A DNA stretch of 28,286 bases from an uncultured Pseudomonadales bacterium (GTDB taxonomy: Bacteria; Pseudomonadota; Gammaproteobacteria; Pseudomonadales; Pseudohongiellaceae). The stretch's first letter is position 1; each line of letters starts with the position of its first letter. Both the position numbers and the translations under genes were made by a program. This document shows, piece after piece, positions 1 to 28,286 of the stretch. The notes under the pieces were generated by a model. The model was not told the DNA's origin. It saw only the letters and a list, made by a program, of their open reading frames with translations, and searched no databases. The DNA is taken from assembly GCA_938082955.1 (NCBI GenBank), contig CALKDE010000267.1, positions 1-28,286 of the forward strand. The letters run 5' to 3'.

Positions 1-118
1 TCTTGCCGGCCTTGCTCATTGCAACAGCTACTGCCTGGCGCTTGGGTCGACCAGCTTTCATTTCTGTCTTAATGTTACTTGATATAACTTTTTTGGATTT
101 GCCTTTCTTTAACGGCAT
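1..118 (-). CDS. Small basic phage protein, runs off the window edge
   Basis: Read manually: MPLKKGKSKKVISSNIKTEMKAGRPKRQAVAVAMSKAGK..., GGAG SD 8 nt upstream; resembles a common small phage family starting MPLKKG. Confidence 0.7.
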   Translation of the reverse strand, partial: MPLKKGKSKKVISSNIKTEMKAGRPKRQAVAVAMSKAGK

Positions 119-270
119 TATTTGTTCTCCATTATGATTGCCATAGTGTAATCCTTTAAGGCATCAGTTATACTTAATATACAGGCAAGATTAAGCTTGT
201 TTTTCAAGTCTTGCAATGGGTTGTCGGTTACGTCTTTTGGCGGCTGGTTCAACCAGCCCATTGCAAGCAC
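118..270 (-). CDS. Hypothetical 50-aa protein
   Basis: Read manually; GTG start overlaps the TAG of the 878-aa gene and its TAA overlaps the next ATG (TAATG); no recognisable motif. Confidence 0.35.
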   Translation of the reverse strand: MLAMGWLNQPPKDVTDNPLQDLKNKLNLACILSITDALKDYTMAIIMENK

Positions 271-2906
271 TAAATATCAGGCGCTCTGTTCCTATCTTCC
301 CTTAATGCTGCTGTAGTGCCTAGAAGCCCTGCTGTAGCCAATCCATACAAGGGGTGAGTAGCATTAACAAGGCTGTCTCGGACGATATCATCTGGGCTCT
401 TGCCAGTGACCCGCGCTGTTCTCTCGATTGCCTCATTAACGTGCTCGATCATCGGCTTGCCGTCAGTACCTTTAGAGCCAGCCCATGCCACATCTTGGAA
501 GTTCATAGGGTCTACACCTATTTCAGCAGCAACCTCGTCTAAGGTCTGCTCCATGATTCCATACCACCCCTTCTTGGGCGCGTTCAGCTTGGGGTCGTAG
601 AGGTGAGACATCTGCTCATCGATAGTGGCTCGGCTTGAGTCACCCAAAAAGTTGGCAGCAAAATTAAACCGCTTGGGAGATACGGATGCACTTAGCTCTG
701 CGTCTGTGTTGGCAAACTTGTTTGCCATCTTCATGTTGCCACCGATATACCTGCCGCCTTGTGGGTGAGGGATGTCAGTTGAGAGAACGGGGAAGTCAGT
801 AACTCCCTGAACCTCCAGGTAATTGGTATAGGCTGCTGTCAGCAGGTTGGCAGTGGGATCCGCTCCACCAGTGGTCGCCGCCATAGACTCAGCGAACCGC
901 TTTCTAAACATTGCGCGGCCCTCAGTCTCTCCCAGCTCATCAATAAAAGCCTTTTCGAGTTGTCCCATTGAATACCAGTTTCGAGCCATCTCCGAATCGC
1001 CCTTCTCGTATGCCTCCCGCAGCCTAGTCTTGATGTCTTTGGTGTTTAGCAGTTCGGTATGCTCATCAATCTTAGCCTGTGTTTTGTAAACGGAGTCAGT
1101 GAGCGTGTTTCCCTGGATGTCATAGTTACTGGGGTCTACATCAAACCTCTCATTAAGAGGGAAAAACGGGTCATAGTTGCCGGCCTTGATGTCATCTTGG
1201 GCCGCATTGCGAGCCTGTTGAACCGCTCTCTCTTCTGGGGATAAGTCCTTGCTTACAAAATAGTTAGGCTTGCCATCCTCTCCTATTAAATTCCCATCTT
1301 CTGCCCTGTTGTTCTTCACCCCCATGTTTCCAATACCTCTTTCTTGCGGGTATCTATTAGCTATTTCTGCTGGATCGTAGGTGTTTTCTGGCTTAGGTAG
1401 ATTCCCTTCTCTGTAGAGCCTATACCTCTCTGCAGCAGAAGCGCCAGGGTTGCCACCCCCACCCATCATCTCACTCACCGCAGCCTCTCGCTGCACTGGG
1501 GTCAGCACCTCACCGTTGCGAGTCTTTATGTCTATTAGAGAGTCATCAAATATGACAAAGTTGCGGGTCGATGGCGTGAGTGTATCCCTGAGCTGTTGCT
1601 CATACGCCGCTTTGTTTTTGGGAGTATCATGGTATCCGCGCATTGTGTCAGCTATTACTGCCTCCACATCATTGCCATGCTTATCCATTAATCTTTGCAG
1701 CTTGGTGTCTACAACGCTTTTCGGTCTGCTAGAGCCGTCTAGGTAGCGTATGCCGGGGATGCCCTTCTCATTTAAAAATTTCGAGGCTTCTTCTGCACTG
1801 GTAAAATAATCACCCAAATTGTCATAAGCCTGTGCGCCAGTGTAATCAGCCCATGACTCTTGTGGGGTTAGCCATTTATCTCCCCTGCCGCTGGATACAG
1901 CCAGTTCATCCAACAAGTCTTGCATTTTTTTATTGACCGGAGCATCCCAATCAAGAAGGTCGTCGGGGGATACCTTTAGGTCTACGTTGTAGAGGGTTGG
2001 CTCGACAGGCATCACCATTCTGTCCGTGGCTTTGATTACCTCTGGGTCTTGTGCCGCCTTTAATATTCCCTGTATATCAACACCGTCAGGCTGTTCAAGG
2101 GTATAACCTCCCTCGTCAATCTCTTTAACCATGAAATCGTAAAGACTTTCTTTTTTGGGGTCGTAGCCGCCCTCATAGGCCCAATTGACCATGTATTCAG
2201 AGTTTTGGAAGTCTGTATGAGGGGAAACTGCGCGATTCACATCATCCATAGCGCCCTGATAAGCATTCATGTCATCGCCAAGAACTTTGGCATAATTCTC
2301 AGAGACACTTTTATTCTCAGCAAAGTACAGACCATGACCATAAGCCTGTGCGCCCTCGCCTGTGCCTATCCGACTCATTGAGAAGGCATCGAACTTGTGC
2401 GGGGAGCCATGCCAAGCGTCAATGTTTTTGCGGATAATAGGCAGCATTGCAGCCATTGAGGGGGAGATTGATACCGCCCCACCCGCAACACCCGCGCTAC
2501 TCATCATGGCATTAAACCAAGTCCTAGACTCAGGATCGGTTATGTACATCTCTATGTCAGCAGCAAGGCCAGTAATGTCACCAAGGCCATTAACGCCCAT
2601 AGTGAGGAATGCCGCTTTTTGGGTAGGAGTCAGACCCTGAGTTACCATGTCTGTAAAATTGCGAACTTCTTGAAACTTGTTATCTAGTGCAGCCTTGAGC
2701 TGGGCTGGATTGTTTAGCTCACCCTCATCGTTTATTGCAACATCTGCAATCTGGTTGCCAATTCCAGAAAGAACTCCCTGCACCCTGTCATCAAAGGCGT
2801 TCTGTTTATTAACGCGAGATTGAATCCCTGCTGTAGCTTGTGGCTGGCTTTGTTGCGCGATACGCATTAAGCCCATACCTTTGATGTTAACCAGAACATC
2901 AGGCAC
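270..2906 (-). CDS. Large multidomain (polyvalent-type) protein: ADP-ribosyltransferase-like domain plus C-terminal HhH-GPD/Ogg-like domain
   Basis: HGSPHKFDAF...GTGEGAQAYGHGLYFAE, LYNV...LLDWD, GIPGIRYLD, NFVIFDD (ART-like); K-x17-D in PKRFNFAANFLGDSSRATID followed by YGIMEQ..AAEIG...QDVAW; GTG start overlaps the portal stop, GGAG upstream. Confidence 0.7.
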   Translation of the reverse strand: MPDVLVNIKGMGLMRIAQQSQPQATAGIQSRVNKQNAFDDRVQGVLSGIGNQIADVAINDEGELNNPAQLKAALDNKFQEVRNFTDMVTQGLTPTQKAAFLTMGVNGLGDITGLAADIEMYITDPESRTWFNAMMSSAGVAGGAVSISPSMAAMLPIIRKNIDAWHGSPHKFDAFSMSRIGTGEGAQAYGHGLYFAENKSVSENYAKVLGDDMNAYQGAMDDVNRAVSPHTDFQNSEYMVNWAYEGGYDPKKESLYDFMVKEIDEGGYTLEQPDGVDIQGILKAAQDPEVIKATDRMVMPVEPTLYNVDLKVSPDDLLDWDAPVNKKMQDLLDELAVSSGRGDKWLTPQESWADYTGAQAYDNLGDYFTSAEEASKFLNEKGIPGIRYLDGSSRPKSVVDTKLQRLMDKHGNDVEAVIADTMRGYHDTPKNKAAYEQQLRDTLTPSTRNFVIFDDSLIDIKTRNGEVLTPVQREAAVSEMMGGGGNPGASAAERYRLYREGNLPKPENTYDPAEIANRYPQERGIGNMGVKNNRAEDGNLIGEDGKPNYFVSKDLSPEERAVQQARNAAQDDIKAGNYDPFFPLNERFDVDPSNYDIQGNTLTDSVYKTQAKIDEHTELLNTKDIKTRLREAYEKGDSEMARNWYSMGQLEKAFIDELGETEGRAMFRKRFAESMAATTGGADPTANLLTAAYTNYLEVQGVTDFPVLSTDIPHPQGGRYIGGNMKMANKFANTDAELSASVSPKRFNFAANFLGDSSRATIDEQMSHLYDPKLNAPKKGWYGIMEQTLDEVAAEIGVDPMNFQDVAWAGSKGTDGKPMIEHVNEAIERTARVTGKSPDDIVRDSLVNATHPLYGLATAGLLGTTAALREDRNRAPDI

Positions 2907-5091
2907 TTCGGGACAACTCCCCTGTCATTGGGTCATATTCAAAGGTTGGTTCTTGTCGAACAGGGGCAGGTTTTGATCTAGACCTAAATCTATCGCCCAT
3001 CTTCTCCATCGTGTCTGCTTTGACATCCATCGTCTTCGCCTGGGTGAACTCGATGTTAACGCCAGCCTCGGCAGCATCAACCTCTACTGAATTGCGATCA
3101 GTCTCAGCCCTAAAGGCATCAATCTGGAGCTTGCCCTGGTCGTTCTGAGCCCTGGCCTGATCACTCATGCTCATACGCTGTTCGCGCATCATCTGAGCCT
3201 CTGCCTTGCCCTGCTCTGCCATCGCCAGGACCATAGCCGGATCAGGTTCCTGCTCCTTATTGGCCGCCTGCTCCATAAAGGCAATATCCTCATCAGTTGT
3301 GGGCTCCTTAAATCCACCCAACAGTAACTGCTTGTTGCCGTAGTCACGGATGTCATCAAGGTCCACACCATCGATCAGCATCAGACCCTTCAACGAGAGG
3401 GCTCTGTGCATCTGTGGATCCGTAGCGGCAAACTGATTAGCCAATTCGCGCAATTCAACTCGCGTCTTTTCTTTTTTACTCGTGTACGAATGCCCAACTT
3501 CAGCAAACACCTCGAACTCTTGGTTGGTCAGGTCATTCAGGACAACTAACTCACCGGACTCCTTGTCCAAGATTGTCTCCATTATCTCTACTGACTCGCG
3601 TTCACCATCTGGTCTGGTGACTGTCACCTTCCGCGGTGAGTCGAAGATAATCGATGACATGCCTGCATAGATCACAGCATCCCATCGCTTGGCGAATTTT
3701 AGATTCTGCTGATAGACAACCGACTGCATGTCAAACTCGGCCCTCATCTGCTCCATCGCATAGCCCGACATCGCTGGGTCAGCAAAATTGTCAGGAAGGC
3801 CTGGGTCAGCTACATCCTTCACAGCTTCTCTGGTCTCTGCCGCTAGATCGCGCATCCCTTGAGGTAGGTCTGCCGTAGGCATCATCCCTGCCGGACCCAT
3901 AGGCAGATCAGCGCCAGAGGCATCCTTACGCTGCTGCAGATAATACGGGTAGTTGTTGTCGGCGCCAGTCTCCTCGTACATAGACTCGAACCCAGCAATC
4001 TGCTCAGGAAAGAATATAGGCTTAGGACGAGGCGATCGGCTAACAATGTCAGCCAGATAGGACAGCATAAAGTTTCTGAGACGCTGTGGATCCTTGGCAA
4101 GACGGACAACGCCCTCCCAAATTTCCTCGCCCTCTACGAATGTGTGCTCCCCGTAGGTGTGGACAACCGGAATGTGAGTGCCTGGAACGTCCTCTACCTT
4201 CAGAATCTCCTCACCGGATGCAATGTACCGCTTAACCTGCCATCTCTTAATAGACTTCTCAGAGACTATCTCGTAGCCCTGCTCGATGAGCTCGTCCATG
4301 ATCGACACATCAGAGTTCTCTCCGGCCTTCATCAGATCAGACTCGCGCAGCAGTAGCTCTTGGCCCATCGGGTCAGCGAATGTCAGAACCTTGTCTTTGA
4401 TCTTAGTGCGATGATAGAAGCGAACAATGTAGAACAACTGGTTCTGGCCGGAGATCCACGGAAAGGTGTAGCTCTGCTCTGGACTGGAAAAATTAGCTGG
4501 GGCGCCGGTAGTAGTATTTCCAGTTAACTCCTCGTAGAGCTCTTGATATCCATCCTTAGTGAATGGCTCAAGGATGCTCCAATTACGAGCATCAGACTTG
4601 TCCAGGCTCTTCGCGTTCGCGTCAGGGAAGCTGTTGTTATTAGCCTCGTAGATTGGCCTGCGGCGAATAACCTGATTCCGGTCACCTGCATTGTTCGTCT
4701 GGTACTCAGTAAATAGCTCCCACCCGCCGACTCCACAATCCACGCATTCTAGTGCCGCATTATCATAAGACTCTAGTGTGCTGTTGCGTCTGTCTTCGGT
4801 TAGATAGAGGCCATCAATGAGCTCTGCCCCATCATCGCGCTCGTCATCAAGCGGGACAAAGTCTATCTGGATAGGGTTAGACCTGAGATCCGCGATAATC
4901 TTTCGGGTAGCCTTGCGAATAAGGTTGAACTCGCCGCGATACTGAAGTTGGCTATCGCTTAATAAACCATCGTCCCATTGACTAACACGAGAAAATACGC
5001 GGTCATCAGCAGCTCGTTCACGGGTAACTTGATTTGCCTGAAAGTTTTGATCATGCAGGCGCTTCAACTCTTCAAGAGTAAGATCGGCCAT
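2899..5091 (-). CDS. Portal protein, P22 gp1 family
   Basis: FSRVSQWDD, LQYRG(E)F, NQVIRRRPI, LDKSDAR, EGVVRLAKDPQRLRN, FPEQIAGFESMY match P22 portal segments; 730 aa. Confidence 0.95.
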   Translation of the reverse strand: MADLTLEELKRLHDQNFQANQVTRERAADDRVFSRVSQWDDGLLSDSQLQYRGEFNLIRKATRKIIADLRSNPIQIDFVPLDDERDDGAELIDGLYLTEDRRNSTLESYDNAALECVDCGVGGWELFTEYQTNNAGDRNQVIRRRPIYEANNNSFPDANAKSLDKSDARNWSILEPFTKDGYQELYEELTGNTTTGAPANFSSPEQSYTFPWISGQNQLFYIVRFYHRTKIKDKVLTFADPMGQELLLRESDLMKAGENSDVSIMDELIEQGYEIVSEKSIKRWQVKRYIASGEEILKVEDVPGTHIPVVHTYGEHTFVEGEEIWEGVVRLAKDPQRLRNFMLSYLADIVSRSPRPKPIFFPEQIAGFESMYEETGADNNYPYYLQQRKDASGADLPMGPAGMMPTADLPQGMRDLAAETREAVKDVADPGLPDNFADPAMSGYAMEQMRAEFDMQSVVYQQNLKFAKRWDAVIYAGMSSIIFDSPRKVTVTRPDGERESVEIMETILDKESGELVVLNDLTNQEFEVFAEVGHSYTSKKEKTRVELRELANQFAATDPQMHRALSLKGLMLIDGVDLDDIRDYGNKQLLLGGFKEPTTDEDIAFMEQAANKEQEPDPAMVLAMAEQGKAEAQMMREQRMSMSDQARAQNDQGKLQIDAFRAETDRNSVEVDAAEAGVNIEFTQAKTMDVKADTMEKMGDRFRSRSKPAPVRQEPTFEYDPMTGELSRSA

Positions 5092-5103
5092 CAGAATATT
5101 CTC

Positions 5104-5430
5104 TTATTGTACGACTGGGTTGGTGGTTTCCCAATTGGAGACAGTTGTGCTAACCCGATTCTGCTTCAATCGAACTGTGTAATCAGCAGTGCCGCCAGTG
5201 GCAGTGATCCTGACGTTCTCAACATTCTCCAGAAAAACATTCAGAGATTCAGTGGTGAGAATAGTCTGCTGAATATAGCCGCCGTTGTATTCCTGAGTCT
5301 CAACAGTCACAGGGAAAGTACCCTCTACTGTGATCTGAAAACCATCGTCTTGAGGCTGCATGTTTACTGGAAGAACTAGAGCCACACCATCAGCCGCAGT
5401 TCCAAAAAAATCAATCACTCTATTTGTCAT
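5104..5430 (-). CDS. Hypothetical beta-rich 108-aa protein, possibly virion-associated
   Basis: Clean ORF with GAGGGG SD between propeller and portal genes; alternating hydrophobic strand pattern. Confidence 0.6.
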   Translation of the reverse strand: MTNRVIDFFGTAADGVALVLPVNMQPQDDGFQITVEGTFPVTVETQEYNGGYIQQTILTTESLNVFLENVENVRITATGGTADYTVRLKQNRVSTTVSNWETTNPVVQ

Positions 5431-5466
5431 GGGGTATCCCCTCAGTTATATATGATATTTGTTAAA

Positions 5467-6561
5467 TTAAGGTACAGGCTTCGTACTGGGATAATAAACA
5501 TTCAGCCATGGAGTAATGTTTTCAACTATCGCCAGAGAGTTATCAACGCCTGAGAATGATGCTCCAAACCCTGTTCCGGATGGTATGATTGCAGGGTCAG
5601 CCAGCTTAACCAGCGCCCCAGAACCGAAGTCATAAACTGCCATCCACGGTGTGTTGGAATGCGCTACAGCTAAGTATCTATTATCCAGAGACCATCCAAC
5701 TCCTCTGCCTGTGCTTGCTGGAAGTGAAACAGGGTCAGCAACCTTAGTGAAGACGTCACCGCTTCTGGAGTAGACAGTTATAAACGGGGTTGTAGTATGA
5801 GCGACAGCAAGAAGCGTACCATCTGGAGACCAAGCAACCGCATTGCCAGTGCCTGCCGGGAGAGATGCTGGGTTGGCAAGTTTGACAAATGAATCCCCGG
5901 TTCGCTTGTAGATGCTCACGAATGGCGAGACGCTGTGACTAATGGCTAGATAAATTCCATCAGGGCTAAAAGCTGTACCCGAACAGTTGCCAGTTGGAAT
6001 TGTTGCCGGATTAGTGAGCTTGGTTAATACGTCACCAGCTCGCTTATAAATCTGCATATACGGCGATGTGGTTATATTTACAGCTGACAGATAGACACCA
6101 TCTTCTGAGAAGGAGACAGCCCTGGTTGCCCCAACAGGCAGAACCGCAGGATCGGCAATCTTAGTTAGCACATCACCGACTCTGTTATAAACCAACACAA
6201 ATGGCGTAGCGTCAGAAGCAACCGCAACACTAGACGAGTCTCCGTTCCAGCCTACTCCTCTTATTCTGGCCGTAGGCAAGGTCGCGGGATCGGCAATCTT
6301 GGTCATAGTAAAACCATCGACTTTGTATGCCGAAAAGTACGGGGTAGTATCGTGCCCTACTCCGATCAATGTGGCATCAGGTGACCAAGCAACGCCGCGA
6401 GATGTGCCTCCGGGTAACGTGGCAGGATTAGCCAGTTTCCCACCAAGCAAAGGGATCCCTGGGCTGACAGGAGCTGGCCCATCTGGTGAGCCTATAGGTG
6501 ATATCAATGCAGTCGATAAGGGCGATACAAGAACATCAGAAGAGAATCTACGGAATGTCAT
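5467..6561 (-). CDS. Seven-bladed WD40-like beta-propeller protein
   Basis: Seven ~46-aa repeats K(L/I)A(D/N)PAxLPxG...xAWSPDGxxLAVAH..TPFx.VY after a Pro/Ser-rich N-terminal arm; ATG at 6561 just after the terL stop. Confidence 0.85.
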   Translation of the reverse strand: MTFRRFSSDVLVSPLSTALISPIGSPDGPAPVSPGIPLLGGKLANPATLPGGTSRGVAWSPDATLIGVGHDTTPYFSAYKVDGFTMTKIADPATLPTARIRGVGWNGDSSSVAVASDATPFVLVYNRVGDVLTKIADPAVLPVGATRAVSFSEDGVYLSAVNITTSPYMQIYKRAGDVLTKLTNPATIPTGNCSGTAFSPDGIYLAISHSVSPFVSIYKRTGDSFVKLANPASLPAGTGNAVAWSPDGTLLAVAHTTTPFITVYSRSGDVFTKVADPVSLPASTGRGVGWSLDNRYLAVAHSNTPWMAVYDFGSGALVKLADPAIIPSGTGFGASFSGVDNSLAIVENITPWLNVYYPSTKPVP

Positions 6562-6569
6562 CAATAGGC

Positions 6570-8282
6570 CTATCGTCTGTGGATAGTTGAAATAGGAAGC
6601 GGTATATGCACGTTTGTATGATTATAAGCCGGAATGTGCCTGAATGTCTGCATTGCTGAGTCGAATAAATTTGGAGAGGTTATCCTGAACCTAGACCCCT
6701 TCATCTCCTGCTTAGTGTATAGCTCGTTCAGCCCATTACTATTGGGCTTTATGGGCAGTCGGCAGGTCTCGGCCCGTAGCTTAGGAAGTAGGGCTATATC
6801 ACTGCTAAAACTTATACACAGGTCTGGATCCGCAAACTCACCAAAAACTACCCACCGATAAGTCCTATATATTCGGTCCCTAAACTCCCAGGCGTACTGG
6901 CCCCGCTTATTTCTAAATGTGTCTTTTATTTTTTGTTGATGGTGGACGGGGTTCGCTAGGGAAGGTTTGTAGATTGAGTCAGGATTGTCGGGTGATTCTG
7001 CTGCATTGAACACAGATAGCTGAACAGCCTTGCCAGAGAAGTCCTTAGCCATCTGCTCGCCAAGGCCTGCCCCCATTCCATTGCCGTCCCATGAGAACGC
7101 ATCAACACCGTGCTCTATTGCGAGATTTGCAGCCCAGTGACCGCCCTCATTGACATCACCATCGATCTTCTCCTGAATGTCCATGACCACTGAGCCGTGC
7201 CGCATAGCGTAGCCCTTCGAGTCTGGACCTCGGTCTGATGGGTCATGACTGGCAACCTTTGCGCCTCGTGGCTCCCAGCCTAGACGGATGTGGCTATCCA
7301 CGCAGGCATCAAACCATTCGGCCATGACTAAGGCCGAGTCAACTGAGTCATTGAAATGCCCTAGCCAAACGTGATCGTACATTGCCTGGGGAAGGTTGGC
7401 CTCATCCCACAAACGCTCATCCTCAAGCCCAGATTCTCCAAACCACGGGTTGTCAGTGTAGTTCACTCTGAGGATAAGGTGCAGGGTGTCCTCAAATATG
7501 CCGTTAGCTTCAAGCTCTGACATGTAGGGCATCAGGAATCTCTTGCTGAAGGGATCTTCACTACTGCCAGGGTTCGCCACGAAATACATCTTAACTGGCG
7601 CTGTGCTTGAAAGGATGTCGCTAATCTCTTCTTTGAGCGAAGGCTCTTCGTCCTTGGGCTTGAACTGAAGCGGCAATCCTTTGTTGGGCTTGGCACGAAC
7701 AGTCGGGGTGAGTGCTCTGAGAGAGTCGGCGCTAGTTGTCTGACTTTCTTCCATCCAGAAATTAGTAAATCCGTGTGCCGATTTGATGCTGTCAGTTGAC
7801 CTGGCAAGCCCAGCAAACTCGAATGCGCCCTTTTCATTATTGCTGATCGCATGATTGAGCACCTCAAAGCCGGTAAACTCTAGCCGCTCGATCTCCTCCT
7901 TGAGCAGTGAGTGTACTGAGTTGCGAATAGAGGATTGATATTCGCGCAGGCAGTATGTCTTGTGTCCGTTGTCCCTATTGTCACCCAGAACTATGTCACC
8001 CACCCCAATAGACTTCCCAGATCCTCGTCCCCCGTACACGACATTGAATCTCTTCGTGCTAGTAACTACCCTCTCCATTATCTTCGCTAAATATATCTGG
8101 ACCTTCTCCTGGCTTTCTACCCAAGTCGCTGAACTTCTGTCGTAGACTATGGAATGCAAAAACCCTTTCTCAGGGCATACAAAGCCGTAGACTGTCGAGT
8201 CTCTAATAATACCCCTGTCCTTGAGCTCTGATGTGTATCGCAGCTCTAGCTCTGCCTCAATAAACTGTTCCTCTGCGTTCAT
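6570..8282 (-). CDS. terL: Terminase large subunit
   Basis: Walker A YGGRGSGKS, Walker B FWMEESQ, ANP coupling motif, nuclease acidic residues (HDPSD, WDGNGMG, NLFDS); start overlaps the terS stop. Confidence 0.95.
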   Translation of the reverse strand: MNAEEQFIEAELELRYTSELKDRGIIRDSTVYGFVCPEKGFLHSIVYDRSSATWVESQEKVQIYLAKIMERVVTSTKRFNVVYGGRGSGKSIGVGDIVLGDNRDNGHKTYCLREYQSSIRNSVHSLLKEEIERLEFTGFEVLNHAISNNEKGAFEFAGLARSTDSIKSAHGFTNFWMEESQTTSADSLRALTPTVRAKPNKGLPLQFKPKDEEPSLKEEISDILSSTAPVKMYFVANPGSSEDPFSKRFLMPYMSELEANGIFEDTLHLILRVNYTDNPWFGESGLEDERLWDEANLPQAMYDHVWLGHFNDSVDSALVMAEWFDACVDSHIRLGWEPRGAKVASHDPSDRGPDSKGYAMRHGSVVMDIQEKIDGDVNEGGHWAANLAIEHGVDAFSWDGNGMGAGLGEQMAKDFSGKAVQLSVFNAAESPDNPDSIYKPSLANPVHHQQKIKDTFRNKRGQYAWEFRDRIYRTYRWVVFGEFADPDLCISFSSDIALLPKLRAETCRLPIKPNSNGLNELYTKQEMKGSRFRITSPNLFDSAMQTFRHIPAYNHTNVHIPLPISTIHRR

Positions 8283-8749
8283 CAGTGGACATCTGCCTTT
8301 GTGATCGGGCTCTGTCCTCGAATCTCTCTAAGCCTCGCCTCTAGGTCTTCGGTCGGCATGTCCTTGATCTCGTTCTTGTTCGTGTTCTCGATCTTCTCTG
8401 AGTATCCGTGCTTGCCCAGTACCAGCTTAGTAATAGCTGAGTTGAACTTACCATCCACACCCTTCTGGACCAGGATAAATTCTCCCAATTCGTTTGCACG
8501 AGCCAATATGTCAATAATTGGTTGATTGTCCTCCGTGCGCCACTTGTAAAGAACCTGCCTGCTTACCCCTAAATAGATAGCCAAAGATAGTACGCTTGGG
8601 AAAGTGTGATCCTCTTGATTCTTCCACCCTCCATCGAGATAGTCTTCGGCCATTTTGACAAGCTCTGGCGTACAAAGTGTGGGCCTGCCTGGCTTTGATT
8701 TTACCTTGTTTTCAACAATTTCTATGTCATTTTTAGTAGATTTGATCAT
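8282..8749 (-). CDS. terS: Terminase small subunit
   Basis: GRPT N-terminus, HTH PSVLSLAIYLGVSRQVLYKW, G.FN..ITKL.LGKHG; directly upstream of terL. Confidence 0.88.
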   Translation of the reverse strand: MIKSTKNDIEIVENKVKSKPGRPTLCTPELVKMAEDYLDGGWKNQEDHTFPSVLSLAIYLGVSRQVLYKWRTEDNQPIIDILARANELGEFILVQKGVDGKFNSAITKLVLGKHGYSEKIENTNKNEIKDMPTEDLEARLREIRGQSPITKADVH

Positions 8750-8828
8750 TCATAACGCCCTGAAGAAGTGATTATTAGTGGAAATACCCCTAGTTTACAT
8801 ATTTCTCACATTCATTCATACAAATAGC

Positions 8829-8856
8829 TTGTTTGTCCGTACATATTAGGTATAAT
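8829..8856 (+). promoter_or_regulatory. Candidate sigma70 promoter for the plus-strand accessory cassette
   Basis: TTGTTT (8829-8834), 16 nt, TATAAT (8851-8856), in the AT-rich gap divergent from terS. Confidence 0.6.
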
Positions 8857-8889
8857 TAATACTCACTTAAACAACAAAGGGGCAGCAAA

Positions 8890-9162
8890 ATGAACAAATT
8901 AACTTACAGAATGCTTGAACTTCAATTACAAGGATTTGGATGGAAGCAAGAGTTTATCGGATTGTGGAGCAGTGATTTATTTGATTTCTACTTAGATACA
9001 AACTCTGATGTGGCTTTGGTAAGAGATTTGGATGATTCTCGAATAGAAGACTTTAATATGTTTGATGTCAGCGACTCTACTCCCATACAAGCCAAGCGCT
9101 TTGTCGATTATTTAAACAATTCAAGCACTGCCTTAGCTTATCGTTCTGACCTACCTTTTTAA
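8890..9162 (+). CDS. Hypothetical acidic 90-aa early protein
   Basis: AAAGGGG SD-like leader, Asp- and aromatic-rich, first ORF after the promoter. Confidence 0.7.
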   Translation: MNKLTYRMLELQLQGFGWKQEFIGLWSSDLFDFYLDTNSDVALVRDLDDSRIEDFNMFDVSDSTPIQAKRFVDYLNNSSTALAYRSDLPF

Positions 9163-9207
9163 TTACAAAAACAACTAGCCCCTACGGGGGCAAAGGTGAT
9201 AACTAAA

Positions 9208-9510
9208 ATGAATGATACTTTATTACAAGCTATACGAATTTACTCAGTAAAATTGGAAACCATACGGCAATCGATGCTATCTCTGCCGTTGTTTGAAAAC
9301 CCTAATCTTTCCGATACTACTGAGTGGCATAACTGGAACGACACCCATGTTCTGCAATCATTCGATGAAATTCAAACTGGACTAGAAAATATGACGCGAC
9401 TGCTTCTAGAAGAAGAACAAGAAAAAATTAGAAAAGCTCTAGAAATTGAACAAGATATAAAAGACGAGAAACAAGACTTAAAAGACCAGATTAGCTTAAA
9501 CAATGACTAA
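9208..9510 (+). CDS. Hypothetical acidic coiled-coil protein (~100 aa)
   Basis: Start moved to ATG 9208 on SD AAGGTGAT (9193-9200); E/D/K-rich helical C-terminus. Confidence 0.7.
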   Translation: MNDTLLQAIRIYSVKLETIRQSMLSLPLFENPNLSDTTEWHNWNDTHVLQSFDEIQTGLENMTRLLLEEEQEKIRKALEIEQDIKDEKQDLKDQISLNND

Positions 9511-9547
9511 ACCAACCACAGCCCTTCGGGGCATAAGGAGAAAAGAT

Positions 9548-9796
9548 ATGGTATTTCCAACGCCTGAAATCGAACAGGAAGCGCAGCGAATCCGAGCTGC
9601 TTTGGTGGCTGATGAGTCTATTCAGCTTCAATTCATCGGAGAAAATGCGAGCAGCTTACAGCTTTATTTGCTCGGTCAGGCCACTCTTATGGGAAAAGCG
9701 CAGCCAGAATGCGCTGATATTTTTAAAAATTTATTAGCCAGGCATGAAACCCTAGCTGTGGATTTACAATCGGCCCAAGATATTGGGATAGCGTAA
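9548..9796 (+). CDS. Hypothetical 82-aa protein
   Basis: Start moved to ATG 9548 on SD AAGGAG (9535-9540). Confidence 0.7.
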   Translation: MVFPTPEIEQEAQRIRAALVADESIQLQFIGENASSLQLYLLGQATLMGKAQPECADIFKNLLARHETLAVDLQSAQDIGIA

Positions 9797-9829
9797 CCGC
9801 ACCAACACAGACAACAAAGGGGAAGCAAG

Positions 9830-11041
9830 ATGCTGAAGGTTCTTGATCTTTTTAGCGGAATAGGAGGATTTTCACTAGGACTAGAGCGTACTGGAGGCTT
9901 TGAGACAGTAGCCTTTTGCGAGATAGAGAAGTATCCGCAGCAGGTATTAGCAAAACACTGGCCTGGAGTACCAATTTACAATGACGTTATGGAGCTAACG
10001 AATGAGCGACTCAAAGCAGATGGGATTTTTCCCAATGTCATCACCGGAGGATTCCCATGTCAGGATATCTCCGTTGCAGGCAAACAAAAGGGCATTGGTG
10101 AAGGCACAAGGTCGGGCCTCTGGTCGGAGTGCGCCCGTCTTGTTGGGGAGATTCGACCCAGATACGCAATCTTTGAAAACGTCACAGCACTCCTTTCTGG
10201 AGCAGACGGGAAATGGTTTGAGCGAGTTCTCTGGGACATATCCCAGATCGGGGGCTATGTCGTTGAATGGCACTGTATACCAGCTTCCCAACTTGGCGCT
10301 CACCACCACAGAGATAGGGTCTGGATCATATTACGCAACACCGACAGTGAACGACTCAAAGAATTCAACCTTACCTCCATCTCAAGGAAAGAGAAGCAGC
10401 CTAGTGGGGGATATGATAAGAGAAAGGGAAATGCTCCCGACACCAACGACAAGCGATCAGTACAGCGCCTCATCACCGGAGTATCTGGAGAAAAAGGGTC
10501 GCAACCCAATGACCAACCAATTGAGGGACGCGGTGAGATATGTAGAGGAAAGGAAGCCAATAGAATACTGGCCAACACCGACAGCGGCAGAAGCGAACAA
10601 GATTCTAGCTTGTGCAAACTACGGCCAAGTGGGACTAAACAACAATCCAAGAATCCGGGGTCTACCGACCAGACCGAAAAAGGAAAAGAGCGGGAAGAAA
10701 CTATTTCCAACTCCAACGGCGCGGGACTGGAAAGGCGGTTACAACACGAAATCTCTTACCAGGAAGGATGGGAAATCCAGAGCAATGGACGCATTGCCGA
10801 ATGCGATACTGGAAGGGAAAGGCACAGAGACGGTATCTGGGCAATTGAACCCTCAATTTGTGGAATGGCTGATGGGCTATCCGATGGAGTATACGAAGGT
10901 CGAGTGACAACCGGCGTGAAAGATCGCGCAAAGCGTCTTAAAACACTAGGCAACTCAGTAGTTCCTCAGATTCCAGAGCTAATAGGCAGGGCCATACTAG
11001 AGGCAGAAAATTGCACCAAATGCGAGGGAGGAAACCCATGA
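9830..11041 (+). CDS. DNA cytosine-C5 methyltransferase, alpha polypeptide (motifs I-VIII and X, no motif IX)
   Basis: LDLFSGIGG (I), GGFPCQDIS (IV), IFENV (VI), HHRDRVWII (VIII), RLKTLGNSVVPQ (X). Confidence 0.92.
   Translation: MLKVLDLFSGIGGFSLGLERTGGFETVAFCEIEKYPQQVLAKHWPGVPIYNDVMELTNERLKADGIFPNVITGGFPCQDISVAGKQKGIGEGTRSGLWSECARLVGEIRPRYAIFENVTALLSGADGKWFERVLWDISQIGGYVVEWHCIPASQLGAHHHRDRVWIILRNTDSERLKEFNLTSISRKEKQPSGGYDKRKGNAPDTNDKRSVQRLITGVSGEKGSQPNDQPIEGRGEICRGKEANRILANTDSGRSEQDSSLCKLRPSGTKQQSKNPGSTDQTEKGKEREETISNSNGAGLERRLQHEISYQEGWEIQSNGRIAECDTGRERHRDGIWAIEPSICGMADGLSDGVYEGRVTTGVKDRAKRLKTLGNSVVPQIPELIGRAILEAENCTKCEGGNP
10002..10907 (+). CDS. Nested beta polypeptide of the C5 methyltransferase (TRD-like repeats plus motif IX) in the +1 frame
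   Basis: 301 codons open inside the alpha gene; own GGAG SD (9991-9994); four (A/P)TPT repeats; C-terminal LNPQFVEWLMGYP; same layout as M.EcoHK31I alpha/beta. Confidence 0.85.
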   Translation: MSDSKQMGFFPMSSPEDSHVRISPLQANKRALVKAQGRASGRSAPVLLGRFDPDTQSLKTSQHSFLEQTGNGLSEFSGTYPRSGAMSLNGTVYQLPNLALTTTEIGSGSYYATPTVNDSKNSTLPPSQGKRSSLVGDMIREREMLPTPTTSDQYSASSPEYLEKKGRNPMTNQLRDAVRYVEERKPIEYWPTPTAAEANKILACANYGQVGLNNNPRIRGLPTRPKKEKSGKKLFPTPTARDWKGGYNTKSLTRKDGKSRAMDALPNAILEGKGTETVSGQLNPQFVEWLMGYPMEYTKVE

Positions 11042-11133
11042 AAATAATTAAACTAATAGCAATCGAGATAGCCTATGCCTCCGTGATAGCGCTTTTATTT
11101 GGTTTTGTTTTTTTGTCATTCTTCACATCATGA
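11038..11133 (+). CDS. 31-aa hydrophobic membrane peptide
   Basis: Read manually: MKIIKLIAIEIAYASVIALLFGFVFLSFFTS; GGAGG SD; ATGA overlap with the MTase stop and with the next ORF. Confidence 0.6.
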   Translation: MKIIKLIAIEIAYASVIALLFGFVFLSFFTS

Positions 11134-11336
11134 GATTGAGGATCAGAGCCATTAACCTAGTGATCTCACAAGAGGAATCAAAAGCATTGTCCTCGTTTAA
11201 GTCTGATCGGTTACAAACCCAGATCCAAGAGGGACGATTTGATAGCTTATTGAATCAGTACCGGCACAGAAACAATGAGAATTTAATCGATTTATTACTA
11301 AGTACCTTTGAATTAAACGGGGCAGCAAAGCAATGA
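11130..11336 (+). CDS. Hypothetical 68-aa protein
   Basis: ATGA-coupled on both sides; no motif; contains one copy of the 26-bp repeat. Confidence 0.4.
   Translation: MRLRIRAINLVISQEESKALSSFKSDRLQTQIQEGRFDSLLNQYRHRNNENLIDLLLSTFELNGAAKQ
11224..11249. repeat. 26-bp perfect direct repeat, copy 1
   Basis: TCCAAGAGGGACGATTTGATAGCTTA, identical at 11507-11532. Confidence 0.95.
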
Positions 11337-11533
11337 AATACGAGCACTTGAAAGGAAATAAACACAGCTGCAAAGAATACATCAGGGATTCTCGGTGGGA
11401 CCAACGAGCCAATTCCGTAGTCAAGTCGATGGCTAGACAGAGGGCTATTGAGTGTGGTGATAAGTCGCTTGGTGATTATCTAGAAAGGCTAGTGATTACC
11501 GACATTTCCAAGAGGGACGATTTGATAGCTTAA
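11333..11533 (+). CDS. Small ribbon-helix-helix-like DNA-binding protein
   Basis: K..ARQRAIECGDKSLGDYLERLV pattern; preceded by a copy of the GGGGCAGCAAA leader. Confidence 0.5.
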   Translation: MKYEHLKGNKHSCKEYIRDSRWDQRANSVVKSMARQRAIECGDKSLGDYLERLVITDISKRDDLIA

Positions 11534-11815
11534 TTCAGAAAACCGAATCACCTCCCTCACAGAGTTAATGATGTGAGCCTGTCCCCTCCAATCCCTGTGG
11601 AAGTCTTCTTCCATAGGGGTTAACTTCCGGCTAGACGGAGGTTTCGATCCGTCCTTGATCTCGATTAAGAAGTTCAATCCACGCCTTCCAACCACGATGT
11701 CCACGAACCCAGCTACCTGGGAAGTGTCTATAACTGTGAATCCACAGGCCTCAAATGCCCGTGTGATCTCGTAGTGATTAGTGTCTCTGCGTTTAACCCT
11801 GGTGTGTTTCGGCAA
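11489..11815 (-). CDS. VRR-NUC-like PD-(D/E)XK nuclease (possible junction resolvase)
   Basis: RRDTNH.EI, GFVDIVVG.RG.N.LIEIKDG, LTP.E..F...W.G; TTG start with a weak SD. Confidence 0.75.
   Translation of the reverse strand: MPKHTRVKRRDTNHYEITRAFEACGFTVIDTSQVAGFVDIVVGRRGLNFLIEIKDGSKPPSSRKLTPMEEDFHRDWRGQAHIINSVREVIRFSELSYQIVPLGNVGNH
11507..11532. repeat. 26-bp perfect direct repeat, copy 2
   Basis: Identical to 11224-11249, 283 bp apart. Confidence 0.95.
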
Positions 11816-11963
11816 TTTTTCTCTCTATCCGATCTAAATTAGCCATTATCTTAGCCTGTGCTGCCATGATTTCGGCTAACTTGTCGGGCAGGTCGGTGAG
11901 GAACTCGTCCATTTCCTGCATAGCCAGCAGCATATCTTCCTCTTTCTTTGTGTTAATCGGCAT
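11793..11963 (-). CDS. Hypothetical 56-aa helical protein
   Basis: Read manually: MPINTKKEEDMLLAMQEMDEFLTDLPDKLAEIMAAQAKIMANLDRIERKIAETHQG; fills the gap between lipoprotein and nuclease. Confidence 0.5.
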   Translation of the reverse strand: MPINTKKEEDMLLAMQEMDEFLTDLPDKLAEIMAAQAKIMANLDRIERKIAETHQG

Positions 11964-12183
11964 TTTCTCTGCGGTCCGAGCAAACCGGCTCCCACTCAGG
12001 GGCTACCGATGCCTGAATCCACCGGACAACCATGCTCTCAATGTTGTGGAATATGGGAGTATCGCAGTAAACCTTGCCGGTCACCGCGTAAGTGTTTGCT
12101 AATCTCGCAGGAACTTCTGTGCTTGTGCAGCCAGTCAGCATTAATATAGTAAGCCAGAATAGTATAAAACTTATTTTTAGCAT
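11953..12183 (-). CDS. Lipoprotein, candidate o-spanin-like lysis protein
   Basis: Signal peptide and lipobox LTG-C; two further Cys; at the end of the lysis cassette. Confidence 0.7.
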   Translation of the reverse strand: MLKISFILFWLTILMLTGCTSTEVPARLANTYAVTGKVYCDTPIFHNIESMVVRWIQASVAPEWEPVCSDRRENAD

Positions 12184-12186
12184 GAT

Positions 12187-12588
12187 TTAGCCGTAGCTTT
12201 CCTTTTTGAATAAATACTTAATTCTCTGGAACCCTCTAACCCCCGCGGCCATCACCCTGGCCTTGCCCCATCGGACCTCATCGATCTTCAGGCCTTCCAA
12301 GAACAATCTATCTGCCTGCTTCTGAGTGAGGTTTGTCTTGTCTTTGCCGGCTTGGGTACAAAGATAATCGTGAATAATTGCGCTTCGGATGTTGTTGCCT
12401 AGAACATGTACAAAACTTTGCGCGAATGCTGGGATAGAGGCGAAATCAGTCACCATGCCGACCGGAGCCGAGACTTCCATTCCGAGCTCTGCGCTATAAA
12501 TAGTCAGCTTCTCGTTTAGCTTAAATAAGTCCCCGCCCAAATGAGTGACGGATGCTCGGCTGGAAAACTTTGTTTTTCGTTTTGTGAT
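12187..12588 (-). CDS. DUF1353-family protein with a PLA2-like HD...AD motif; start codon uncertain (ATC 12588 or TTG 12540)
   Basis: TDFASIP, AIIHDYL, QADRLF; frame is open back to the endolysin TAG; AGGA SD lies 7 nt before ATC 12588. Confidence 0.75.
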   Translation of the reverse strand: MTKRKTKFSSRASVTHLGGDLFKLNEKLTIYSAELGMEVSAPVGMVTDFASIPAFAQSFVHVLGNNIRSAIIHDYLCTQAGKDKTNLTQKQADRLFLEGLKIDEVRWGKARVMAAGVRGFQRIKYLFKKESYG

Positions 12589-12597
12589 GAGATTGTC

Positions 12598-13098
12598 CTA
12601 TAAGTCGCGCTTAACAAACTTATTCCAGCTCTCGACAAACTCCTGTGGAGTTCCAAATTCTTCATTACAATTATAGTGCTTGTCCCAATACTCACCCAGG
12701 GCGAGCAGGTCATCGTGATCTGGAAGAGCCTCTGGGACGTACCAGTATCGGATCCTGGCTATCGCGCAGCCGAGCATAGCGTTAGTAATCAGTTCTTCTT
12801 CTGTGTCTATGTAGTATCCACGCCGCACTAGCATTTGAATTTTTGCGTATAGCTCTGAATTTTCAGGTCTTTGAAGATATCTGTTAACAATATCATCTCT
12901 AGTCGCAGGCTCGATAGAGAAGGCGCCAAGCCCTGGCCCACCTTGCTGGCGCAACCAGTAGGATATGTCCGTCTCCTGGGCCGCTGTACCCAGCAGTAAA
13001 TTTACCGATGCCTCTGTCGATAACTTGGGGTTAACTGTTCCCAAGAGCGCCAAAGTGGGTCTGACAATGTAATTTTCAAAGTGCTGGGCTTTAATCAT
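12598..13098 (-). CDS. Putative endolysin (lysozyme-like fold)
   Basis: LLLGTAAQET, GPGLG...IEPAT..D, ARIRY..VPEALP, YWDKHYN..GT; ATG 13098 overlaps the upstream TGA. Confidence 0.75.
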   Translation of the reverse strand: MIKAQHFENYIVRPTLALLGTVNPKLSTEASVNLLLGTAAQETDISYWLRQQGGPGLGAFSIEPATRDDIVNRYLQRPENSELYAKIQMLVRRGYYIDTEEELITNAMLGCAIARIRYWYVPEALPDHDDLLALGEYWDKHYNCNEEFGTPQEFVESWNKFVKRDL

Positions 13099-13409
13099 AG
13101 AAGAACCGAGTTCACAAAAGTGAAAAGAATACTGATTAAGGAGAATGCCAGCCAAATTTGATACTGATTAGACTTTTCTGCACCCCTTCGCTCCAAGCTC
13201 TCTACCTCAAGCTCTTTCATGGTCTTCGAGACATCACCAATTTTTGTCACTAACTCACCATGTCGAACTCCAGAATCTGAATTAATTTTTATAAATTGCG
13301 AAGAATGCTGCTCCAGAATCTTTTCGTGGACAGCAGTTGTCACTTTTAAATCTCCGATTTCAGTATGAAGTCGATCATGTTTTTGCCAGAGTGTTTCTGC
13401 TTCACTCAT
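13095..13409 (-). CDS. Putative holin-like membrane protein
   Basis: Soluble coiled-coil N-terminus and one C-terminal hydrophobic helix; coupled to the endolysin. Confidence 0.55.
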   Translation of the reverse strand: MSEAETLWQKHDRLHTEIGDLKVTTAVHEKILEQHSSQFIKINSDSGVRHGELVTKIGDVSKTMKELEVESLERRGAEKSNQYQIWLAFSLISILFTFVNSVLL

Positions 13410-13420
13410 TTTAATACCTA

Positions 13421-13762
13421 CTACATATTAGTTAACGATATTGCGAAGAGAATATCTTCTTCAGGAACCTCAATTCCACCATTTTGAAGGGTTTCGACCA
13501 TTTCAGCAAACAATAGTTTTTGCTTGCCGTAGAGATCAGTGAATCTGTGGCGAAAGTGGGTCACGTTGTTGGGGTTGTTTGAGGATACATCGTGCAGCTC
13601 CCACCAGATGGGGAGAACAAACCAGGGGCCAATCAATACCTTGTTATGCTTACCCTTGGGTCCAACAACATGATGATGCTGCAAGCCTGACCTGCCTGTG
13701 GCTATACACCCGTACTCCTGCCCATACTCGACAACGGTTAACATCCACTGCTTTTGAGTCAT
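13421..13762 (-). CDS. Degenerate HNH-like protein (Ref/DUF968-like pattern)
   Basis: GCIATG...QHHHVVG...WFVLPIWWELH resembles GC..C..HH...PLC..H with Cys losses; follows ninB. Confidence 0.45.
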   Translation of the reverse strand: MTQKQWMLTVVEYGQEYGCIATGRSGLQHHHVVGPKGKHNKVLIGPWFVLPIWWELHDVSSNNPNNVTHFRHRFTDLYGKQKLLFAEMVETLQNGGIEVPEEDILFAISLTNM

Positions 13763-14172
13763 GAAGCCTCTCTGTACTGCTCATAAGCCTTCAGGGACGG
13801 CTCGCTCCAAGGTACGCCCTCATCGGACCCATAGGCGTACATCTGCTCGATCAACTCTGAAAACTCCTTTTTGTTCATCTTGCTTGTGCTTGTTGGGATA
13901 ACTACCAGGGATCCCGCTATCCCGTGAACAAATATTTGCGATTTCCATGCTGCAGTGATGATGTGCTTCCAGATTTCGGGCTTGTGCTTTAACCCCATCA
14001 GGACCACATGAGTGGAGAGATCAGTCAGCATGGGCCACATTTTCTTATTCTGCGCCAAAGTTCTAAGGCCATCGGTAGAAAATAGCTCCACCTCATCCAG
14101 GCACACCGCCAAGAATTGTGCAGACTGTTCGCACCCGGCGATGAGAGTTCCCTGAATGTTTTTGAATTTCAT
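13759..14172 (-). CDS. ninB: NinB/Orf recombination mediator
   Basis: RTLAQNKKMW.ML.DLS, WK.I.TA, TSKMNKKEFSELIE..YAYG...GV.WS; ATG 14172 overlaps the upstream TGA. Confidence 0.9.
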   Translation of the reverse strand: MKFKNIQGTLIAGCEQSAQFLAVCLDEVELFSTDGLRTLAQNKKMWPMLTDLSTHVVLMGLKHKPEIWKHIITAAWKSQIFVHGIAGSLVVIPTSTSKMNKKEFSELIEQMYAYGSDEGVPWSEPSLKAYEQYREAS

Positions 14173-14909
14173 TTCCCTGCCTCGATGTCCTGCTCTGCCA
14201 ATTCGCAAAATATCCCGCACTCAACGGCCATTTCAGAGGGATAATGTCCAGCTTTTGGATCAAGATCATGTAGATATAATGGCGAAGAATCAGCATTTTT
14301 CAATACCGTATACCCTTTTTCCTTTTCAAAGTCTGCCATCCTCTTGAATACCTCTGGATGAACTTCGCGGGTCTTGTTCCAATATCCCTGACCGCCTTTC
14401 ACACAACCCAAACAATTATTATTCCTAAAACCCAACTTATATTGCATTGGCAAATCAATCCCCGCATTAGCAAGTATTCCAAGACAATCTTCTTTTGTTA
14501 ATCCCCTCTCTATCAGGATGGGCCAAACATCTACCTGTGCATTAGCATCAATAAATCTATCAACCCTGTGCAGTTCCTCTACGGTATAGCCGAATACCTG
14601 CCTATCTGTAGGCAGCTCAAACTTTTCCCTTACTTGCTTTTTAAGCGACCGGGTGCAGGGAGAACCGCTTGGTGTCCTCATGTAGTTCTTATCAAAGACA
14701 TTGTAAATAGAGCCTTTGTAGAAATCGTTTTGAAGAATAACAATCTCCTGCCCAAACCATTTCTCACAGTCCTTTAGAAATCGCGCATTGTCTGAATGCT
14801 CTTCTTCGATATGGCAGTAAGCAATAGTAATTGGCTCACCCTCTGATAATGCTAACTTGGTAGCTACAGCAGATGCCGCTCCACACGAAAACCAACTCAC
14901 TGTTCTCAT
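14169..14909 (-). CDS. PAPS-reductase-like PP-loop protein
   Basis: N-terminal VSWFSCGAASA, PCTRSLKK, GYTVEE..R, NNNCLGCVKGG, CGIFC. Confidence 0.75.
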   Translation of the reverse strand: MRTVSWFSCGAASAVATKLALSEGEPITIAYCHIEEEHSDNARFLKDCEKWFGQEIVILQNDFYKGSIYNVFDKNYMRTPSGSPCTRSLKKQVREKFELPTDRQVFGYTVEELHRVDRFIDANAQVDVWPILIERGLTKEDCLGILANAGIDLPMQYKLGFRNNNCLGCVKGGQGYWNKTREVHPEVFKRMADFEKEKGYTVLKNADSSPLYLHDLDPKAGHYPSEMAVECGIFCELAEQDIEAGK

Positions 14910-15079
14910 CTATTCGCCCAGCCTATAAGTTTCCACTGCCTTGTGATTACATAATCAGGATAAATTATCACCTGACGCTCGTATCTCTGATCGGTCAGTT
15001 CAGTTCTCACATCCTTGACCTGGTCGAGGGTAAGCCGACTGCCATTCTGATTTTCTGTAATCGTTCTAACTGTGCTCAC
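14906..15079 (-). CDS. Hypothetical ~57-aa protein
   Basis: GTG at 15079 after GGTGGTAGG; stop overlaps the next ATG. Confidence 0.45.
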   Translation of the reverse strand: MSTVRTITENQNGSRLTLDQVKDVRTELTDQRYERQVIIYPDYVITRQWKLIGWANR

Positions 15080-15089
15080 GCCTACCACC

Positions 15090-15485
15090 TTATAATCCTA
15101 ATTCTTCGCGCATTTTAGCCAACCGTGCTCTGGTCTCATCCTTCCCCATTGACTTGTGCGGTAGCGCCTTAAACTCGCTGTGATAAGGTGCTCTGGCTGG
15201 TTTCTCGCACAATTTCCGAAAGTCTCCAAGAGTTAGAAACCCCGACCAATCCTCCGCAGCCTTCAATCCTTGAAGTAATTGTTTCTCAGGATAGTCAAAT
15301 AGGGAGCTCTCCCAATACTTGAAGTCGGTAGATCCGAGATCGTCATGTACTAACTTACTAGCTTGGAGTCCCCGCCACACCATTACCATTGTTTTTTTCC
15401 AGGTAAATTCTGGCGTCTTCATCTCTTCGCTCTGACTTTGATAGAGCTTTGCCGCGTTGACCAAATGCTTGTTTACTTGTTCCAT
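15090..15485 (-). CDS. Lambda P-like helicase loader (putative)
   Basis: Follows and overlaps the initiator gene; GFLTLGDFRKLC resembles the P-family xxPxPGxFxxWC segment; GAGG SD before ATG 15485. Confidence 0.5.
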   Translation of the reverse strand: MEQVNKHLVNAAKLYQSQSEEMKTPEFTWKKTMVMVWRGLQASKLVHDDLGSTDFKYWESSLFDYPEKQLLQGLKAAEDWSGFLTLGDFRKLCEKPARAPYHSEFKALPHKSMGKDETRARLAKMREELGL

Positions 15486-16155
15486 TCTGATTGCCTCTCT
15501 CAAATTTAACCGCGTTCACATACCAAGTCTGCCAAGCCGAATCCCAATCTAAGTAGGTTTTTCCGTTAGCTTTGCAGTAGGTCGTGAATTGCTCAAATAT
15601 CTCTCTAACGTCTAAATCAGTCCTGCCCTTGCCTGACCAGTATTTCATTGCTAACCCTGCTTTGTGTTTGGTTAGTATAAAATCTGGGGACAGTGATGTT
15701 TTACGCTTTCCTGCTTTAGCAGGAGAAGAAACATTAGTTACTAGTTCTTGTTTCTTAGTTACTAGTTCTTGTTTAGCTTTCGTCTGGGTTAGGTCTGGGT
15801 TAGCTAAAATAACCGACTGGGTTTTAGGGCCGCTATTCTTCTTGGGTCTACCCCCTTTCTTGCCATTTGCCCTAGCCGTTTCAACCTTGGAATGGTAGTC
15901 GGCTATCTCTATATCAGCCCTTAGATTGTGCCATCCATCGTCCTGTTTGATAAAGAATTCCTCCAACACTAAAGCCACCGTTTCCCCGTAGGAACCCAGC
16001 CTTAACCTACGAATAACCGACTGGGTTTTTATAGGTATTGGCAATTCTGTGTCGTAGTAGAAATCTAAAAGTCGGCGATATACGCCTTCTTCTTCAAGTG
16101 TTAGATGGGAAGTATGGAGCGCGAAGTCTCCAATATTAAATGGGTAAAAGTGCAT
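15358..16155 (-). CDS. Replication initiator, YdaU/DUF1376 family
   Basis: MHFYPFNIGDF...TSHLTLEEEG.YRRLLD.YY, ANGKKGGRP, C-terminal WDSAWQTW; AAGGAGG SD before ATG 16155. Confidence 0.88.
   Translation of the reverse strand: MHFYPFNIGDFALHTSHLTLEEEGVYRRLLDFYYDTELPIPIKTQSVIRRLRLGSYGETVALVLEEFFIKQDDGWHNLRADIEIADYHSKVETARANGKKGGRPKKNSGPKTQSVILANPDLTQTKAKQELVTKKQELVTNVSSPAKAGKRKTSLSPDFILTKHKAGLAMKYWSGKGRTDLDVREIFEQFTTYCKANGKTYLDWDSAWQTWYVNAVKFERGNQNGTSKQAFGQRGKALSKSERRDEDARIYLEKNNGNGVAGTPS
15734..15825. repeat. Candidate replication origin: AT-rich tandem repeat and iteron-like repeats inside the initiator gene
   Basis: TTAGTTACTAGTTCTTGTTT at 15734-15753 and 15755-15774; CTGGGTT at 15784, 15795, 15817. 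Confidence 0.65.
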
Positions 16156-16240
16156 ATAACCTCCTTTAAGAGCGACCCCAGTTGAATGTTGCCGGACGGG
16201 TCGATCTTGATGATCAGGGGACGGCACAGAGGCCGCTCTT

Positions 16241-16270
16241 AAAAAAGGCTAATTGTTTCAGGAACTAGCC
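16241..16270 (-). terminator. Intrinsic terminator between cro and the initiator (tR1-like position)
   Basis: Minus-strand GGCUAGUU-CCUGAAAC-AAUUAGCC-UUUUUU: 8-bp stem with one G-U pair, then U6. Confidence 0.75.
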
Positions 16271-16378
16271 CGTCTATTGTTATCCGATTCAACCGGATTA
16301 AAACTAGGGAGCTTTCTAACTCCCCGCAAAAACACAAATCTATACTTTTCCTCTTTCTAGAGGGTTTCAACAAATTTT

Positions 16379-16543
16379 CTACTCCCAGTGCCTCACTTCT
16401 ATTTTACCCAGGCACTCTATGTATCTGCATCGCTTGCAGATCCGCAGCTCCCGCGGAAATTCTGTGCCTGCACTAAATCTCGAATAATAATGCCAGTCGT
16501 GGATTTCCAAAAAGCAAAGAACAGTAAGTAAAAACTCACGCAC
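16379..16543 (-). CDS. 54-aa Cys/His zinc-finger-like protein
   Basis: Read manually: MREFLLTVLCFLEIHDWHYY...RICKRCRYIEC...; C-x4-HDW...CxxC pattern of small phage proteins. Confidence 0.6.
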   Translation of the reverse strand: MREFLLTVLCFLEIHDWHYYSRFSAGTEFPRELRICKRCRYIECLGKIEVRHWE

Positions 16544-16554
16544 TAAAACTATTC

Positions 16555-16770
16555 TCACTCTTCTAATTGCGAATCTATCGCAACGTGTTCTTTTTTAACA
16601 GAAAAAGTTATCTTTTTAACCTCGCCGCCGACAATTTCCAGACGCGCCTCTGGATGTTCTTTTTGAATCTGACTTACCCACCCTTGGGACCGCCCAAAGA
16701 CGCGCCCCAACTGTTTTTGTGAAACTGTCTTTAAAAATGTCTTGATCTGGATACGTCCGTCCCTAGCCAT
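16555..16770 (-). CDS. cro: Cro-like HTH repressor
   Basis: RIQIKTF...SQKQLGRVFGRSQGWVSQ helix-turn-helix then a beta-rich tail as in lambda Cro; first gene of the operon leading to the initiator; AAGGA SD. Confidence 0.72.
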   Translation of the reverse strand: MARDGRIQIKTFLKTVSQKQLGRVFGRSQGWVSQIQKEHPEARLEIVGGEVKKITFSVKKEHVAIDSQLEE

Positions 16771-16794
16771 TATTAGATATCCTTAATATTTTGT

Positions 16795-16823
16795 TTGCTA
16801 AGGTATTTATAATGCCTTATACT
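16795..16823 (+). promoter_or_regulatory. Sigma70 promoter for the recombination operon
   Basis: TTGCTA-17 nt-TATACT. Confidence 0.75.
16799..16819. promoter_or_regulatory. Operator-like palindrome
   Basis: TAAGGTATTTATAATGCCTTA; arms TAAGG-n-ATT and AAT-n-CCTTA. Confidence 0.6.
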
Positions 16824-16837
16824 GATTTTAGTTTCAA
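16809..16837 (-). promoter_or_regulatory. Candidate sigma70 promoter for the cro operon, overlapping the opposite promoter
   Basis: Minus strand TTGAAA-17 nt-CATTAT. Confidence 0.55.
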
Positions 16838-16858
16838 CTAATGCTTAGGAGAAATATC

Positions 16859-17137
16859 ATGAAAGACGCTATTCAACTGTACGAAGACAACTGCCCGGTA
16901 AGTCTGTGCCAGCACGAGGCGATACAAGACGCGATTCACGACATCATTGTCCTTCTAAAGAGGGGCCAGCCCGTCAGCATCCAAGCGATTAAGACCAGAG
17001 ATTCTGTCTTCGGAGCTTCGATAGTTGAGGCTATTCAGTGTGTGGTCGAGGATTTCGAGGCCGAGTTCAACAGCGATGTTGCGTTCGAGACACTAACTGA
17101 GTTGGATGAAGAAGCTGCTGAAAAGAGGGGAGCGTAA
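16859..17137 (+). CDS. Hypothetical acidic 92-aa early protein
   Basis: AGGAG SD before ATG 16859; D/E-rich C-terminal half. Confidence 0.75.
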   Translation: MKDAIQLYEDNCPVSLCQHEAIQDAIHDIIVLLKRGQPVSIQAIKTRDSVFGASIVEAIQCVVEDFEAEFNSDVAFETLTELDEEAAEKRGA

Positions 17138-17436
17138 TGAACGAATCAAAAGAAATAGAGGTTTTTTGCCTTTACAGTCTCGATGCAGATATTGAGATTC
17201 TGAACACCAGAGACCTGTCGGTAGATGGGTATTTCACTGGCGAGTATATTCTTGTTGGCAAGGGGACATGTGTTCTGGATCCAGTAGACGCGGACCTTAA
17301 TGCTGAACTGGTTAAGGGTCTGGAGAAGACTATCCAGAAAGAACGCGCAGACTCTCAGGTTCGCATCGAAAGGATTGAAGAGAAGATCCAATCTCTTATT
17401 GCTATAGAGAACCACTCGGAGGTGGAAAGTGAATAA
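17137..17436 (+). CDS. Hypothetical phage protein with C-terminal coiled coil
   Basis: TAATG coupling; ERA....RIE.IEEKIQSLIAI pattern. Confidence 0.75.
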   Translation: MNESKEIEVFCLYSLDADIEILNTRDLSVDGYFTGEYILVGKGTCVLDPVDADLNAELVKGLEKTIQKERADSQVRIERIEEKIQSLIAIENHSEVESE

Positions 17437-17713
17437 AATAATTAACATTCAGCCATTCAGAATCAAACGCATGGCGAATAATCATGATGCTTTTAGGATA
17501 GCTAGTGCCTTAATGGCGGTGGAAGATCAGATCGAAAAGTTGGAGCAGGAACATCAAAAGTCTGTTGTTGGTGACTTCATCGATGGGCAATCAGACTGCA
17601 AAGACGGCATCCCTCATCAGTCAGGCAAGAGCGAGAACTACGACCGAGGCTATTCCGCGCAGTACCAATTGGATCAGATGAACACCGAGAGAACATCAGG
17701 GGAGGATCGATAG
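17429..17713 (+). CDS. Hypothetical protein
   Basis: Overlap-coupled; GGAGG upstream; DFIDGQSDC.DG...YDRGY motif. Confidence 0.65.
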   Translation: MNKIINIQPFRIKRMANNHDAFRIASALMAVEDQIEKLEQEHQKSVVGDFIDGQSDCKDGIPHQSGKSENYDRGYSAQYQLDQMNTERTSGEDR

Positions 17714-18225
17714 TGAGCATCAATAACCTAGCTGCACACTTCAGCCCTCTGGATATTGAGTGGAGAATTCAGAGCTCTGGATTTAAAGACGGAAAGCCTT
17801 GGGCAATGGTCCTGGCCTATGTCACAAACAGGGCGATCATGAATCGGCTGGACGAGGTCTGCACTCCATTTGGTTGGAAGAATGAGTTCCGCGTTGATTC
17901 TGACGGCGCGATCATGTGCGGTATATCCTGCAAGCGCAAGGATGAGTGGGTTACGAAATGGGATGGTGCTGATGCTACTGACATCGAGGCGATCAAGGGG
18001 GGTCGCTCAAACGCCATGAAGAGGGCGGGAGTGCAATGGGGTATAGGAAGGTATCTGTATAACCTAGACTCCAGCTTTGCTGAAACGCAGCTTGGGAGAC
18101 CGCCTGCCCATGAAAAACCATTGTGGAATAAGCACTTCGACAGAAAAGAGAATAAGGCATTTTTCTGGAAGACTCCAAACCTACCAACCTGGGCGCTACC
18201 AAAGCCCGACAAGGGGCAATCATAA
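17713..18225 (+). CDS. Rad52/Sak-family single-strand annealing protein
   Basis: IEWRIQ, LAYVTNRAIMNRLDEV...W.NEF, W..KWDGA...IEAIKGG.SNAMKRA.VQWGIGRYLY. Confidence 0.9.
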   Translation: MSINNLAAHFSPLDIEWRIQSSGFKDGKPWAMVLAYVTNRAIMNRLDEVCTPFGWKNEFRVDSDGAIMCGISCKRKDEWVTKWDGADATDIEAIKGGRSNAMKRAGVQWGIGRYLYNLDSSFAETQLGRPPAHEKPLWNKHFDRKENKAFFWKTPNLPTWALPKPDKGQS

Positions 18226-18899
18226 TGAACATATTTCTAGACATCGAAACGATTCCGCAACAGTCTGAATCTGAAACCAAGGCTGAGATTGCAAGCACTA
18301 TCAAGCATCCTGTGCAGATGAAAAAGCCTGAAACTATTTCTGCCTGGCACAACGGGGAGGGATCCTACGCTGGAGTTAAGGAGGCTCTGATCGATGATAG
18401 TTATCGCAAGACTTCGTTCGATGGCGCTAAGGGTCAAATCTGCTCGATAGCGTATGCCTTTGAAGATAACGATCCCATGGCATGGGCTCAAGAACAGGGG
18501 GTTGATGAGGAGACACTTCTCCTTGAGTTCTCCGATCAGCTACGAGCTGACCTGACGGGGCGCCCACCGTTTTTTATCGGACACTACATCTCAGGATTTG
18601 ATTTAGCCTTTCTGTGGAAGCGTTGCGTCATCAATCGCGTTATTCCGGGATTCAAAATTCCTCACATAGGCCGACACGACAAAGACTACTTTGACACAAT
18701 GATCGCCTGGGCCGGATACAAGGACCGCATCTCTCAGGACGCTTTGTGCCAAGCGCTAGGCATCGAGGGCAAGCCGGACGGGATCGATGGGTCCAAGGTG
18801 TGGGACTTCTTTAAAGAGGGAAGGATCGAAGAGATCAAGGCCTACAACATTGATGACGTTCTAAAAGTCAGAAAAATCTATAACAGGATTGCAAGTTAA
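18225..18899 (+). CDS. DnaQ/PolB-type 3'-5' exonuclease
   Basis: ExoI FLDIETIP, ExoII GHYISGFDLAFL, ExoIII YNIDDV. Confidence 0.85.
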   Translation: MNIFLDIETIPQQSESETKAEIASTIKHPVQMKKPETISAWHNGEGSYAGVKEALIDDSYRKTSFDGAKGQICSIAYAFEDNDPMAWAQEQGVDEETLLLEFSDQLRADLTGRPPFFIGHYISGFDLAFLWKRCVINRVIPGFKIPHIGRHDKDYFDTMIAWAGYKDRISQDALCQALGIEGKPDGIDGSKVWDFFKEGRIEEIKAYNIDDVLKVRKIYNRIAS

Positions 18900-18903
18900 G
18901 CGA

Positions 18904-18970
18904 GTCGGACGCGGGAGGCTCCCAGGCCTCTCCTAAGCAGGAGACGCTGGCTCTCCCTCCGACAGCCAGC
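18904..18970 (+). ncRNA. Candidate structured cis-RNA (alternative helices or pseudoknot) upstream of the SSB gene
   Basis: GC-rich intergenic island with four complementary pairs (see findings). Confidence 0.5.
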
Positions 18971-19050
18971 AATTAAGTTGATGAACATTGATAGAAGTGT
19001 TGGCTTTGGAAGAAGAAAACAAAGAACTTAAATCAAAAAAGGTAATGGAC

Positions 19051-19392
19051 ATGAGTAAAAAGATAGGTATTAGTTTAAAGATTGATGTCTCGAAGATTGA
19101 TAAAAACCGGCTATTCAAGGGCGCAAAGGGTGTTTACTTAGATTGCACCGCATTCGTAGACCTTGATGATCTTGACCAGTATGGCAACAGCGGAATGATA
19201 ACGCAGGACGTTACTAAAGAAGAGAAGGACTCAGGCACTAAGGGGCCGATCCTTGGCAATAGCAAAATTTTTTGGAAGGGTGAAGGTAAGCAGGCAAGTC
19301 AGAGCGATCAGTATCAAAGCAGTCAGGACAGGCAGGCGCCCATGGCATCTAACCCGCTTATTGATGATTTCAATGACGATGTACCCTTTTAG
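19051..19392 (+). CDS. ssb: Phage single-stranded DNA-binding protein (putative)
   Basis: KIDVSKIDK.RL.KG.KG.YLD, DQYGN.G.I.Q, PILGN; Q/S-rich linker and acidic DDVPF tail; AAGGT SD before ATG 19051. Confidence 0.72.
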   Translation: MSKKIGISLKIDVSKIDKNRLFKGAKGVYLDCTAFVDLDDLDQYGNSGMITQDVTKEEKDSGTKGPILGNSKIFWKGEGKQASQSDQYQSSQDRQAPMASNPLIDDFNDDVPF

Positions 19393-19401
19393 GAGAAAAC
19401 A

Positions 19402-19605
19402 ATGAAAGCTGGCGATTTAAAGGCTAACTATGAATTTGGTGAGGGCAGTATTCGCCTCACCCCTGAGTTTAACTCTGAAAACGCACTTCTGAAAATGGAT
19501 GTATTGGCCGATTGGATTTATGACTTGCAAGAAGAGTATTCCAAGGCAAGATTGGAATTGCACAAAGAATCGGACGAAGCAAGAAAGGCGGTGCTTAATG
19601 GATGA
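19402..19605 (+). CDS. Hypothetical 67-aa protein
   Basis: AGGAG SD; overlaps the next start. Confidence 0.65.
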   Translation: MKAGDLKANYEFGEGSIRLTPEFNSENALLKMDVLADWIYDLQEEYSKARLELHKESDEARKAVLNG

Positions 19606-19972
19606 TCTATTTGATGACATTGAACCCAAAAAGATAGTCAGGGCCACAGATCCTCTATCTTCTAAAATCGCTGCACAAACAACGCCCAGCGGAAAGTCTC
19701 GAACTTTCATCTATGACGAGGTTATTAAGGCTGGATCTAGGGGTGTGACCCTCAAAGAAATTTGCAGTCAGAACGATTTGCAGATGTCTAGTTATAGCAG
19801 TCGGGCCTCGGAGCTGGAGAGGTTGAAACTTGTTCACTACCAGGGTGACCGCCGCGATGGGTCTAGGGTAATGCGATCAAGCAAATCAGAGATAAAGCTG
19901 TGCGGTAAGTGCAGTGGTGTGCTGCTGTCGTTCTATGAGTTCAAGTGCCACTTCCCAGGCTGCGGGGGATGA
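19598..19972 (+). CDS. Winged-HTH protein with a C-terminal Cys cluster
   Basis: VRATDPLSS.IAA, GVTLKEI...SSYSSRASELER, then CGKC...CHFPGC; ATG 19598. Confidence 0.65.
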   Translation: MDDLFDDIEPKKIVRATDPLSSKIAAQTTPSGKSRTFIYDEVIKAGSRGVTLKEICSQNDLQMSSYSSRASELERLKLVHYQGDRRDGSRVMRSSKSEIKLCGKCSGVLLSFYEFKCHFPGCGG

Positions 19973-20088
19973 AGACTATAAGCAAGGGGCAATGGACTCA
20001 GGCAGAGATCAATCGGAAGAAGAAGAAAGAGGATGAGATTCGGGACCGGAAAATGCAGCAAGAATGGCTGAGGAGGAAACTGGCATGA
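19969..20088 (+). CDS. 39-aa basic peptide
   Basis: Read manually: MKTISKGQWTQAEINRKKKKEDEIRDRKMQQEWLRRKLA; ATGA-coupled. Confidence 0.5.
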   Translation: MKTISKGQWTQAEINRKKKKEDEIRDRKMQQEWLRRKLA

Positions 20089-20089
20089 G

Positions 20090-21058
20090 TCAAAACGCAG
20101 CAAACTCTTTGTCGATATTTTCAAGCACAGGATCCCAGTCCTCTCCATCTTTTCTAAATAGCCTCACTGAGTCGTACCACGGCGATGTATTACCTGGCAT
20201 CGCCCAAGTGTAATAGGGCATCTGTGGGATCATTATCCATGTTGGGACTCCCATTGCTGCGCTTAAATGGGCTACCGAAGTGCAGGAGGTAATCATCAAA
20301 TCCATTGACGAGATCAATCCGGCAGTAGCTTCCCAGGTTGCCAAATGGCCGGCTAAGTCAAACTGCGGAAAGTCTAAGTGAAGGTCTGTATCTCTCTGAA
20401 ATGAGTAGAAATCTGCCTTATAATCCCAATCTTCTACAAATTCTTTGATTAGTTTGTAAGGAATCTTTCTAGAGGGCTCTACATCGTTGTTTTGTACGTT
20501 ACCTCCCCACCTGACGCCCACCCTGATACGTCCGCAACTTTCTAGGGTTGGCGTAGCTTTTATGTAAGGTTCGCCTGAGAGCGTCTTGTGAGTGATCCCA
20601 AGGACATAGGACGCAGACATCGCTGGTATCCAATAGTCGTAGTGCAGGTGATCTAGCGCAGAGACGCAGGGGTATCCGTGAGAGGTAAACAGGCCTGCAA
20701 GTGATGGATCACAAAAGATAACGACATTCGCGCCAAGATCACGAAAGTGAGAACAGAAGCGAAAGTTAATAATCTCATCGCCCAGACCGCCCTCCATCCG
20801 CACTACCAAGGTTTTGCCCTGTAGTGGCTCGTCCCGCCAGATTGGACCGGCTATAGGAGGAGATCCAAAAACTTCAATATGTCGGCCTGCGTTTAAACCT
20901 TCCATTCCCTTGAGTAGATCACCATGCCGAATATCGTGCCAGCCTAGATTAAACAGAACACGATTATCGTCTTGGGAAAGGCTCCTCAGTATTTCTTCAG
21001 ACTTTTCTGGAAAACCAGACTTGGAATAGGCCAGCGCCTTATCAAGCGGATCAATCAT
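20090..21058 (-). CDS. TPR-like N-terminus plus GT-B (GT9-like) glycosyltransferase
   Basis: EGGLGDEI..FRF, VGVRWGGN, TAGLISSMDLMITSCTSVAHLSAAMGVPTW, SPWYDSVRLFR. Confidence 0.85.
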   Translation of the reverse strand: MIDPLDKALAYSKSGFPEKSEEILRSLSQDDNRVLFNLGWHDIRHGDLLKGMEGLNAGRHIEVFGSPPIAGPIWRDEPLQGKTLVVRMEGGLGDEIINFRFCSHFRDLGANVVIFCDPSLAGLFTSHGYPCVSALDHLHYDYWIPAMSASYVLGITHKTLSGEPYIKATPTLESCGRIRVGVRWGGNVQNNDVEPSRKIPYKLIKEFVEDWDYKADFYSFQRDTDLHLDFPQFDLAGHLATWEATAGLISSMDLMITSCTSVAHLSAAMGVPTWIMIPQMPYYTWAMPGNTSPWYDSVRLFRKDGEDWDPVLENIDKEFAAF

Positions 21059-22206
21059 CGAATGATAAGGTTTGAAGAATTGGCTGAACTTCCTTTTGTA
21101 TAGGTCGGATAATCGTCAATTTTGATTAAATCATCGTAACTAAGTTCAGCAATACCAAGACCCCACATTCCAGAGGCATTATTCCCAGTGGCCCATAGTT
21201 CACCCGCAGCATTATAAGCAAAAGTGCTTCGATTCGCACAATATACGTTGCTCCAATCGGTCGCTGCGCCAACCTGCACGGGTGAGTTTTTGTTTCCAGG
21301 CAACGGGCCGAGACCCAACTGACCATAGGCGGCATTGCCCCAAGTAAAGATAGTCCCGTCAGTTTTTAAGCCTATCGTGTGCGCCGTCTCGCTAGGCGAT
21401 GGACCTGTTTCAACTTTCGACCAATCAGTTAATGCGCCGATTTGAGTCGGGCTTGATCGGTTTGTAGAATCGCCGACACCTAGCTGTCCAAGATTGTTAT
21501 ACCCCCACGCCCAAAGTGTTCCGTCAGTTTTAACCCCAAAACTAACTTCTGTGCCAGCAGCGACATAGGCCCAGTCAGTTAGTGCGCCGATTTGAATGGG
21601 GCTATCTACTCTGGCAGTTAATCCATTTCCTAGCTGCCCATAATTATTTGTACCCCAGGCCCAAAGGGTTCCGTCAGTTTTTATGGACAGGTTATGTTGA
21701 GTGCCGCATGAAACACTGTAATAATCAGTCGCTACGCCGATTTGCACGGGAGACGATGTGAACACGGGTGCTCCAATATTGCCAAGCTGTCCAGCATTGT
21801 TATACCCCCACGCCCAAAGGGTTCCGTCAGTTTTTATGCACTGAAAAATAGCCCGTCCCGCATTCACTTTCGACCAGTCTGTTAGTGCGCCAACCTGCAC
21901 GGGTGAGCTAACGTCAAGTAGATCGCCCCGCCCATTCATCCCATTTGATGCATCTCCCCACGTCCAGAGCGTATTGTCGGTCCTAATTGCACCAGTTGTG
22001 ACAAAAGTTCCAAAAAGATAACTAGCGGTGGCTAGATCAGACCAGGTGTCCAACGCACCGACCTGGGCCGGAGTAGATATTGTCGTAGTTGTCCCATTTC
22101 CCAACTGACCATAGGTATTATCGCCACAACCGTACAACTCGCCCTGCGTTGAAGGGGGAGCAGAGCCTCCGGCAGCAGCCGCACCCATAAGCCAGAGAAG
22201 ACTCAT
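21055..22206 (-). CDS. RCC1-repeat beta-propeller, likely tail-associated receptor-binding subunit
   Basis: About seven ~50-aa repeats KTDGTLWAWGxNxxGQLG...SPxQIG..TDW. Confidence 0.9.
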   Translation of the reverse strand: MSLLWLMGAAAAGGSAPPSTQGELYGCGDNTYGQLGNGTTTTISTPAQVGALDTWSDLATASYLFGTFVTTGAIRTDNTLWTWGDASNGMNGRGDLLDVSSPVQVGALTDWSKVNAGRAIFQCIKTDGTLWAWGYNNAGQLGNIGAPVFTSSPVQIGVATDYYSVSCGTQHNLSIKTDGTLWAWGTNNYGQLGNGLTARVDSPIQIGALTDWAYVAAGTEVSFGVKTDGTLWAWGYNNLGQLGVGDSTNRSSPTQIGALTDWSKVETGPSPSETAHTIGLKTDGTIFTWGNAAYGQLGLGPLPGNKNSPVQVGAATDWSNVYCANRSTFAYNAAGELWATGNNASGMWGLGIAELSYDDLIKIDDYPTYTKGSSANSSNLIIR

Positions 22207-22352
22207 TTTGCAGGTACTCTTTCTAGCCCCAACTGGACCATTAGGGCATCATCCCACCGAGCTGAGTCGGCAGGGAAAAGAGTCGTTTTAAAACAATGAC
22301 GTACCTGTCGAGGGGTAAGAATTTCACCAGTGGCAATAATTTTATATTTCAT
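22203..22352 (-). CDS. 49-aa tail-associated protein
   Basis: Read manually: MKYKIIATGEILTPRQVRHCFKTTLFPADSARWDDALMVQLGLERVPAK; ATGA-coupled on both sides. Confidence 0.65.
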   Translation of the reverse strand: MKYKIIATGEILTPRQVRHCFKTTLFPADSARWDDALMVQLGLERVPAK

Positions 22353-23245
22353 GTAACCACCTCGAAGTCCTTTAACGGAACAACGGTTATTTTGCTCTCC
22401 GAATAGACGCTAAGAATAAATATGTCTAGCCCGTCAACTGTGTAGGTCGGAGGATTATCCGCAGAGCGAACATAGACTGTATACCCAACCTCTGGGCTGA
22501 GAGTGATTCCAAAATTACCCGCGTCCTGAATGGCAAGCATTATACTCTGACCAATTCCCGACCCAATAGCCGGTAGATTAGAGAATTCAATAGTGTTCGC
22601 TTCAGTGTTTGTGTAGGAAAAATATTGCCCATTCTGCCAGTCTAGAGAGACCACGCCGCCGACAATAGTTAGTGGCTGGACCTTTCCTGTATAATATCCT
22701 GCGTAAGTATTATTAACCGAAGACAGCGAGTCGGCGGCCAGGGCAGAGTCGGTAAGGGTTACTTTAAGCTCGCCTGCAGAGGTTATTTGAAGTTCATCTC
22801 CCGCCGAGTCGAGGTAGAATAGTTCAACAATACCGTTAATAGTCTTGCTGTATACCTGGCCTGCGCCGGCCACAATTGATGGAGTGGCTCCCGCGTTAAG
22901 AGTGATGCCAGATGCGACAACAGAAGATCCTGATACGACACTCGGAAAATAATACTGCTGCACATCCTGAGAATTGAGGATAGACATCGAGAAGTTTTGA
23001 CTTGTGCGAAGTTGAACCACTGAACCGTTATAGGTAAATAGTCCACCGGAATTCAAGACAAAGGGCTGTGAGGCGGCAGGTATAACAATCGAAACACCGC
23101 TCTCTTGAACTATCGTTACATCAATTCGATTGCCTAGAACAGTGGGATCCAGATCAACTTCGCCAATATAGACTTTACCAAGGGCAACGACATCATTGCC
23201 CGTAGCTGTGGGGAATCTCCCCGTAGGAAAAGTAACTTCTGGCAT
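22349..23245 (-). CDS. Short tail fibre/adaptor with a P22 tailspike head-binding domain
   Basis: VALGKVYIGEVDLDP....RIDV, QPFVLNSGG..TYNG..VQL.T....SMSI match the P22 gp9 N-terminal domain; only 298 aa, no beta-helix. Confidence 0.88.
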   Translation of the reverse strand: MPEVTFPTGRFPTATGNDVVALGKVYIGEVDLDPTVLGNRIDVTIVQESGVSIVIPAASQPFVLNSGGLFTYNGSVVQLRTSQNFSMSILNSQDVQQYYFPSVVSGSSVVASGITLNAGATPSIVAGAGQVYSKTINGIVELFYLDSAGDELQITSAGELKVTLTDSALAADSLSSVNNTYAGYYTGKVQPLTIVGGVVSLDWQNGQYFSYTNTEANTIEFSNLPAIGSGIGQSIMLAIQDAGNFGITLSPEVGYTVYVRSADNPPTYTVDGLDIFILSVYSESKITVVPLKDFEVVT

Positions 23246-23286
23246 GGTTTTATTCCTGTATAATTATCTTGTGAAACTAATTGGTA

Positions 23287-25218
23287 TTAGTCAAAACTTC
23301 CTATCAATTCTCTCAAAGCCGCCAGTTTTGTTTCATTCGTAACGCCCTTTATCTTGTCGTAGGCATAATCAGCAGCCCTAGTAAGCAGCCCTGCCTGAGT
23401 AGGAGTTGGTATGCTTTGGCTTATCTGACCAGCAAAGCTAGTCTCTGCAACCGGACCAAAATTCTTAGCCTTATCTAGTTCGTTAGCAAAGGTAACAAGA
23501 TAATTAACATTGCTGTCAAACTCACCGCCGTATTTTTCAGCAACCGATGTAAGCTCTGCAAGCCCATCTGCGAAATTCCCGCGAGAGACAGTGTTGCTCA
23601 TTAACTTTCTAGCTGCCTGCCCTGCCATGCTTGCAGCAGATGGAGCTGTAAAGTCGATCTTTCTTCCAGCCGAATCCGTGAAGAGGCTCATGGCATTTAT
23701 CGTGTCGGAATATTTAGCGTTTGCAGCAGCGTAGCTTTCATATTTCCCAGCAAGCAGGTCATTAAGATCGGCTCGGAGACCTTTCATTACATACTCAGCT
23801 TCACCCAGCGCCCCACCCTTAGACGTTCCAAACTTCACCATCCCATCAATGTACTTCTTTAATCTGTGAACATCAAAAGCATCAGGTGCTCTAGTATCTC
23901 GCGCCCGATTGATCACATCAATCAGAACCTTTTGAGCCGCCCTGACCTCTTTGTTTGTTCCCTCTAGCATCGATCCATCAAAGTCTATTTCCCAATTTCG
24001 ATTGATTTTAATACCAAGGTCTTTAAGACCAGTAAGGAAGTTAGTCATCGGCCCATCAACATTAATAAGCTCTCCGCGAGGTAACGCACCAATCGCAGCA
24101 TCTAGTTCTTTTCCAGCCTCACGATTCTTCTCAACAACATAGTTAAGGCGATCCAGAACAGCCTCTCCAGCAACATCACCTGGACGAATATTAGCAGCCT
24201 CCGCAGGGTTGAATAAACTCTTCTCCCTAGCATCAACCATACGATTGAATCTGGCCCTGTCAGCAGGGCTGGCCTCCCTGACCATTGTAACTACACCAGG
24301 GTCGAATCCCTGACCTACTGCGGCCTTTTGAATAGGGTCTCTCTCAATCCTGCGATACGTGCCACCGTTAGTAATATATTCAGGAGCGCCACCCTCTGCT
24401 CCAGATCCTTCCGGCGCAGGTAGTCTGGGCTGATCTAATGCTGGAGATTCTGTCACATCAGGCAGCGGTTCTATTCGATAGCCAGCAGTCCTGCCGTCAC
24501 TCGATCCTGTCTCCATCATCCCTCTTCGCTCACGGCGAGCAGGAGAAACAATATCGAGCGCCTGCGACACTGGCCTTGGAGTCTGTACCCTTCCCGGCAA
24601 CTTAGCTCCAAAAGTAGCAGCTACAGCCTCTGGTACTGCCGTAGCTATTCCCGCAGCCGCAGGGCTTCCTGTCTGGTCATATACTCGATCACCAAGAGTC
24701 TGTCCTAGCCCATCATCCATAATGGCATCAATGGCCGCATTGCCTGCCTCTGGACCCTGAGTGACAGCATTAATAACGCCTTCAGCAATCGCAAAGGGAA
24801 GGCGGGTAACATCAATGCCAAACTCCACAAGATCGCCAAGCCTTTGCATGTTTTTCTGACCGGAGGGTGTCTTTGGTGTGAATAGCGGAGCCTGAATCTC
24901 TTCGACCCTCTCAGCACCTGTCATCCCGCCAGGATATGCTTGAGAAGCTAGACCAGCAATCCCAGAAGCTGGGAATCGAATCAGACTTTCACCAACAGCT
25001 ATGGCAGGCTCGATAATGCCAGAGCCAAAATAATCTTCAGGCTGTTCTGGTGCTGTCTGTTCAGGAAGTTGTCCAGATTGAGACATAAGCTGGTTATATC
25101 TAGCCCGATCCATATCAGCCGCACCCTCAGAGTCAACCGGAGTGCCGCCCACACGAGCCATGGCATCGTTATACCTTTGGCGAGCCCGTTCCTTCTCTGC
25201 TGGGGTTTGTTCAGCCAT
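23287..25218 (-). CDS. DNA ejection (internal virion) protein, P22 gp16-like by position and size
   Basis: 643 aa, helical and Ala-rich, third gene of the ejection trio, before the tailspike. Confidence 0.65.
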   Translation of the reverse strand: MAEQTPAEKERARQRYNDAMARVGGTPVDSEGAADMDRARYNQLMSQSGQLPEQTAPEQPEDYFGSGIIEPAIAVGESLIRFPASGIAGLASQAYPGGMTGAERVEEIQAPLFTPKTPSGQKNMQRLGDLVEFGIDVTRLPFAIAEGVINAVTQGPEAGNAAIDAIMDDGLGQTLGDRVYDQTGSPAAAGIATAVPEAVAATFGAKLPGRVQTPRPVSQALDIVSPARRERRGMMETGSSDGRTAGYRIEPLPDVTESPALDQPRLPAPEGSGAEGGAPEYITNGGTYRRIERDPIQKAAVGQGFDPGVVTMVREASPADRARFNRMVDAREKSLFNPAEAANIRPGDVAGEAVLDRLNYVVEKNREAGKELDAAIGALPRGELINVDGPMTNFLTGLKDLGIKINRNWEIDFDGSMLEGTNKEVRAAQKVLIDVINRARDTRAPDAFDVHRLKKYIDGMVKFGTSKGGALGEAEYVMKGLRADLNDLLAGKYESYAAANAKYSDTINAMSLFTDSAGRKIDFTAPSAASMAGQAARKLMSNTVSRGNFADGLAELTSVAEKYGGEFDSNVNYLVTFANELDKAKNFGPVAETSFAGQISQSIPTPTQAGLLTRAADYAYDKIKGVTNETKLAALRELIGSFD

Positions 25219-26447
25219 TAGTAACGTATCCCGTTCGCCTCTTCGTAATCGAGAACCTCTTCTATTTCTTCAGGAGTTAACTCCCCGCCCCCAAACCTGG
25301 TGTCAATCTGCCTCTGCCTATAGATACCCTTCTGATTTTCTAGCCACTCTGACTCTTTGCCGCCCCTCTCGGAGAAGTAAATATAAGACTCTAGCTGAGA
25401 CGCTATCTTGTTCTGAGCGGCCTGCCTATCGATAACCCATTGCCTCAACTCCAGTTGATCTAGGTCGGTAGGCAAAGCGGTTTCCTTTGCCAGCCTCAAC
25501 TCGCCCTCACTTAGCGCTCCGAAAGTAACAGAGCTAACAACACCCAGACCCAATCTATTACCTGCATTCCTGAGAACCTGCGTGGCTGAGTTCCACGTTG
25601 GAAATCTTGAGGCAATCAATCCGGTGTTCGCACCATTATCAATAGCGGCAACAACCTCATCAAGAATTGAATTGTTTGTTCTGATCTGACCAACCTGCTC
25701 AAAAGCACCAGATATTCTTGAGGCTCGCGCCGCTGCAGATGACTCGGTCTGGGCTATATCACCCCTCTGCTCAACCTCTGCAATCAATTCTCTAGAGATA
25801 GCTTCTGCCCTCTCTACAGGATCTGAAATCTCAACACCATCTGGTGCAACGAAGGCAGTATCACCATTACCGAAGGTTATTAATTGAGCGCCACGAACAC
25901 CTATTTCATCAGCAGACTTAAATTCTCTATTTACCTGTGGGTCAGCCACACTAGCCTCGAAAAGTTCAGACCCTTCTGGGTCCATTCCCGCGTAGGCCAT
26001 ACGAGACTCAAGAATTTTTTGCTCTGGGTTCATGACGTACTCTTGCATAGATCGCTCAGTATCAGACGAATCTCGGCCCCGATCTCTGAGACCCTGAATC
26101 CGGTCCTGATAAAGCTGTACTACTTCTTCAGGAGGTGATGAGAGCATCTGTCGAGTAAAGTCGATGTTAGTCTGAGCATCAATCCCTGTCTGTGCCTCGG
26201 CAGCATCCATGACCTGCGTCATGTACTCAGGATAATTAACAGCCACCTCGCGCATCTTCGCGGGGTCACCGCTTCGCATAGCCTGAATAGCAAACTCTTT
26301 GCCCATATTAAGCTGCTGTATCTGCTGCTCCTGAAGCTCACGAGCCCGCCTCTTTTCTCCTACCTGATTCAAGATAGAGCCAAGCCCAGACAAACCTTGA
26401 GAAATGTTACCCGCTGGCTCTATATAAAATTGATTAGGCACTGGCAC
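25218..26447 (-). CDS. DNA ejection protein, P22 gp20-like by position
   Basis: QGLSGLG N-terminus, Gln-rich coiled coil; between the gp7- and gp16-like genes. Confidence 0.65.
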   Translation of the reverse strand: MPVPNQFYIEPAGNISQGLSGLGSILNQVGEKRRARELQEQQIQQLNMGKEFAIQAMRSGDPAKMREVAVNYPEYMTQVMDAAEAQTGIDAQTNIDFTRQMLSSPPEEVVQLYQDRIQGLRDRGRDSSDTERSMQEYVMNPEQKILESRMAYAGMDPEGSELFEASVADPQVNREFKSADEIGVRGAQLITFGNGDTAFVAPDGVEISDPVERAEAISRELIAEVEQRGDIAQTESSAAARASRISGAFEQVGQIRTNNSILDEVVAAIDNGANTGLIASRFPTWNSATQVLRNAGNRLGLGVVSSVTFGALSEGELRLAKETALPTDLDQLELRQWVIDRQAAQNKIASQLESYIYFSERGGKESEWLENQKGIYRQRQIDTRFGGGELTPEEIEEVLDYEEANGIRY

Positions 26448-27342
26448 TCTCCCCGAATCCTAGTTTTTCATAGTTTACTGCGATGAAGCCATTAATCACA
26501 GTGACAGCTTCTGGAAAGACCTCATACACCTGATGGGCCAGAACTCCCTCGTTAGATCCGGTAAGCCCAATCTGTTCGGCCAGGTCGTTCCATTTCCAAG
26601 TGTACCAAGGAAGACCGTTCCGCATTTCCTGATACTGGATGTCAGTCTTGAGACGAATATCTGAACTCTTGATGGCGTCATAGCCCTGCACACCAAGCCC
26701 AGCGATTCCCATTACGTTATTAATTGCGTTCTGTGTGCCTTGCTGCCTAGCCTGACCTGCAGCTATCGCGCCCTGGCCTCTTGTCTGACCAATAGACGCA
26801 GTTAGTCCTGCTATAGCGTTCTGGTTTCCATCAAGTCTTGCAAGACCCTGTACGCCACCTAGCTGTATTGCTCGCTCGTAGTCCTGACGATTTACTTGTT
26901 CATCGTAGGCAGTAAGTAGGGCGTCTTGCTCAAGCTGCTGAGAGTATTTGTAAATATCGTGCTGATTGCCGCCGGAGCGAAGACCGCCAGTAGCAGATGC
27001 ATTACGCATCAGAGCCTCTTCGCCCTTCTCCTGTGTTCCCATAATGGAAGCATACAAAGGAGATTGCCTCGCCTGATCGATCAGTTCCTGCTGACCAAGC
27101 TGCTGCCCAGGTATCTGATAGTAGTCACCCAGGCCAGTCAGCGCCCTGTCGCGCAATTCTAATGGGAGCCGACCTGTCTCTATTTGGTAATCAAGAGCCG
27201 CCTGCTGTGCATCCGCACTAATCTCGGCGCCTTCAATAGAGGCCTCTGCCGCCGTGTCTCCAGCTTTTTTACCTAGATATGCCGACCCTACACCTGCCGC
27301 GGCTCCAGCTAACAACCATCCCGCGCTTATTCCTGCTGACAT
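26434..27342 (-). CDS. gp7-like ejection protein with a C-terminal peptidase S74 / intramolecular chaperone domain
   Basis: A.ATGGLRSG segment as in P22 gp7; SDIRLKTDI...G..WY...W...GVLAHQV...FPEAV...GF..VNY. Confidence 0.8.
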   Translation of the reverse strand: MSAGISAGWLLAGAAAGVGSAYLGKKAGDTAAEASIEGAEISADAQQAALDYQIETGRLPLELRDRALTGLGDYYQIPGQQLGQQELIDQARQSPLYASIMGTQEKGEEALMRNASATGGLRSGGNQHDIYKYSQQLEQDALLTAYDEQVNRQDYERAIQLGGVQGLARLDGNQNAIAGLTASIGQTRGQGAIAAGQARQQGTQNAINNVMGIAGLGVQGYDAIKSSDIRLKTDIQYQEMRNGLPWYTWKWNDLAEQIGLTGSNEGVLAHQVYEVFPEAVTVINGFIAVNYEKLGFGESASA

Positions 27343-28148
27343 AGGTCACCCCTTGATTCTCTGAACCGCAACACATCGCGGTAATTTAATGTTAATTCTG
27401 ATCCAATGGATATGCCCTTTAAGGCTTCTACATGCAACACTCCATCTATCATGATCATGTGAGTATTCGGGAATAGAGCATGGTTCGTGTATCTACCAAG
27501 AATCGTTCTGTTCTCACCCTGTCTTGCGGGGCCAACTAGATCGCCCTCGAAAAACTCCCGCTTGCTGAAAACTCCCCTGCCCTCGACCAACGATTCAGAC
27601 AGATACAGATGATCATGACCTTCAGGCATCTCGACCAGGTCATCAATTTGGACAATCTTGTCTAGCTCTTCCTGCGACATTTTCATGTCTTTCAAAAACT
27701 GCTGAAAATCCTGAAGGTCAATGCCGCGATGGTAGGCCAGAAAATCTGCGTAGTTTTTGGCTGTGCAGAATCCTATCATTTCATCTATCGGGATATCGGG
27801 AACACGGTTTACTGTAGCCCATACCGTATCCTCTCTGGCATACCCAGCCTGCCTCTTGCCTGCCTTGGCCTCGATAACATTATGCCCTTTGTAGTTCTTC
27901 ACCGATCCGTCAGCGCTTAGAATATCTATATCGCCTCTAATCATAATCTCTATGTGGTCAAACTTGTAGATGGCGCCAGTAATAATCCCGTTCTTAGGGA
28001 TTGTCATCTCTCGATAATACATGTTCCCAGAGACCGACTCTGTCACTTTCGTTATCTCGTCAGGGAGTTGTTCCCCCTGCAGAATACGCCGCTCCAGCTC
28101 ATTGAAGCGAGCCCTGTGAAGGACAACATTTGACATGGCCTGACCCAT
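27327..28148 (-). CDS. Cupin-like domain fused to a SET domain
   Basis: YYREMTIP.NG.ITG.I...H...GKRQAGYAREDTVW (cupin); SLVEGRGVFS, GRYTNH...PN, GSELTLNY (SET); start coupled by TAATG. Confidence 0.82.
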   Translation of the reverse strand: MGQAMSNVVLHRARFNELERRILQGEQLPDEITKVTESVSGNMYYREMTIPKNGIITGAIYKFDHIEIMIRGDIDILSADGSVKNYKGHNVIEAKAGKRQAGYAREDTVWATVNRVPDIPIDEMIGFCTAKNYADFLAYHRGIDLQDFQQFLKDMKMSQEELDKIVQIDDLVEMPEGHDHLYLSESLVEGRGVFSKREFFEGDLVGPARQGENRTILGRYTNHALFPNTHMIMIDGVLHVEALKGISIGSELTLNYRDVLRFRESRGDLCQQE

Positions 28149-28286
28149 TAACTATCGCCTGTGTACAACGTATAGGACAACTTCGATATAACATCACCAA
28201 GAATCACCGCAGGCGTAGTAACCAGGGCAATGATTTGTTGAGATGCCTGAAAGCCCTGGCCGACTATCGATATAACGTCCTGCTCA
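28148..28286 (-). CDS. C-terminal fragment of an upstream tail-region gene
   Basis: 45 open codons (EQDVISIVG...LYTGDS) ending in a TAA that overlaps the next ATG. Confidence 0.55.
   Translation of the reverse strand, partial: EQDVISIVGQGFQASQQIIALVTTPAVILGDVISKLSYTLYTGDS

What the first reader, a model, noticed from the sequence alone, without database searches (positions are those of the whole stretch)
270..2906. ADP-ribosyltransferase-like and DNA glycosylase-like domains in one protein, coupled to the portal gene
Seen: an ART-like motif set spans about 2411 to 1540 (HGS, GxGLYFA, LYxV, GIxY, NFVIFD). A separate C-terminal region (about 980 to 420) has Lys (codon 672-674) and Asp (618-620) 18 residues apart, then Y..E....A..G...Q..W. 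Known: 18 is the K120-D138 spacing of endonuclease III, the trailing helix pattern resembles Ogg-type HhH glycosylases, and phage polyvalent proteins carry ART domains. Inference: a morphogenesis-operon protein, possibly packaged and injected, that pairs NAD-dependent modification with base excision or AP-lyase activity, as counter-defence or host-DNA attack. The last ART strand has Asn where Glu is usual, so it may only bind NAD.
Basis: partly seen in the sequence, partly recalled or inferred. Interest (0 to 1): 0.8.

Follow-up and report, generated by a model that had tools for sequence, protein, structure and literature searches.

The report
Phage head cargo: ART plus glycosylase-like domain
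The gene after the portal gene of this marine P22-like phage encodes a modular protein, probably carried in the virus particle, that joins a known phage ADP-ribosyltransferase-type domain to a widespread but unrecognised phage domain with the fold and the conserved lysine/aspartate pair of Ogg2/endonuclease III-type DNA glycosylases.

Summary
Gene 270..2906 (-) encodes 878 aa and overlaps the stop of a P22-type portal gene by 8 nt. Residues ~161-470 are an ART-PolyVal-type ADP-ribosyltransferase domain. This rests on thousands of homologues and an AF2 model that matches a cyanophage A4 pre-ejectosome protein, PARPs and diphtheria toxin. H166 and Y194 are conserved. N449, in the usual Glu slot, is invariant across the family (152/152), so it is a family trait and not decay.

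Residues 549-865 are a separate module with 709 clusters in public data, only weakly related to Pfam DUF7178. Its AF2 model (pLDDT 91) best matches the Ogg2 8-oxoguanine glycosylase (Z 10.5), and the next 21 hits are all HhH-GPD enzymes. Profile sliding places them in register with the catalytic Lys/Asp of both Ogg2 and endonuclease III.

Related phages keep the same post-portal slot and N-terminal tag but swap the cargo. One phage encodes ART and the glycosylase-like module as adjacent genes.

Packaging, injection and enzyme activities are inferred. The domain is acidic and lacks the Gly hairpin, so a DNA substrate is uncertain. The ART half is known; the glycosylase-like module appears undescribed.

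The parts
270..2906 (-). Whole gene: 878-aa modular head-module (polyvalent-type) protein, GTG start
2899..2906 (-). 8-nt overlap (GTGCCTGA) between the portal stop codon and the start of this gene; GGGGAG lies 10 nt upstream of the GTG
   Evidence: no consensus promoter or terminator between the two genes on the - strand
2899..5091 (-). Upstream partner gene: P22-type portal protein (730 aa)
   Evidence: PF16510 E 4.7e-112; phrog_156
2427..2906 (-). N-terminal lineage-specific module, res 1-160; no known family; inferred capsid-incorporation part
   Evidence: Only 17 proteins share it, some with other cargo; no Pfam hit
2517..2585 (-). Conserved tag motif, res 108-130 (GDITGLAADIEMYITDPESR...)
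   Evidence: Shared with the L055 ART protein and with P0023, which has the tag and no ART. The motif was found in 30 viral contigs, with a portal gene directly upstream in 25 of 25 evaluable
2433..2510 (-). Ala/Gly/Ser-rich hydrophobic stretch, res 133-158, between the tag and the ART domain
   Evidence: Highest hydropathy window of the protein; conserved in character in homologues
1497..2426 (-). ART-PolyVal-type ADP-ribosyltransferase domain, res 161-470, with helical inserts at about 215-300 and 395-445
   Evidence: Pfam PF18760 sub-threshold; 2370 homologues, most carrying PF18760; AF2 pLDDT 84; ART-fold hits
2409..2411 (-). H166, strand-1 His of the ART site
   Evidence: 160 of 173 aligned domains have H, 13 have Q
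2325..2327 (-). Y194, strand-2 Tyr (GHGLYFA)
   Evidence: 171/172
1560..1562 (-). N449, in the position of the catalytic Glu of PARP/diphtheria-toxin ARTs
   Evidence: 152/152 aligned domains; lies in model strand E299-303
1545..1547 (-). D454, at the end of the same strand; candidate for the strand-5 Asp of the published H-Y-D description
   Evidence: 137/152; PMC5512222. The assignment is an inference
1263..1496 (-). Gly-rich, polar linker, res 471-548
   Evidence: No family; shared only with the closest homologues
312..1262 (-). C-terminal module, res 549-865: phage-specific domain distantly related to DUF7178
   Evidence: 709 cluster representatives; AF2 pLDDT 91.4, pTM 0.88; DUF7178 sub-threshold in 21/63 members
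450..1040 (-). HhH-GPD-like glycosylase core, res 623-819 (model 84-280)
   Evidence: Aligned range to Ogg2 3n0u, Z 10.5; Atlas Ogg-HhH cluster over the same range
672..674 (-). K745, equivalent of the catalytic Lys of bifunctional HhH-GPD glycosylases
   Evidence: 155/155; in register with the Ogg2 Lys and with EndoIII K120; lies in the first turn of model helix 205-214
618..620 (-). D763, equivalent of the catalytic Asp
   Evidence: 156/156; hhalign pairs it with the Ogg2 Asp; sliding register; precedes model helix 225-231

Best explanation
The gene encodes a modular, polyvalent-type cargo protein of an uncultivated marine P22-like podovirus. It is expressed with the portal from the head operon.

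Inferred path: the N-terminal ~160 residues, which carry a conserved tag motif, take the protein into the procapsid. It is then ejected into the host together with the DNA.

It carries two independent effector domains.
1. Residues ~161-470 form an ART-PolyVal-type ADP-ribosyltransferase fold with the NAD-site residues H166 and Y194 and the family-invariant N449 (plus D454). I infer that it uses NAD+ to modify a host target.
2. Residues 549-865 are a divergent member of the HhH-GPD glycosylase superfamily, closest to Ogg2. They keep the superfamily's two hallmark residues, K745 in the second helix of the HhH-like element and D763 eighteen residues later. I infer that this domain cleaves an N-glycosidic bond: D763 stabilises or attacks C1', and K745 acts as Schiff-base nucleophile or ribose positioner. 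The substrate is most likely a base in DNA (base excision with or without AP-lyase nicking). A nucleotide substrate, as in QNG1, is the less likely alternative.

Shown here: domain homologies, folds, residue conservation and synteny. Inferred: packaging, injection, both catalytic activities and the targets.
For: ART domain:
- 2370 homologues, most annotated PF18760.
- Sub-threshold PF18760 and PARP hits in the protein itself.
- AF2 model pLDDT 84. VIA hits are cyanophage A4 pre-ejectosome chain B (Z 12.0, 154 aligned residues), then tankyrase 8.2, diphtheria toxin 7.8, MbcT, ParT and PARP1.
- H166 160/173, Y194 171/172, N449 152/152, D454 137/152.

Glycosylase-like module:
- 709 cluster representatives.
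- AF2 pLDDT 91.4, pTM 0.88.
- VIA against 48,161 chains: Ogg2 Tm1821 at Z 10.5, rmsd 3.6, 176 of 209 residues aligned. Ranks 2-22 are all HhH-GPD enzymes. The first unrelated hit has Z 3.5.
- Foldseek probability is 0.99-1.00 for Ogg2 in PDB and in AFDB Swiss-Prot. The Atlas Ogg-HhH cluster gives TM 0.65 over the same residues.
- K745 155/155 and D763 156/156, also kept in the distant Microcystis phage MJing1 homologue with the same 18-residue spacing.
- Ungapped profile sliding of the K..D segment picks the catalytic register as the best offset against 79 verified Ogg2 sequences (z 4.17, next best 2.39) and against 20 EndoIII sequences (z 3.69, next best 2.73). Seven of the eight best 30-residue segments are colinear.
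- hhalign pairs D763, Y782, E786 and W808 with the Ogg2 counterparts.

Packaging:
- 8-nt overlap with the portal gene.
- The same post-portal slot in P0005, P0004, MJing1 and L055.
- The tag gene lies directly after the portal in 25 of 25 evaluable viral contigs.
- The cargo behind one N-terminus is swapped among relatives.
- The nearest solved ART-like structure is physically inside a capsid (PMC12002296).
- The published polyvalent-protein model (PMC5512222).

Link between the two domains:
- They are fused here and in about 14 other proteins.
- They are adjacent, overlapping genes in L055 (hhalign E 8e-50).
Against: - No experiment bears on this family.
- PF00730 does not hit the module at E up to 10, and no PDB chain matches by sequence.
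- hhalign to Ogg2 is weak (score 20.6, P 0.02-0.04). A reversed-sequence control scores 18.8. hhalign to EndoIII finds nothing.
- The fold is all-helical, and the aligner's notes warn that Z below about 13 can arise by common helical arrangement.
- The Gly-x-Gly hairpin of the HhH motif is absent (S-V-S-P here, N-P in the consensus). The loop is about 10 residues long in the model.
- The module here has pI 4.8 and the family median is 6.4, against 9.2-9.3 for Ogg2 and EndoIII. This fits a duplex-DNA enzyme poorly.
- QNG1 keeps the same Lys and Asp but acts on a mononucleotide and is not a lyase (PMC9881137).
- 132 of 154 proteins with the module show no ART detectable with this query, and 29 of 30 tag-bearing proteins lack the module. 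The two domains therefore need not cooperate.
- The ART lacks the catalytic Glu.
- Packaging rests on synteny and analogy only. The contig ends 270 nt downstream, so the scaffold and coat genes are not seen here.
Confidence: 0.6

Rival explanations
1. The C-terminal module is an N-glycosidase for a free nucleotide or small molecule, not for DNA. It would work like QNG1 (queuosine-5'-monophosphate glycosylase). One possible role is destroying a host immune signalling nucleotide or an NAD/ADP-ribose derivative after injection.
For: QNG1/DUF2419 structures are ranks 2-3 and have the longest alignments (Z 7.5 and 6.9; 197 and 194 residues). QNG1 keeps the same Lys/Asp pair yet acts on a mononucleotide (PMC9881137). 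The module is acidic (pI 4.8; family median 6.4) and lacks the DNA-clamping Gly hairpin. Polyvalent proteins are proposed to carry signal-degrading enzymes (PMC7824862).
Against: Ogg2, a DNA enzyme, is clearly the best match (Z 10.5 against 7.5) and the only family found by Foldseek. The sequence-level register signals are to DNA glycosylases. The QNG1-specific beta-hairpin inserts have no counterpart in the all-helical model.
Confidence: 0.17
2. The C-terminal module is a non-catalytic structural or DNA-anchoring head component. It would be a functional analogue of MuF/SPP1 gp7-type minor head proteins or of DNA-binding pre-ejectosome proteins. On this reading the conserved Lys and Asp serve fold stability or phosphate contact.
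For: The gene sits in the slot between portal and scaffold that minor head proteins occupy. Pre-ejectosome proteins of cyanophage A4 grip the DNA (PMC12002296). The catalytic Asp position also N-caps a helix.
Against: The exact catalytic pair is invariant in all 155-156 aligned sequences. About twenty further columns lining the same region are also invariant, which is typical of an active site. The domain is acidic, which is poor for a DNA anchor. It also occurs in giant polyvalent proteins alongside enzymes.
Confidence: 0.1
3. The protein is not packaged. It acts late in the infected cell, for example by modifying phage DNA or head proteins during assembly. Glycosylase-fold phage enzymes that build hypermodified bases work this way.
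For: A phage 5-PmdU glycinyltransferase (8z2m) appears as a weak hit (Z 3.3). The gene lies beside the packaging genes. The phage encodes DNA-modification genes: a C5 methyltransferase and a PAPS-reductase-like protein.
Against: The post-portal slot with swappable cargo behind a shared N-terminal tag is the pattern of virion cargo. The nearest ART structure is a capsid-internal protein. The module is common in polyvalent proteins predicted to be injected (PMC5512222).
Confidence: 0.1
4. The glycosylase likeness is a chance helical arrangement plus a coincidental K-x17-D pair. On this reading the module has an unrelated function.
For: K-x17-D occurs 5 times in the protein against about 4 expected. 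hhalign is barely above a reversed control. No Pfam HhH-GPD hit. Z 10.5 lies within the range that helical models can reach by chance, according to the aligner's notes.
Against: All of the top 22 VIA hits come from one superfamily, and the next hit drops to Z 3.5. Four libraries agree. The best ungapped offset falls on the catalytic register in two separately aligned families. The pair is invariant.
Confidence: 0.03

Closest known systems
ART-PolyVal (Pfam PF18760; Tox-ART-HYD2 clade; ARTs of phage and conjugative-element polyvalent proteins; Iyer et al. 2017, PMC5512222)
   Same: Clear sequence homology to many PF18760 proteins. ART fold. H and Y of the NAD site conserved. Phage head-module context with predicted packaging.
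   Different: This copy scores below the Pfam cut-off (23-26 bits against 31.2) because two long helical inserts split the domain. The slot of the PARP/DT Glu holds an invariant Asn, whereas the paper describes H-Y-D with an Asp in strand 5 (possibly D454). No member has been assayed, as far as I could find.
Ogg2 family 8-oxoguanine DNA glycosylase/AP lyase (Tm1821, PDB 3n0u; NCBIfam NF002305; Pfam PF22175 Ogg-HhH)
   Same: Best structural match in every library. Same Lys-x17-Asp spacing, with Gly at Lys+10. Colinear profile matches through the C-terminal helices, including Y, E and W.
   Different: About 12-17% identity. Not detected by sequence HMMs. No Gly-x-Gly hairpin. About 75 extra N-terminal and about 45 extra C-terminal residues. 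Acidic instead of basic. A phage head-module fusion instead of a ~207-aa cellular repair enzyme.
Endonuclease III / HhH-GPD superfamily (Pfam PF00730)
   Same: Two-lobed helical fold (Z 5.0-6.8). The K..D segment aligns best, without gaps, to the K120/D138 register, with Asn at Lys+3 and Lys+7 in both (the Asn identities are read directly from the two aligned sequences).
   Different: No PF00730 hit. hhalign not significant. No Fe-S cluster loop.
QNG1 / DUF2419 queuosine-5'-monophosphate N-glycosylase (PDB 7ugk, 7u07; PMC9881137)
   Same: HhH-glycosylase fold that retains Lys and Asp. It shows that this chemistry can be directed at a non-DNA substrate.
   Different: Lower Z (7.5). QNG1 has beta-hairpin inserts that are absent here. 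It is a cellular salvage enzyme.
Pfam DUF7178 (PF23802)
   Same: The only sequence family that touches the module (res 720-809, E 2.5e-4 to 1.9e-3; 21/63 relatives). A DUF7178-like protein (P0023) shares this protein's N-terminus and keeps the K, D and Q..W motifs.
   Different: All hits are below the gathering score and cover only the second half of the profile. The family carries no functional annotation, and no paper in the searched library mentions it.
Virion-delivered phage effectors: T4 Alt, MuF/SPP1 gp7 fusions, and pre-ejectosome proteins such as cyanophage A4 gp27 (PDB 9k3a)
   Same: Head-module gene with an effector domain behind a capsid-targeting part. A4 chain B residues 1418-1604 are the closest solved structure to this ART domain (Z 12.0).
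   Different: Alt is an R-S-E ART. No MuF domain is detectable here. The similarity to A4 gp27 is structural only (16% identity; no sequence hit). Packaging of this protein is not shown.

Membership tests
ART-PolyVal (PF18760) | Match to the Pfam model above its gathering score | tested here: not met
   23.0 bits for the whole protein and 26.0 bits for residues 150-480, against a cut-off of 31.2. Only profile positions 10-56 are matched. Close homologues do pass (P0005 55 bits).
ART-PolyVal (PF18760) | Significant sequence homology to family members | tested here: met
   Hundreds of PF18760-annotated proteins at E 1e-26 to 1e-105. The L055 ART protein matches the family alignment at E 8e-50.
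ART-PolyVal (PF18760) | ADP-ribosyltransferase fold | tested here: met
   AF2 pLDDT 84. VIA hits are A4 pre-ejectosome 12.0, tankyrase 8.2, diphtheria toxin 7.8, MbcT 7.7, ParT 7.4 and PARP1 7.4. All span model residues 7-317.
ART-PolyVal (PF18760) | Active-site H (strand 1), Y (strand 2), D (strand 5), as described in PMC5512222 | tested here: inconclusive
   H166 and Y194 are present and conserved. The Glu-equivalent slot is N449 (152/152). D454 (137/152) ends the same strand and may be the described Asp. No superposition was possible.
HhH-GPD DNA glycosylase superfamily | Two-lobed all-alpha fold shared by EndoIII, Ogg, AlkA and MutY | tested here: met
   Ogg2 Z 10.5, with 176/209 residues aligned. 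Ranks 2-22 are all superfamily members. Foldseek probability 0.99-1.00. Atlas TM 0.65.
HhH-GPD DNA glycosylase superfamily | Conserved catalytic Asp about 18-20 residues after the HhH, at a helix N-terminus | tested here: met
   D763 is 156/156. It pairs with the Ogg2 Asp in hhalign and in the sliding register against Ogg2 and EndoIII. It precedes model helix 225-231.
HhH-GPD DNA glycosylase superfamily | Lys in the second HhH helix (bifunctional glycosylase/AP-lyase subclass) | tested here: met
   K745 is 155/155. It lies in the first turn of model helix 205-214. It is in register with the Ogg2 Lys and EndoIII K120. Its role as nucleophile is not testable here.
HhH-GPD DNA glycosylase superfamily | Helix-hairpin-helix with a Gly-h-Gly hairpin | tested here: not met
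   Two helices flank the site, but the connecting loop is about 10 residues long and reads S-V-S-P (family consensus x-N-P) instead of G-h-G.
HhH-GPD DNA glycosylase superfamily | Match to Pfam PF00730 or another sequence model of the superfamily | tested here: not met
   No PF00730 hit at E up to 10. No NCBIfam hit. hhalign to EndoIII is not significant and hhalign to Ogg2 is marginal.
HhH-GPD DNA glycosylase superfamily | N-glycosylase or AP-lyase activity on DNA | not testable with these tools
The acidic pI is a caution.
Polyvalent proteins of phages (Iyer et al. 2017) | Several unrelated effector domains in one protein encoded with virion or packaging genes | tested here: met
   Two distinct enzyme-type domains behind an N-terminal module, directly after terS-terL-portal. 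Relatives swap the cargo.
Polyvalent proteins of phages (Iyer et al. 2017) | Physical presence in the virion and delivery into the host | not testable with these tools
   Only synteny and structural analogy are available.
DUF7178 (PF23802) | Match above the gathering score | tested here: not met
   18.6-21.5 bits against 27, covering profile positions 91-187 of 193. 21/63 relatives hit at E<=0.1, the best at 7.4e-6.

The most novel reading that the evidence does not exclude
Residues 549-865 represent a large phage-specific family (at least 700 clusters at 50% identity) of virion-delivered bifunctional DNA glycosylase/AP-lyases. Phages would inject these enzymes with their genome for one of two purposes: to nick or excise bases from host DNA, or to strip host-imposed base adducts from incoming phage DNA (for example ADP-ribosylated bases made by DarT-type defences). 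In some phages the enzyme would be teamed with an ART as a fusion or as a neighbouring gene.
Probability: 0.2. Interest if true: 0.85.

Novelty: new variant of a known kind. Interest (0 to 1): 0.62.

Why it matters
Host DNA glycosylases have recently been recognised as antiviral weapons. A glycosylase-type enzyme carried inside the phage particle would be the reverse case, and a new class of injected effector.

The module is not rare. It has 709 cluster representatives, and it occurs in giant polyvalent proteins next to ART, SleB, helicase, GNAT and RelA/SpoT-type domains. It also occurs as small stand-alone proteins in cultured phages. Even so, databases list it only as a DUF or leave it unannotated, and the founding survey of polyvalent proteins does not mention a glycosylase.

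Assigning it to the HhH-GPD superfamily, with a defined Lys/Asp pair, turns an anonymous family into a set of simple, testable predictions. The ART half alone is ordinary: this scan has met portal-adjacent ART-PolyVal genes with the invariant Asn many times.

Tried and rejected
- **Sequence searches of the module against solved structures.** The single sequence and the 63-sequence profile both found nothing. The same was true for the ART profile.
- **Pfam, PHROGs and NCBIfam.** None gives a named family for the module other than sub-threshold DUF7178.
- **hhalign against 20 EndoIII sequences.** No meaningful alignment. One insignificant alignment paired the A-G-x-K812 segment with the EndoIII HhH. 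I rejected that register because structure ranges, the Ogg2 hhalign and the sliding test all agree on K745/D763.
- **hhalign against 79 Ogg2 sequences.** The result is only marginal, and a reversed control scored nearly as high. I treat it as consistent and not as proof.
- **Endonuclease III alignment from the big protein search.** Only near-identical sequences came back. I replaced it with genome-derived sets.
- **Smaller HhH-GPD paralogues.** I fetched them hoping for Ogg2, but they were EndoIII-like and I did not use them.
- **Complex prediction of the portal with residues 1-160.** It returned no verdict (score 0.00, partner poorly folded). This says nothing either way.
- **Cultured-phage database.** Only five weak hits. 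No paper on MJing1 virion content was found.
- **Earlier scan notes.** None matched the module by sequence or by words.
- **Residue-level superposition on Ogg2-DNA.** Not possible, because model coordinates are not exposed to scripts.
Considered and set aside, because the Asn is a family-wide invariant.

Full report
**Observation**

The minus-strand ORF 270..2906 is the only long frame over the interval. It translates to 878 residues from a GTG. Close homologues start with the same residues.

- HGS at 2403-2411 (H166)
- GHGLYFA at 2319-2339 (Y194)
- LYNV at 1983-1994
- GIRY at 1743-1754
- NFVIFD at 1545-1562 (N449)
- Lys codon 672-674 = K745
- Asp codon 618-620 = D763, 18 residues after K745

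A K-x17-D spacing alone means little. The protein has five such pairs against about four expected. The question was whether this particular pair is conserved and sits in a glycosylase fold.

**Setting**

The window is a whole 28,286-bp contig (C267) of a 65%-complete metagenome-assembled genome. The genome's own endonuclease III resembles those of Pseudohongiellaceae-like marine gammaproteobacteria.

The contig is phage DNA of P22 type. It carries:
- a gp3-like small terminase and a large terminase;
- a WD40 propeller gene;
- a P22-type portal (PF16510, E 4.7e-112);
- a tailspike with the P22 head-binding domain;
- P22-like ejection-protein genes at the other end of the contig.

The gene under study starts 8 nt before the portal stop codon (GTGCCTGA), with GGGGAG 10 nt upstream. 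No consensus promoter or terminator separates the two genes on that strand. The contig ends 270 nt downstream, so the scaffold and coat genes are not seen here.

**The ART half**

Pfam gives only sub-threshold ART-PolyVal and PARP hits over residues 165-214 (23-26 bits against a cut-off of 31.2). The large protein search, however, returns 2370 homologues, most of them annotated PF18760.

An AF2 model of residues 150-480 built on 54 homologues has mean pLDDT 84. It shows the six-stranded ART core interrupted by two helical inserts, which explains the weak Pfam score.

Structure search against 48,161 chains gives, in order:
- chain B of the cyanophage A4 pre-ejectosome (9k3a; Z 12.0, 154 residues, rmsd 4.2);
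- tankyrase 2 (8.2);
- an insecticidal ART;
- diphtheria toxin (7.8);
- MbcT, ParT and PARP1 (7.4).

Foldseek alone is weak here.

Across about 152-173 aligned domains, the tallies are H166 160/173, Y194 171/172, N449 152/152 and D454 137/152. But it is an invariant of the whole family and not a defect of this copy.

The founding paper describes this family as H-Y-D, with the Asp in strand 5, and predicts protein modification after injection (PMC5512222). D454, at the end of the same strand, may be that Asp. I could not superpose structures to settle this.

Earlier notes of this scan on other genomes reached the same Asn conclusion. I verified it independently here.

**The C-terminal module**

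An exhaustive HMMER search with residues 540-878 found 709 cluster representatives at E<=1e-3, of which 299 are at E<=1e-30. The match always covers residues 549-865. The proteins range from about 240 to about 2000 aa, and the module sits at varied positions within them.

In a 63-sequence alignment, 21 columns are invariant, among them K745 and D763. Over all about 155 retrievable sequences, K745 is 155/155 and D763 is 156/156. Both residues, with the same 18-residue spacing, persist in the distant homologue of the cultured Microcystis phage MJing1. A still more distant DUF7178-like relative keeps both residues, with the Asp 22 residues after the Lys.

The only family model that touches the module is DUF7178, below threshold. 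No paper in the searched library mentions it.

The AF2 model is confident (pLDDT 91.4, pTM 0.88) and all-helical. The fold searches agree:
- **VIA-align over 48,161 chains.** Rank 1 is the Ogg2-type 8-oxoguanine glycosylase Tm1821 (3n0u; Z 10.5, rmsd 3.6, 176 of 209 residues, model 84-280). Ranks 2-22 are without exception HhH-GPD superfamily enzymes: QNG1, EndoIII, OGG1, MagIII, NTHL1, AGOG, MutY, Mag1, ROS1 and AlkA. The first unrelated chain has Z 3.5.
- **Foldseek.** Ogg2 comes first in the PDB (probability 0.99) and in AFDB Swiss-Prot (probability 1.00, model 72-278 against residues 9-207).
- **AFDB clusters.** HhH-GPD proteins appear among the hits.
- **ESM Atlas.** The Ogg-HhH cluster matches at TM 0.65 over the same residues.

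**Are K745 and D763 the catalytic pair?**

I fetched natural Ogg2 genes with a degenerate motif scan. I extracted 79 full-length proteins and confirmed on three of them that they are NCBIfam NF002305 N-glycosylase/DNA lyase. I also built a 20-sequence EndoIII set from genomes of the host's phylum.

- **hhalign to Ogg2.** The result is marginal (score 20.6, P 0.02-0.04; 0 of 60 column shuffles reach it, but a reversed control scores 18.8). It does pair D763 with the Ogg2 Asp.
- **Ungapped profile slide.** This was more telling. I slid the 30-residue K..D segment along each family without gaps. Against Ogg2 the best offset is the one that puts K745 on the catalytic Lys and D763 on the catalytic Asp (z 4.17, next best 2.39). 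Against EndoIII the best offset is the K120/D138 register (z 3.69, next best 2.73).
- **Colinearity.** Seven of the eight best-scoring 30-residue segments of the module fall on two colinear diagonals. These match the hhalign alignment and the Foldseek ranges.
- **Position in the model.** K745 lies in the first turn of a helix, and D763 lies just before the next helix, as in HhH-GPD enzymes.

**Cautions**

- The Gly-h-Gly hairpin is missing and the loop is longer.
- PF00730 does not hit.
- The module is acidic (pI 4.8 here, family median 6.4), whereas Ogg2 and EndoIII sets have medians of 9.2-9.3.
- QNG1 shows that the same Lys/Asp pair can serve a mononucleotide glycosidase that is not a lyase (PMC9881137).

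I therefore file the module as a divergent member of the superfamily at fold and active-site level. It is not a member of the Pfam HhH-GPD family, and I leave the substrate open.

**Architecture and packaging**

The N-terminal 160 residues occur in only 17 proteins. Behind this N-terminus, relatives carry:
- ART plus this module (this protein and P0004);
- two ART domains (P0005);
- a DUF7178-like domain without ART (P0023).

A roughly 20-residue motif at residues 108-130 is shared even with a more distant phage's ART protein. A scan of IMG/VR for that motif found 30 contigs. Of these, 25 encode tag plus ART, 5 encode the tag without ART, and one encodes ART plus the module. In all 25 contigs where the upstream region is present, a portal gene lies directly before the tag gene.

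The same slot holds module-bearing proteins in other lineages:
- P0004: portal, then P0004, then a Cpn10-like gene and the capsid gene.
- Contig L055, which has a P22 coat gene: portal, a 175-aa gene, a 412-aa ART, the module protein P0130, then scaffold and coat.
- MJing1: portal, a 231-aa gene, the module protein, then scaffold and capsid.

In L055 the ART gene (E 8e-50 to the ART alignment) and the module gene are adjacent and overlap at stop/start. So the two domains fused here are neighbours there.

Most module proteins nevertheless show no ART detectable with this query (132 of 154). In BFVD the fold appears in large phage proteins next to SleB, helicase, GNAT, RelA/SpoT and 'large polyvalent protein associated' domains, and also as roughly 200-aa stand-alone proteins.

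Together with the A4 pre-ejectosome match (PMC12002296), this fits the published model of polyvalent cargo proteins that travel in the capsid (PMC5512222). It remains inference.

**Mechanism**

The most likely mechanism, at about 0.6 overall, runs as follows.
1. Late co-expression with the portal.
2. Incorporation into the procapsid through the N-terminal module.
3. Ejection with the DNA.
4. Two independent activities in the host: NAD-dependent ADP-ribosylation by the H-Y-N(D) domain, and N-glycosidic bond cleavage by the K745/D763 domain.

My rough odds for the separate steps:
- ART fold and homology: 0.97
- HhH-GPD fold relationship: 0.9
- K/D equivalence: 0.85
- Module catalytically active: 0.55
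- DNA as substrate: 0.4
- Packaged: 0.65

The rivals are a QNG1-like nucleotide glycosidase, a non-catalytic head or DNA-anchoring module, a non-packaged assembly-time enzyme, and chance resemblance.

**Novelty**

The ART half is known, and this scan has met it repeatedly next to portal genes.

For the module I found no prior assignment:
- The polyvalent-protein survey never uses the word glycosylase.
- A jumbo-phage survey mentions only T4 endonuclease V-type enzymes.
- Searches for HhH-GPD with phage virions, and for DNA glycosylase with polyvalent proteins, gave nothing relevant.

I rate the finding as a new variant of a known kind: a phage-specific, head-module branch of the HhH-GPD superfamily.

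Noticed in passing
PDB 9k3a chain B, residues 1418-1604 (cyanophage A4 pre-ejectosome; gp27 judging by the residue numbering): This capsid-internal ejection protein contains a domain that is the closest solved structure to the ART model (Z 12.0). The A4 paper's text never mentions ADP-ribosyl or NAD. An ART-like domain in a solved pre-ejectosome therefore seems to have gone unremarked.
   Followed up: partly
L055:1778-4491 (ENA metagenome contig with a P22 coat gene): An ART-PolyVal protein (412 aa) and a glycosylase-like module protein (491 aa) are encoded as adjacent genes that overlap at stop/start, between portal and scaffold. The same two domains are fused in the window's gene.
   Followed up: yes
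window 2433-2510 (-), residues 133-158: An Ala/Gly/Ser-rich hydrophobic stretch lies between the tag motif and the ART domain. It is the most hydrophobic 19-residue window of the protein (mean hydropathy 1.6) and is conserved in character. It could be a flexible linker or a membrane-active segment, as in ejection proteins.
   Followed up: no
window 1-117 (-): A small Lys/Arg-rich ORF starts at 117 on the minus strand, directly after a 50-aa ORF (118-270). It runs off the contig end, so the phage genome is truncated just where the scaffold and coat genes would be expected.
   Followed up: no
window 5467-6564 (-) and 21055-22206 (-): Two beta-propeller proteins in structural modules: a WD40-like propeller between terL and portal, and an RCC1-repeat protein (PF25390, E 3.5e-73) next to the tailspike.
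   Followed up: no
window 9830-11041 (+) and 14169-14909 (-): The phage encodes a C5 cytosine DNA methyltransferase and a PAPS-reductase-like protein. If its DNA is modified, an injected glycosylase could tell host DNA from phage DNA. This link is speculative.
   Followed up: no
P0005 (776 aa; JGI contig, 38.8 kb): The closest relative in the N-terminus and first ART domain (84% identity) replaces the glycosylase-like module with a second ART-PolyVal domain at residues 459-605. It sits in the same post-portal slot.
   Followed up: partly
L053:661-2970 (ENA contig): Here a module-only protein (P0125, 503 aa) follows a phage lysozyme gene and a staphylococcal-nuclease-like gene. This context differs from the post-portal slot.
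   Followed up: no
L178:6407-7921 (Microcystis phage MJing1, OQ540923): The module of this cultured phage's 504-aa protein is split by an insert of about 47 residues. A T-M-D motif occurs on both sides of the insert. This phage is a practical candidate for virion proteomics.
   Followed up: partly
window 660-677 and 462-482 (-), residues 744-749 and 809-815: A second nearly invariant Lys (K812, in A-G-x-K; 146 of 154 aligned sequences) lies near the point that aligns with the C-terminus of Ogg2. From memory, and not checked here, a C-terminal Lys there is reported to help discriminate 8-oxoG. Whether K812 or K817 plays that part is unknown.
   Followed up: no

Follow-up and report, generated by a model that had tools for sequence, protein, structure and literature searches.

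The Trautner laboratory reportedly described SPR and phi3T as multispecific methyltransferases of Bacillus phages that carry tandem TL-type units about 45 amino acids (aa) apart. Prokaryotes and their viruses rarely have genes that overlap on the same strand over about 900 nucleotides (nt) with both products functional. A nested arrangement was reported for the methyltransferase M.EcoHK31I, in work that is said to be that of Lee, Kam and Shaw in 1995. In this enzyme, which comes from Escherichia coli HK31 and has the target YGGCCR, the beta gene is nested wholly in the alpha gene in another frame, and both products are needed for activity (PMC2836561, PMC3404938). Truncation of its beta subunit at the N terminus weakens the association (PMC2836561), and its predicted target-recognizing domain (TRD) has been assigned to alpha, as a prediction only (PMC3404938). 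M.AquI of Agmenellum quadruplicatum (CYCGRG) is a C5 methyltransferase made of two polypeptides, with the split placed within the variable region (PMC3404938).

The locus described here lies on a P22-like phage contig, in a window (the whole stretch of DNA that was analyzed) of 28,286 nt. It contains two nested plus-strand genes, which we call alpha and beta (Table 1). We consider it probable, at roughly 85%, that they encode a phage-borne C5-cytosine DNA methyltransferase composed of two polypeptides, in which beta is the DNA-reading small domain. An earlier note on this DNA had proposed that two frames staying open over about 900 bp encode a C5 methyltransferase split between them, and both parts of that proposal stand: the overlap measures 906 nt with both frames open, PF00145 falls in alpha, and the repeat units and motif IX fall in beta.

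Table 1. Coordinates of the alpha and beta genes and of their parts in the window
Feature	Position	Strand	Remarks
Shine-Dalgarno-like GGGGA	9819..9823	+	6 nt before alpha ATG; read from the sequence
Alpha gene, 403 aa	9830..11041	+	Putative catalytic subunit, motifs I-VIII and X
Alpha residues 1-170, large domain for AdoMet binding and catalysis	9830..10339	+	FSGIGG, GFPCQDIS, ENV, HHRDRVW
Alpha residues 171-360, predicted disordered tether	10340..10909	+	Alpha-frame read-through of beta-coding DNA
Alpha residues 365-397, motif X (LGNSVVP) and C-terminal helix	10922..11020	+	
Shine-Dalgarno GGAG	9991..9994	+	7 nt before beta ATG; read from the sequence
Beta gene, 301 aa, inside alpha in the +1 frame	10002..10907	+	Predicted docking domain, four PTPT units, motif IX
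Beta residues 1-110, predicted N-terminal docking domain	10002..10331	+	Encoded over alpha motifs IV-VIII
PTPT unit 1 (ATPTVND...), 34 aa	10335..10436	+	Module cluster 16, terminal unit in 3 other proteins
PTPT unit 2 (PTPTTSD...), 45 aa	10437..10571	+	Joins terminal-type cluster 0 by single linkage
PTPT unit 3 (PTPTAAE...), 45 aa	10572..10706	+	Module cluster 4: next to last in 16/17 occurrences, last in none
PTPT unit 4 (PTPTARDWKGG...), terminal, adjoins motif IX	10707..10844	+	Cluster 0, terminal in 66/72 occurrences
Motif IX (LNPQFVEWLMGYP...), beta residues 282-301	10845..10904	+	Nearly invariant in beta alignments

Alpha was matched by PF00145 (E = 9e-47) and by phrog_363 (E = 6e-73), and the alpha profile matched residues 12-175 of M.HhaI, which comprise motifs I-VIII (E = 1e-40). 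The large-domain set of a C5 methyltransferase is complete in alpha, with FxGxG (motif I), PCQ with the catalytic Cys (IV), ENV (VI), and RxR (VIII); G74, P76, C77, E116, N117, V118, R161, and R163 are invariant across 66 alpha sequences, as are G374 and N375 of motif X (GNxV). AF2 folded residues 1-170 with a pLDDT of 87-98 and residues 365-397 with a pLDDT of 78-97. The intervening residues 171-360 have a pLDDT of 32-64 and almost no secondary structure, and they lack motif IX, as the earlier note had said of the outer protein; the motif IX and target-recognizing region that PF00145 has in the same polypeptide are thus not found in alpha. No PDB match was obtained when the C-terminal half of alpha was searched by itself. 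The shadow repeats RNTDS, PDTND, ANTDS, and SNSNG that had been read in the outer frame are present, and the tether region is free of stops where 5.9 are expected (P = 0.0002, synonymous shuffles). In three relatives (L005, L006, and L173) alpha ends just after motif VIII and motif X lies in the beta frame, which indicates that the alpha tether is dispensable.

The beta frame has a TAA stop at positions 9996-9998, and the beta ATG follows two codons later. The Shine-Dalgarno sequence attributed to the inner frame was confirmed, and a core Shine-Dalgarno 4-mer precedes the beta start in 60% of 48 related loci compared with 13% at control positions; the start codon is ATG in all 48. The four (A/P)TPT units begin at beta residues 112, 146, 191, and 236 and are spaced by 34, 45, and 45 aa, exactly as had been claimed, and all units share one framework, in which a short L..AV helix comes after a PTP core. 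Beta has 594 homologues and matches phrog_1008 (E = 2e-25), and a tblastn search against plasmids returned three weak partial matches. Pfam gave no match to beta, even at an E value of 1, and the beta profile met only chance matches to designed repeat proteins among PDB sequences (E values of at least 0.15). The motif IX that the earlier note placed in the inner frame is therefore assigned by pattern and complex model only; the pattern is that of the L.P.E..R..G.P segment of M.SPBetaI. Folded alone with AF2, beta reached a mean pLDDT of 57.6, a poor fold whose confidence does not suffice for a fold search.

Chance does not account for the double open frame. When beta was held fixed, synonymous shuffling introduced a mean of 10.5 stops into the alpha frame, and when alpha was held fixed, a mean of 7.1 stops appeared in the beta frame; in both cases none of 20,000 shuffles remained open. 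The third plus frame contains 19 stops. Judged from the present locus by itself, the initial 330 nt of overlap (positions 10002-10330) were still open in 16% of the shuffles, and the significance of that part therefore comes from a survey of related loci, which were found in phage contigs and in prophages of many bacterial and some archaeal genomes. Those loci were collected by beta-frame patterns, so that the presence of beta was selected for; the relative frame, the openness of alpha, and the depletion of stops were not selection criteria. Of 155 non-identical loci, 154 have beta in the +1 frame relative to alpha, and in 139 of the 155 beta is enclosed by the stop-to-stop alpha open reading frame (ORF). 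Over the alpha catalytic core, where the N-terminal part of beta is encoded, the +1 frame of the related loci has 66 stops against 298 expected and is entirely free of stops in 117 loci against 20.8 expected, whereas the +2 control frame has 728 stops against 746 expected. A very large family has conserved the nested layout: the beta profile found 51,486 cluster representatives at 50% identity, and nesting appears to be the standard form of this family of phage methyltransferases. Sequencing error was rejected as a cause of the double frame on the basis of the shuffle tests and the conservation.

A dN/dS comparison of the two frames had been proposed and was carried out as a count of substitutions by codon phase, which found alpha constrained at its ends and beta in the middle. 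Third-position divergence in alpha is 0.42-0.51 in the alpha-only parts and 0.27 in the N-terminal overlap, figures drawn from 3,289 sequence pairs that are not mutually independent, and over alpha residues 1-170 substitutions are concentrated at alpha third codon positions. In the middle region, changes at the third, first, and second beta positions number 15, 8, and 2 relative to one of the two closest relatives (L185) and 14, 7, and 1 relative to the other (L186); alpha first positions vary freely there, and alpha third positions, which are beta second positions, are nearly frozen. Purifying selection acts on each frame where that frame carries motifs, and both frames are kept open by selection.

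These results bear on two readings that differ from the one given above. The inner frame could be a chance shadow ORF or an assembly error, with alpha alone of consequence, and frame-breaking indels in relatives would agree with such decay: L186, whose DNA is 91% identical, has lost 1 nt within an A-run, which disrupts both frames, and the more distant L187 also carries a frame-breaking indel. We regard this as extremely improbable given the outcome of the shuffles, the number of loci that retain the layout, and the signature of beta-frame selection in the middle region; moreover, the alternative frames of the gene for the multispecific SPbeta methyltransferase contain 41 and 63 stops, which means that open alternative frames are no general property of such genes. 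It is also very unlikely that the locus encodes one recoded chain, in which translation would shift by +1 after motif VIII and by −1 after motif IX and the long overlaps would be incidental. In favor of recoding, the motifs follow one another across the frames as they canonically do in a single-chain enzyme (I-VIII, then TRD and IX, then X). However, recoding would not need alpha to be open through 190 codons or beta to be open for 110 codons upstream of the shift site, and selection keeps both. The beta ATG and Shine-Dalgarno sequence are conserved, constraint acts on the N-terminal part of beta, for which docking on alpha is predicted, and two opposite shifts would have to occur within one gene.

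The model of the alpha-beta complex scored 0.85 compared to 0.63 for the best control, a margin of only +0.22 obtained with one unrelated control protein. Of 80 solved complexes, 58 reach the mark used for this score, as do 2 of 110 mismatched pairs; three runs share at least 57% of their contacts, with a partner pLDDT of at least 51. Structures of C5 methyltransferases have already been solved, and part of the pass may therefore reflect likeness to them. The model supports the view that alpha and beta bind each other. In it, beta residues 76-98 pair with alpha residues 141-150, beta residues 232-243 at unit 4 contact alpha, and motif IX packs on alpha motifs X and I, with alpha residues 355-380 in contact. 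Only the fourth PTPT unit was confidently placed against alpha; units 1-3 were left unplaced and, since an unplaced residue is evidence of nothing, this result was given no weight in deciding between one and several specificities.

We propose that alpha would supply motifs I-VIII as the large domain that binds AdoMet and carries out catalysis, then some 190 disordered residues that may be nothing but the alpha-frame reading of beta-coding DNA, and finally the motif X helix. Beta, translated from its own Shine-Dalgarno sequence and ATG, would contribute an N-terminal docking domain, four PTPT (TL-type) units that form a variable region, and motif IX. A strand of the beta N-terminal domain is predicted to pair with the motif VII strand of alpha, and the motif IX helix, along with the last PTPT unit, would pack on alpha motifs I, VIII, and X, so that the two polypeptides together would rebuild a complete enzyme with beta as its DNA-reading small domain. 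Both products are probably made. The enzyme presumably shields the phage genome from host restriction, a role suggested only by the phage context and by the lack of a recognizable nuclease gene adjoining the locus in the contig.

The repeat array itself varies in composition. Among 253 beta proteins the number of units ranges from 0 to 6, and 202 distinct architectures are built from 216 module types. The relative L185, with 98% DNA identity, has exactly one additional unit of 40 codons, running from PTPT core to PTPT core, and both of its frames are open; the unit boundaries in this comparison were taken from blastn offsets and translations, as the MAFFT alignment of the DNA misplaced the gap. 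Whole units are gained or lost from core to core, and this pair of loci supports the suggestion of array growth under dual coding and, more broadly, of shifts in array size under that constraint.

How the units contribute to specificity can be read in two ways. Somewhat favored here is a composite arrangement in which the terminal unit and motif IX read the target, and affinity, footprint, or preference for flanking sequence is tuned by the internal units as accessory repeats for DNA contact or spacing, with a single motif methylated. Module types are indeed specialized for their place: 147 of the 216 occur only internally and 53 only at the terminus, and 84% of internal units are of types that never adjoin motif IX, leaving 16% of these units whose types are ever terminal. 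This specialization indicates that units are not simply interchangeable, and the framework common to all of them is what would be expected of a repeat scaffold. However, purifying selection in the beta frame acts on the internal units, and these have been swapped as cassettes between lineages, a turnover above what a passive spacer would need. We think it rather unlikely, as the earlier note had entertained, that each PTPT unit is an autonomous target-recognizing domain, so that up to four motifs would be methylated and more units would mean more specificities. The multispecific M.SPBetaI has two TL-type units that the present ones match in size and spacing (34-47 aa) and in the x-P-T-[PLV]-T core, which would agree with this, as would the variation in unit number and architecture, the extra unit in L185, and the finding that three of the four units in the window are of types that adjoin motif IX in other proteins. 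Against it stand the positional specialization just described and the units of only 11-21 aa in some relatives (P0074), which are too short for a whole recognition domain; specificity data for family members were not found in the literature. An evolutionary extension of the same idea is tentative and in our view doubtful. Beta would be a cassette array of exchangeable recognition units to which recombination at PTPT cores adds, removes, or swaps members, each unit altering or adding a methylation specificity while the alpha frame stays open; the range of anti-restriction targets would diversify in this way, and the docking domain would have arisen by overprinting of the alpha core.

Annotation usually records only one of the two genes, and the DNA-reading half is consequently overlooked or entered as a hypothetical protein. 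Should the PTPT units set specificity, the two-gene enzyme would be a natural and easily engineered system, with alpha as a fixed catalytic module and beta as a swappable reader. It would also offer a route to study how phages track the restriction systems of their hosts and how a protein diversifies while its DNA encodes a second frame.

Several known systems resemble this one in part. The units of the multispecific Bacillus phage methyltransferases are experimentally proven TRDs, whereas the PTPT units here are TRD-like. M.SPBetaI (L189:1462-2820) is likewise phage-borne and has tandem TL-type units between motifs VIII and IX, namely SPTLTT and AFTVNT, 47 aa apart and followed by motif IX; this is a likeness of pattern only, and M.SPBetaI differs in being a single polypeptide encoded in one frame, its alternative frames being interrupted as noted above. 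In the cultured Escherichia phage K1ind2 (GU196280), the depositors annotated both genes of a comparable pair, ORF29/ORF28, as a "putative C-specific methylase" with a nested "putative Mte8-like protein," a pair known from annotation alone, with no function assigned to the nested ORF. That ORF matches beta residues 190-297, being 32% identical across roughly one third of the protein. When the literature was searched, "Mte8" turned up only in passing, in a phage genome paper, and a search for nested or alternative-frame cytosine methyltransferases of phages found nothing relevant. M.AquI shares with the present locus the division of a C5 methyltransferase between two polypeptides, but it has motif X alongside motif IX in its beta, whereas here motif X belongs to alpha. 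The M.AquI-like division of motifs does occur in the three relatives with a shortened alpha, but there alpha is nested inside a long beta.

By its published description, M.EcoHK31I would be the closest known enzyme. In both, beta lies inside alpha on the same strand in another frame, here and in most of the related loci; alpha has motifs I-VIII together with X; and beta has motif IX. The importance of the M.EcoHK31I beta N terminus for association also fits the docking role predicted for beta residues 76-98. The earlier note had invoked M.EcoHK31I and was right as to the precedent (PMC2836561, PMC3404938), but the parallel does not extend to the TRD, which is predicted to lie in alpha of M.EcoHK31I, whereas the TRD-like PTPT units here are in beta and the middle of alpha appears to be disordered read-through. 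M.EcoHK31I is moreover part of a restriction-modification system, whereas the present gene pair sits in a phage contig as described above. The TRD of M.EcoHK31I was assigned to alpha by position alone, and that enzyme may be worth re-examining in light of the arrangement seen here.

The methyltransferase is encoded by two plus-strand frames: alpha, the catalytic half of a C5-cytosine methyltransferase, and a nested TRD-like half, beta. Alpha matched PF00145 (E 9e-47) as well as phage methyltransferase PHROGs, and motifs FSGIGG, GFPCQDIS, ENV, HHRDRVW, and LGNSVVP could be read in it; between motifs VIII and X lie ~190 low-complexity residues, and motif IX is absent. A Pfam search of beta gave no match. 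Beta does match phrog_1008, "DNA methyltransferase," and its C-terminal end, LNPQFVEWLMGYP, fits the motif IX pattern. Its (A/P)TPT units, which begin at residues 112, 146, 191, and 236, lie exactly where the earlier note had placed four repeats, and reading this DNA one base earlier gives the shadow repeats of the alpha frame. The beta ATG is the second codon past a beta-frame stop, with GGAG 7 nt upstream. At the other end of the gene, a 31-codon hydrophobic ORF (MKIIKLIAIEIAY...) at positions 11038-11133 begins with an ATG sharing bases with the stop codon of alpha (ATGA), which suggests a small membrane protein translationally coupled to the methyltransferase gene.

Reading frames of the window and their main attributes
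Feature	Position	Strand	Description
Alpha ORF	9830..11041	+	403 aa
Beta ORF	10002..10907	+	301 aa; +1 frame, inside alpha
PAPS-reductase-like protein	14169-14909	-	phrog_424, E 1e-43; early phage region, a few kb from the methyltransferase

The openness of both frames was assessed by shuffling synonymous codons with one protein held fixed. Stops averaged 10.5 in the alpha frame with beta fixed and 7.1 in the beta frame with alpha fixed, and in both cases the frame was open in 0 of 20,000 shuffles. As expected, 19 stops interrupt the third plus frame, and the gene for the single-chain multispecific methyltransferase of phage SPbeta, used as a control, has 41 and 63 in its alternative frames. 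In the window alone, the beta segment over the alpha catalytic core was open in 16% of shuffles.

A word-indexed search yielded 594 beta homologues, and a beta profile matched 51,486 cluster representatives at E ≤ 0.001 (12,073 at 1e-30). About 175 loci were taken from viral contigs and one-per-species genomes, with the alpha N-domain, beta, and motif X placed by frame; the hosts include Solirubrobacterales, Deinococcus, Rubrobacter, Sphingobium, Bradyrhizobium, Paenibacillus, and some archaeal MAGs. As loci were chosen by beta patterns, beta is present in them by design, but neither its frame relative to alpha nor an open alpha was a criterion of choice: beta was +1 relative to alpha in 154 of 155 nonidentical loci and was enclosed by the alpha stop-to-stop ORF in 139 of them. 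In the final 330 nt coding for the alpha N-domain, 66 stops fell in the +1 frame versus 298 expected from synonymous shuffles of the related loci, and this frame was stop-free in 117 loci versus 20.8 expected, while the +2 frame held 728 versus 746 expected. This depletion shows that the part of beta over the alpha catalytic core is kept open by selection.

The dN/dS comparison proposed in the earlier note was carried out as a count of substitution phase and bore out a constraint in both frames. Segments coding for alpha alone behave classically, with differences of 0.42 to 0.51 at alpha third positions; in the N-terminal overlap these positions, which are beta second positions, fall to 0.27. 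For the middle of the gene the two closest relatives were used, and changes at beta third, first, and second positions numbered 15, 8, and 2 against L185 (92.5 to 98% DNA identity, two aligned stretches) and 14, 7, and 1 against L186 (91% DNA identity). The middle thus carries a beta-frame selection signature, and the alpha amino acids there drift freely, constrained only to avoid stops. The start of beta is ATG in all 48 nonidentical loci in which beta aligned from residue 1, and a core Shine-Dalgarno 4-mer lies 4 to 16 nt upstream in 60% of these, compared with 13% for control positions within those genes; from such start sites, beta would initiate independently of alpha. A conserved motif of the beta family alignment, (E/A)DSP(A/V)KTS (window positions 10050-10080), results from reading the codons of alpha motif IV, GGFPCQD(I/F)S, in the +1 frame, so conservation of the beta N-domain is partly an alpha shadow. 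This domain may have arisen by overprinting.

An alpha model built from a 66-sequence alignment was confident at residues 1-170 (pLDDT 87 to 98) and 365-397 (78 to 97), with residues 171-360 at 32 to 64 and nearly devoid of secondary structure; an alpha profile matched residues 12-175 of M.HhaI (E 1e-40). Beta modeled alone was poor (mean pLDDT 57.6), its best parts being the N-domain strands and the motif IX helix. The alpha-beta complex scored 0.85 versus 0.63 for the best control and passed a mark that 58 of 80 solved complexes had attained, along with 2 of 110 mismatched pairs, although resemblance to solved C5 methyltransferases, and not the alpha-beta pair, may partly explain this pass. 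Contact agreement among three runs was at least 57% and partner pLDDT at least 51, and the modeling supports binding of alpha to beta. In the confident interface of the complex, beta 76-98 pairs with alpha 141-150 (the motif VII strand), and beta 232-243 (the fourth PTPT core) and 278-301 (motif IX) contact alpha 11-16, 35-43, 157-164, and 355-380. The overlapped N-terminal part of beta would accordingly serve to dock on alpha.

Among 253 beta proteins with motif IX, PTP units number 0 to 6 (mode, 2 to 3), with 4 in the window; 684 unit bodies fell into 216 clusters, and the proteins show 202 distinct architectures. Nearly all units share a framework of an aromatic/aliphatic residue, the PTP core, 20 to 30 variable residues, and a short L..AV helix. 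The window and L185 differ by exactly 120 nt, one 40-codon unit from PTPT core to next core, with both frames open, so whole units are gained or lost at conserved core codons.

We favor, with a probability of roughly 0.55, a single composite recognition region. The earlier note had proposed several specificities, and the units do truly resemble, in pattern and spacing, those of the multispecific M.SPBetaI, which has two TL-type units (SPTLTT, AFTVNT) 47 aa apart ahead of motif IX. However, module types are specialized by position (147 internal only, 53 terminal, adjoining motif IX, only, and 16 both), types that are ever terminal account for only 16% of internal units, and some units of relatives are only 11 to 21 aa long, so that multispecificity seems doubtful. 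The architecture of the window by module cluster is 16-0-4-0: unit 1 is of a type that takes the terminal position in three other proteins, units 2 and 4 belong to the main terminal-type cluster, and the type of unit 3 is penultimate in 16 of 17 occurrences and last in none.

The window is an entire 28-kb contig of a 2.3-Mb MAG and encodes a P22-like portal, terminase subunits, NinB, a primosomal protein, and the PAPS-reductase-like protein; proteins of the last kind are sometimes tied to DNA modification pathways. No recognizable nuclease adjoins the methyltransferase in the gene content of the window. It looks like an orphan phage methyltransferase, for which protection from host restriction is the usual inferred role.

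Other loci depart from this layout. L186 (145-1388; 91% identical) lacks one A from a run near window position 10677, which breaks both frames together, and the gene caller reported an alpha-to-beta fusion protein (P0027) after this 1-nt deletion. In L187 (2835-3819; alpha N-domain 82% identical), indels close to where the unit region begins split the locus into three pieces: the first spans alpha I-VIII, the second joins the beta N-domain to the alpha tether and motif X, and the last, in the third frame, carries the PTP units and motif IX. Either a genuine three-piece form or a misassembly could account for this arrangement. Nesting is inverse in L005 (2267-3629), L006 (3001-4548), and L173, where a short alpha (199 to 219 aa, motifs I-VIII only) lies wholly within a long beta ORF (430 to 525 aa) with an extra N-terminal region, PTP units, and motifs IX and X, a split like that of M.AquI. 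Since alpha ends right after motif VIII in these three, its tether is dispensable.

In Escherichia phage K1ind2 (GU196280; L182, 1002-1931), the depositors annotated both genes, a "putative Mte8-like protein," without assigned function, nested in a "putative C-specific methylase"; a literature search did not find the origin of the name Mte8. M.EcoHK31I is the sole characterized enzyme with beta nested in alpha (PMC2836561, PMC3404938), and N-terminal truncation of its beta is reported to weaken association, in agreement with the docking role predicted for the N-terminal part of beta in the window (PMC2836561). Both systems nest beta in alpha and divide the motifs into I-VIII plus X on one side and IX on the other, but unlike M.EcoHK31I, the window has a TRD-like region in beta.
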